From positions 8,987,728 to 9,051,727 of the forward strand of contig NC_057754.1 in NCBI RefSeq assembly GCF_004010195.1: DNA of 64,000 nucleotides, read 5' to 3'. The notes under the pieces are model-generated. The model was not told the DNA's origin and did not search any database. It worked only from the letters and a program-made list of their open reading frames with translations. Shown here piece after piece: positions 1 to 64,000 of this stretch; position 1 is the first letter of the stretch, and each line of letters opens with the position of its first letter. The DNA is from Chiloscyllium plagiosum (Eukaryota). The translations under genes and the position numbers were made by a program.

Positions 1-89
1 CTGTGTGTACGGATACCAGTGATAGTTGGTCATGTCTTTTGGTGGCTAATTGGCCACAAACGGAGCTGCATCAGGACATTATTTAAATG

Positions 90-423
90 TGGGCGGCACA
101 GTGGTTAGCACTGCTGCCTCTCAAGCGCCAGAGACCCGGGTTCAATTCCCGACTCCGGCGACTGACTGTGTGGAGTTTGCACATTCTCCCCGTGTCTGCG
201 TGGGTTTCCTCCGGGTGCTCCGGTTTCCTCCCACAGTCCAAAAATGTGCAGATTAGGTGAATTGGCCATGCTAAATTGCCCGTAGTATTAGGTGCAGGCG
301 TAAATGTAGGGGAATGGGTCTTGGTGGGTGCGCTTCAGCGGGTCGGTGTGGACTTGTTGGGCCGAAGGGCCTGTTTCCACACTGTAAGTATTCTAATCTT
401 CTAATCTAAAAAATTCTAATCTA
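90..423 (+). mobile_element. HE1-type tRNA-derived V-SINE
   Basis: Head GGCGGCACAGTGGTTAGCACTGCTGCCTC with B-box GGTTCAATTCCC, V-domain TGTGTGGAGTTTGCACATTCTCCCCGTGTCTGCGTGGGTTTCC, LINE-like tail ending in (TCTAA)n; about 12 paralogues in the window. Confidence 0.9.
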
Positions 424-429
424 AATGAG

Positions 430-1098
430 CCACAACACATTGCAGCACCCAAGAACTACGAGAAGCTGAATACAACATATTAGTAAGCACAGTCCGTTGA
501 TTCCTACACAACAGACCTAAATGAGAAGACATAACATGCCCAGAGACCCTAGCCACCCTGTCATACATCAAAGAAATCTCGGAGATGACCAGGGTAGGAC
601 CAGACTACTCCAGCCCCTAGGCATCATGGTTGCCCACAAATCTACCACTACACTGAAACAACTCCTGATGAATTTAAAGGACCCCATACCAACAACCAGC
701 AGAATGAACGTCATATACAAAATACCCTACAAGGACTGCAACAATCATGGCATTGGACAAACGGGCAGAAGGCTAGGCATCAGGATACATGTGCACCAAT
801 TAGCCACCAAAAGACATGACCAACTATCACTGGTATCCATACACACAGACGAAGCGGGACACCAGTTAGACTGGGACAATACATCCATCCTGGGACAGGC
901 TAAACAAAGACACGCATGCGAACTCCTAGAGGCCTGGCATTCAAACTAGAACTCGATTAACAAACATATCGATTTGGACCCCATTTACCAACCTCTCAGA
1001 AACAGAACCAGAAATGATATCACCCACCACAATAAACCGAGACAGATAAATAGCAAGTGGGGCAGAAGACCAATCCTTCACCGGAGGCTCACTGCTGA
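430..1098 (+). mobile_element. Penelope-like element fragment (GIY-YIG endonuclease region), family B
   Basis: ORF 521-949 NVIYKIPYKDCNNHGIGQTGRRLGIRIHVH...LLEAWHS is a GIY-YIG motif; the 3' part matches copies at 23412 and 31533. Confidence 0.85.
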
Positions 1099-1730
1099 GC
1101 CCATCCTTCCTATAATAGTGACCAGAACTGCACACATTACTCCAGAAGAGGTCTCATCAACGTCCTATACAACGTCAGCATGACGTCCCAACTCCTATAC
1201 TCAAAGATCTGAGCGATGAAGGCAAACGAGCTAAACATCTTCTTAACCACCCTGTCTACATATGACACAAATTTCAAAGAATTATGTACCTGAACCCATA
1301 GGTTTCTCTGTTCTACAACACTAACTAAAACCCATTCATTGTATAAGTCCTGTCTGTGTTTGTTTTACCAAAATCTAATACCTTACATTAATCTAAATTA
1401 AACTCCATTGACACTCCTCAGCTCATTGACCCAACTGATCAAAATTTCTTTGTAATCTTAAATAACCTTCTTCAATAGCCACTATACCGTCAATTTTGGT
1501 GTCATCTGCAAACTTACTACCCATGCCTCCTGTATTCTCATCTAAATCATTTAAATAAATGACAAAGAAATGTGTACCCAGTACCAATCCCTGTGGAACA
1601 CTGCTGGTCACAGGCCTCTAGTCTGAAAAACAACCCTCCGCCACCACTCTGTCTGCTGCCATAAAGCCAATTTTGTACCCTATTGGCAAGCTCACCCTGA
1701 ATCCCATGTGATTTAACCTTAATAATTCAT
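1099..1730 (-). mobile_element. CR1 LINE RT fragment
   Basis: SSVPQGLVLG...IYLNDLDE...SKFADDTKI. Confidence 0.85.
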
Positions 1731-1974
1731 TTTCCTTGGAGCAGAGGAGACATGATTGAGATGTATAAGGTTATAATGGGTGTAAGTAAGGCAGAAAGGA
1801 AGAAACGTTTCCCTTTGATGGAGGAATTAGTGACCAGGGCACAGACTTAGAGGAAATTTAGAGTATTGTGATTCAATTTGTCATTGTCACGTGCTGAGGA
1901 ACAGGGAAAAGTGTTGTCTTACGTGCTTTACAGACAGATCATACTATACAAGTGCAGAAAGAGATGGAGAAAGA

Positions 1975-3595
1975 TATGGAGAAAGACATGAAGACCTGGG
2001 AGTTTGTGGAGGTTAACGGTGATATCTTGGGGACAGTCCATATCACAATAGAGGAGGTGTTGGATGTGTTAGAATATATGAAGATAGATAAATCTCCTAG
2101 TCCTGACCAGATATATCCAAGAACACTGCAAGAGGCTAGAGAAGGAATTGCAGGGACCCTGGCTGATATTTCTGCATCATCGCTGGCCATGGGTAAGGTC
2201 CTGGAAGACTGGAGGGTAGCGAATGTTGTGCCCTTTCAAGAAGGAATCCAAAGAGAAACCTGGGAACTATAGACCAGTCAGCCTAACATCTGTGATAGAT
2301 AATTTACTTGAGAAGGTTCTGAGAGATAAGATATATATGCATTTGGAAAGACAGGGTTTGATTAGGAGCAGTCAGCATGGCTTTGTGCGTGGGAGATCAT
2401 ATCTCACAAGTTTGTTAGAGTTCGTTGATGAAGTGACCAGGAAGGTTGACGACGGCAGGGCAGTAGAAAAATTCTATATGTATTTCAGTAAGGCCTTTGA
2501 TAAGGTTCCATATGGTAAGCTGCTCTGGAATCCAGGAGGAGCTGGCAAATTGGATACACAATTGGCCTGATGGTAGGAAACAGACAGAAATAGTGTAAGG
2601 ATGCTTGGACTGGAAGCCTGTGACTAGTGAAGTGCCTCAGGGGTTGGTGCTGGGTGCATTACTGTTTGTTATCTATATCAATGATTTGGATTAGAATGTA
2701 CAAAGCATGATTAGTAAGTTTGCAGATGACACAAAAATAGACGGTATCATGGACAGTGAGGGGGTTTATCAGAAATTGCAGCAGGACTGTGGGGAAGTGG
2801 GCCAAGAAATGGCAAATGGTGTTTAATATAGGTAAGTATGAGATCTTGCATTTTGGAAAGTCAAATCAAGGTCGAAGTTTCATGGTGAATGGTAGGGCCA
2901 TTCGGTGTGTAGTGGAACAGAGGGACCTTGCAGTTCAGGTGCACAGTTCTCTGAAAGTGGAGTCACAAGTAGACAGGGCAGTGAAGAAGGCTTTTGGCAC
3001 ACTGGCCTTCATCAGTCAGGGCTTTGATTATAGAAGTTGGGAAGTTATGTTGCAGTTGTACAGGATATCAGTGAGACCGCACTTGGAGTATTATGTTCAG
3101 TAACTGGAAAGAGTGCAGAAGAAATTTATAAGGATATTCCCAGGATTCAATGGTCTGAGTTATAGGGAGAGGTTGGACAAGCTCGAACTTTTTACTTCAG
3201 AGGTTAGAAGACTGAGGGGGAATCTTATGGAAGTGTATAAGACAGTGAGAGGCATGGATAGGTGAGTGCACTCAGTCTTTTCCCAGGGTTGGGGAATCGA
3301 GAACGAGAGGGCATCAGTTTAAGGTGAGAGGGGAAAGAATAAAAGGGAACCTGAGGGGCAACTTTTTTACACAGAGGGTTGTACACATATGGAATGAGCT
3401 GCCAGCAGAAGTGGTTGAGGTGGGTACATTAACAACATTTAAAAGGCATTTGGACAAATACATGGATAGGAAATGATTAGAAGGATATGGGCCAAGTGCA
3501 GGGAAATGGGGTTAGTGTGGAAGGACATTTTCGTTGGCATTAACCAGTTTGGGCCGAAGGGCCTGTCTCCGTGCTGTGGGACTCTATGACTCCAT
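1975..3595 (+). mobile_element. CR1 LINE, 5'-truncated, frameshifted ORF2 to 3' tail
   Basis: DKSPSPDQIYPR, PGNYRPVSLTS, FSKAFDKVP, KFADDT, RPHLEY motifs; ends in CTATGACT tail. Confidence 0.92.
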
Positions 3596-4055
3596 GCATC
3601 AGAGGAACAGAATAGAGTGCAGGTTACAATGTTACAGCTGCCAAGAAGGTGCAGAGAGAGATCAACATTAACATGAAAGAGGTCCATTCAAAATTGTCAA
3701 CAGTGGGGAAGTAGCTGTTCTTAAATCTGTTCATACATATGTACAAACTTTTATATCTTTTGCGCAACACAAGAGAGTGGAAGAGAATATAACTGGGGTG
3801 GGAGGGATCTTTGGTTTTGTTGGCATCGTTCCCAAAGCAGCAGGAAGTATTGGTGGCATCAATAGATGGAAGGCTGGTTCCTGTGATTGACTGCACTGTG
3901 TTCATGACTCTCTGTAGTGTCTTTCAGTCTTGGTACGAGCAAATGCCATACGCTATAATGCATCCAGATAGGATGCTTTCTATAGTGCATCTATAAAGTA
4001 GAGGCATTGCTGTGTTTTCTTGACGGTAGTGTCAAGTGGGTGGACCAGGACAGAT
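3596..4055 (-). mobile_element. Rex1/Babar-type LINE 3' fragment (its tail continues at about 1870-1955, split by the CR1)
   Basis: KDPSHPSYILFHSL...RKRYKSL...RFKNSYFP C-terminal motif; same family as 31330-32430. Confidence 0.7.
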
Positions 4056-4924
4056 TTTTAATTTTGTTTCTTTACCCAGAGGAATCTGGAACTCTCTACC
4101 TATAAAGGCAGAAGAAGCAGAAACCCTCATAACATTTAAGACGTATTTAAGATGTCAAGGCTGTGGGCCAAGTGCTGGGAAATGGGATTAGAATAGTTCG
4201 GTGGATGTTTTCGATGTGATGGGTCAAAGGACCCTTTTTTTCTGGGCTGTAGATCTCTGATCCTAAGCTGGATTTCTCTCTGTAATCTGACTTGCCCAGT
4301 AATAACATCAGTTGGGATCATAACAATGAATGTTTCAGTTTAACCATTACAGTCAAATATTTGAGAAAATTAACCCTTGTCATTCAGTTCATTTCACTGG
4401 GGTTAATGTAAATTTGTTATTTTTGAGATTATCATTCTGCACAGGGAGCATAACAACATAGGTATTTCTGGTGTTGCCAGATGATTTATTGTCCTGCCTG
4501 GTAACTGTGGGGGGAATGAGTTTCAGTTCGTGGCATAGTGCCACCAGTATTAGGGTAGAGGGGGAGTTTCGGTATTTCACTTCTACCATGCTTGGATTAT
4601 AGTATTGGATAATTGAATAACTAGGATGGAGTGGGCTTTAACTAACTGGGTGGTGGGTATTGAGGGGGGTGGATGTTGTGAATAGTTGGAAGAGGCTTAC
4701 AGGGTGGGAGGATACAGCAGTATTACAGGGAATCTATTGGATTATACCCAGAATGGGACAGAAAAGCATGGAGGTTACAAGTAGAAATATAGCAGGAAAT
4801 TGGGTTAAAGGTGGAAAAATGTTGAAAAGACAAATTTAGAGTTGAATATCCTTTATGTGAATGCATGTATTATTTGGAATGAAATGGATAAACTAATAGG
4901 ACAACAATAGACATGGTTACAAAG

Positions 4925-5228
4925 GGTTGGCATGGTGATTCAGTGCTTAGCACTGCTGCCTCACAGCACCAGGGACCTGGGTTTGATTCCAGCCAGAGGC
5001 AACCATGTGTGGAGTTTGCACATTCTCCCTGTATCTGTGTGGCTCCCCTCCAGGTGCTCTGGTTTCCTCCCATAGTCCAAAGATGTGCATTCTAAGTGGA
5101 TTAGCCATGGGGGGTGCAGGATTACAGGAAAGGGGATCTGGTCTAGTTGGGATGCTCCCCGGAAAGTTGGTGTGGAGTCGATGGGCCGAATGGCTTGTAT
5201 CCACACTGCAGGGATTCTATGATTCTAA
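4925..5228 (+). mobile_element. HE1-type SINE
   Basis: Similar to 90-423. Confidence 0.85.
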
Positions 5229-5374
5229 AAAGATCAAAGCTGGAAACTAAATATTCAGAGGAATGAGACTTTTGAAAAGGACAGCAGAAAGGAAAATGTG
5301 GAGAGCTTTTAGTACCGTTTAGAATAAGTATGATAGCAAGAAATGATCTTGGATTGGAAAGTGTAGAATCCTTA

Positions 5375-5540
5375 TGAATCATTGAATCCTTACAGTGCAG
5401 AAACATGCCACTCAGCTCATCGAATTTGCACTGACCCTCCCACCCAGACCAAACCCCACATCCTATCCCATATGGCTAACCCACCTCACCTGCACATTCC
5501 TGGACACTATAGGGCAACGTAGCACAGCCAACCAATCAAA
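5375..5540 (-). mobile_element. HE1-type SINE 3' fragment
   Basis: Reverse-complement tail and CACCTGCACAT segment. Confidence 0.6.
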
Positions 5541-6019
5541 GCTGCATTTAGAAATACATGATATACTCAAGCAGAATGCACATGGCTTCTAACCAGGGAT
5601 CAGACTATTTTGGATCTAGTAATGAGGCAGGTTTAATAAATTATTAAAAGATCCACTGGGAAACAGTGATCAAAGCATAATTTAGCATTCAGTTTGACTG
5701 CAAGGAATTTGGGTCAGAAACAACTGTGCTGAACTTAAATATGGCTAATTACAAAGGAATGAGGATTTGTAGACCAAGTTAGAGTGGATTAGGAGGGAGT
5801 TTAGTAGTGAAGAAGGTTGAGGAAAAATAGCAGATTTTTAAGAAAGTAGTTAATGGCTCAAAAATGTGTATTTCAATGAGAAAAGATAATTCTAGGAAAG
5901 GGATAAGCCAACTATGATTAACCAAGAAAGTTAAGCTTAGCATCAAATTTAAAAAAATAATAATACAATGTGATAATGATAAAGAAACATTTAAAAAGGC
6001 CATAAGATATAGAAGCAGA

Positions 6020-7745
6020 ATTAGAGCAAAATGAGTAAAGATTTGGATCAAAGATAGTAGTGGAAAGTTGTGTGTGGAATCTGAGGACATAGGGGAAGTT
6101 CTTAATGAATACTTTTTGTCAGTATTCACATTGGAAGAGGGCAATGTTAGTGAGAGTGCAGAGATACAGGCTACAAGATTAGATGGGATTGAGGTTGACA
6201 AAGAGGAGGTTTCAGCAATTTTGGAAGATATGAAAATAGATAAAACTCCAGGCCCTGTGGGATTTATCCTCAGATTGTCTGGGAAGCCAGGGAGGAGATT
6301 GCAGAGCCTTCAACCTTTATGTCATCATTGTCGACAGGAGTAGTGCCAGAAGACTGTTGTTCCCACAAATGTTGTTCCCTTGTTTAAAAAGGGGAGTCGG
6401 GACAACCCTGGTGATTATTGGCCAGTGAGTCTTACTTTGGTTGTGGGTAAGGTGTTGGAAAATGTCATAAGAGATAGGATTTATAATCATCTGGAAAGGA
6501 ATAAATTGATTAGGAAGTGTCAACACGGTTTGTGAACCGTAGGTCACGCCTCACTAACCTTATTCAGTTCTTCGAGAAGGTGATAAAACAGGTGGATGAA
6601 GGTAAGTTAGTTGATGTGGTGTATATGGACTTCAGTCAGGCAATTGCACAAAATAAGGAGTTTCAGATTGAAGGTGATTTAGCAGTTTGGATCAGAAATT
6701 GTTTAGCTGAAAGAAGACAAAGGGTGGTGGTTGATGGGAAATGTTCATCCTGGCACTCAGTTACTAGTGGTGTGCCACAACTATCTGTTTTGGGGCCACT
6801 GCTGTTTGTCATTTTTATAAATGATCTGGATGAGGGTGTAGAACGATGGGTTAGCAAATTTGCCGATAACACTAAGGTAGACAGAGTTGTGGATAGTGCC
6901 GAAGGATGTTGTGGGTTACAGCGGGACGTAAATAAGATGCAGAGCTGGGTTGAGAAGTGGCAAATGGAGTTTAATGCGGAAATGTGTGAGGTAGTTCACT
7001 TCAGAAGGAGTAACAGGAATGCAGAGTACTGGGCTAATGGTAAAATTCTTGGCAGTGTAGATGAACAGAGAGCTTTCGGTATCCAGGTGCATAAATCCCT
7101 GAAAGATGCCACCCAGGTTGATAGGGTTGTTAAGAAGGCATATGGTGTGTTGGCATTTATTGATGGGGGATTGAGTTTCGGAGCCAAGAAGTCATGCTTC
7201 AGCTGTACAAGACGCTGATATGGCCGTACCTTGAGTATTGCATGCAGTTCTGGTCACCGCATTATAGGAAGGACGTGGAAGCTTGGAAAGGGTTCAGAAA
7301 TGTACTCGGATGTTGCCTGGGATGGAAGGAAGGTTTTACGAGGGAAGCCTGAGGGAATTGAGGCTGTTTTCATTGGAGAGAAGGTTGAGAGGTGACTTAA
7401 TCGAGACGTATAGATAATCAGAGGATTAGATAGCGTGGAAAATGAGAGCCTTTTTCCTTGGATGGAGGCTTGTACGAGGGTATATAGCTTCAAATTGAGG
7501 GGTGATAGATTTAGGACAGATATCAGGGATAGTTTATTTTCTCAGAGAGTAGTAGGGATGTGGAATGGCCTGCTTGCAACAGTAGTAGACTCGCTGACGT
7601 TAAGGGCATTTAAATGGGCATTGGACATACATATGGATAATAATGGAACGGTGTAGGTTAGATGGGCATCGGACTAATTTCGCAGGTCAGCGCAACATTG
7701 AGGGCCAAAGGTCCTGTACTGCGCTGTAACGTTCAATGTTCTAAT
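6020..7745 (+). mobile_element. CR1 LINE ORF2 (RT) to 3' tail, degenerate
   Basis: ORF 6517-7218 DVVYMDFS...SGVPQLSVLGPLLFVIFINDLD...SKFADNTK; flanking frameshifted ORFs. Confidence 0.92.
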
Positions 7746-7749
7746 TCAG

Positions 7750-8610
7750 CTATTTCGTCCATTATGACTGCTTCACCATTCTATCATGGCTGATATGTTT
7801 CTCAAACCATTTCTCCTGCCTACCCCCTGTAACCTTTGATCCCCTTACTAATCAGAACCTATCTATCCCTATCTTAAAGACACTCAGTAATTTGGCTTCC
7901 ACAGCCTTCTGCAGCAACGAGTTCTGCAGAGTCACTACCCTCTGGCTGAAGAAATTGCTCCTCATCTCAGTTCTGGTCCCTTCACTCTGAGGCAATGTGT
8001 TTGAGTCCTAGTCACACAACACAGAAACAGACCCTTCTGTCCAACATGTCCATGCTGACCTAGTCCTATTCACCAGCATTTGGCCCATATCCCTCTAAAC
8101 TCTTCCTATTCATATATCCATTAAAATGCCTTTTAAATGCTGTAATTATACCAACCTCCACCACTTCCTCTGACCGCTCATCCCATTCAAGCACCACTCT
8201 CTGCATGACAAGGTTACCTCACAGGTTCTTTTTAAAAATCTTTCCCTTCTCACATTAAATCTATGGCCTTTAGCTTTGGACTCCCCTATCCTGGGAAAAA
8301 ATACCTTGGCTATTCACCCTATCCAAGTCCCTTATGATTTTTTAAACCTCTATAAGGTCACCCTTCAGCCTCTTTCCTACTGATGGAAACATCCTCATGT
8401 CCACCCTATTTAGGCCTCTCAGTATTCTGCAGGTAATGACATTCCCCCTTCATCCTTCTAAACTCCGAATACAGATCGAGGGTCCTCAACCCCTCCTCAT
8501 ATGACAAGCCCTTCATTCCCGGGATCATTCATGTAAATGTCCTCTGGACCCCCTCCAAGGCCAGGTACATCCTTCCTTTGATTTCACGTCCAAAACTGCT
8601 CAAGATATTG
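7750..8610 (-). mobile_element. Nested CR1 3' fragments
   Basis: Reverse-complement CR1 tails; 8015-8370 is a second subfamily inserted in the first. Confidence 0.7.
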
Positions 8611-8779
8611 TATACTGCACTATTTAATTAGAATGCCCTCAATCTTACATTAACCAACCCCTTCTCATTGTTGTCCCTTGTCTGCTGTGCATGAAATTAG
8701 CTTCCTGACTGTTACCAAACTCTCTGTCCTATCACTTGTTCTGGAAATTTTAATAATCTCTCCCAAGCTCTCCTCCATT

Positions 8780-9000
8780 GAACTTTTTCCATAATTTTTG
8801 GAGCAACTGAAAGCCACGCCTCAACTATTTATTTTAAAGCCCTATCTCCAGCCCTGGTTAAGTGATTCACCAGGACTCTGGTCTCAGCATGAATTAGGTG
8901 GAGCCCATCCCATTGAGACTGATCCCTCCTTCCCTAGGACTGGTACCAAAGTCCCATGAATTTGAACCCATTTCTCAAACCAGACCTTGAGCCGCAAAGC
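8780..9000 (-). mobile_element. CR1 ORF1 (SGNH esterase-like) remnant
   Basis: Translates across stops as GFKFMGLWYQS...WDGLHL..., typical of the esterase C-terminus of CR1 ORF1. Confidence 0.55.
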
Positions 9001-9007
9001 TCAAATT

Positions 9008-9310
9008 GGGCAACATGGTGGTTCAGCACTGTTGCCTCACAGTGCCAGGGACCTGGGTTCAATTCCAGCCTTGGTTGATTGTTTGTGTGACGTTGGCACA
9101 TGCTCCCAATGTCTGTGTAAGTTTCCTCTGGGTGCTCCGTTTTCCTCCCACAATCCAAAGATGTGCAGGGGATGGATTGCCCATGCTAAATTGCCTCATA
9201 GTTAGCCATGGGAAATGCGGGGTCCCAGAATAGGGTGGCGGGATGTTCTTTGGAGTGGATTGGATGGGCTGAATGGCCTGCTTCCACACTGTAGGTATTC
9301 TATAATTCAA
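9008..9310 (+). mobile_element. HE1-type SINE
   Basis: Similar to 90-423. Confidence 0.8.
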
Positions 9311-9314
9311 AACC

Positions 9315-10695
9315 AACCAATTATGACCAGAAAAGAAGGGAGAAAATAAACTGAGGGTAAACTTGCCAGAAATATTATGATGTTCAGTAAGACCTTCTTT
9401 AAACATATAACAAAGAAGAGAGAGGCCAAAGTGAATATAGAGAACCGAGGCTGGGGAAATAATGGGGAACAAGGAAATGACAGAGGAGTTGAATAAACAC
9501 AGGAGAGGATAACAATCCTAAATATTTCTTTGACCAAACAAGAAATACACACTAACTACCACTCCATAAACGTCTCTTGGGAAACTAATGGGACTGTCCA
9601 ATAAATCCCCTGAACCTCATGGGATGCATCTTACAACGTTAAAAGAAGTAGCTGCCGAAATAACAGATGCACCAAAATCCTTGGATTCTAGAAAAGTGCC
9701 AGAGGATTGGAAAACTGCCAATGCAAGACCTTTATTCAAAAAGGACGGAGACAAAAGAAAAATAAGGTAACTGTAGGCCAGTGAGCTTAACATTTGCTTT
9801 TAGAGCAATGTTCAAATCTATTATAAAGGATATTATAATTAGTTAGAAACTCACAATATAATCAAGCACTGGGCATGGCTTCTTGAAGGGGAAACCATGA
9901 CTCATAAATTTATTAGTATTTTTGAAGAGGTAACAAGCAGGATAGATAAAGGAAACCAGTGGATGTAATATGTTAGTCTTGTGAGAAGAGGTTGAGCTGG
10001 TTGTGCCTGTACTGACTGGCACTTAGAAGAGGGTTGTATCCACTTTCACCCAAGAGTATTCACCACGGTAGTAATAAATGTCAACCATAGTTGAAAAATT
10101 ATAACAAGCTTGGAAACAAAAATGAAAAGAATGTAAGTAAACCATATATTTGTACATGTCAAAAAAGTGTAAAGCCAACTAGGTTGTTTTGTTAACTTTT
10201 CTTAAATTGGCTTTTTTATTTCATATGCACATACATAGAATTTTTTTTAAAATTGGAGGTGAATATGTGCAGTCATCAATTCTGAATGGCGTCAGCAAAC
10301 ACTTCATTAGATCCATGAGAGGCAATCTTATTGAAATAGACAATATACCTAGAAGGCTGGACAGGGTGGGTATGGGAAAGTAGTTTCCCTTGTGGGAGAG
10401 TTGAGGACTAGGGGACATAATAGGGCATCATGTATTTAAGAAAGAGGAGGAACTTCTTCTCAGAGCTTGGTGCATCTGTGGAACTCTTTACTGCAGAGGG
10501 CTATTGAGGCTGGGTCATTAAGTATATTCAAGGCTGAGATGCACAGATTTTTAATCAGTAAGGGAATCGAGGGTTAAGGGGAGGAAAGTGGAGGCAGGAA
10601 AATGGAGTGCAGGATTATCAGATTACCCTGATTACACTTGATGGTCCCAGATTTGATGATCCCACTTCAGCTTCTGTGTCTCATTGGTCTTAACT
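9315..10695 (+). mobile_element. Old CR1 fragments (interrupted)
   Basis: KSPEPHGMHL...VPEDWKTANARPLFKK; CR1 tail at 10310-10695. Confidence 0.65.
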
Positions 10696-11026
10696 ACATT
10701 TTAGACTACACATGGAGTACTATCTATATTTGTAAGAGCCGCACTGAAAAAAAGAAAACAGGCATTGAAGAAGGTGCAACACTGATTCGCGTTAATTGAG
10801 TGCTTTAACATGCAACTCAAAAAAAGTTGAATAGACTGGGACATATGTCTCGAGAAAAGAGAAGATTGACAGGTGACTTGATGGCAGTCTTTAAGATTAT
10901 AAACGAGTACAGTAGGAAATTTGAGAGAAAAAGTCTCTTTCACAGTGAGTGGTGTGAATGTGGATATTGCTGATCAGCCAGTAGTGACGTTGAATAAAAT
11001 TAGCACATTTTAGCTGAAGCTAAATA

Positions 11027-11211
11027 CAGGTCATTCCGGTATAATGCACGTTGCATCAGCACGAATTGGCTATAATGCAATCAACGAATTGTGGATGCTG
11101 TTTGAGCGGATATAATGATTTTCTATAGCAATCTTCTACAATGTGATTTTCTGTAACGTGATCTTCTACAGCATGAGGAACGCAACTGTCACATTATACC
11201 AGAACACCCTG
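11027..11211. mobile_element. Tc1/mariner (Tigger/pogo-like) MITE
   Basis: TA|CAGGTCATTCCGGTATAATG ... CATTATACCAGAACACCCTG|TA: imperfect 20-bp TIRs with TA target duplication. Confidence 0.75.
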
Positions 11212-11619
11212 TACATACATGAGGGAGAAAGGAATAGATAGATATGCTGATATGAGTGTGTGCCTGGAGACTCAGGTGGAACATAAATACTGACATAGAC
11301 CAAAGGAGCTGACTAGACTGGCCTGACCCCAAATTGCAGAGTCAATAACTCAGGGACAAAAGTCTATATTTACTTGTAGAGGTTGCAAAAACACTATTTT
11401 ATCTCCAGGACAAAATGCATGTAGTTCTTCAGCTTTTGCGAATCAGTTCAGTGGAAATGTGCACCGCCAACTCAAATAGCCCCAGTAGAAGTAAAGCAGT
11501 GAGACCAATCAGTCCAGCTGAAGGAAATCCTTTGAGTCTCTCACTTCACTCACTGTCAGAATGAACATGGTTCAATCCTAGATGTGATTAGCAGCTTCAA
11601 CAGAATCCACTCCCTGTAA

Positions 11620-12546
11620 TCATTCGTGAACTCGCTGGTGTCTCAGCAGGCTAGATAAATGAGAGAATCCGTTCCCACACTCAGAGCAGGTAAACAGTTT
11701 CTCCCTGGTGTGAACTCGCCAGTGTCTCTGCAGACTGGTTGATTGACTGAATCCCTTCCCACAAACAGAGCAGATGAATGGCCTCTCCCCAGTGTGAATT
11801 CGCTGATGAGTCAGCAGAGTGGATGAATCTCTGAATGCCTTCCCACACTCAGAGCAGATAGATGGCCTCTCCCCAGTGTGAACTCGCTGGTGCATCACCA
11901 AGTTGCAGGACTGAATGAACCCCTTTCCACACACTGGGCAGGTGAATGGCCTCTTCCCACTGTGCACAAGCTGGTGTGTCAGCAGGTGAGCCAACTGAGT
12001 GAATCCCTTCCCACATTCAGAACATGTGAACGGTCTCTCCCCAGTGTGAACCCGCTGGTGTGTCAGCAGATTGGATGACTGAGTAAATCCCTTCCCACAC
12101 TCAGAGCATATGAATGGCCTCTCTCCAGTGTGAATATGCTGGTGAGTCAGCAGGGCAGATGAGTCACTGAATCCCTTCCCACACTCACAGCAAGTGAATG
12201 GTCTCTCCCCAGTGTGAATCCGCTGATGCATCAGCAAGTTGGATGACTGAGTGAATGCCTTCCCACACTCAGAGCAGATGAATGGCCTTTCTCCAGTGTG
12301 AACCCTCTGGTGTGTCAGCAGGTGAGATGAATTACTAAATCTCTTCCCACACTCAGAACATGTGAATGGTCTCTCCCCAGTGTGAACTTGCCTGTGTTTC
12401 AGAAGGGAAGATGACTGAGTGAATGCTTTTCCACACTCAGAGCAGGTGAATGGCCTTTCCCCAGTGTGACTGCGTTGATGAGTTTCCAGTGCAGATGGTG
12501 TAGAAAATCCCTTCCCACAGACTCTACATTTCCATGGTTTCTCCAT
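11620..12546 (-). CDS. C2H2 zinc-finger protein, 11 tandem fingers (ZNF-A)
   Basis: Uninterrupted ORF MEKPWKC... with 11 CxxC-x12-HxxxH fingers and TGERPF linkers; ATG at 12546 in ACTATGG context; upstream acceptor CTTTCACAG at 12931. Confidence 0.92.
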
Positions 12547-12930
12547 AGTGTGGATGTCCTTAAGTCTTTGAATCTCTCTGGCTTGGACAGAAGCCAATTA
12601 AAGCCTTGTTCACACAGAACACTTGTTCAGTCAATTATGTGAATAGTACAATGTTTTCTCCAAGATGCGTAATTGGTTAAAGCTTTTCCCACAATTAGTT
12701 CATTGGAACACTCTCAATCATGCTGTGTAACTGGTTAAAGCAGTGCACTGGAATACTTTAACTCAGGTGTCGTGCTGTCCCAGTCCTGCTGATGTTTAAT
12801 CAGACAAAACAGATTCAATAATTGTTTTTCAAATTACAGGCTTGATTATATTCAGATCCTGATGAATTCTGTCAGTCCTCATGATGTTTGGTTTGAGTTT
12901 CCTGTCTGAAAACTGTTCCCTTCTGATGAC
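12547..12930 (-). other. 5' part of ZNF-A exon: decayed zinc-finger relic, probably 5' UTR
   Basis: Reads RVFQ*TNCGKSFNQL... with stops and frameshifts; homologous to 27748-28097 and 37739-38094. Confidence 0.65.
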
Positions 12931-13275
12931 CTGTGAAAGGTATTACAAAGGTAAGTACTTTAAATAGAGAGTAGCAATGTGGAAGTGACACATCTTGATT
13001 CTGTGGAACATTTTTTTCTCTTTGTTTCCCCCAAAGCTATAATTCTCCACATGAAACAGTCTGCCTTAATTCTCATTCTGCCATGACTGATATAGAGGTA
13101 TACCTTCACAATTCACCGACACAACTGGCTCATGCTGACTAACAAATTCATTCTTACCATTTCACCTCTCGGACTCAGACCTGAATATTTTTCATGTAGG
13201 CTGCTAGCCATATATTTTCACTTTTAATGGACAAAACATACACATAATTGACAGGACTGAAATGCTTGATCAAAT

Positions 13276-13563
13276 TAGATTAGATTAGATTAGATTGCTT
13301 ACAGTGTGGAAACAGGCCCTTCGGCCCAACAAGTCCACACCGCCCCGCCGAAGCGCAACCCACCCATACCCCTACATTTACCCCTTACCTAACACTAGGG
13401 GCAATTTAGCATGGTCAATTCACCTAACCTGCACATCTTTGGACTGTGGGAGGAAACCGGAGCACCCGGAGGAAACCCACGCAGACACGGGGAGAACGTG
13501 CAAACTCCACCTCAGTCAGTCGCCTGAGGCGGGAACTGTAACCACTGTGCCACCGTGCCGCCC
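13276..13563 (-). mobile_element. HE1-type SINE (young, internal deletion)
   Basis: (TAGAT)n tail, CpGs retained. Confidence 0.9.
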
Positions 13564-13859
13564 ACAGAGAGACAAGAGGAAGAACTTCACACAGGTTTGA
13601 GAAGTCATGAACATGTAGCATTCAAGGCATGCCAATTAGTAATTTTAGTTACTCACTTCAAGGAAAAACTGATTGCAGGGCAATGGGGATATAGAGCAGG
13701 GGAATGGATTACTGAGACTGGATCCCCACACAAAGAGTCAGTTGCTGAAGAGGTCTTTTGGTTTTAGAATGTCTCAATGACTGGACGATAACATGTAGGG
13801 GCAGAAGTTGGCCAGTTGGCTCATAAAATCTGTTCCGCCTTTCAGTGCAATTATGGTTA

Positions 13860-14490
13860 TTCACAATCTCCTGGGGGAGAGCAGCCATTTTACTGTGAAC
13901 ATTAGACAAGACGCCATTCTTTGAACCAGACAAATAAATATGCCACTCTGAGAAAGTAAAGGATGACTATATCTTTAGGAGAGAGCTGGACCAACCTTTT
14001 TTGAGTCTGCACCCCTCCCTGGATGCACTTCCACTTCCTTCAATTCCAGCAAGTGAACAATCTAACCCCGAATTGCGAGTAAAAACAGGAAAGGCAAGAC
14101 ATTGGAATCGCTTGACTGATGAGGGAGTCAGAAGGACCTTTCAGCTCAGCCATTGGTACAAAGTAATCTCTCCAATTGGTTGGAGGATCAGAGTCCTCCC
14201 GGTCTTTCAGCTCCTTCTATTCATCAACTCTCCCGCAGGTAGACAATGGGAGTAGCGGAACCCAACACCACGTGATCTCGTGCCGTTGACCAATGGGAAA
14301 GGTCTATCACAGACCATGCGGAGCTCTATGTTCACATCTGTACATGCACCCACCTGAATCACTCGCTCCTGCAACTGCAGTACAGTCTCTAAACTCCTGG
14401 CCACTGAAAGGGACTGGAAAATACTGTTGTCAAAAGAAGAGGATTAGCAGCAGAAAAACAATGCTCAGACGTCTCTGCGCTCATCAGTTT
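13860..14490. promoter_or_regulatory. Probable promoter of ZNF-A
   Basis: YY1-like GCCATTTT near 13883, CCAAT boxes near 14172 and 14290, similarity to the 35030-35100 promoter module; no repeats, 1 kb upstream of the exon. Confidence 0.5.
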
Positions 14491-14732
14491 CAGACCACTT
14501 GAGTATCCTTGTTTATGATAATTCCAGTGATGGTGACTGTGCCAAGTCCGTAAATTCCCATTCACTCTTTAACACCTACCATTTTAACCAAGCTATTCAT
14601 CATCTGAACTTACAGCTCCTCCTGTGTCTCAGCTTTAAACTTTCATAAAACACTTTGCAATGTTTTATTTAATCAAAGACACTGTATAAATGACACATCA
14701 GGTACAGTAATTTGTACATTACTGTATAAATG

Positions 14733-14811
14733 AGGAGCGTCGCTCCGAAAGCTGGAGTGCTTCCAATTAAACCTGTTGGACTATAACATGGTGTTGTGTG
14801 ATTTTTAACTT
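14733..14811 (+). mobile_element. Penelope-like 3' terminal fragment (family C) with partial hammerhead
   Basis: GGAGCGTCGCTCC-GAAAGCT stem II and core, AATTAAA; flanked by direct repeat TGTATAAATG (14723-14732, 14812-14821). Confidence 0.65.
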
Positions 14812-16339
14812 TGTATAAATGTACACCAATGTTGCAGATTTGCACACTATTCTTTCCAGGGAATGCTGTGGCTCAAGGACAAACTGACCACTAATTCTTG
14901 TTTTACTCTTTTATTCACTCATGGGATGTGGACTTTGTCAGCTCGCAGCATTTATTACCCTTCCCTCGCTGTCTTTGCGAAGGTGATCTGCTGTCTTGAA
15001 TTGCTGTAGGTACACCCACAATGCCAGCAGGGACAGAATTTGAGAATTCTGACCCAGCGACACTGTACTTCCAAATGGGAGTGCTGAATAGGCTGGGGCT
15101 ATTTTCCCTGGAGTGTTGGAGGCTGAGGGGGTGACCTTAAGAAGTTTATAAAATCATGAGGGGCATAAGGTGAACAGCCAAGGTTTATTTCCCAGGGTAG
15201 GGGAGTACAAAACAATGGGGCATAGGTTTGGGGGTGGGTGGGGTTTTGTGAGGTGTGTGTGCTGCAGAAACCATCAGATGTGGAGACCATTGTATGACTA
15301 CAAGAGTAAGAAAGTCAGAATTAGAAGAAAGGTAGGCACACTTTTAAAGTAAAAGGCTGAGGTTGCTGGGGATCTGGAACGCACTTCCTAGGAGAGTAGT
15401 TCAGATGGAAAACCTCACAATCTTTAAGAAGTACTTGGATAACATTTGAAGTGTCATCATGTTCAAGGCTATGGGCCTGGGAAGGTAGATACTGGTGTAT
15501 TTTTGGAGGTCCACACTTAATTGCTCAAAGGACCCCTTCGGTACTGTTTGATTAGAGGCCACTTGTGCCAAGGAACCTGCTGCACCAGTGAAAAACATTA
15601 TGTCTGATCTAGTCGTGGCCTTAACTGCACTTTTTTACCAATTCCCCCATAATCTGTCGATCACAAATTGATCTTCTATATTCACTATTCTAGTCTCCAC
15701 TGCTTACCAGAGAAGAAAATTCCAAAGACTTATGACACTCAGAAGAATTCCCCCTCATCTCAGTCTTAGAGGACCATTACTTATAAACTGTGCCCCGTAA
15801 TTTTCAATGCTCCCATAAGAAGTAGCTTCCTCACAGCATGCACCCTGTCAAGACCAAATGAATGTTGGTGCAACTTGCTTAAAGTTTCACCATGAAACAA
15901 AGCCCATCATGCGAGTAATAGCCCAGTGAACCTTTTTATTAACTGATTTCAATTCAGGTATTTCCCTGCTTTTAAGTACTCCTGAGTGAAGCAGTAGGAG
16001 GAGACAGTATTGTCAGTTTTTGTCTAATTGTGTGGATTTTGGAAATTACTTGTACAGAAGGGGAGCATTTTGGCACAGCAAACTCAAACAGAATGTCTGT
16101 CTTACCTGAATTTTGACCTTTGACGCACAAATTTTATCAATGTCCTCAGGGAGTTAGAAGATAAGACTGAGATTTTTCTCGAAGTCCAATGCTTCTGATA
16201 ATTTTCCAGCCACAGACCTCAGAAAGGGATTTGGAATTTGAAACAGCGGAATTGTTTTGAGGTGAGGATATTTGAACATTAATCTCCAATTTAGTGCTAT
16301 GTACTGATTACTTGAGTCTGGGGCTGGTGAGCTTTTTCT

Positions 16340-16695
16340 AATTTGTGCATGGGATGTGGGTGCTGCTGGTTAGGCCAGCATTTATTTGCCTGTTTCTAAT
16401 TGCCTAGAGGGCAGTTAAGAATCAACCACAATGCTGTGTCTGGAGTTACATGTGAGCCAGGGCAAGTAAGGGAGGCAGATTTCCTTCCCTAAAGTACATT
16501 GGTAAACCAGATGGGTCTTTCCAACAATCAATAATGGATTCATGATCACCATTAGATGTTTAATTCCAGATTTTTTGTTTTTATCGAATTCAAATTTCAC
16601 ATCTGCTATGGTGGGATTCGAACCTGGTCCCAGAACGTTATCTCGGCTGCTGGATTGACAGTCCTGTGATAATACCACAAGGCCACACCTCTCCA
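16340..16695 (-). mobile_element. Second tRNA-derived SINE family
   Basis: tRNA-like head (B-box GGTTCGAATCCC on the minus strand), conserved core TTTAGGGAAGGAAATCTGCC, LINE-like tail; paralogues at 17350-17620 and 26205-26595. Confidence 0.7.
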
Positions 16696-17624
16696 CTGTG
16701 CTGTAATTTTCTGCCATCTTTTTCCATTTCGATAATATTCAGTTCCTCTGTTCTTCCTGCAAAAATGCATCACCTACCATTTTCCCACATTATATTCCAT
16801 CTCCCCAGTTTTTGCCCACTTGTTTAACATGTTTACATCCCTCCACCTATTCTTTGTGTCATCCTCAGCACTTGCTACCTCCCCAATTTTTTGTCATCTG
16901 CAAACTTGACTATGACGTATTCTCATTCCTCAGTCAGGTTATTGGAGAGATTGCAGAAGGGGTTAATGATATTTGTTCCAGCTGTGAGAAGGTCAGACTG
17001 TTTTTCTTCATTGGGAAAAGGCTGAGGAGATTTGAGAGAAATTTTAAGAATCCGGAAGACAGCATGGATAGGGAGAAATTATTCCCACTTGTAAATGGAT
17101 TGAGAACCAGAAGCATTAAAGAGTTCCGCAAAAGAAGGAAATGCAAATTCACACTGCAGCTGTTTGGGGTAAGGAATGCACTGACTAAAAGTGCTAGAGG
17201 TAGGTTCAATTTAGATATTCGAGAGGAAAATTGTTGTTCCAGTTTAAATTAATCCATGTGCAGGGTTACCGGGAAAAGGCAGGAGATTAGCACTAAGTTA
17301 AAATGCTCAGACAGCTAGTGCAGAACACAATGGGTCAAGTGGCCACTTTCTGTGATTCAACCGTATTGCAGTTGGTCTGGGTCACATGTGGGTCAGATCA
17401 AGTAAAGGACAGCAGATTCCCCAAAGGACATTACAGAATCAGGGTTTTACAATAATCGATAATAGTTATTATAGTCACCATTACTGGGATGAGCTCTAAT
17501 TTCCATCTTTATTAATTCAATTTAAATTCAATCTCCAACCAGTGGTGGAGTTTGAACTCATCTGCTCAGACCACCTTTAAATTGCTGGTTGATGTGTGAT
17601 AGTACCATGCAGTCTAATCTCCTC

Positions 17625-17830
17625 GGATGGATTTGTTCTTTGTCCCATATGTTCAGTCACCAGCGATTTCACAATTAACTGCAGTGTTTGAGTTTTGCTG
17701 TTATCACTTCTAGGACTGAACCATGTCATTGGGATCTGTCTCTATTGATATTAATAAACTCCAGCTCAGTTATATGTTAATATTTCTGGATAAAACCAAA
17801 TCAAGCAGCTTTGTGTTAAAGACACTGAGG
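17625..17830 (+). pseudogene. Relic of last finger and 3' UTR of a ZNF paralogue
   Basis: CACCAGCGATTTCACAATTAA...TCACTTCTAGGACTGAACCATG matches the ZNF-A stop and 3' UTR CACCAGCGAGTTCACGAATGA...TCACATCTAGGATTGAACCATG. Confidence 0.6.
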
Positions 17831-18348
17831 TTTTCTGAACATCACTGACATAAGTTAGTTCCTTTTTGAAGTGTTCTCTTTTCCTGTCTCCTCCATTTCC
17901 CAACAAGGAATGTAGTGAGCTCAAACATGTATTTATTACTAAAATTGAGAAAATCTGATCAGCTGCCTCTGCTGCTTCAATTGTTTTCACTAGCCCACTT
18001 GGCCAAAACTGTCTCATTATCTGAGCCCTTAGTCAGTTTCCTTTAATTTCTCTCCCATTTCCCCTCATGTCCTCTCAATACTTCTCTTGTCCATAATACC
18101 CACCTCCTGCTCCACCATAATCTTCTTACTAAACCACAATGACGCAGCATCACCGCATTTGCTGACATTTTCTCTCTCATCAGGTATTGTTCTTTGCTCC
18201 ATCATATTTGCCATCATCATCCAACAATAAAACCCACTGTCTTTGCAAGCTCACGCCCCAGCTCTACCTTTCAACCTCTTTTCTCCAAAGTCCTTATCAC
18301 CTCCCAAATACATGCTTGTCTTTCCAGGAGCTGTGTTATTCCGTCCAT

Positions 18349-18768
18349 ATAGGCTGGAGCTATTCTCCTTGGAATGTTGGAGGCTGAGGGGTGACCTTAT
18401 AGATGTTTATAAAATCATGAGGGGCATGGGTAGGGTGAATAGTCAAGCTCTTTTCTCTAGGGTAGGGGAGTCCAAAACTAGAGGTCATAGGTTTAAGGTG
18501 AGATGGGAAAGATTTAAAAGGGACCTAAGGGGCAACACTTTCACGCAGAGGCTGGTGAGTATATGGAATGAACTGCCAGAGGATGTGGTGACTAGTACAA
18601 TTGCAACATTTAAAAGGTATCTGGGTGGGTATATGAATAGGAAGTGTTTAGAAGCACATGGGCCAAATGCGGGCAAACGGGACTCGATTTATTTAGGATA
18701 TCTGGTTGGTATGGATGTGTTGGACTGAAAGGTCTGCTTCCGTGCTGTATTTCTTTGTGATTCTATAA
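18349..18768 (+). mobile_element. CR1 3' end
   Basis: RLELFSLECWRLRGDLIDVYKIMRG...WNELP. Confidence 0.88.
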
Positions 18769-19619
18769 GGTTACTTTCTCTCCATAGTTGCAGAGTTAGA
18801 AATTACATCCCATATGAATACGAGAAAGATTAACTGTTATTGTATATCCCTTCCGTCTGCAGTCACAAACAGCATTGGCCGAAACATTCTTCTCCCTTGC
18901 CTCCCCACTGTTACCCAGTTGTGCTTTCCTGGTTTGTTTTAAATATATCAATGTAGTGGCAGAGTAGGCCGTTCAGCCCATTAAACATTCTTACTCAGTA
19001 AGAGATCAGGTCTCACTGAATATCAATGTTCCATGATCACTCACAGTGTGACCGTGTCTTGCAGACCAGGTTAATTTAGTGACAGCAGGCCTTCTGGAGA
19101 TTGAGAGGAGAGTGTAGAGATTACTGTTCAAAACCTAAACTCGTAGTGGTAAAGACACCAGACAATGCCCAGTAAAATACTAAGTACGGCAGCCATTTAT
19201 TGGTCTTTCCAGGCCTCTTGAAGCAAATCCATTGTGATCAGAGGTTGGTGGAGGGAATTGTCTCTTTGGAATGTGGACAGGGGAGGGGCGGAGGTGTTTC
19301 CTCGTGGTATCATGCAGCAGGTTGCTGTAGGACGCGATAGTTAGCGAATGAACCTTGATCTTTCTTGCACTGTAATCCTTATGTCAGCAAAATCTCACCC
19401 CTTAATATTCAGGAGATTATAAACTGTGATAAGAACAGAAAGCGCTGAGGAACTCTGCAGATCCTGCAACATTTTTGGACAGTTTAGATTCCGAAAGATC
19501 TATTATTCAGAACTTGACGGAGGTGGTAAAATTTGTGCTGTTGAAAATATGGGAAGGGGCAAGTGGGGAAAAAAAAATGGGAGAATGGAGATTAAAGGGG
19601 TCACTGATCAAAAAGCAAA

Positions 19620-19998
19620 GGAGTGTGTTCTGGTCACCCAGTTATAGCAACGATATTGTTAAGCTGAGGAGGGTTCAGAAAAGATTTACCAGGATCTTGC
19701 TGGGTATGGAAGGTTTGAGTTATAAAGAAATGCTGGGACTTTTTTCACTGAGGCATTAGAGGTTGAGAGGTGATCTTTATAGAAGTTTATAAAATAATGA
19801 GGGGTATAGGTAGAGTTCATGAAAGTTGTCTTTCCCCTAGGATGGGGGATTTCAAGACTAGGGGTCACATTTCTAAGGTGAGAGGAGTAACATTTAAAAA
19901 AGACACAAGGGGCAATTTTTTTTAAACAAGATGGTTCATATGTGGAATGAATTTCCTGAGAAAGTGGTGGATGTGGGTACAATTGCAATGTTTAAAAG
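19620..19998 (+). mobile_element. CR1 3' fragment
   Basis: FWSPSY...VQKRFTRIL...LGLFSL. Confidence 0.8.
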
Positions 19999-20079
19999 AG
20001 TGGTTGTAGAGAAGTTACAAAGCATAGATCCAGAGTAGGTTTTAACAGACTGCAGAAAGCAGAATATCGGTCAGCTATG

Positions 20080-20410
20080 ACTGAAATCAAAAGCCTGCAA
20101 AGATATAAACACTGGAGGGAAATATATCAAAATGAAGGATAGAGTTCATGGTCTGACATTTGTTGAGCTCAATATTGACTCAAAAAGAGACTCCATGCGG
20201 AAAATGAAGTGCTGTTCCTGCAGCTTGAGTTGGGCTTTGCTGGTGAACTGCTGCAGGCCCAGGTCAGGAATGAGTGAGAGAGCAGGATGGCAGTTTGAAA
20301 TGGCAAGTGACTGGATTGCATGCAGATTGAGCAAAGGTGTTCCTCAAAATGATCACCATTTAGTTACCAATGTTGGTTTGGCCACAGTGAGAGTATTGTG
20401 TGCTGTTCTG
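20080..20410 (-). mobile_element. Old Penelope-like GIY-YIG C-terminal fragment
   Basis: LKLQEQHFIFRM resembles the RxLEEQHLIFRLG motif of the younger copies at 56482 and 60659. Confidence 0.5.
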
Positions 20411-20652
20411 GAATCTGCATGATAGAAGGGATGTGTTAGCACTGGAGAGAGTGCACAATAGATTCACCAGGATATTGCAAGTTCTAGTTATGAAGCAAGA
20501 TTAGACAGACTGCAGTTGTTTTCCTTACAGCAAAGGAGATTGAGAGGGACATTATTGAGATGTGTAAAATGAAGGATATCAATAAGTTAGATAGGAATAA
20601 ATGTTTCCTCTTGATGGAGTAATCAGTGGCCAGAGCAGAGCTTTAAGGTAAA

Positions 20653-20968
20653 GATTAGATTACTTACAGTGTGGAAACAGGCCCTTCGGCCCAACAAGTC
20701 CACACCGACCCGCCAAAGCGCAACCCATCCAGACCCATTCCCCTACATTTACCCCTTCACCTAACACTACAGGCAATTTAGCATGGCCAATTTACCTGAC
20801 CTGCACATTTTTGGACTGCGGGAGGAAACCGGAGCACCCGGAGGAAACCCACGCAGACACGGGGAGAATGTGCAAACTCCACACAGACAGTCGCCTGAGG
20901 CGGGAATTGAACCCAGGTCTCTAGCACTGGGAGGTAGCAGTGCTAACCACTGTACCACCGTGCTGCCC
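20653..20968 (-). mobile_element. HE1-type SINE (full length)
   Basis: Near-identical to 45442-45760. Confidence 0.92.
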
Positions 20969-21189
20969 AGAACAGAGACATGAAGAACAAACTTTTCACC
21001 TTGATGGTGGTGGGAATCTGGAACAGGAAGGGTGGTAGAGGCGGAAACTCTCAAAACATTTAAGTATTTAGATTTGCCAAGGTATACAAAGCTATGGATC
21101 AAGTGTTGGAGAATTGGATCAGAATAGCTAGGTGGTTATTTTTGACTGGTGCAGTCATGATGGGCTAAAGGGTTTTTTTGTTCTATAGA

Positions 21190-22030
21190 TCTGAGTATGC
21201 ATTTGGTCTCCTCAGTGTGGAGGACATGACACTAAGCAGCAAAAGCACTGGACTAGGTTGAAAGAAGGACTAGTAAATTGCTGATTCACCTGGAGGTGAT
21301 GTTTGGGGCCATAGACTACTTGGAGGAAGGATTTAAATGGGCCAGGGTGACACTTGCTGCAATTACATGGTAAGATGCTGTGGGAGGGGAATGAGGAGCT
21401 GGAAGTAATAGAGGTATGGACCAGAGAGAACAGCTGCTTAGAATTCTGACAGAAGGGAAGGGCATGTGTGTTTGGTAGTGGCCTGATGCTGGATATGGTG
21501 AAAATGGCAGAGGATAATGCTAGATTGCGGATAGTGAAGATAAGAGGAATCCTATGGTGGTCCAGGAGAGAGGGAAAGGGATGAGGGCAGATGTGCTGGA
21601 AGTAGGTTGGATGCAGTTCACAGCCCTTTCTACCAGAGTGAGTGTGAGGGGGTGGGGAAAGGAGTTCTTGGTTGAGAAAGGAAGGACATGTCAGAAGCCT
21701 GTTGTGCAAGGTACCATCTCTGAAACAGTCATCAGAAGAACTGAGGGAATGGAATACAGTCCTTACAGTTGAGCTGGATTTGGTAGGGTTGGGTTTGTCA
21801 TGAGTATTAGTAGCTGGCCTACCCCTGGAAATGAAGTCGAGAAGCGTTAGAAATGAACCAAGTGAAGGTGAGAGAATGGTGAAAAATGGAAGCAAAATTT
21901 ATGAAACTTTGTAAATCCAGATGAAAGCAAGTTGCAGCATAACCAGACAAGGAATAGCAGGAGTGGTGTTTGAGATAGGACTGGAAAAATAAGCGCTGCA
22001 CAAACCCCACAAAAATACAGACACAATTGG
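21190..22030 (-). mobile_element. Old Penelope-like RT/linker fragment
   Basis: LLDFIS...THDKP, RIPLIFT, FNLVQCFCC motifs, degenerate. Confidence 0.55.
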
Positions 22031-22302
22031 AGAAAATGACTAATTCATTAACTTCAGTTCTAAATCTGCGCATGGGCTTGAAAACAGAATCCAGCTGGAG
22101 AAGAGAGAGGGAGGAAACTAAAAGTGGAGCAAAAAAAATGGTACAGTTGATTTGGATTTATGCTAGGGAAGGAGATCGTGCACAATAGGGTTTGTTATTT
22201 TAAAAGGAATATAAGAGGAGAAAACATTCCATCAAACTGGAATTGCCTGTTCTGAATTCCTGTCCTGTACTTGCAGTGATGACTTTTGTAAACTCATTAC
22301 AG

Positions 22303-22705
22303 TGTATTAGAATGGCAGGCTTTGCAGATTCGAAACTCAAACCAAATATCACTTGACCAAAATGTCATCCAATTTGTGGAGAAATCTTTGTCATCTGTGA
22401 AAAGATTTCAAACATCAATGTGACTGGAAAATAACTGAGACACATAAGTGAGGGAGAGTGTGCCATTGCACTGACTGTGCAAAAGAGTTTAACTAATTCC
22501 ACAGCCTGAAAGAAAATGCACCATATGTATTGGGAATGAAGTGTGTACATGGTCTATGTTTGCACATCACTTCAATAGATCATCCAACCTGAAGAGACAC
22601 TGAACACACCAAAGAGAAACAGTGTGGTACTATGAGAAGTATAGACCGTCTGAGCTGCAAACGGACTACATGGTCACACTGGGGAAAGACTCTTCTCCTG
22701 CTCCC
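22303..22705 (+). pseudogene. Decayed ZNF exon paralogue
   Basis: Acceptor TTGTAAACTCATTACAG, then GATTTCAAACATCAATGTGACTGGAAAA, TGCACTGACTGTG, TCATCCAACCTGAAGAGACAC and CACACTGGGGAAAGAC, colinear with 37739-38190; many stops and indels. Confidence 0.75.
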
Positions 22706-22719
22706 CCCTGTCATCAGGT

Positions 22720-23560
22720 CTTCTCACTCTCCTTCAAATAATGCAGCAGCATCCCCTCCTCAAACAAAAAAAATCACCACACTATCCTTGCCTCATCTCC
22801 TAAGTCCCTTTCCTCTCCAAGATCCTTGAACATTTTGGAATCTCCCAAATCCATTCCTGTCTATCCCACCAATCAGGGCCGATGTAGTCCTGAAACAGTT
22901 AAAATTAAAGCCACAAATGATATCCAATGTGGCCGTAACCAAATCAAACAAGCACATCCTATTCTTTAACAAGGTTGACCACACCATTCTGTCCAGTCCC
23001 CCTCTAAACTCTTATAAATCAAAGAAGATAATGGACTTGAACAAGACAAGAAAAATCAAACCAGTTGCGTGAGTTTGCTCTATCCAGGCTGTACTTTTCT
23101 TTCTCCAGATTCTTACTGGAAATGTCTTGTCTCCCCACCCATACAATTCCCTGCGGTATCCCCAAATGTATCTAGTTTTGGCCTCCTCCCCTTTCTCATT
23201 GACATATCCCCATAATTACATCATTTGAACAATATGCTTGTCATGTGTACTCTGACAGCTCCCATCGCTACCTCACCATCACTTTTTCCACTTTTGTGAA
23301 ATTATCAGAATTATTCTTCTGATAACCAGCAGTGTAAGTAGAGAGATTTCTTCCAGCTAAATACTGAGAAGACTGGAGCCATTGTTTTAATTCCCTCATG
23401 AACAACTTCATTCTGGATGTTGGTTTGCTTTCTGAGCTGCAAGGTTCATTTTCAGACGTTTTGTCACCACACTAGGTAACATCTTCAGTGAGCCCCTCTC
23501 CCTGCCAACTGTCTGAAACTGAACCAGACCTTTTGGAAGTTGATGTCATATCTGACCCAG
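22720..23560 (+). mobile_element. L2-clade LINE RT remnant
   Basis: Degenerate VDHTIL, GIP and FQLNTEKT motifs. Confidence 0.55.
23412..23494 (-). mobile_element. Penelope-like family B 3' fragment with hammerhead motif
   Basis: Minus strand CTCA-CTGAAGA-T-GTTACC-TAGTGT-GGTGAC-AAAAC-GTC-TGA (core 23455-23488, G12 mutated). Confidence 0.65.
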
Positions 23561-23860
23561 AGGAGTGTGTGTCCCAATGATTTTCTAGTCACAAGGATGA
23601 TTCACATGTGGAACAAGGAAACATTTTCCTCTTCATAATTTGAACTCAGTCACATATAAGCGAAGTAATTCTAAGATCGTGGGGTTTTTGCTTTGTGTTG
23701 CCCAGCTGCTAATATTTGCCTTGTAAAAACTTGTAAAAAAAAATTTACAAAAATCATCTGTACAAGTAAATGATTGTAATTTAGAATAAAAGATTCTAGT
23801 TTCTATTGAACGTTTGTTGTTTTCGTTCCCCTAATCTATAAATCCCTCTCCCATACATTC
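23560..23860 (-). pseudogene. Decayed ZNF intron end and exon start paralogue
   Basis: Minus strand GATGATTTTTGTAAAT...TTACAAG...GAAAATGTTT...TGTGACTAGAAAATCATTGGGACACACAC, homologous to the other ZNF exon starts. Confidence 0.55.
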
Positions 23861-24345
23861 CTCCCCTCTTTGCACCTTCCTGCAGGCTCAGTATCACTCT
23901 TCTGATTTAATCTTCTTTCTAGATTCTCTCACCTCATGCCTTTAAACTAGTGACTCAGGTAGTGGCTGAATCCTCTTACTCATTCTTTCAAATAATGCAG
24001 CTCACAACAACAAATTATTTTTAATAACTTTATTAGTCATTTTGAATATTTGGAAAGAATCAGTTTTTCCCAATAGTGAGGAACAGAAAGTTCAAAAATT
24101 AATTCCTCCTCTCCAGGTCTGTTCTAATAAGCTGTGTTTATCTGAGTTACATTTATACAGACTCACTCACTAGACTACCAGATCTCAGTGAATTACAACA
24201 CAAGTTGTGCCTGAGTTACATGTACACAGACTCACTCAAACAATAACTGCAACAAGTTATACTTAAAACAAGCGTTTAATGTAACAAATTGGTCACAAGG
24301 GGTTTCACAGGAGCATTAGGACCCAATCTTGGCCAAAAAGATTGT

Positions 24346-24664
24346 TTAGATTAGATTAGATTCCCTACAGTGTGGAAACAGGCCCTTCAGCCCAACAAGC
24401 CCACACCGACTCTCCGAAGAGTAACCCACCCAGATCCATTTCCCTCTGATTAATGCGCCTAATACTGTGGACAATTTAGCATGGCCATTCACCTGACCTG
24501 CACATCTTTGGACTGTGGGAGAAAACTGGAGCACCCGGAGGAAATCCACGCAGACACAGGGAGACTGTGCAAACTCCACACTGACAGTCACCCAAGGCTG
24601 GAATTAAACCCGGGTTCCTGGCGCTGTGAGGCAGCAGTGCTAGCCACTGAGCTACCGTGCCGCC
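24346..24664 (-). mobile_element. HE1-type SINE
   Basis: Full head, V-domain and tail. Confidence 0.9.
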
Positions 24665-26904
24665 TGAAAGGAACAGTTTATAAGGAACAATTTCAAGCAG
24701 GAGAGTGGAATAGAGGTGGAGAGGTTTAAGGAAGGAATCCCAGAGCTTAGTGTCATGGCAGCTGAAGGCACAGCCAAATGGTAGAGAGATTAAAGTCAGG
24801 GTTGACACTCCAGTGTGCAATTCTCATGTACATGTTTCTGACAGCCCATGCTTAAGACCCAAATCTGAACTTTGAGACATAGTTTGACCTTTCAGGGTCT
24901 CGAGAAAATCAAGTCCCCTGAGAACACGTACTCTAAAAAGTTAGGTCTAGTTGAGACCTCCTGTGTACTGAATAAGGATAGACTTAAAGTGACTTAAAAT
25001 CATCTGGATTTCAGTGTTATAACAAGAAAATGATTTAGCAGAGATTAAAACAAAAAGTCAGGAATACTGAAAGTCTGAACAAAAAAAAGGGGGGGGGGCA
25101 ATACACAGCAGGTCACTCATCATTTAAAGGGTTATTAATAATCACTGTTTTGGGAGACTTCTTTGGGATGATCACTTTCCATTACCATCTCCCTTTCAAT
25201 ACGCTGAATATTCTTTTGACCTTTCTTCCACATACGCATATCTATCCAATTTCTCCCAGCCTGGATCAGCAAGTAGCAATGTCTGATTTTAGATGGGGAA
25301 GGAGTGGACTTCACTACAGAACTCGATTGTGAATTAGCTTTTTTGAGATAGAGTTAAGACAAGACAATCGAGCTTCAAGCAAGTTTCAGTACTAAGTAAG
25401 GCTGCGAACTCCAGTTTGGTGTGAGTTAACAACATGGATAGAGCACACAAAAGGATTTTCTTACAACTTTTCTAGCATGGTCTTTGTTCTTCAAGCTTTC
25501 TCTGTCTCTCTCTGGGTCTTTAATTTCTGATTCATCTTAAACACATGACTTTTTCTCAGGAGGATTTATGTGTCTGATTACCTGCCTCTTATCTGATTGA
25601 CCCCAGCCTTGTGCAGATGCAGTTTGTGATCAATGTTGACACTACTTCATCAATTTTTTTTAAATTCACCTGTGGGATGTGGGTGCTGCTGGCTGGCCAG
25701 CATTTATTGCCCATCCTAGTTGCCCTTTAGAAGGTGATAGTGAGCTGCCTTCTCAAACTGCTGCAGACCATGTGCTGTTGAGAAGGACGTTCCAGGAATT
25801 GACCCATTAACATAAAGGGGAAATACACATAGCAGGTCACCCATCCGTTCTGCATGTTCATCATTATTCTGTGATCCTCTTATTGCAAGGTTGCATGTTG
25901 TCATTTATTTCATTGACATCTCTGTTTTAGCTTACACAGCAGCTTTTACTTTGAAGCTGTAGTACATTTTATTTGAAACTTGACCAGCTTCCAGGATCCC
26001 TTGCTATCTTTCCCACACTGTCCTATTTGCAAAGCTTACTTGCTTTATTATAGTCAGGTGAATTTCTAATGTATTAGATGCTAATATCTCAATTATCTTG
26101 AAAATGATCTTGAAAATAGCCCAAAGTACTTGGGACCTTGGCACCAATGGAAGAAGTGGTGAAAGTGCGGATACTTATAGCATCAGAGTTACTTCTAAAT
26201 TATTCTTTCATGCATTGTGGGTTTTATTGGAAGAGCCAGTATCTGTTGGTTATGCCATAAATGCTTCTGAGTTGACTGGTTTGTGAGGTCATTTTAGAAT
26301 GGCTCTGGGGTCATGTGTAGTCCAGACCAGGTGAGGATGGCAGATTTTTTTTCCTCTGAAAGACATCAATGAACCTGATGGTTTCTATGACAACGGCAGT
26401 GAACCTGATTTGTTGTAAAAGCAATCAATGACAGTTCTTATAGTTAACATCACTGGAATTAGCTTTCAAATACAATTCATAAATCAGAGATTAATTTCCA
26501 GCAGCTAGAACTGGTGAAATTTGAATTCTGGTCTCCAGCCCTTTATACTGGGTCTGACTAATACTAGTCCAGTGACATTACTGCTGCACCACCGTGGTTT
26601 GTCTGTCTTTTGTGCCTGTTTAACTTGTGTATCATATCCAAACTGCTGCTCATTAATGAAATGGCTTGGAATCACTTACGACTTCTACCCTGGATTTTTG
26701 GTATTTGTGAATTCTGGACTAAATTTCAATTTCCACTAATTTCCCAGACTCTGAACATAATTGTGAAGCAGCTTGTGTTCTAGAGCTCAACTGTGGAACA
26801 GAGCAGATTAAAAACATTTTTTATGCATTTCAAGTGTTAACCCACACATTCATTTCTGGATATAATTGACAGCAGTGACAAGCAGCACAATCCAAACTCA
26901 CCAG

Positions 26905-27747
26905 TCACTCGTGAATTCGCTGGTGCTGTAGCAGGTTGGAAAACTGAGTGAATCCCATCCCACACATAGAGCAGGTGAATGGCCTGTCCGCTGTGTGGAC
27001 ACGCTGGTGTTTCAGCAGGTTGCAAAACTGGGTGAATCTCTTCCCACACGTACAGCAGGTAAATGGCCGCTCTCCAGTGTGAACTCGCTTGTGTCTCATA
27101 AGAACATTGCTGCTTTTAAACGTCTCCTCACAGTCAGAACATTTAAAAGGTTTTACATCAGAGTGAATACGCTGATGTTTCAGTAGGTTGTATGACTGAG
27201 CAAATCCCTTTCCACACTTGGGACATGTAAACGGTCTCTCTCCAGTGTGAGTTCGCTGGTGAACAGTGAGTTCAGATGATCTCCTGAATCCAGTTCCACA
27301 GTGAGAGCACCTGAATGGTCTCTCGTCAGTGTGAACACGTTGATGGCATGTCACTTCCCCAGAACTTTTAAAGCATTTCCCACAGTCTGGGCATTTAAAA
27401 GGTCTCACATCAGTGTGAACTCGTTGGTGTTTCTGTAGGTTTGAAGAGGCAGTGAATCTCTTCCCACACACAGAGCAGCTGAAAGGCTTCTCCCCACTGT
27501 GAATGAGTTGGTGTCTCAGTAGATACTTCTTGCTTTTAAATTTCTTCTCACAATGAGAACATTTAAAAGGTCGTTGCTCAGTGTGAACATACTGGTGTGT
27601 CAGCAGACTGGATGACTGAGTGAATCCCTTCCCACAAGTAGAGCAGGTGAATGGTCTCTCCCCAGTGTGACTGCGTCGATGAATTTCAAGCTCAGATGGA
27701 TAACTGAATCCCTTTCCACAGTCTACACATTTCCATGGTTTGTCAAT
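26905..27747 (-). CDS. C2H2 zinc-finger protein, 10 tandem fingers (ZNF-B); start codon uncertain
   Basis: Open frame 26905-27840 with 10 intact fingers; the family start ATG GAG AAA is ATT GAC AAA at 27747; acceptor TTTCCTAG at 28098. Confidence 0.85.
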
Positions 27748-28274
27748 GCCATGGGTATCCTTGGGTCTCTCCAGGTTGGACAAATTGTTTGGAGCCTTGT
27801 CTACATACACTACACTGCACTGTGAAAGGTGCAATGTTGTTCAGGCTGTTCAACTGTTGGAAGCTATTTCTACAATCAGTTAACTGGAACACCCACAATT
27901 CAGCGTGTGTATCTTGGTGCTTTTCCAATCACATTGATGTTTGAAATCTTTTTGACAAACAGAACAGACAAACATTTCTCCTTCCACATTCAAAGGATGA
28001 TGATATTCATGTCCTGATAAATAAAGAGATTCTATCAAATCTTGACGTGATTTTTTGATGTGAGTTGTTCATCTGATAATCGTCCAATTATAGAGTCCTA
28101 GGAAAGGAGTTCAGAAAGCCCAATGACTGAAGTTGAAGACAGAAATATAGAAAAGAAGATTTTGGTTTCTATGGAGCACTTTCTTCTAAAGTAGTAAATA
28201 TTTGTCTCTCTCTCAAGCTTTCCACGCTGGAATTCAATCCTGAGTGTCATCTCTATTATTTTGCTTGGACTTCA

Positions 28275-29195
28275 GCTATTTGCAATATAAATTAATGATT
28301 TAGATGTGGGAATTAAATATCTCCAAGTTTGCAGACAAAATAAAGCTGGGTAGGTGAGTGAACTGTGAGGAGGAAGCAGAGATGATTCAGTGTAATTTGG
28401 ACAAGGTGACTGTGTGGGCAAATGACTGGAGAGAAAAGTAATGTGGATAGTAATGAGATTATCCACTTTAGTACCAAACCAGGAAGGCTGATTGAATGGC
28501 AATAAATTGGAAAAGGGGAGGGTACCACAAGACCCAGCTATCCTTCAACACCAGGTCAAACAAGCAGCTCTAACAAAAGTCTTTGACTGCAGGACCAGAC
28601 ATATCTTGCTGCAATTATACAGGGCATTGGTGAGAACACATCTGGAGTATTGTGTGCAGTTCTGGTCTCCTTATCAGAGGAAGGGTTTTCTGGTTATGCA
28701 GGGAGTTACCAAAAACAAAAGTTGCTCAAGAAACACAGCAGGTCTGGCAGCATCTGTGCAAAGTAAGCAAAGTTAATGTTTCTTCAGAACTCAGAATTTA
28801 CCAACCTGACTCTTGGGATAGCAGAACTGACAATATTAACTGGATTGGTTAAAACCATATTCACTGCAATTTAGGAGAATGATCTTCTCGTTGAAACTTA
28901 TAAATTTTAAACAGGGTGAACAAAGGAACGGTATTCTCGATGACCAGGGAGTCCAGAACCAGGGGTCACAGTCTAAGGATATGTGGTGGTCTGTTTAGGA
29001 CTGAATTGAGGACAAACTTCTTCACTAGAGTGCTGAGCCAGTGGAATTCTTTCACACAAAAAGTGGTTGAGGCCAAATCGTTGAATGTTTTCAAGCAGAC
29101 AGATATAGTTCTGAGGGCTTAAAGGGATCAAAGGCTAAGGGGAGAAAGTGGGAACACGGTCCAGAGTTGGATGATCATTTTTGAACAGTGGAGTA
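28275..29195 (+). mobile_element. Old CR1 3' portion (contains a Penelope-like tail at about 28705-28790)
   Basis: ISKFADK, LYRALVRTHLEYCVQFWSPY, RTRGHSL motifs. Confidence 0.75.
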
Positions 29196-29279
29196 TTTTC
29201 CCGTGTGTCAGCTCTACACTTTTCTTCGACCACTCTCCGTTCTCTCCCCACCACCATCCCACCCCCGTACTCTGGCCAG

Positions 29280-29850
29280 AGCTGACTTCTACAGCCCGGG
29301 TCTGCGAGTGAGAACAAAATCAGATGAGTCAATCGTTTTCCTTCCTGGCCACTGAAGCATCGCCGACCCTCCTATCCCTCACCAAGATGGCCACCCAGTC
29401 GCCCTCCTCGCTGAACCCGCCTAACCATCCCCTCACCAAGATGGCGGAGGGGGTTAGCCATCCTCGTCACCCCGCCCCCGTCACATCATTGAGCAACAGC
29501 CCGCCTCCCAATCACAAAATGGCGGTCACTCACCTTTCTCTCCCCACCCACCACCCACCCAAAGGATGTTCCTCCTTTCTCTTCCCCTCCCCCGCGGGAC
29601 CTGTGAGCTCTTATTCGGAGCCCCAAGCCTCGCCTACAACGTTGATAATGTTGCCAGGTCCTAATGCTACGATTTCCATTCTTACCTTATCTCACAGACA
29701 CTTCCCGCCGCCCTAACCGTCCGCTCCTCCTCAGGCTGTCCCCATAAATGACACTGAGCATGCTCAGACCACAACACGTTCCTGCTCCTGCGCAGTGAGC
29801 TCCGGTTCCCACTGATGGGGGGCGGGGGGGGGGGTTTCTGGGGCATTCCC
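29280..29850 (-). promoter_or_regulatory. CpG-rich promoter and non-coding first exons of ZNF-B
   Basis: YY1-type motifs CAAGATGGCC 29383, CAAGATGGCGG 29437, AAAATGGCGG 29516; GC boxes, CCAAT; minus-strand donors AAG|GTAAGA (29686) and AAG|GTGAGT (29534). Confidence 0.7.
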
Positions 29851-30949
29851 AGTTGGAAAACTGCCATATAGTGCCATTCATGAACAAATCTTATTCATTT
29901 CCCAAAGAGCAGAGTGGGGACTTCATAGGTGAAGTTCGCATCAAACAGGAAACAACGCAGGCTCTGGACATTTCAGTAAACCTGCTCGTACAGCAGAACC
30001 ATTGTAATCAGTAAGATCACACATTATCATCTGCTAGGATACAGCCAGAACTTACAGGAGCTGGGTCGTAGAAAATCATTTCATCAAAACCAGAGAAATA
30101 TTTGCTTAATGTTTTAAAGTTTTCACCGGATTTCCTTCCTGTCCTAAAATAATTGCAGCACAGAATGATTATTCCATTTCAGTCTATTGTATTCATGCTA
30201 GTTCACTGGAAGAGCTGTTCACCTAATCCAGTATTCTCAGCTTTTCTCTAATGTCCTGCATGATTGCTGTCGTCAGATAATGGTTTAATTCTCTGTTGAG
30301 AGCTTCATTTCAATTTGTCACCATTACACTTTCACTTCATAATTTGCTTGATTTTTGTACTCTTTGCCCATGCCTCTAAAGACCAAAATACTTAAAGAAC
30401 CACGTTTTGTTTTGGCCTTCCACCTTCAAGTAATAAAAATGACAAATCTACACACCTCCATTGCAACCAGAGAACGTATTCAAGTGCAGTGCTTCAATTA
30501 GTGATCCAGACTGTGAAATCATTTGTGTGTCTGGATGGCTATCTGTAGCTGAGTGCCTGATTGCTGTATTAAATCTAACATCTCCACAACCATTCCACAC
30601 TTCCTTTGCAACAACATGAAGAATATACTGCTTTTGTTTCATTTCATTTACATCCTCAGACTGTTTGCAAATTCCTTTTATACGTCATCTTCTAACACAT
30701 ATATGTTCTCCACTACAAAAACTTACATTGGTCTTACTAACAGGTTGCAAGAGGATTGCTGTGGTTACAGTTTGGAAATACTGTTTTTTAAGTGAATGAG
30801 TAGAGCTCTGACAAATGGATTTTAATGAAGTAAAAAATGAGATTGTTCATTTTGGCAGAAAGAATTTAACAATCTGTTTGAAATGGTAGACATTGCGCAG
30901 CTCTGAGATGCAAAGAGATTTGGGTGTCCTCGTGCATTATTCACAAAAG

Positions 30950-31238
30950 TCTAGATTAGAGTGGTGCTGGAAAAGCACAGCAGGTCAGGCAGCATCCGAG
31001 GAGCAGGAAAATCGATGTTTCGGGCAAAAGCCCTTCATCAGGAATAGAGGCAGGTTGCCTGCAGAGTGGAGAGATAAATGAGAGGGGGGTGGGGGTGGGG
31101 AGAAAGTAGCATAGAGTACAATAGGTGAATGGGGGTGGGGATGAAGGTGACCTGGGGGTTGCAGTGAGAGAGAGACTCACTGAGATTCTTGTAGAGAGAA
31201 GAGGAAAACTTCTTCAAAGCAGGCATCCATTTTTACCT
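30950..31238 (-). mobile_element. Penelope-like family A truncated insertion with hammerhead motif
   Basis: 14-bp TSD ATTATTCACAAAAG (30936-30949, 31239-31252); minus strand CTGATGAAGGGCTTTTGCCCGAAACATC. Confidence 0.8.
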
Positions 31239-31329
31239 ATTATTCACAAAAGGTCAGTCTCTGTGTAATTAGGATAATTAACAAAATGTTATTATTTATT
31301 GTGGAGCATTGAATTGGAAAAAATATTGA

Positions 31330-32430
31330 CTGACTGAGTTTTTGTTGTCACATGTCCTGAGGTATAGTGAAAAGTGTTGTTTTGCATGCTATACAGGCAG
31401 ATTTTACATACAAAGTGCATAAGGGTAGCAGAGCGGAATGCAGAATACCGTATCACTAGGAAGGTACAGAGACAGAGTTCAGAATTAATATTTGAGAGGT
31501 CCATTCAAAAGTCTGATAACAGCAGGGAAGAGTTTTGAGAAGATTTGTAGCTCAGGTTAAGGTTCTGGATGTATGTTTGTTCGCTGAGCTGGATAAAGGA
31601 TGTTTTTCGGACGTTTCATTACCATACTAGATAACATATCAGTGAGCCTCCGATGAAGCGCTGATGTTATTCTCCGCTTTCTATTTATGTGTTTATATGT
31701 GCTGGTTTGCATGAAGAACTGGGCTGTGTTCATGAATCTGCTGGTTCTTGTGGTCTTGGGAAGAGTAGTTGCCAAAGAACACTGTATCCAGACAGGATGA
31801 TTTCTATGGTGCATCTACAAAAAGTGGTTAGAGTCCTTGTGAACTTGCTGAATTTCCTTAGCCTCCTGAGAAAGTAGAGACATTGTTATGCTTTCTTGAG
31901 CATTGCGTTGACATGGGTGCACCAGGACAGATTGTTGGTAATCATCACTCCCAAGAGCCTGACCCTTTTGACCATCTCCACCTCAGGACCACTGATGCAG
32001 ACAGATGTGTGCCCTCCACTCCGATTCTGGAAGTCAACGAGCAGCTCCTTCAGTTTACTGACATTGATGGAGAGATTGTTGTCTTTACAGCAAGCCGCTA
32101 AGCACTCAATCTCTTTTTTGTATTCTGCATCAACATTGTTTAAGATTGGACATACAACGGCGGTGTCATGAGCAAACTTGTAAATGGAGTTGGGGCAGAA
32201 TTTGGCCACATCGTCCTGAATATAAGAACTATATTAGGAGGCTGAGTATGCAGTCTTGTGGGGCACCAGTATTAAGGATTATGGTGAAGGAGATGTTGTC
32301 ACCTATTCTTACTGATTGCGGTCTATGGGTCAGGAAGTCAAGGATCCAGTTACAGAAAGGGAGCCAAGACGTACGTCTCAAAGTTTACGGATGAGTTTGT
32401 TTGGAATTATGGATGAAGATAGAACTGCAG
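31330..32430 (-). mobile_element. Rex1/Babar-type LINE RT fragment
   Basis: KFAHDTAVV...CKDNNLSINVSKLKELLVDF...LLGVMITNNLSW. Confidence 0.82.
31533..31695 (-). mobile_element. Penelope-like family B 3' fragment inserted in the Rex1 element
   Basis: Matches 1040-1098 and 23412-23494; hammerhead-like CTGATA-TGTTATC-TAGTAT-GGTAAT-GAAAC-GTC at 31610-31642. Confidence 0.65.
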
Positions 32431-32464
32431 TTAATGAGTGCCTGATGGAGAAAATGGTGAATGA

Positions 32465-32590
32465 GTTCTGAAGAGTCATATCTGACTCAAAACGATGACT
32501 GTTTCCCTCATCACACATGCTATGAGACCTGTTGGGTTTTTCCAATGTTTTCCCTTTTTATTTTCCAACCCCTGCGGTATTTTGCTTTTA
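32465..32590 (+). mobile_element. Old Penelope-like tail (family D) with degenerate hammerhead
   Basis: TCTGAAGAGTCATATCTGACTCAAAACG followed by ATGCT..GACCTG..G..TTTTCCA; relatives at about 19425, 28705 and 54265. Confidence 0.5.
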
Positions 32591-32832
32591 GAAAATTAGC
32601 ACGTTCATGCTTTAGGTGTTCAGGAAGCATGAGACCACTACTGGAATACTGTAAGCAGTATTGATCTTCTTGTTTAAGGAAGAATGTAAAAGTATTGGAA
32701 GCAATTCAGAGAAGATTTACCAGATCGGTTTCAATGTGGTTACGCAGGATAGAAAACATATATCATTAAGCCATTTAAAATTGGTACAGCACACACCCTC
32801 CTCAATACACATACAAAAGTACACTGTTTGAG

Positions 32833-34615
32833 ATAGTCATAGTCATAGATTCATAGAGATGTACAACATGAAACAGACCCTTCGGTCCAATGCCGACCAG
32901 ATATACCAGTCTAATCTAGTCCCACTTGCCAGCACCTGGCCCATATTCCTCCAAACCCCTCCTATTCATATACCCATTGAGATGCCTTTTAAATGCTGCA
33001 ATTATACCAGCCTCCATCACCTCCTCTGGCAGCTCATTCCATACACGCACCAGTCTCTGTGTGAAAAAGTTGCCCCTTAGGTCTCTTTTATATCTTTCCC
33101 CTCTCACCCTAAACCTATACTCTCTAGATCTGGACTCGCCCACTCCAGGGAAAAGACTTCTCCTATCCATGCCCCACATGATTTTATAAACCTCTATAAG
33201 GTCACCCCTCAGCCTCCAATGCTCCAGGGACAACAGCCCTAGCCTGTTCAACCTCTCTCTATAGCTCAAATCCTCCAACCCAGGCAACATCCTTGTAAAT
33301 CTTTTCTGAATCCTTTCAAGTTTCACAACATCCTTCCGATAGGAAGGAGACCAGAATTGCATGCAATATTCCAAAAGTGGCCTAACCGACGTCCTGTACA
33401 GCTGCAACATGACCTCCCAACTCCTGTACTCAATACTCTTGACCAATAAAGGAAAACATACCAAACACTTTCTCCACTATCTTATGTCCTTGCGACTCTA
33501 CTTTCAAGAATCTATGAACTTGCACTCCAAGGTCTCTTTGTTCAGCAAACTCCCTAGGACCTTACCATTAAGTGTATAAGTCCTGCTAAGATTTGCTTTC
33601 CCACAATTTAACACCTTGCATTTATCTAAACTAAACTCTATCTGCCATTCCTCAGTCCATTGGCCCATCTGATCAAGATTCCATTGTAACCTGAGGTAAC
33701 CCTCTTCGCTGTCCACTACACCTCCAATTTTGGTGTCACCTGCAAACTTACTAACTATACCTCATGTGTTCACATAAATGACATATTTACATAAATGACA
33801 AAATGTAGTGGACCCAGCACCAATCCTTGTGGCACTCCACTGGTCACAAGCCTTCAATCTGAAAAACAACCCTCCGCCACCACCCTCTGTCTTCTACCTT
33901 TGAGCCAGTTCTGTATCCAAATGGCTAGTTCTTCCTGTATTCCATGAGATCTAACCTTACTAACCAGTCTCCCATGGGGAACCTTGTCGAATGCCTTAGA
34001 GAAGTCCATATAGATCACATCTACCACTCTGCCCTCATCAATCCTTTTTGTTACTTCTTCAAAAAACTCAATCAAGTTCGTGATTTCCCACGCACAAAAC
34101 CATGTTGACGATCCTTAATCAGTCCTTGCGCATTCAAATACATGTAAATCCTGTCCCTCAGGATTCCCTCCAACAACTTGCCCACCACTGAGGACAGGCT
34201 CACCGGTCTATAATTCCCTTACCGGAGAGAGTGAGGACTGCAGAGGCTGGAGATCAGAGCTGAAAATGTGTTGCTGGAAAAGCGCAGCAGGTCAGGCAGC
34301 ATCCAGGGAACAGGAGAATCGACGTTTCGGGTATAAGCCCTTCTTCAGGAAGAAGGGCTTATGCCTGAAACGTCGATTCTCCTGTTCCCTGGATGCTGCC
34401 TGACCTGCTGTGCTTTTCCAGCAACACATTTTCAGCTATAATTCCCTTACCACCTTTTTAAAATACCGGTACCACATTAGCCAACCTCCAGTCTCCCAGC
34501 ACCTCACCTGTGACTATCGATGACACAAATATCTCAGCAAGAGGCCTAGCAAGCGCTTCCCACAGAGTTCTGGGGTGCACCTGGTCAGGTCCTGCGGATC
34601 TATCCACCTTTACGC
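32833..34615 (-). mobile_element. CR1 LINE ORF2 3' half and tail
   Basis: ORFs 33854-34075 (YMDFSKAFDKVPHGRL) and 32916-33464; tail repeats. Confidence 0.93.
34224..34435. mobile_element. Penelope-derived hairpin element (inverted pLTR), family A
   Basis: 89-bp arms 34258-34346 and 34349-34437 with 3 mismatches and a 2-nt loop; 16-bp TSD CTATAATTCCCTTACC (34208-34223, 34436-34451). Confidence 0.9.
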
Positions 34616-34974
34616 GACATAGACTGGGACTGCCATAATGTTAAGGGTTTAGATAGAGAGGAATTTGTTCAGTGTGCACAAGATAAGTTGTTTTTTTTAT
34701 AGTCTGCGTTTTTCTGAATGCTGACAGGATTAACCTCTTCCCGAATATGTCCAAACTCTTCTGCTCGTTCATTTATTGAAGGCGTTGTTCGAATGGTCAC
34801 ATTTCCTTTTGGTATAGTTGTTCCCTTAAGTCAGATTGTCTCGTCATGTTACAGTATCACAGTTACGAATGTTCAAATGTTTGGTCCAGCCCCAGAGGGT
34901 TTAATCTGTTTCATGCAACGAACAGAAAGACCCAGCTGTCTCCCGGGGTTTGACACTAGTCAGGATTCCAAATA

Positions 34975-35610
34975 AGGGGGTGTTTCAGCCAATGAGGGAG
35001 AGTCGAGCTCAGTCCCACCCCCTCATTCACTCCGATTGGCTGGAAGTCCAGCCCCGCCCGCCCAGTCCTCCAGCCCCGCCCCCTCTTCCTATTGGCCCTG
35101 AGCCACCGCCAACAGCCGCAGTGCAGGGCTGCGGCTGGACGGAGCAGATCATGTGGAAATTTTATCGCAGGTGAGATCCGCTTGGGAGAGCGGCAGAGAG
35201 AGTGATGGAGTGGTTAACTGCATTGGGAGGTTTCAGACTCACTGTAAGAAAACTTTAAACCATAATTTTGAAGCTTCCCCCCCCCCTCCCCAAACTCCAG
35301 TGAAGCCGATGGCGGCTTCGTCGCTTCTTTCCAGTATCAGGCCCGAGTGAACGGCCACCATCTTGAGAGGAGAGGACCAGTCGAGCGACGCATGCGCAGT
35401 CAGGTCGTTCGAGGGCTGAGGATCGGCCTGTGACCCCCGCCCCGGTGGAGTTGAACCCAGAATTCCCGCCCCTCGGAGGTGAGGCTTCTGTAACGTGCTC
35501 TGATTTGCTGGAGGACGCCCCCGCTCCCTTTCCTAATAGGTTTGGGCTCACTGTCAATCACATTCGCTGTTCGAGCATGCGCAGTGACGATGGCTGTTGG
35601 CGCTGCAGCT
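34975..35610 (+). promoter_or_regulatory. CpG-island promoter of ZNF-C
   Basis: Three CCAAT/ATTGG boxes and CCCGCCC boxes at 34985-35100, YY1-like GATGGCGGC and CCATCTTG, NRF1-like GCATGCGCA near 35390 and 35576; candidate donor CG|GTGAGG at 35759. Confidence 0.72.
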
Positions 35611-36016
35611 GATAGAGAACCTAGAACATTACAGCGCAGTACAGGCCCTTCGGCCCTCAGTGTTGCGACCTGTGAAACCTATCTATCCTACGCTAATCCA
35701 TTTTCATCAACGGGATGTCGTTGTCTGTACAGCGACCTGAGGCCAGGGGAAGGAATACGGTGAGGAGAGTGAGAACTGAGAATGGAGGAATGGAGTGAAG
35801 GAAGTGGGTTTTAATTCAAGGCAAGGGAGGAACATCCCAATTAGCAGGATCCCTAACTCAGCCGATGGAGCTTGCTCCACTATTCAATAAGATCCTGGCC
35901 TATTTGATTACTCCACATTCCTAACTCACCTCCAGACCCTTTCACCCCAGCTCACCTGAAATCTGTCTATTTCAGATTCAAAATAACCAAATATGCTACC
36001 TTTCAAGGAAGAGTAA

Positions 36017-36258
36017 TACGGTGACTCAGTGGTTAGCATTGCTGCCTCACAGCGCTAGGGACCCGGGTTCGATTCCAACACAGGGTGACTGTCTGTGTGG
36101 AGTTTGCACATTCTCCCCGTGTCTATTGTCTATTATCTATTGTCTATGTGAGTTTCCTCTAAGTGTTCTAGTTTCCTTCAGGGATGTGCAGGGTAAACAT
36201 AGGATAATAGAGAATCGGTCTGGGTGGGTTACTCTTCACAGGGTCAGTGTGGACCTGA
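36017..36258 (+). mobile_element. HE1-type SINE, degenerate
   Basis: Head and V-domain present. Confidence 0.75.
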
Positions 36259-36559
36259 TATGTCAGCATGTAATAACTGAAGTTTTCAGGATCAGAATTA
36301 TAGTTTATTGCAGCTTCATACTTGGGTCTATTTCAATAGGTTTAACTCGACTGCTTACATTTTTAAGAAGCAAAAGCTTTGACACATTTTAGCTTTTCTG
36401 TGAAAACATTAATTCCAAAAGTGATGTTTATTAGGGGCAAACAAAAGAAGGCCAAAGTCACACATTTAGTGTACTTTTTAACAAAGTCTAAAACAATAAG
36501 CATTGTTTTTCATTGATGATTTGTTGAAATCTCGATTCTGGGCTAAGGCAGGTAGATTA

Positions 36560-37580
36560 ATTGTCACATCATACTTAAAGCTCCATCTGGTGTCCACGTT
36601 GCCCATAAATGTAATTTCTAATGAAGCAGTGACCCTCAGCTCTACATTTACCCGTACAGGAAATATCCTTTTGATAGGTGCCCTGTCAATAGCTGTCATA
36701 TTTTTAATGCTTTAATCAAGTTGCATGTAACTCTTCAGAACCCACTAGATAGAAACCTAGCCTGTCCAACTATTACTCATAATACAACCCACCTTTTCTG
36801 GTTATAAGTTTAGTGAACCTTCTCTAAACTGCCTTTGATACATTTTCATCCATCCATAACTAAGGAGTCCAGTAATGGCACACAGTGAACACGCTGTTGT
36901 CTTATCAGTTCCCTTTACAATTGAAGTGTAACCTACCTATTTTTGCATTCAACCAGTGAACACCTACTAGCTCTTCTAATTACTTGTAGTACCTGCATAT
37001 TAACCTTTTGCAATTCATGCACTAAGAAGGCTAGATTACTCTGCATCTCAGAGCTCTGTAATTTCTCATCATTTCAATGAAATACTTCATTTTTATTATT
37101 CCTGTTGAAATGGAAAGTTTCCTGAAAACTCCCATTTTCAAGATCATTGTCCATTCACTTAACCTGTATCCCTTTGCAGCTTCCTTATGTCCTCTCAACT
37201 CAATTTCTTATTTATCTCCACTTTGTCAGCAAATATTGAAACCAAAGTTTTTTGTTCAGTTAATCCAAATTTCTGAAAACAAATTGCAAAATATTGAGGA
37301 CTCTGCCATGATCCCTGTGGCACGTCACTCATTACATCTTGCAAAACCGAAAGGAACACATTTATGACTGGCTAACTAACATGAACTTTTCACAATCACC
37401 TTTCATGTGACATCTTATGAAACACCTTCTGAAAATCTAAGTGCAGTACATTCAGGAGTTCTCCATTATCGATAGTACATGTTCCTCAAAGAACTCCAAT
37501 AACTTTGTTAAATGTGATTTCCATTTCCCAAAATCATGTTGACAGTCTGATGACCTGCAGCGTTTCAAAAAGCCCAACGA
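36560..37580 (-). mobile_element. Old CR1 remnant in ZNF-C intron
   Basis: Degenerate reverse-complement CR1 RT segments such as CAAAATCATGTTGAC and AAAATCTAAGTGCAGTACATTC. Confidence 0.5.
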
Positions 37581-38094
37581 AAATGTCTTTGCTAAACTTG
37601 AGGAAAAGTATATAGGACTGGGAGTTAAAGCTTTTGGGGATTAAAAGAAAGGAAACAGTATTGAAGAAAAACTTGAATTGTCTGTTCAGAATCTCTATCC
37701 TGTTCTGACAGTTAAAAGCTTGTAAACTCCTTTTACAGGATGTAGAAAGAGGATGTTTTAAAGGGTGAGAAGCTCAAATCAAATTTAATGTCAACATTAA
37801 ACAGAGTCACTTGATTCACGAGGAACAGAATATCAGCAGCAATGAATGAGAAAGAAGAAATGCTCACCTGTTCTATCTGTGGAAGAAGTTTACAAACATC
37901 AGTGTGAAAGGAAAAGCATCAAGTGTCAGGCCTGAATGAGAGTGTTCCAGTACCCTGACTGTGGAAAAAGCTTCAAGCAATTATGAGCATGATATTACAC
38001 CATTTAAAGCAGTGAGAAAACATACACATGTTCTGTGACTGGACGAGGCTTTGAGTGATCTTCCAAACTGGAGAGACACGAGGACACCGGCACC

Positions 38095-38688
38095 ATGGAG
38101 AAACCGTGGAAATGTGAAGATTGTGGGAAAGGATTTAATTACTCATCCCGGCTGGAAATCCATCGACGCACTCACACTGGGGAGAGGCCATTCATCTGCA
38201 CTGAGTGCGGGAAGGGATTTGCTCGGTCATCCAACCTTAGTTCACACCAGCGAGTTCACACTGAGGAGAAGCCATTCAGCTGCACAACGTGTGGACAGAG
38301 CTTCAGGTCTGCAGACATGCTCACTGAACACGAGCTGTTTCACATTGGAGGGCAGAAACCATTCAGTTGCTTCGTGTGTGGGACAAGATTCTCTCAGTTA
38401 CTCGCCGTCCAGTCACACCACCATTTTCACACAAAGGAGAATCCATTCCGCTGCACTTCCTGTGGAAAGACGTTCAAGCATTCGATTGACCTCAAAGAAC
38501 ACCAGCACACCCACACTGGACAGAAACCATTCACCTGCTCCGTGTGTGGGAAGCAATTCCCTTGGTCATCCCAACTGCTGACACATCAGCAAGTTCACAC
38601 TGTGGAGAGGCTGTTCACCTGCTCTGTGTGTGGGATGGAATTCACTCAGTCATCCCATCTGCAGAGACACCAACGAATCCATAAGTGA
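38095..38688 (+). CDS. C2H2 zinc-finger protein, 7 tandem fingers (ZNF-C)
   Basis: CACCATGG Kozak start, MEKPWKC..., 7 fingers; acceptor CCTTTTACAG at 37738; AATAAA near 39085. Confidence 0.92.
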   Translation: MEKPWKCEDCGKGFNYSSRLEIHRRTHTGERPFICTECGKGFARSSNLSSHQRVHTEEKPFSCTTCGQSFRSADMLTEHELFHIGGQKPFSCFVCGTRFSQLLAVQSHHHFHTKENPFRCTSCGKTFKHSIDLKEHQHTHTGQKPFTCSVCGKQFPWSSQLLTHQQVHTVERLFTCSVCGMEFTQSSHLQRHQRIHK

Positions 38689-39109
38689 CTACTTGATTCT
38701 GCTGTTGTTAATGATGTTCATGATTGAGAATCTCATAATATTTGGTTTATTTCTGATATTAACAACCCCTAGAACTGTGGCTGGTATTTTAATTTGATTT
38801 TTTCAGGGCTGCACTGTTTCTTTTCAAACGTACCACCTGTGATCTTTCCCTTTGAACTGGGAACTCAGTAACAATACAATAATGAACTTTTACTTCAATC
38901 CTAAATTGAATTTTCAATACGAAATCTGCAGTCCAGAATCTGGAAGATTAATATGTCCAAGTGGGAAAATCTCTTAATCCTTGCTGACAATTTTGACTGC
39001 ACATTTTTCACATTGATACCTGAGCTATGGCATTAAATGAAGCCAAGAGTCATGAATAATAATGAAATATTTTACAGATAAATCAATAAAACTTTCATCA
39101 ATCAACATC

Positions 39110-39960
39110 GATATTGATGAAGTTTGGAAGCCGCTGGGTTCAATCATTTATGACACTGCAGCAGCAACATTTGGTAAAGGTCGAACCATATCAAAGACTG
39201 GTCTAAGAGCTACTTGGCAGAGATGATATGTCATTGAAGCAAAAAAGGCAAAGATGACTTGATGCACAACCTCAATGCAGCAGCTAGAATGCTGCATCAT
39301 CCCCAGGTAGCCAAGACAGTTGTGCAAAGGAACAGAGATATTGGGCAAAGAATCACTGAGTCTGACATGTCAAGAAATCTAAACTGCCTGTGGTCACATT
39401 CATTTACAAGCTGTGTCGGATGGGATTGAGAGAGGACTTGAAATCCCATCATGCCGAAGGTGGCTCCTGAGAAATCCAGAGCTGAAGTATTCACTGTTGG
39501 AGGTAAACAGACATCCTGCTGGGTTTAACGTGACTGTGCAATACTCCTATGAGACGGACATCCCCAGTCTCCATTTGATGCTGTCCTCCTAGTCGTTGTT
39601 GTGTCGGACATGGAACTTTCATCATCTGACCTGGAAAAGGTCATTGATTGTGGAGCAAGCAGTAAGTCTCCTCTACTGCTGCACCTTCATGACCACTGCC
39701 TTCTCTGTTCGGAGGCAGGATCTGTTCCATGGGGCATGCATGATACAAAAACCATCACCACCTACAAAAACAAAAGAGACAGAGGAGTTTGCAGCAATTG
39801 TGGGAGCATCTCACTCCTTACTGTCATAGGGAAGACCTTCAGCAAGATCATGTTTTAACAGACTGCATCCACTTAGAGTGGGTGTATCCAGAAGCACAGT
39901 GCAGTTTCTGTGACAGCAGATCGATAGTGGACAGGATTTTCTTCATACACCAGCTACAAG
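39110..39960 (+). mobile_element. RTE-clade LINE remnant
   Basis: MHDTKTITTYKNKRDRGVCSNCGSISLLTVIGKTFSKIM resembles RTE DAKIITLYKNKGDRSDCNNYRGISLL. Confidence 0.7.
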
Positions 39961-41539
39961 AGTAGTTTATAATTAGCATTTCATCTAAAATGCTACTAGT
40001 TTTTGTGCTGAGAAAAGTGAAACATTTTCATGACAAAGACGCATTGCAATTTACTTGTACAATTGTAAAGGGACCAAACATTTGATTTCCCCAAAGATAA
40101 TTTCAGACTTGTAGTTGTTTTTGAGCTCTCAAGTTGTGGGACTCTCTTCCCTCTAACTGTTTCTCTTTGTCTAAAATGGTTAAAGCTGTAGTTTATCTCC
40201 AAAAGCTTATTTTTAAAGAACTTTTCTTAGCCTTCAGTTATATTACAATCATTTGGAAAAGAATCAAAATAATATTTGACAAAGCTGAGAGAAGTACCAA
40301 AGACTTGGAAACGAAGTTTGAAATGGTATTTGATTTGTTGTTCCGAAAGAAAGTTGGTGCAAAATTGACCAAACTTTGTTCATTTGTGAAAGTTTGCTCA
40401 GCCCTTTTACAAAACAAGCGAAGGAATTAATCCTTTTTACCGATGGCATGGTGACAATTTGAACAAAATACCATATTTTAAGATGCGCCTTCATCCCATT
40501 TGCTATCTTTCAAGACAGCTTGCTTGAGAACGGGAGATATGGGAGTTTTCGCTAAACTGATTATAAATATGTCTGTGTCATCTGCAGACAGACACCACAT
40601 TCTAAGAATATTGAATTGGACAGTGAAATTCATGCAGCTCTCCTTTAATGAGAGAGAATTAAAATTATTGCACTTAGAATAAAAGGATAGAAGGAATTCA
40701 CACCAATGGAATATAGCATTTACATTCTGGTGGAAATCACAAAGTGTGGATGAGATTCATAAATCAATACTCTTCTCTTAGAGATGTTTGCTTGCTTCAG
40801 CACATTGAGAAACTGAATTTGATCATCTGGCCACTGCCTGAGGCATTGGAGCCATTCTGGGGGAGTTAAGCAAAGATCTTCAAACTGACCTCACCTCCTT
40901 GATCTCTTGGTAAGGTTACCTGAAAGTGGCTTTTATCAGTTGGAATTGTGGCATGATATTGGACAGCGCTGTGAGGAAGAGATATGATTCATTCCTCTTG
41001 AAGATTAATGTGGAAATGCATGGTGACACTGCATTGAATAACATGTCCCAGACATGCTCAGCAACTTGATAACAAACAGCATGAAATTGTTACTGTGTCA
41101 TGAGATGTACCATGAGATGACATTGTAAATCATTAATGCACTGTCAAACACTCCCATTGAGGAGTTGACTTTAAGATAATAGGGATAGATTCCACCCACT
41201 GGTATCTATCAGAGGAATTGACATTGATGTAAAGACAAACTGAGAATCTGCATTGAGGAAACGGCCACAAGGTGGATACAGGTGAATGCAGAGAGCTGGA
41301 GAATCTTTAAATTCCCACAGGAACTTTTTTATTTGAACGAGGGGATTGATGGCGTGTCAACAATTTAGAATTGTGAGACTGGATCTGTAAATAGAATTAA
41401 AGTTGAAATTTTTCACATGACTAAAAATATTTTGACATTTGTTCTTGGAGGCAGCAAGGGTTTGCACTGCTGATTCTGAATCTTCTAGCAACTTCAGTAT
41501 GTTTATGGTATATGTTCAGGAAATTAGAAAAACAAGATC

Positions 41540-43600
41540 ATAGGTTAGAAGTAGCTGGAGTTGTGGGAAATTGATTTGAGAATTCTCTTCTCAAGACTGG
41601 GACATCTGAAAATAATGACTTCATGAAATAGGAATCTGAGTGATTGATTGTTGTTTGGGTATTTTTCAGGCTGAAGGAAAGTTTGTAGTGGAGCCCACCA
41701 GGGATTAGTACTTGGTCTGTTACCTTTCCTGATGTATGTTAATGATCTGGATCTTAGTTCGCAGATGTGAGGAACATTTAAGGACTCTAAGTTTATACTT
41801 AATTGAATTTACAAGGATGAGGGGGAATCTAATTGAAACATACAGAATACTGAATGGCCTGGACAGAGTAGATGTTGGGAAGATGTTTCCATTGGCAGAA
41901 CTCTAGGGCACAGCCTTAAAGTAAAGGGAGATCGTTTAGAACAGTGATAAGAAAAAACTTCTTCATCCAGAGAGTGATGAATCTATGAAATTCATTGCCA
42001 CAGAAGGCTGTGGAGGCCAGGTCACTGAGTATATTTACAACTGAGATAGCCAGGTCTTTGAGTTTAAGGGGATCAAGGGAGAACTTACCAGCCAAGATTG
42101 AATGACTGAGCAGACTTTGGCTGAGTGGCCTAATTTCTGCTCCTGTATATTATGGCCTTATGTTACAAAACCTAGAAGCATTGTAAACTGTGAGGAGGAA
42201 AATGTAGAAGGCCAACAGGATGCAGACAAGTTGGTAGGGTGGGCTGACTGATGACAGATCAAATTCAGTGGAGAAGTATGAGATGATTCATTTTCGTGGG
42301 AAACCAAGGGCAGACAGAATAAAGTAAAGGGCATTATTCCAAAGAGGGGTGCAAGAGCAGAGGGACCTGGATGATGATGTGCACAGTTCACTGAAGGTGG
42401 CGGAGCAAATGAAGAGAGCAGATAATAGAGTGTATAGTATCCCAGAATAGAATACAACAGTGTGGAAGTTATGCTGAAATCATATACGACATTTGTCAGA
42501 CCTCCCTTGGAATATAGTATGCAGTTCTGGGTACCATGCAATAAGAAAGATAATTGGAGAGAATCCAGAATAGGTTCCAGGGATATCGAACTCCAGTATG
42601 AGGGTAGATTGAAGAGGTTTTAATGACGATGCTGTCACCTTATTGTGTCCTTGGTTATTTTTTTGGAGAGAGGTCGTAAAGGCAGAGGTGCCAAGGATTC
42701 GAGGAAATTTGACAGTTTAACAATGGGAGGGGCCAGTTCTCCCAGTTCAGGTTTTACTAGGTTTTTATTTTAGCTGTAGCAGTCACAAAATGTTGGAGTC
42801 CAGAAGAGTTGCAAACTCCAGTAAAGGATTCCTCGGACTTTCTCTGAAATCTCTATCTGGATGTTGTTCCTTCCTGCCAATAAGAATCTGTGTTTGAATT
42901 TACCTTTTTGCCAAGGGATGTATTTGTGGGATGTTACTGTATTGGAACAGTTACTTAGTAACGGTTACTGTATCGGGTTGGTTAAGTTTTCCAATAGTTA
43001 TTCTAAATTCTGCTTTCTTTTGTCCATGTTTCAACTGTAGTGTTTAAATAAATTCTGTTTTGCTTAAAGCCCAGTGGTTTGATCAGTTGCATTACACCTA
43101 GAACACCCACTTCATATATGCCTTAAAATAAGAAAAAGTTAGGGTCCAGTCTACCTTCTTGAAATATTTTGAGGGGGGTCTGGCCTGGTCCATAACAGTT
43201 TGAACTGTTCTTGTTGGTGAGATAAAGGCTATAAGAGGAGATCTAATAGAAGTTTGTAAAATCATGAAGGAGCTAGATAGCTTAGAGAGAAACTGTTCTT
43301 GCTCATAAACAGATTGAAAAATAAAGGGTACAGCTTGAAAGCAAATTATATAGCTAGCAAATGTCATGTGAGAAAAAACAACTGTTTCACACAATGAGTG
43401 GTTGCACTGACTGGAATTATATTGAGACAGGTTCAGATGAAGATGACATTGCATGGTTATTTGAATGGAAACAATTGTGCTAGGGTATTGGGAAAAGGCA
43501 GGAGAGTGACAATAATTCATAATATTAATTTGGAGAGCTGATGCAGAGACAATGAAATTAATGATCTCCTTTTGCACTGTAATACTTCTGTAATTCTCTG
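41540..43600 (+). mobile_element. Old CR1 fragments, interrupted by a CR1 tail and a solo LTR
   Basis: Degenerate PQGLVLG, LEYSMQFW and RGDLIEV motifs. Confidence 0.6.
42621..43197 (+). mobile_element. Solo LTR
   Basis: Ends ...CCATAACA, AATAAA near 43048, 4-bp TSD GTTT (42617-42620, 43198-43201); the LINE reading resumes after it. Confidence 0.7.
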
Positions 43601-45129
43601 ATTTAATAACCTATGTTATACCTGTAGCTTATATTATGGAGTTAAAATGTAGAATTTTGGGTTCCGTTTAAGGTAAAATAGATGTTGTTTAATTTAATTT
43701 TCTTTCATTATGTCTGTTCAAAAATAATGTTTGCACTTTTGACCTAGCTTAGAGGCTTTTAGGAAGCCTAGCGGTTGCTATGGAGAAAATTGCTGAGGGT
43801 GGAGCTATGACTGTAAGGTATAGGAGCAAAATTAGAGTTTCAAAAATTTGCAGCAATACACTTTGAATAGCTATTCCTGGCTTGCAGCATTTGACCTGGT
43901 GCACAGCTGAGAATTAAATATGGCACCGGGTGTGTGGATCCCAGCAGAATTGACAGCACCACCACTGGTGACTACCGGATGGTACAAGTGTAGCTGAACA
44001 GCAGAGAATTGTCATGTAATTCAGAGCTGATGGAGAGAGAGCCCCTCCTAAAACTCCCTGAAACTGACACTTTTGGTAAAACTCTGTCCATTATTTCTTA
44101 TAGTTGACCCATCAGATAATATATGTTTGAAAGAAAAGCAGTTAATGCTGGGGCATTGGTACTGGAGCATGAATAGTTTCTTCATTAAATGAAGACACAT
44201 CGCCCTGGCTGTGCAATTTCAGTTCAGTCTTTTTTTTTCAATTATTTGTTCATCATACGTGGGCGTTGCTAGCTGGAGCAGCATTTATTGCTTCTTCCTA
44301 ATTGTCTTGGAGAAGGCGATGGTGAGGTGCCTTCTTAAAGCATTGTTTGGTTATAGGGACATCCACAGTGCTTTAGGGAGGGAGTTCCAGGATTTTGACG
44401 TTACATTGAGGGAGTGGTGATATAGTTACAAATCGGGGTGCTGTGTGGCTTGGAAGGGAATTTGGAGCTGGTGGTCTCCACGCATCTTGTCATTCTAATT
44501 AAAAACTGATCTGTCTGTTGAGCAAGAGTTCTGCTTCATTGACTGACAAGCATCACATCAAGAAGTCTATGGAAGACTATTTTCTCAAAAAGTCTTCAGA
44601 CCACCACTCAAATGAGTATGTTAAAAAAAGGGATGAATTTCATGTCATCTGTGGGTGATTTTATTACATATGATTATGCTGGTGTCCTGTTCCAGAATTG
44701 TTTGTCCTGACTGGCTTGTCATTTTTGGCTGTTCTCATGAGTTTGTTTTGAACACATGACATTGAGGGTCGTAGCCAACTTTCCAGCTTTCGATTTCATT
44801 GTCTTTTAATTTAGTTTGATTTATTGTTGTCACATGTATCAAGATACAGTGAAAAGTGTTGTTTTGTCTGCAGATTGTACCAGACAGAGTGCAGACTCAG
44901 GCTGGGAAAGTGCAGCTGCAGTCAGCATAAACTAAAAGAAGTCGAAGTGGTGAACTTGAGCAAAGTGTAGAAGTTCCACCCCTAATGTCTGCAATTGCAA
45001 TTGTCATTTTGTTTTTGCAATGATTACTTTGTCATTCTGCTTGTATCTTTAGCTGCAGCCTTAAACTTATGCATGGAGTCCACTTAGCATTGGAGACTGG
45101 GTAGCATGCTTGCCTTTGATTTACAACGT

Positions 45130-45430
45130 TGTGCATTTAGATCATTCTCCAGAAACTTGAGTACAAAATTCAGACATATAAATCAGTTCAGCACTGTCAG
45201 AGACACCATCTCGTAGGTGACAGCTTGTTTGCTCCCCAAGTGAGATGGATTGTTAAATAGATTGGTGTTAATTATTTGTGTTCATGAAGCCTTACTGTGT
45301 ACAAATTGGCTACCCTGTTTCCATATATTATGTCATGAATATATAAAATATGAACTATTAATCTTCTTTTTCATTGGCTGATCTATACTTGAGACATCAA
45401 TTTGAAAGAAAATGGCTTTAAATGAATCAG
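45130..45430 (+). mobile_element. Degenerate Deu-domain-like SINE
   Basis: CTTACTGTGTACAAATTGGCT...TTTCC...TCATTGGCTG resembles the 3' part of DeuSINEs (from memory of the consensus). Confidence 0.4.
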
Positions 45431-45441
45431 GACATTTTTTT

Positions 45442-45760
45442 TAGATTAGATTACTTACAGTGTGGAAACAGGCCCTTCGGCCCAACAAGTCCACACCGAC
45501 CCGCCGAAGCGTAACCCATCCAGACCCGTTCCCCTACATTTACCCCTTCATCTAACAACACGGGCAATTTAGCATGGCCAATTCACGTAACCTACACACT
45601 TTTGGACTGTGGGAGGAAACCGGATCACACGGAGGAAACCCACGCAGACACTGGGAGAATGTGCAAACTCCACACAGCGAGTCGCCCGAGGCGGGAATTG
45701 AACCCGGGTCCCTGGCACTGTGAGGCAGCAGTGCTAACCACTGTGCCACCGTGCTACCCA
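45442..45760 (-). mobile_element. HE1-type SINE (young, full length)
   Basis: Intact A and B boxes, CpGs retained. Confidence 0.92.
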
Positions 45761-45809
45761 TTTTAGTACACAATGTCTGTAGAGACCACTTGATTTACCA
45801 AAGGAATCA

Positions 45810-46781
45810 TGAGATCATAACATATAGGAGCAGAATTGAATTATTTGGCCCTTTGACTCTGCTACACCATTAAATCATGGCTCATATGTTTTCAGCCCCA
45901 TTCTTTGGTCTTCTCCCTGTAATCCTTGATCCCCCTTACTAATAAAGAACCTATCTATCTCTCTCAAATACACCTGGCCTCTGTATTAATGTGTTCCATC
46001 CTCTCCTCATTTTAGTCCTAAAGAGTCATCCCTTCACTCTGAGGCTGTGCCCTTGAGTCCTTGTCTCTCCTATTAATGGAAACATCTTCTCCAAGTCTGC
46101 TCTGCTGAGGCCTCTCAGTATTCTGTAAGTTTCAATCAAATCTCCCCAGATCCTTCTAAACTCCATCTAGTACAGCCCAGAGTCCTCAAGTGCTCCACAT
46201 ATGACAAACCCATTATTCCTGGAGTTGTTCAATGAACCTGCTCTGGACCCCTGCAAGATCAGCACATTCTTCCTTAGAAATAGAGCCCAAAACTGCTCAC
46301 AACATCACAAATGTGGTCTGACCAGAGCCTTATACAGCCTCAGCAGTATACCCCTGCTCTTTTATTCTCACTCTCTCAAAATGACTGCTAATAACGATCA
46401 ACTGAACCTGCATGGTAACCTGAAGAGAATCCTGAACTAGGACTGCCAAGTCCCTTTTGTGCTTCAGACTTCCGAAGCCTTTCCCCCCCATCTAGAAAAC
46501 TGTCTATGCCTCTGTTCTTTTTAACTAAAATGTATAACCTCACAATTCCCCATATTGTATTTTATCTGCACCTTCTTTACCCACTCTCCTTATCTAACTC
46601 CTCCTGACTGTCCCTGCTTACTCAACACTAACTGTCCCTCCATATGTCTTTGTGTCATCTGCAAATTTAGCACCACCTGCTATCCTGAAAAAGACCCCGT
46701 TATTCCCACTCTCTGCCTTCTACCAGTCAGCCAATTGTCTTTCCGTACCAGGACCTTGATTCTAACACCACTTATTTAGCA
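45810..46781 (-). mobile_element. CR1 3' portion (continues at 50302-50790)
   Basis: Reverse-complement CR1 tail and RT; resumes after the insertion at 46782-50301. Confidence 0.75.
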
Positions 46782-49700
46782 GCTCATTTAACTCTTATCT
46801 TGGGACAGAAGGGGAAACAAAAGGGGTGGAGGAGTTGCATTGGTGACTAGGGATCACATCACAGCTGTGCTGCGGGAGGACACATCGGAGGGATCTTATA
46901 GTGAGGCATTATGGCGAGGAGCTCAGGAATAGGAAGAGTGAAATGACAATGTTGGGAGTTTTCTATCGACCTCCTAACAGCTCACAGGAGACAGTGGAGC
47001 AGAAATGTAGTCAGATACGAGAAAGGTGTGAAAAAAGCAGGGTCGTTGTGGTGGATGATTTTAACTTTCCTGTTATTGACTGGGTCTCGCTTAGAGCCAG
47101 AGGCTCGGATGGAGAGCAATTTGTTAGATGTATCCAGGAGAACACTTTGAGACGGATTCTTGAGAATCCAACCAGAGAGAAGGCCATACTAAACTTGGTA
47201 TTAGGAAATGAGCCAGGACAAGTGATTGATGTTCAGTAGGATAGCATTTGGGGCTTAGTGACCATAACTCCATTAGATTTCAAGTAGTCATGGACAAGGA
47301 CAAGAGTGGCCCTCAGGTGAAGGTGCTTAATTGGGCAAGGGCCAATTACATCCAAGTTCGACAGGAACTGGGAAATGTGGATTGGGAGCAGTTATTTGAG
47401 GGCAAATCTACATCTGGCATAGGGGAGACTTCTAATGACCAGTTGATGAATGTGCAGGACGTGCATGTCCCTGCAAAACTGAAGGATAGGAATGGCAGGA
47501 TTCAGGAACCATGGATCACAAGGGAAATTGTAAGCTTAGTGAAAAGGTAAAAGGAAGCATATGATAGGTCTAGGCAGCTAAAACTGACAAAGCCCTTGAA
47601 GCGTACAGAGAAACTAGGAAGGAACTTAAATGTTGAATTAGGAAAGGTAAAAGGGGCCATGAAATGACTTTCACAAACAGGGTCAAGGAGAATCCCAAGG
47701 TTTTTTATACATATATTAGAAGAAAGAGCATGGCAAGGGAAAGAGTAGGCCCACTCAGAGACAAAGATGGGAAGATATGCATGGAATCATGGGAAGTGGG
47801 AGAGATCCTTAATGAGTACTTCGTATCTGGATTCATCAAAGAGAAGGATTTGACTGATGTTGAGGTCAGGGATGAGTGTGTGAATACTCTAGAGAATGTC
47901 AGTATATTAAAGGAGGAAGCTTTGGGTATCTTAAATTGCATTAAGGTAGACAGGTCTCCAGGCCCGGATGGGATCCATCCCAGGTTAGTGCGAGAGGCAA
48001 GGGAAGAAATAGTTGGGGCATTAGCAGATATCTTCACATCCTCTGAGGTTCTAGAGAACTGGAGATTAGCCAATATTGTTCTTTTTTTTTAAGGAAGGAA
48101 GCAGGGATAATCCAGGAAATTATAGGCCAGTGAGCCTGACATCTGTGGTGGGGAGGGTTGAGTGACAAGATATATGCATGTTTGGAAGAAAGTGGACTAG
48201 TTAGTGACGGGCAGCATGGTTTTGTACGGGGAAGGTCACGTCTCACCAACCTGATTGTCACCTCTTCAAAAAAAATGCGAAGATAATTTTTGAGGGATGG
48301 GCTGTGGATGTAGTTCATGCGGACTTTAGTAAGGCATTTGATAAAGTCCCACATGCTAGGTTGGTACAAAAGCTAAAATAATCACATGGGATTCACGGTG
48401 GGTTGGCTGGATGGATACAGAACTGGCTTAATCATAGAGGATAGAGGTTAGCAGTGGAAGGGTGTTTTTCAGAATGGAGACTGGTAACTAGTGGTGTTCC
48501 ACAGGGATTGGTATTAGGTCTTCTGTTGTTTGTAGGATATATAAATGATCTGGAGGAAGATTTGGATGGTCTGATTAATAGGTTTGCAGATGACACACAA
48601 ATTGGTGGATTTGCTGATCGTGCCAACGATTGTGAAAGGATATAATAGGCTATAGGTAGATTGGTGACTTGGGCAGAAATGGCAGATGGAGTTTAATCCA
48701 GACAAATGTGAGGTGATGCATTTTGAAGGATTAAATTTAGTGTGAATTATACTGTAAGTGGATGTTGTCTATCTAGACTTCCAAAAGGGCTTTGATAAGG
48801 TGCCTCACGGGAAGCTGCTGAGTAAGGTGTTCGAGGTGAGCTACTGGCATGGATTGGCGATTGGCTGTCTGACAGAAGGCAGAGAGTTGGGATAAAAGGT
48901 TCTTTTCCAGAATGGNNNNNNNNNNNNNNNNNNNNNNNNNNNNNNNNNNNNNNNNNNNNNNNNNNNNNNNNNNNNNNNNNNNNNNNNNNNNNNNNNNNNN
49001 NNNNNNNNNNNNNNNNNNNNNNNNNNNNNNNNNNNNNNNNNNNNNNNNNNNNNNNNNNNNNNNNNNNNNNNNNNNNNNNNNNNNNNNNNNNNNNNNNNNN
49101 NNNNNNNNNNNNNNNNNNNNNNNNNNNNNNNNNNNNNNNNNNNNNNNNNNNNNNNNNNNNNNNNNNNNNNNNNNNNNNNNNNNNNNNNNNNNNNNNNNNN
49201 NNNNNNNNNNNNNNNNNNNNNNNNNNNNNNNNNNNNNNNNNNNNNNNNNNNNNNNNNNNNNNNNNNNNNNNNNNNNNNNNNNNNNNNNNNNNNNNNNNNN
49301 NNNNNNNNNNNNNNNNNNNNNNNNNNNNNNNNNNNNNNNNNNNNNNNNNNNNNNNNNNNNNNNNNNNNNNNNNNNNNNNNNNNNNNNNNNNNNNNNNNNN
49401 NNNNNNNNNNNNNNNTTCCTTGCGAGATCAAGAATTTAAGGGCTACAGAGAAGGTGCGGGTGAGTGGAATTGAAATGCCCATCAGCCATGATTAAATGGT
49501 GGAATGGACTCGATGGGCCGAATGGCCTTGCTTCCACTCCTATGTCTTATGGTCTTAAATGGCAGAACCCTTCGGAACATTAACATACAGACAGCTCTGG
49601 GCATGCAGGTCAACTGTTCCCTAAACGTGGCAACACAGGTGGCCAAGGTGATTAAGAAGGCATATGGCATGCTTGTCTTCACTGGGCGGGGCATGGAGTA

Positions 49701-50301
49701 CAAGAGTTGGCAAACCATATTGCAATTATGTAAAACCCTTTAGAAGGCTGCATTTGGAGTATTGTGTGCAATTTTGGTCGCCACACTACCAGAAGGACGT
49801 GGAAGTTTTGGAGAGAGTGCAGAGAGTTCACCAGATGTCGCCCGGTTCTGAGGGCTACAAGGAAAGGATAAAAAGACTAGGATTGTTTTCACTAGAAAGA
49901 CGGTGTCTGAGAGGAGACCTGATAGAGGTTGACAAAATTATGAGAGGCAATGATAGGGTGGGGAGTCGGAGGCTATTTCCCAGGGATGCAGTTTCAATTA
50001 CAAGAGGGAAGAGGGCACAGGTTCAAGGTGAGAGAGGGAAAGTTTCAGGGAGACATGCGAGGAAAGCTTTTCACACACAAAGTGGTAGGACCTGGAACAC
50101 ACTGCAAGAAGAGATGCTGGAAGCAGACACGTTGGCCACATTTAAGAGGCATCTAAATGGTTACATGAATACGGAGGGAATAGAGGGATATGGACTGAAT
50201 AAGGGCAGAAGATTTTTTTTTTAGTTTAGTTAGGGCCTGATTAACGTTCCAGGCTTGGAGGGGCTGAAAGGTCTGTTCCTGTGCTGTACTTCTCTTTTGT
50301 T
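46782..50301 (+). mobile_element. Long CR1 copy (endonuclease, RT, tail), frameshifted
   Basis: GVFYRPPNS, DDFNFP, SDHNSIRF (APE); RSPGPDGIHPR; RFADDT; 11-bp TSD CTTATTTAGCA (46771-46781, 50302-50312). Confidence 0.92.
48758..49556 (+). mobile_element. Younger CR1 nested in the long CR1, spanning the assembly gap
   Basis: RT restarts at VDVVYLDFQK..FDKVPH and has its own tail (TCTTATGG); the host resumes at AATGGCAGAACCC. Confidence 0.7.
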
Positions 50302-51433
50302 CTTATTTAGCAAACTGCTGTGCAGCACCTTGTCAAAAGCCTTCTTGAAACCCCATAAGTCACCTGCACTAGCTGTCCTTTGTCTAACTTGTTTGTTAAT
50401 TTCTCAAAAGATTTGTCAGGCATGACCTCCCCTTGACAAAGGCTGACTCAGCCCTATTTTATCATGCATTTCAAATACTCGGCAATGTCATCCTTAATAA
50501 TACTCTCAAATCTTACCAAGGTTAGGCTAACCAGCCATAGTTTCCCATTTTCTGCCACCCTTCCTTTTTAAAATAGGGATGTTTCATTAGCTATTTTCCA
50601 TTCCTGTGGAACCCTCCCTGCCTCCAGTGATTCCTGAAAGATCACCACCAATGCCTCCACAGGCTCCTCGGCAATCTCCTTCGGAACTCTGAGGTGTAGT
50701 CCATCTGGTCTGAGTGATTTGTCCACCTTCAGACCTTTCAGCTTCCCCAGCACCTTCTCCCTAGTGATGGCCACTATACTCGCCTCTTCTTCCTATGGTC
50801 AAAATGAAAAATCATTTAGGTTATGGTTTAAAAGAAGACAAAAATGAGAAGATATAAATGTGGAGTTTGGAGAGGTGCAGTCTACTGTGTTTCGCCAAAG
50901 AATATATTCCATCCATTTAGAGAGAGAGAGAGAGTGGATTTCCCAAAATTAGATAGAATCAAGATGCTGTGTAAGGCGAAAAGAAGTTAAACTACAGAAA
51001 AGATGTGAACAAAGTACCTACAGATATCTGATGGATTGTGCTGTGTCGGCAACACCTATACCACCACAAGGAGGTCATATTGCCCAGGACATAGCACGAA
51101 CTGCAACCAGTGCAGGCAAACATAGAGAATGAGAATGATCTATCTTTGATTTTAAGTATTTTTAAAGGCCTATCCGAGTGAAAGCCATAGTAGCAAAACA
51201 ATGAAGCAGTGTTAAGTCTGTTGGATTAAGTTTAAAATGGAAGCTTATATTGTTTAGAATCATTGTCTTACTTGCACAGTGCACCTATTTAATCATTATC
51301 GTGTTTGTTGTTTTGTTCAAGTTTGTACAATAAAGATTCTTTTGGTGTTTCAACTCAATCCTGATGACCTGCTGCTTCTTTTCTTACCCGTGGTTCTTCC
51401 ACACACTCTAATGTTGAAATGATTGTGGTCTAG

Positions 51434-51658
51434 AAAGTGGGGGGTGTGGTACTGGAAAGGCACAGCAAGTCAGGCAGCCTCCAAGGAGCAGGAGAGTCAA
51501 CGTCTCAAGCAAAAGCCCTTCATCAGCCCTTCCTGATGAAGGGCGTTTACCCAAAACGTCGACTGTCCTGCTCCTCAGATGCTGCCTGACCTGCTCTGCT
51601 TTTCCAACACCACACACTCGACTCTAATCTCCAACAGCTACAGTCCTCACTTTCGCCC
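51434..51658 (+). mobile_element. Penelope-derived hairpin element, family A
   Basis: Diverged inverted arms centred near 51530; 10-bp TSD TGTGGTCTAG (51424-51433, 51659-51668). Confidence 0.82.
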
Positions 51659-51754
51659 TGTGGTCTAGCAAGTCTAATTCTTGCAAAGTCTGGCTTATCC
51701 AGTATTTCTCACTGGGATTGTAAATCCTGATAAAACCTGAAAGCATTGTTTGGA

Positions 51755-52525
51755 GAATGTAGAGTCGTATAGCACAAAAGTAGACCCTTTGATCCAATCT
51801 GTCCATGTTGACCATAATCCCAAACTAAACTAGTCCCACCTGCCTGCACTTGACCCATAACTGTCCAAACATTTCTTTATTCATGTTTTTATCTAAATGT
51901 CTTTTAAATATTATAACTGTACCCACATCCTCTGGAAGGTCATTCCACATGCAAACCACACTCTGTAATAAAATCACCCATGTCTTTTTAAAATCTTTCT
52001 CCTCTCTCCTTAAAAAATGTCCTTTAGACTTGAAACCTCCCCACCCTAGAGAAATGCCATTCAGCTTATCTTTCCCCCTCATGATTTTATAAACCTCTTT
52101 CAGGTCACCCCCTCAAGCTCGTATGCTCCAGTGAAAAAAGTCCCAGCCTATCCAGCCTTTCCTTATAACTCAAACTCTCCATTCCCGGCAACGTCCTGAT
52201 AAATCTTTTCTGAACCCTCTCCAGCTTAATAATGTCCTTCCTATAACAGGGTGACCAGAACTGGACACAGTACTCCAGAAGAGGCCTCACCAATGTCCTG
52301 AACCACCTTAACAAGATATCCCGACTCCTTTACTCAAAGATCTGAACAATGAAGGCAAGAGTGCTAAATGCCTTCTTAACCATTCTGTCTATATATGATG
52401 CAACTTCAAAGAATTATGTACCTGAACCCCTTGGTGTCTCTATTCTACAACACTAATAATGCCCTGCTTTTAATTGTATAAGTCATGCCCTTGTTTGTTT
52501 CACCAAAATGTAATACTTTGCATTT
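51755..52525 (-). mobile_element. CR1 3' portion
   Basis: RTLVRPLLEYCVQFWSP...RLDRLGLFSLE. Confidence 0.88.
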
Positions 52526-52669
52526 GATCACCCTATTGCTGTCTTATGAAAAAAGATTCCTTAGCTGCTTGTTGGCTGACTAACATAGAGCAAGCCTGTT
52601 ATCTCTGGCCAGAACATATATCGAGCACAGACCCTGAAAAAAGATGTGTACTAGTGGAGATGATACTTG

Positions 52670-52998
52670 GGGTGGCACGGTGGCTCAATGATAAGCACTG
52701 CTGTCTCTCAGTGCCAGGGACCTGCGTTCGATTCCCGCCTCTGGTGAATGTCTGTGTGGAGTTTGCACATTCTCCCTGTGTCTGTGTGGGTTTCCTGCAG
52801 GTGCTCTGGTTCCCTCCCACAAACCAAAGATGTGCAAGTCAGGTGAATTGGCGATGCTAAACTGTCCACAGTGTTAGATGCATTATTCAGGGGTAAATAT
52901 AGGCTAGGGGAATGCATCCAGTTGGGTAGCTCTTTGGAGGCTTGGTGGGGACTTGTGGGGCCAAATGGCCTGTTTCCATACTGTAGGGAATCTAATTT
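52670..52998 (+). mobile_element. HE1-type SINE
   Basis: Similar to 24346-24664. Confidence 0.88.
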
Positions 52999-53924
52999 TT
53001 TGTATGTAATCCAACTGCCCACATGTAAAGCTCTAAACAAGCTCTGTGCAGAATTTATCATCTACTCGTTTGACATCGAGAGCAGGAAACCATTTTTAAA
53101 TTGCTGCTCCTTAACTAATTTACCTCCATGTCTGAACTTGACACTTCCCTTTTGAGTGATTTGTGACTACTGGAGCAAAACACTTACTGCTGCATGCAGT
53201 TCTGATGGTTATATTATGCAAAAGGATGTAGAGGCATTAGAGAGGGCACAGAGAAGAAGAATAGAGATAATGCTAGAAATGTGTGGGTTGACCTCTCAGG
53301 AAAGGAATTACAGGCTAGGTTCCTTCAGAAAAGAAGGCTGAAGGGGTGATTAAATAAATGTCTTAAGTTATGAAAAGTTGTGACAGTGGATATAGAGAAT
53401 GTGGACAAGGAAAAAGCACAATTAGAGACAACCAATATAAGATAATCGTCACGAAATCAGAAGGAATTTCTTTACCTAAGGAATGCTGACAATGTGGAGC
53501 TCACTACCACACAGTATGGTTAACGTGAACAGTGTTGATGTCATAGAGTCATAGAGATGTACAGCATGGAAACAGACCCTTTGGTCCAAAATGTCCATGC
53601 CAACCACGTGTTTAAGGGAAAGCTAGTTGAACATGAGAGAAGGGAGTAGAGGGTTACGATGTTAGATTGGGATGAGGATAAGTGATAGGAGGCTTGTTTG
53701 TAGAATAAACAGCAGCACGTGTGTCAAGTGGTGTGTTTCTGTTTCATGGATCCAATCCAATTACACTCCTGGATGATCCAGCTCCAAATTTTAGTGGTAT
53801 ATTTTCCTAAACTTCCAGGTAAGTGAGTATATCAAAGAATTGCCCTCTATTCCCCTGAACCTGTTCCGTTCTGCTGTGAACTGCTATTAATCAGTTCCCA
53901 GCTCCCTTCATTTCTAAAGAAAAG

Positions 53925-54262
53925 TCATAGTCATACAGCACAGTCCAACCAGTCCATGCCGAACATAATCCGAAACTAAATTAGTCCCACCCGCCGGCTC
54001 CTGGCACGTATCCCTCCAAGCCTTTCCTATTCATGTACTCATCCAAATGTCTTTTAAATACTGGAATTGTATCCACATTCACCACTTCATCAGGAAGTTC
54101 ATTCCACATGCAAACCAACCCTCTTTGTAAACAATTTGCCCCTCCTCTTTTTTTAAATCTCTCTCCTCTCACCTAAAAAATGTGTCCCCAATCTTGATAT
54201 CCCCCATGCTAGGGAAAAGATGACCACCATTAACTCTATCTACACCCCTCACTATTTTATTT
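53925..54262 (-). mobile_element. CR1 3' tail
   Basis: WNELPDEVV...FKRHLDEYM. Confidence 0.8.
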
Positions 54263-54346
54263 ATTGTACTCAAAACATTAACTTTGTTTCTTTCTGTACA
54301 GAGGCTGTTGGACCGGTTGAGTTTTTCAGCAATTTTTGTCTTTATT

Positions 54347-55830
54347 ATGTTCCCTGGCTACTATCATGGATCGCAGGGGTGATGCACTGGAAATCTCACT
54401 CTGCTATTCCCGAAGTCATCACAGAAATTAAAAAGTTTATCAAAGTTTGTAAAAGTCCTGATTTACTTGTCAGATGGAACCAGTCTTACAGAAACACAGA
54501 TCAGGTTCCTGTACTTAACAAGAATGAGGATTTATAATAGATAAATAGATTCTAACCACACAAACAACAATGACGTCTCCATGTGGAATGCTATTTGTTA
54601 AATCTCCAACCCCTCCCACAAACACACCCACATACGCACAAATAAACAGGAAAGGTTTAGAGGGATATAAACTAAATGCTGGCGAATGGGACTAGATTAA
54701 TTTAGGATATCTGGTCGACATCTGGAGTTGAATCGAAAGGTCTGTTTCCATGCTGTACAACTCCATGACTGTACACGGGCAGAAAAGAAGACATTGATGT
54801 TACGGCGGAAGGATAAAAAGCTGAGAAGACAGTTCACTGAGATGATGCTTTTGCTTGCCAAGATTTTCTGTTCCTCAATCTTTTTTTCCAGGTTCTTTTC
54901 GCTTCTTCATAGAAGACACAAACAAATGGACCCCCTCACTGCAAAGTTATTGCTTCAAGATGACAGCTCATGGCAACTGTAGGGGAGTGTTATGACAACA
55001 GTTTTCTTCAGGTTTTAGGTATTTTGCTGGAGAGAAAGGAACACTCCCCTGTAGTGGTTGAAAAGGCTTCTGCCGGCCTTATTCAGACACGCAAGTTGTT
55101 CAGCTATCCAGGAACCGATCAGAACACAATGTCTGGCTAATGGCCTTTCTGATCCATAACTGGTCAGAACTCCACAAACCAATCAGTGACCAGTTGCTAG
55201 CCAAATCTTGAACTTGGTGCCAGTCAGTAGACAAACAGCCACCACTGCACTGCTTGGACAAAGCAGTAAGCAAGACTTACAATGAGTTTCAGTAACTTGC
55301 TTTTAAAAAGTGGAGCAGTTCTTTCCACAATCCCTGTTGCAAGTACTCCTGTGACCCATTTCAGTTTATTACCAAAAATGCAAAGAAATGAAAAGGTAAG
55401 GTTTTTATGTACTTCCACCTTTATAAGATGAAACACCATTTTAAAATTGTTTCACCACAAGATATATGATGCACAAACAAGAAAACATTAGGCTAAATCC
55501 ATTGATTCTTGTTCTCCACTCTTCCCTCCTCTCTCATCCTTATAAAATCAGATTTCTTAAGTCTTTAACTTAATCCATCATATTACACATGAGATAATGC
55601 ACCTGCAATTACATTATCTCTTCCAGCAATGTGAATGTTCTTTACATTATATGGTTGAAACAAAATACTCCATCTGAATAGCCTCACATTTGTGTTTTCA
55701 ATGAATGCCATTGGGTTATGGTCAGTACTGAGTAAATTACTCTGGCTGTTGTAAACTCTTGTTTTGGTTGAATTTATTATAGCCCCCAAACTGTAGTTGT
55801 TGAAACAGGTCTTTTGCTTGTCCCGTGTTA
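54347..55830 (-). mobile_element. Gypsy LTR retrotransposon 3' remnant (RNase H end, PPT, probable 3' LTR)
   Basis: TDHNPM...RLFRWSILFQPYN...HIAGRDNVIAGALS* at 55583-55789; purine tract AAAGGTGGAAG near 55412-55422; LTR limits uncertain. Confidence 0.7.
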
Positions 55831-56481
55831 CTAAATATTATGACCTAGAGTCTGTTTTTATGCTGTATAACTCTCTCATATCGACCAGGTACCTTAAACT
55901 GAACTCGTACCATTTGCCTGCTTTTGGCCCATATCCCTTTTTAACCTTTCCTATTCATGTACCTGTCCAAATATCTTTCAAATGTTGTAATTATATCTAA
56001 CTTCTACCACTTCCTCTGGCAGCCCATTCCATATAAGCACCACCTCTATGTGAAAAAGTTGCCCTTCAGGTCCCTTTTAAGTCTTTCCCCTCTCAATGTA
56101 AACCTATGCCCTTTAGTTTTGGACTCCACATCTTATAATAAACTACACAGGTGCAGGTATAATGTGATCCACAAGTCTCTGGAATATAGCTGAAGCATTC
56201 TTTAACCCTTGATATAACCCATTTGGTGTAATGAAAGCAGATATTTCTTTAGCTAATCGCATTAGTGGTACTTACCTGTATCCCTTCAGTAGAATAAGCT
56301 TAGAAAGGAATGAGACACTGCTCACCTTGTTAATTGCCATCCAACTGTGGAATTGAACATGAATCTGATTTTATGACCACATTTACCTTTCTATAATCTA
56401 TAGAGGATATACTTGACAATCCAGTTGAAGAACTAACAAAACTAGTAAAGTCCAGCTGCTTTGACTCAATTCAATCAAATG

Positions 56482-57132
56482 GTTAGGTGAGAGTGAGGAT
56501 TACAGGTGCTGGAGATTAGAATCAAGAGTGTGGTGCTGGAAAAGCACAGCAGATCAGGCAGCAGCTGAGGAGCAGGAAAATCGACATTTTGGGCAGAAGC
56601 CTTCATCAGGAATGAGACTGGGAGCCTCAGGTGAAGAGATAAATAGGAGGGGGGGTGGGGCTGGGGCAAGGGAGCTGAGATGATGATAGGTCAGAGGGTA
56701 AGGTGGAGCGGATAGTGGGAAGGAAGATGGACAGTTAGGACAGGCCATAAGGGCGGTGCTGAGCTGGAAGTTTGCAACTGGGATAAGGTCGAGGGAGGGG
56801 AAATGAGGTAACTGGTGAAATCCACATTGATGCCATGGGGTTGGAGGGTCCTGAGGCAAAAGATGAGGTGTTCTTCCTCCAGGTGTCAGGTGGTAAGGGA
56901 GTGGCGATGGAGGAGGCACAGAACCTATATGTCCCTGGCGGAGTGGGAGGGGGAGTTGAAGTGTTCAGCCACGGGCAGTGGGATTGGTTGGTGCAGATGT
57001 CGTGGAAATGTTCTCTGAAGCATTCAGTGAGTAGGTGTCCTGTCTCCCCAATGTAGAGGAGACCGCATTGGGATTGATTTTCCTGCTCCTCGATTTTCCT
57101 GCTCCTCGGATGCTGCCTGACCTGCTGTGCTT
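56482..57132 (-). mobile_element. Penelope-like family A insertion with GIY-YIG fragment and inverted 5' piece
   Basis: 12-bp TSD TTCAATCAAATG (56470-56481, 57133-57144); minus strand GLLYIGETG...HFNSPS; inverted pLTR piece at 57075-57132. Confidence 0.85.
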
Positions 57133-57189
57133 TTCAATCAAATGATTTTCTTAATATTCACCTGAGCTTGGTTTTCTGGGCTGAAATGC

Positions 57190-58598
57190 TAAGAATGCAG
57201 CACTTCACATTTATCTGAATTAAATTCCATCTGTCCTCTGAGGTAACCTTCTTCACTGTCCACTCCACCACCAATTTTGGTGTCATTTGCAAACTTACTA
57301 ACCATTCCTCCTATGTTTACATCCAAATCATTTACATAAATGATGAAAAGCAGTGGAGCTAGCACCAATCCTTGTGGCACACCACTGCTCATAGGCCTCC
57401 AGTCTGAAAAGCAACCCTCCACCACTACCCTCTGTCTTCTACCTTCGAGCCAGTTCTGTGTCCAAATAGCTAGTTTTTTTTAGATTAGATTACTTACAGT
57501 GTGGAAACAGGCCCTTCGGCCCAACAAGTCCACACCGACCCGCTGAAGAGTAACCCACCCATTCCCGTACATTTACCCCTTTACCTAACACTACGGGCAA
57601 TTTAGCATGGCCAATTCACCTGACGTGCACATCTTTGGACTGTGGGAGGAAACCGGAGCACCCGGAGGAAACCCACGCAGACACAGGGAGAATGTGCAAA
57701 CTCCACACAGTCAGTCACCTGAGTCGGGAATTGAACCCGGATCTCTGGCGCTGTGAGTTCTCCCTCTATTCCATGTGATCTAACCTTAATAACTAGTCTA
57801 CCATGAGGACCCTTATCGAACGCTGTACTGAAGTCCATGTAGATCATGTCCACTGCTGTGCCTTCATCAATCCTCTTCATTACTTCTTCAAAAAAACTGT
57901 TAAGTTAGTGAGACATGATTTCCCACGTTGTCTATCCCTAATCAACCCTTGCCTTTCCAAATACATGTAAATCTGGTCCTTCAGGATTCCCTCCAACAAC
58001 TTCCCCACCACCGATGTCAGGTTCACCAGTCTTTGTGGCTTTTCTTTACCATATTTCTTGAATAGTGGCAGCACATTACCCAACCTCCAGTCTTCTGGCG
58101 TCTCACCTGTGGCTTTTGATGATACAAATATCTCAATAAGGGGTCCAGGAATCACTTCCCTAGCTACCCACAAAGTTTGGGGGTACATCTGATCAGGTCC
58201 TGGGGATTTATCCACCTTTATGTATTTCAAATCATCCAGCAACTCCTCCTCCGTAATATGGAAATTTTTCAACATCTATTTCCATCTATTTCCTCACATT
58301 CTATACCTTCCATGTCCTTCTCTATAGTAAACACTGATGCAAAATATTCATTTAATATCTCTCCCATGTCCTGTGGTTCCACACACAGGTGGCCTATGCT
58401 CTCCTAGTTACTCCTTTGTCCTTAATGTATTTATAGAATCCCTTTGGATTCTCCTTAACCCTATTGAACAAAGCTATCTCATGTCCCCTTTTTGCCACCC
58501 TCATTTCCCTTTTAAGTGTATGTCTACTGCCTTTAAACTTTTCCAGAGATTCACTCGATCCCTCGATACCTGACATTTGCTTCCTTCTTTGTCTTTAC
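57190..58598 (-). mobile_element. CR1 ORF2 fragment
   Basis: DKSPGPDQMYP, YMDFSTAFDK, SGVPQG...KFANDTK. Confidence 0.88.
57481..57755 (-). mobile_element. HE1-type SINE inserted in CR1
   Basis: 5'-truncated copy splitting the CR1 frame. Confidence 0.88.
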
Positions 58599-58769
58599 CT
58601 CTGCAGTTCTCTGTAGTCTTTCAGCCATTTAACTAATGATCAGCTCACTCATTTAGTCTGTCTACATCCCTTGATGGATTCATTGTGTCATCCTCACCAA
58701 TTGTCTTCCCACCTATTTTTGTGCCAGAAGGAAAGTTGGCAATAGCACATTCAGAGCGAGCATATGCTT

Positions 58770-59625
58770 TTTTTTTTATTCACTCATGGGAATGTGATCA
58801 TTGCTGGCTGGGCCAACATTTGTTGCACAACCCTAGTTGCCCTTGAAAAAAGGTGGTGCTGAGCTGCCTCTTGAATTGCTGCTGTCCACTTAGTGTGGAC
58901 TGCCCCACAATACCATTAGGAAGGGAATTCCAGGCTTTTGACCCAGTGACAGTGAAAAAATTATGATATATTTCCAAGTCAGGATAGTGAATGGCTTGGA
59001 GGGGAATTTGAAGGTGGTGGTGTTCCCAAGCATCTGCTGCCCTTGTCCTTCTAAATGGAAGTGGTTGTGGATTTGGAAGGTGCTGCCTTATAGAGAGTAC
59101 ACACTGCTGCTACTGAACATAGATGCTGAAGGGAGTGGGTGCTTATAGATGTAGTGCCAATCAAGCGGGCTGCTTTGTCCTCAATGATGTCAAGCATCTT
59201 GAGTGTCATTGGAGTTGCAGTCATCCAGGCAAGTGGGGAATATTCCATCACATTCATGACTTGTGCTTTGTAGATGGTGGACAAGCTCTGGAGAGTCAGG
59301 AGTATTTACCTGCCTTATTTCCTAGCCTCTTCCTGCTTTTGTAGCCACTGTGAGTGCAGTAGAGTTTCTGGTCAATGATAACACCCAAAATGTTGATAGT
59401 GGGGGATTCATTGATGGTAACACCATTAAATGTCAAGGGGCAGCGGGTACATTGTCTCTTATTGGCGATAATCATAGCCTGGAGTTGTGTGACATGAATG
59501 TTACTTGCCACTTATCGGCCCAAGCCTGGATATTGTCTAGACCTTGTTGCATTTGAATATGGACTGCTTCACTAACTGGGGAATTGCGAATGGTGCTGAA
59601 CATAGTGCAATCATCGGCGAATATC
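58770..59625 (-). mobile_element. Divergent CR1/L2-group LINE 3' end
   Basis: TIYKAQV..VMEYSPLAW...DKAARLIG; tail shared with short copies at about 14910, 25655 and 44230. Confidence 0.7.
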
Positions 59626-59759
59626 CATAATACTTGATTGTGCGTCTTCTGGAAATCCAGTATATTACATTTATTAGTTCCCCGTTATCCATCCTGTTGG
59701 TTACCTCCCGAAGGAAATGTAAAAAAATTGTCAGGCACGATTTTCCCTGAAGAAAAACC

Positions 59760-60045
59760 CGAGACCCAGATTCAATTCTACCCCTGAACGACTGTGTGTG
59801 GGGTTTGCACATCCTTCCTGTGTATGAGTGAGTTTCCTCCGATTTTTGCCCACAGTCCAAAGATGTGCAGGTTAGGTGGATTGGCCATGCTAAATTGCAC
59901 ATAGTATCAAGAGATGTGTAGGTTAGGTGGATTAGCTATGGGTATGAAGGGTTACAGGGATAGGATAGAAAGGATGGGTCTGGGTGAGTTGGTATAGACA
60001 TGATGGGCTGAATGGCCTACTTCCACACTGTAGGGATTCTATGAT
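59760..60045 (+). mobile_element. HE1-type SINE, 5'-truncated
   Basis: V-domain and tail. Confidence 0.8.
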
Positions 60046-60658
60046 TAAAGCCATGTTTGCTCTGTTTGATTTTATTATTATTTCAAAATGCACTGATATT
60101 ACAAACTGTATAATTGACTCTGGCTTTTCCCAATGACAGATGTCAAGCTAACTGGCTTATAGTTGCCTGTTTTTTTGTCTCCCTTCCTTGTGTTACTTTA
60201 GCAGTTTTAAAATCCAGTGAGCGTTTTCTTGAATCTAAGGATTATGCAAGATTAGTACTAACACACCCACTATCTTTGCAGCTAATTCTTTTAAACTCCT
60301 CAGATGCAACCCATCAAGGCTTAGTGTTTATAGGAGCTCTTACTATATGTTGAGTTTTTATAGTATTTGCCAGTTTGCCCTGATAGTTTATTTTCTCCCT
60401 CTTTTGTTTTGGTCACCTTTGGTTGGTTCTGACAACTGGCCAATCATGCAATCCCTACAGCACCATAGAGGCCGTTCAGCCCATTGAGTTTGCACTGACC
60501 TTCTGAACAGCGTCCCACCCTATCTCCGTAATCTCCTATTCTCTCATCATTTTATAATTCTGTTTCTCTCCGACATACTGAGGACTTCCAAACATTTCCC
60601 AATTTAATTTTTGACTTCCAGCTTTGTTTTTGCCTTTCTATTAATTACATACTTTGTG

Positions 60659-62268
60659 GAGAAAGTGAGGTCTGAAGATGCTGGAGATCAGAGCTGAAAA
60701 TGTGTTGCTGGAAAAGCGCAGCAGGTCAGGCAGCATCCAGGGAACAGGAGAATCGACGTTTCGGGCATAAGCCCTTCTTCAGGAATGAGGAAAGTTGGTC
60801 CAGCAGGCTAAGATAAAAGGTAGGGAGGAGGGACTTGGGGGAGGGGCGTCGTAAATGTGATAGGTGGAAAGAGGTCAAGGTGAGGGTGATAGGTCAGACT
60901 GGGGTGGGGGCGGAGAGGTCGGGAAGAAGATTGCAGGTTAGGAAGGCGGTGCTGAATTTGATGGATTTGACTGAGACAGGCTGGGGGGAGGGGAAATGAG
61001 GAAACTGGTGAAACCCGAGTTCATCCCTTGTGGTTGGAGGATTCCTAGCCGGAAGATGAGGCGTTCCACCTCCAACCGTCATTTCGCTGTGGTCTGACGA
61101 TGGAGGAATCCAAAGACCTGCATATCCTTGGTGGAGGGGGAGGGGGAATTGAAATGTTGAGCTACAGGGTGGTTGGGCTGGTTGGTCCGGGTGTCCCAGA
61201 GGTGTTCTCTGAAACGCTCCGCAAGTAGCCGGCCTGCCTCCCCAATATAGAGGAGGCCACATCGGGTGCAAAGGATATCCTCTTCGTAGGATATGTGGAA
61301 CAATCCATCTTCCGCAACTACACTGGCCCCACCCCCCACCTTTTCCTCCGCTACATCGATGACTGTATCGGCNNNNNNNNNNNNNNNNNNNNNNNNNNNN
61401 NNNNNNNNNNNNNNNNNNNNNNNNNNNNNNNNNNNNNNNNNNNNNNNNNNNNNNNNNNNNNNNNNNNNNNNNNNNNNNNNNNNNNNNNNNNNNNNNNNNN
61501 NNNNNNNNNNNNNNNNNNNNNNNNNNNNNNNNNNNNNNNNNNNNNNNNNNNNNNNNNNNNNNNNNNNNNNNNNNNNNNNNNNNNNNNNNNNNNNNNNNNN
61601 NNNNNNNNNNNNNNNNNNNNNNNNNNNNNNNNNNNNNNNNNNNNNNNNNNNNNNNNNNNNNNNNNNNNNNNNNNNNNNNNNNNNNNNNNNNNNNNNNNNN
61701 NNNNNNNNNNNNNNNNNNNNNNNNNNNNNNNNNNNNNNNNNNNNNNNNNNNNNNNNNNNNNNNNNNNNNNNNNNNNNNNNNNNNNNNNNNNNNNNNNNNN
61801 NNNNNNNNNNNNNNNNNNNNNNNNNNNNNNNNNNNNNNNNNNNNNNNNNNNNNNNNNNNNNNNNNNNNNNNNNNNNNNNNNNNNNNNNNNNNNNNNNNNN
61901 NNNNNNNNNNNNNNNNNNNNNNNNNNNNNNNNNNNNNNNNNNNNNNNNNNNNNNNNNNNNNNNNNNNNNNNNNNNNNNNNNNNNNNNNNNNNNNNNNNNN
62001 NNNNNNNNNNNCGGGAAGTGGAAGAGATGCGGTGGAGGGCATCGTCGACCACGTCGGGGGGGAAATTGCGGTCCTTGAAGAAGGAAGTGGAGGGCTTTGA
62101 GTCCTTCGTGATGGGGGATGGAGGTGTACAGGGACTGGATGTCCATGGTGAAAATAAGGCGTTGGGGACCGGGGAAGCGAAAATCATGGAGCAGGTGGAG
62201 GGCATGGGTGGTGTCCCGAACGTAGGTGGGGAGTTCTTGGACTAAGGGGGACAGGACGGTGTCAAGGT
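60659..62268 (-). mobile_element. Young Penelope-like element (RT and GIY-YIG), rearranged, contains a gap
   Basis: CTRCGLLYIGEAGR...FREH (GIY-YIG), FTMDIQSLYTSIPH (RT motif A); plus-strand piece FLRYIDD at 61278-61372. Confidence 0.9.
60755..60782 (-). ncRNA. Minimal type-I hammerhead ribozyme core
   Basis: CUGAAGA-A-GGGC-UUAU-GCCC-GAAAC-GUC; palindromic ACGU helix III; helix I weak. Confidence 0.65.
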
Positions 62269-62724
62269 GACAGTGTGCTGTATAACTGTATGGCAGCAGC
62301 TTCAGGAGAGAACATTACTCGTAATGAATGTAGCACTGGACCAGTCAGTCAGGTAAAACTGGTAATTTCAGGTCATTGGTACTAGGTCAAGTGAAAAGCT
62401 GATCGATTCTCAGAAAAAAAATCCTATACTCAAAAGATGGATAGACTGAAGCACAACTCTTTTTGAGGTGTAAGAGATGACAGGGGGCAGAGGAAAGGTC
62501 AGTAGCAAGGGGCTGACATTGCAATGCGAAAGGCAAGAGAGTTGGAGAGGATTTGAGACAGTGTTTTTATCACTCAGACAAGCCAAGAAAACAAGACGTC
62601 CTTATGTGTCGTGGATTAATATGTTCTTGTTTCCCCAGCCAGGGAGTAAGCTATCCATTTTCTTCTGGATGTTAGTGCCTCTCCCTTTCTCAGTACCTGT
62701 CCTCCACCCTGTCCTCCTGCAGTC

Positions 62725-63118
62725 TGAGGCATGGAGTTGTGCAGCGCAGAGGCAGACCCTTCGGCTCAGCTTGTCTATGCCGACCAGGTTTCCCGGGCTG
62801 GACTTGACCCATTTGTCTGCATTTGGCCCTGTCTCTCTGGGCCTTTCCTGTTCATGTGCCTGTCTGGATGTCTAACCTGTCTGGATGTCTAATTATAGGT
62901 GTGCCTTCATCCACCACTTCCTCTTGCGGTTCATTCTGCAGGCTACCCTCTGTGTGGAGAGGTTGCCCCTTTGGTCACTATTGAATCTTTCCCCTCTTGC
63001 CTTGAATCTGTGCCCTCTGGTTTTTGGACTCCCCTATGCTTGAGGAGGATCCTTGGTTATTCGCCCTATCCCTTCCCCACGTGATTTTATGGATCTCTGT
63101 AGGGTCACATCTCGGCCT
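62725..63118 (-). mobile_element. CR1 3' tail with plus-strand A-to-G hypermutation
   Basis: Colinear with CR1 tails at 32850-33215, 51775-52110 and 55890-56130, but with many A replaced by G. Confidence 0.85.
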
Positions 63119-63982
63119 TGTTATGAAGTTGAAGGTGTGTACTGTACCTTTAGGAGAGAGTGAAAGCTGTCATGTGACAGAGTGTGTTGGAAATTTTAAA
63201 AATCTAACATTTAGCTATGAAACAAATAGCTGAGTTCACATGCTATGTTTTCACAACAATTTGAATTCAACCAATCAATTTAAATTATGCCCCAAGACAC
63301 TAAAACCCAATTGAATTTGAATGTTACTGTTTTGACAACATCGAGCCAATGAAACGATCTGATATTTTGAGGTATAAAAAGCAAGCATTTTGGACAGTTA
63401 GCCAAAGAGACAATGAACCCCTACTGCTATACAGACCGCCAGCAACCCTTCTCTCTGAAAGGTACCTTTTCATGTGAAACAGCTTTGCAGCAGAAGACTG
63501 AAGACAACCCAGGGAAATCTACAGAGGAGAATTGACACAGCTGGCTGGTTTTGAAAACTGACTTGCTGTAAATTTAGTTGGGGCTTTATTGGATCAGTAT
63601 ATTGTTGTGGAGCGGGAGGTAGACAACAAATTTAAGAGAAAGGAGGCTTACAATTGTAAATAGTTGTTGTTTAATGTTCTGTTTTGGAGTTAAAGATTAA
63701 CATTGTTATTCTTTCTTTAAATAGTGGGAGTTCTCACACTTTAGTAGATTATGAGGCAAGGTGAGCTTTTCTGTGTGGAGAAAGTGAGGACTACAGATGC
63801 TGGAGATCAGAGTCGAGGGTGTGGTGCTGGAAAAGCTTCATCGTGATGAAGGGCTTTTGCCCAAAACATCGATTCTCCTGCTCCTCGGATGCTGCCCGAC
63901 CTGCTGTGCTTTTCCAGCACCGCAGTCTTGACTCTGAACTTTTCTGTGTGTTTGGTTTAAGGATTTACCCTATGTCGTAACA
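63119..63982 (+). mobile_element. 5' LTR of an LTR retroelement
   Basis: Termini TGTTATGA...TCGTAACA (inverted), TATAAAA near 63373, followed by a PBS. Confidence 0.8.
63778..63938. mobile_element. Penelope-derived hairpin element inside the LTR
   Basis: 12-bp TSD CTTTTCTGTGTG (63766-63777, 63939-63950); left arm partly deleted; centre CTTCATC-GT-GATGAAG. Confidence 0.82.
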
Positions 63983-63985
63983 GTT

Positions 63986-64000
63986 TGGGGGCTCGGGTCC
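63986..64000 (+). other. tRNA-Pro primer binding site
   Basis: TGGGGGCTCG(GG)TCC versus the canonical TGGGGGCTCGTCCGGGAT, 3 nt after the LTR end. Confidence 0.7.

Follow-up and report, generated by a model that had tools for sequence, protein, structure and literature searches.

RNA editing is generally regarded as non-heritable. Retroprocessing in plant organelles and kinetoplastids returns edited RNA to DNA through reverse transcription, usually as a replacement in place. LINE-mediated retrocopies and 5′ transductions are inserted at new sites, with one end at the LINE 3′ tail and a truncated 5′ end. Hajjar and Linial (1995), Kim et al. (1996) and Felder et al. (1994) are said to have described A-to-G hypermutated retroviral proviruses in cultured cells, with the edits in an inverted repeat, and Carmi et al. 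(2011) reportedly described APOBEC DNA editing of endogenous retroelements.

RNA hyper-editing, as presented in the available text of two papers, produces dense one-strand clusters of A-to-G changes in repeats, depends on an inverted partner and carries upstream-G depletion as a known ADAR mark (PMC4365171, PMC5625713); for elephant shark brain RNA, 200,171 hyper-edited sites are given (Table 1 of PMC5625713). APOBEC DNA editing is described, again in the available text, as sense-strand G-to-A change in LTR elements that is made on the cDNA (PMC4866542, PMC2873906). The first of these papers is a vertebrate-wide screen of LTR elements whose filter is G-to-A, not A-to-G, and its main text never mentions 'ADAR'; the second, in the part available, takes A-to-G clusters as an RNA signal. 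One mouse provirus with an A>G excess, without ADAR context, appears in the available part of PMC12548423, and ADAR1 left ectopic L1 RNA unedited according to that of PMC5224506. We looked for a passage on re-integration of edited RNA in the available part of PMC5974252 and found none, and the literature searched, mostly openly accessible papers, yielded no description of such germline fossils of ADAR activity among non-LTR retrocopies.

The window is a stretch of 64,000 nucleotides (G000:C45:8987728-9051727) of a 3.56-Gb assembly; positions above 64000 are C45 positions minus 8,987,727. Its repeat content seems to resemble that of a shark. Its features, together with those of related loci elsewhere in the genome, are collected in the table below. 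The LINE family concerned is presumably CR1, a name taken from the earlier note and from two features, the short-repeat tail and the lack of a target duplication; a young CR1-like copy gives a profile match to the reverse transcriptase PF00078 (E 4.5e-17). The window sits in a zinc-finger gene cluster. Three 84-bp arrays at 11626-12567, 26911-27768 and 38119-38692 resemble C2H2 zinc-finger exons, and ∼1 kb past the inverted pair of CR1 copies discussed below lies a stretch that is rich in CpG, looks like a promoter and contains a tandem repeat of ∼46 bp (L065:9230-9760); it is followed by a C2H2 zinc-finger frame of 359 aa on the + strand (L066:6071-7150).

Features of the window locus and of related edited loci.
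Feature	Position	Strand	Remarks
Left flank	62270..62724		low-copy, with remnants of old repeats; no hyper-mutation; also in organisms B and C
Hyper-mutated tract, part 1	62725..63118	+	3′ tail and 3′ end of antisense CR1-like LINE; + strand A-to-G
Short-repeat 3′ tail of the LINE copy	62725..62745	-	left edge of tract; from alignment to sisters; G at 62733 and 62741
17-bp tandem duplication	62859..62892	+	edited bases in both units
CA-to-TG doublets	62865-66, 62937-38, 62998-99	+	CpG made by editing, then decayed
Left target-site duplication of LTR element	63115..63118	+	GCCT; right copy GACT behind 3′ LTR, outside window
6.4-kb LTR retroelement, 5′ LTR and start	63119..64000	+	ends at G000:C45:9057259 (about 69532); A-runs intact
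Hyper-mutated tract, part 2	G000:C45:9057260-9057404		outside window, behind LTR element; edited to about 9057365
C28 block, 6.3 kb	G000:C28:32,356,081-32,362,421 (L133, L134)	+ (A-to-G)	antisense and sense CR1 pieces
C4 edited retrocopy	G000:C4:41,693,252-41,695,604 (L145)		unedited source on contig G000:C82582 (L170)

We compared the tract with the majority sequence of the 29 best non-self genomic CR1-like copies aligned to it, over columns 62725-63118 without the duplicated stretch 62876-62897. On the + strand, 38 of 78 A positions read G, whereas T>C is found at only 1 of 101; the sisters pooled show 128/2325 and 167/2934, respectively. The A>G excess over the sisters is significant (binomial p 4e-27), as is the difference between A>G and T>C (Fisher p 7e-16), and a second reference gives 40/77 versus 2/89. 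C>T (14/119) and G>A (3/47) both lie within the range of the sisters, and the APOBEC-type change, sense-strand G-to-A or C-to-T in this orientation, is not a feature of the window copy. Since the CR1 copy is antisense in the window, the altered strand is the antisense strand of the LINE; its short-repeat tail is changed in the same way. The A content is 12.6% in the tract (62761-63118) and 24.4% at 32881-33240. The A-to-G hypermutation that the earlier note had proposed, from about 35 positions counted by eye, A contents of about 13% and 24% and the absence of a T-to-C excess, is thus confirmed.

That note had also asked whether the bias continues beyond the LTR element. It resumes there, with A>G at 11/31 versus T>C at 1/26, and the edits extend for ∼105 nt past the 3′ LTR (G000:C45:9057260-9057365), ending ∼40 nt short of the 5′ end of the CR1 copy at about 69677. 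A shared CR1 5′ end near position 470 was considered as the reason why the edits stop and was rejected, as no peak is seen there among 140 copies. An edited A-run at 69549-69570 (L065:6876-6897) is now a run of ∼17 G, and comparable G-runs occur in the C28 block; editing may thus seed G-rich motifs.

The tract is found, whole or in part, in 20 of 24 listed sequencing runs from eight studies, one sample of which may be the source of the assembly. Run X3, from a different study of the same species, yields a contig with 0 differences over 62736-63147. In organism B, a single contig of 1084 nt spans 62265-63147 with 27 other letters; 21 of the 27 can be placed, and A is restored at a single one, the CpG at 63081, so that the two organisms have no fewer than 33 of the 40 edited sites in common. 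A contig of organism C crosses 62671-63010 with 19 other letters. The identity in X3 and the edited form in organisms B and C show that the tract is no assembly or base-calling artefact. An artefactual or ordinary origin, be it a mistake in assembly or base calling, the use of RNA reads in polishing, GC-biased gene conversion or membership in a G-rich subfamily, might be suspected from an N gap 700 nt upstream of the tract (61373-62011, inside a repeat) and from a nearby 363-bp tandem duplication (69654-70378, L065:6981-7705; 98.9% identical), which is either recent or an assembly error. Yet the independent DNA runs carry G at the edited sites, gene conversion predicts symmetric change where the single T>C leaves the pattern one-stranded, and against a subfamily trait the sisters carry A where the tract has G and the edited copies have no diagnostic changes in common. 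We give such origins practically no credence.

Several later events date the edits. The LTR element split the tract after editing, and its insertion junction is also present in the contig of organism B. Between its two LTRs, 99 of 659 columns are different, which marks a minimum age, compared with a divergence of ∼3% between organism A (this species) and B and of 5-6% between A and C; the edits therefore predate all three species. The intact A-runs of the element and the old appearance of the changes, both pointed out earlier, hold up, and so does the expected GCCT in front of the element, although the copy behind it has one mismatch. A short palindromic repeat, which we take to be Penelope-like, is inserted in the 5′ LTR only (63777-63940). 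The 17-bp duplication does carry the changed bases in both units, as had been noted, but neither organism B nor organism C has it in its contig, where 11 letters are left out at 62879-62891, so the duplication is specific to this species and younger than the edits. Of the edited CA sites in the tract, five read CG and seven TG (7/12); in pooled edited pieces, TG stands at 71/140 edited CA sites, and TA at 57/386 unedited ones. That edited CA so often reads TG indicates CpG decay since the change and is a further sign of age. The window copy thus demonstrates a one-strand A-to-G tract that was fixed in the germline and is old.

We scanned the genome for similar copies, as had been proposed. The scan used two degenerate motifs, built on a stretch conserved in CR1, that require G at seven A sites on either the antisense or the sense strand. 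There were eight antisense-motif and 12 sense-motif matches; reversed control patterns gave 0. When strand asymmetry was scored with the motif left out (threshold p<0.0025), 13 of the 20 matches (12 loci; five antisense, eight sense) showed strand-asymmetric A-to-G change, compared with 0 of 100 unselected copies. The seven that failed are L114, L115, L120, L123, L125, L131 and L132; L114 and L132 were flagged as edited under tighter bounds, and the alignment of L120 missed the motif. In an unselected set of 255 pieces three were flagged, two of them the window locus refetched and one a divergent subfamily, and L084 and L020, taken at first as unselected edited copies, proved on inspection to be a divergent subfamily and a misaligned end. 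With a simulated motif sensitivity of 4-24% and a copy density taken from non-random regions (37 copies over 142 kb), we roughly estimate ∼100-300 edited copies among ∼0.9 million, or 1 to 3 in 10,000 CR1 copies. Edited copies have more edited sites in common than independence predicts. Pairs of them share 0-6 non-editing changes, of which 0-2 are transversions, and this near absence indicates that they arose separately.

The edited loci vary in structure. At C27 (L149:2554-2764, 4688-5176), minus-strand A-to-G change affects both a short palindromic repeat and a CR1 copy at a distance of 2 kb from it; the repeat lies beyond the CR1 tail and reflects either a longer captured RNA or rewriting in place. 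Edited antisense fragments are joined directly to a short sense tail at L140:4897-5185, joined to a SINE inside an older CR1 at L139:4841-5700, and stand without a visible priming handle at L135:4914-5188.

In the window copy, the fraction edited by 5′ base is 16/22 for T, 19/34 for A, 4/9 for G and 12/32 for C, and the differences are not significant (G versus non-G p 0.73; four bases p 0.08). The avoidance of a 5′ G that had been claimed for the tract is therefore not established in this copy, and the statement that many surviving As follow a G is not supported, since G precedes only six of the 36 and C precedes 15. The avoidance is, however, evident in the pooled class. Across 23 edited of 223 annotated pieces, with motif columns excluded, the rates by 5′ neighbor are 225/437 (0.51) for U, 277/602 (0.46) for A, 151/560 (0.27) for C and 116/585 (0.20) for G (chi-square p 3e-34), whereas they are flat in 51 control pieces (0.03-0.05). 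By 3′ neighbor they are 0.40 (A), 0.39 (G), 0.30 (C) and 0.29 (U). By 5′ base, the pooled class thus ranks U>A>C>G, in agreement with ADAR. Copying errors, made by an error-prone DNA polymerase or by a reverse transcriptase that pairs G with U when the nucleotide pool is skewed, would also yield antisense-strand A-to-G change along a single inserted copy, and the preference for W before A suits polymerase eta as well. But the full pooled order suits ADAR, and such errors cannot yield sense-strand copies, both orientations altered on one strand or edits that end with a hairpin. As a general cause they are largely refuted, and we regard them as very improbable.

Elsewhere in the genome, at loci known from the assembly sequence alone (C28, C4 and C82582), we find edits limited to hairpin arms, capture of one arm, insertion at a new site and an unedited source. 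The C28 block shows editing better than the copy in the window. Its antisense copy is changed from A to G at 73/114 and 37/82 (mirror change 4/116 and 8/86), and on the same strand two sense copies are changed at 74/184 and 73/166 (mirror change 6/189 and 4/164). A young SINE and a LINE inserted between the CR1 pieces are unchanged, and the long sense copy is edited only up to the reach of the antisense arm and nearly clean past it. A CR1 tail forms the end of the block, which interrupts an older repeat whose halves lie 9 nt apart in one other copy (67-71% identity, single subject sequence).

The C4 retrocopy and its source on C82582 are ∼95% alike in the spacer. Relative to the source, the copy shows A>G at 78/192 in the duplex arms (mirror change 4/162) versus 15/417 elsewhere; within the arms, the CR1 part with an inverted partner in the source contributes 30/75, and an inverted SINE pair 30/71 and 18/46. 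The source RNA is predicted to fold into a hairpin of ∼290 bp (z -31.7); an Rfam search with three loci gave no match. The copy extends no further than the CR1 tail, which in the source is part of the hairpin loop; it lacks the partner arm, and its flanks differ from those of the source. This is the pattern predicted for an ADAR-edited host transcript and LINE-primed reverse transcription, and a capture that stops at the loop and leaves the partner arm behind would explain why most fossils stand partnerless. C28, C4 and L139 all lie inside older repeats, as insertions do.

The earlier note had called for an unedited parent of 62270-63118, and none was found through the left flank, the neighboring sense CR1 copy, the spacer or a spacer motif. 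All four left-flank candidates were scored, the best non-self match being 79% over 135 nt without an A>G excess; compared with three distant relatives, the flank has no A-to-G bias, and we read it as target-site DNA. For the neighboring sense copy, the best non-self match is 77-78% among the best 40 of 25,606 candidates; the best 40 of 2,983 spacer candidates contain no source, and none of 16 non-self matches to the spacer motif has matching flanks. At a divergence of at least 15%, a repeat-only source is indistinguishable from the sisters. A source was found at one in five loci tried, and searches with the C28 spacer, L135 and the L139 junction gave none. No split older element is seen at the ends of the window copy. 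In 41 intact copies of the family, flush matches are no commoner than in shuffles, so the family offers no usable target-duplication mark; a 4-letter match around the whole inverted block was rejected as a target duplication because the family shows no such excess.

A sense CR1 copy in inverted orientation, which begins ∼140 nt past the tract (69813-71040; PF00078 E 2.4e-4, below the cut-off), could pair with the whole tract and reaches beyond the edited part. It is unedited (A>G 8/203; 3/96 over the pairing part), a fact that the ADAR reading in the earlier note had not foreseen; one patch of 4/18 outside the pairable part is attributed to chance. L136 and L137 are one-armed in the same manner, with an unedited inverted partner alongside. 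Such loci might have been rewritten in place, a + strand transcript of the locus being edited by ADAR while its antisense arm was paired with the adjoining sense copy, and a partial cDNA then replacing one arm. The proximity of a partner that covers the tract, with the LTR element discounted, would suit this explanation, as would the lack of a source copy elsewhere and the one-armed state of L136 and L137. However, 7 of 70 unedited CR1 pieces have a head-to-head inverted neighbor within 300 nt, so the arrangement is not rare; five edited loci (L135, L140, L147, L150 and L152) have no inverted CR1 partner within 10 kb, and the placement of C28, C4 and L139 is insertion-like. We consider replacement by cDNA unlikely.

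Alternatively, ADAR might have deaminated DNA directly, with the antisense strand held in an RNA:DNA hybrid, either as first-strand cDNA or in an R-loop with sense CR1 RNA. The tract spans the tail to near the 5′ end on the cDNA strand of target-primed reverse transcription, the antisense-type L138 is alike (A>G 92/236), and an unedited partner would be accounted for. ADARs act on hybrid DNA in vitro in the same context, according to the available text of PMC5389660, and a mutator role in myeloma has been proposed in that of 10.1101/2020.02.11.943845. Against this, eight of the 13 clear matches are edited on the sense strand, both orientations are edited on one strand at C28, RNA hairpins alone account for the C4 source-copy pair, and most antisense-type edited pieces lack a LINE tail. 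It also seems unlikely that ∼50% of paired dA would be deaminated yet left unrepaired, and we judge this explanation quite improbable. That the window locus and others with an unedited adjoining partner were rewritten on the chromosome with nothing inserted, by either cDNA conversion or ADAR on hybrid DNA in the germline, is a minority possibility that deserves some weight; if true, ADAR would mutate its own targets in a locus-directed way, and the changes would be inherited.

Reverse transcription of an ADAR-hyperedited RNA and its insertion at a new germline site is the probable origin of the window copy. This reading, put forward in the earlier note, withstood three attempts at refutation; it is supported for the class and likely for the window copy, where the ADAR origin follows from likeness to the other loci, its own 5′-neighbor signal being weak and an unedited parent lacking. 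A + strand RNA with the antisense CR1 piece would have paired in a long duplex with a sense CR1 copy, and ADAR would have deaminated about half of the adenosines of this RNA to inosine. A LINE reverse transcriptase would have copied the edited RNA, reading inosine as G, and the edited copy would have been inserted at a new place in the germline genome and then fixed. The LTR element, CpG decay, expansion of the G-run and the 17-bp duplication would have followed. Enzyme, partner strand and priming site are putative for this copy: the partner may have lain upstream in the source RNA and been lost as copying halted at the hairpin loop, and the unedited sense CR1 behind the tract may have served as the priming handle.

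The loci described here show that hyper-edited RNA has repeatedly entered the germline genome of a vertebrate. The fossils keep the site choice of ADAR as it was before the divergence of three related species, which makes its past specificity readable, and with the C82582/C4 source-copy pair each site of an ancient editing event can be set against editing today. The fossils further indicate that LINEs can use inosine-rich nuclear RNA as a template, that capture of half a hairpin is possible and that G-runs and CpGs arise from editing. Since earlier deaminase-fossil screens sought G-to-A in LTR elements, as the available text of PMC4866542 describes, an ADAR class may have been filtered out. 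The question of feedback from editing to DNA is now computationally testable in any repeat-rich genome.

The fossils resemble RNA hyper-editing of inverted repeats in their one-strand A-to-G change, upstream-G depletion and inverted partners; unlike that process, which is seen as RNA-versus-DNA mismatches, they are germline DNA, common to several species and CpG-decayed. With APOBEC-edited retroelements they have in common that they are genomic deaminase fossils found by comparing a copy with its source or consensus, but the change is A-to-G, without an excess of C>T or G>A. As in the A-to-G proviruses, hyper-edited RNA was reverse-transcribed to DNA; here, however, the templates are non-LTR elements and host RNA, and the products are fixed in the germline at many loci. 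Whereas organellar retroprocessing concerns C-to-U change or U insertion in organellar genes, the editing here is of the ADAR type and affects nuclear repeats. Finally, C4 and C28 end at a LINE 3′ tail and have a truncated 5′ end like LINE retrocopies, but they differ from ordinary ones in their hyper-edited template and in that priming may take place in the hairpin loop, so that one arm is copied.
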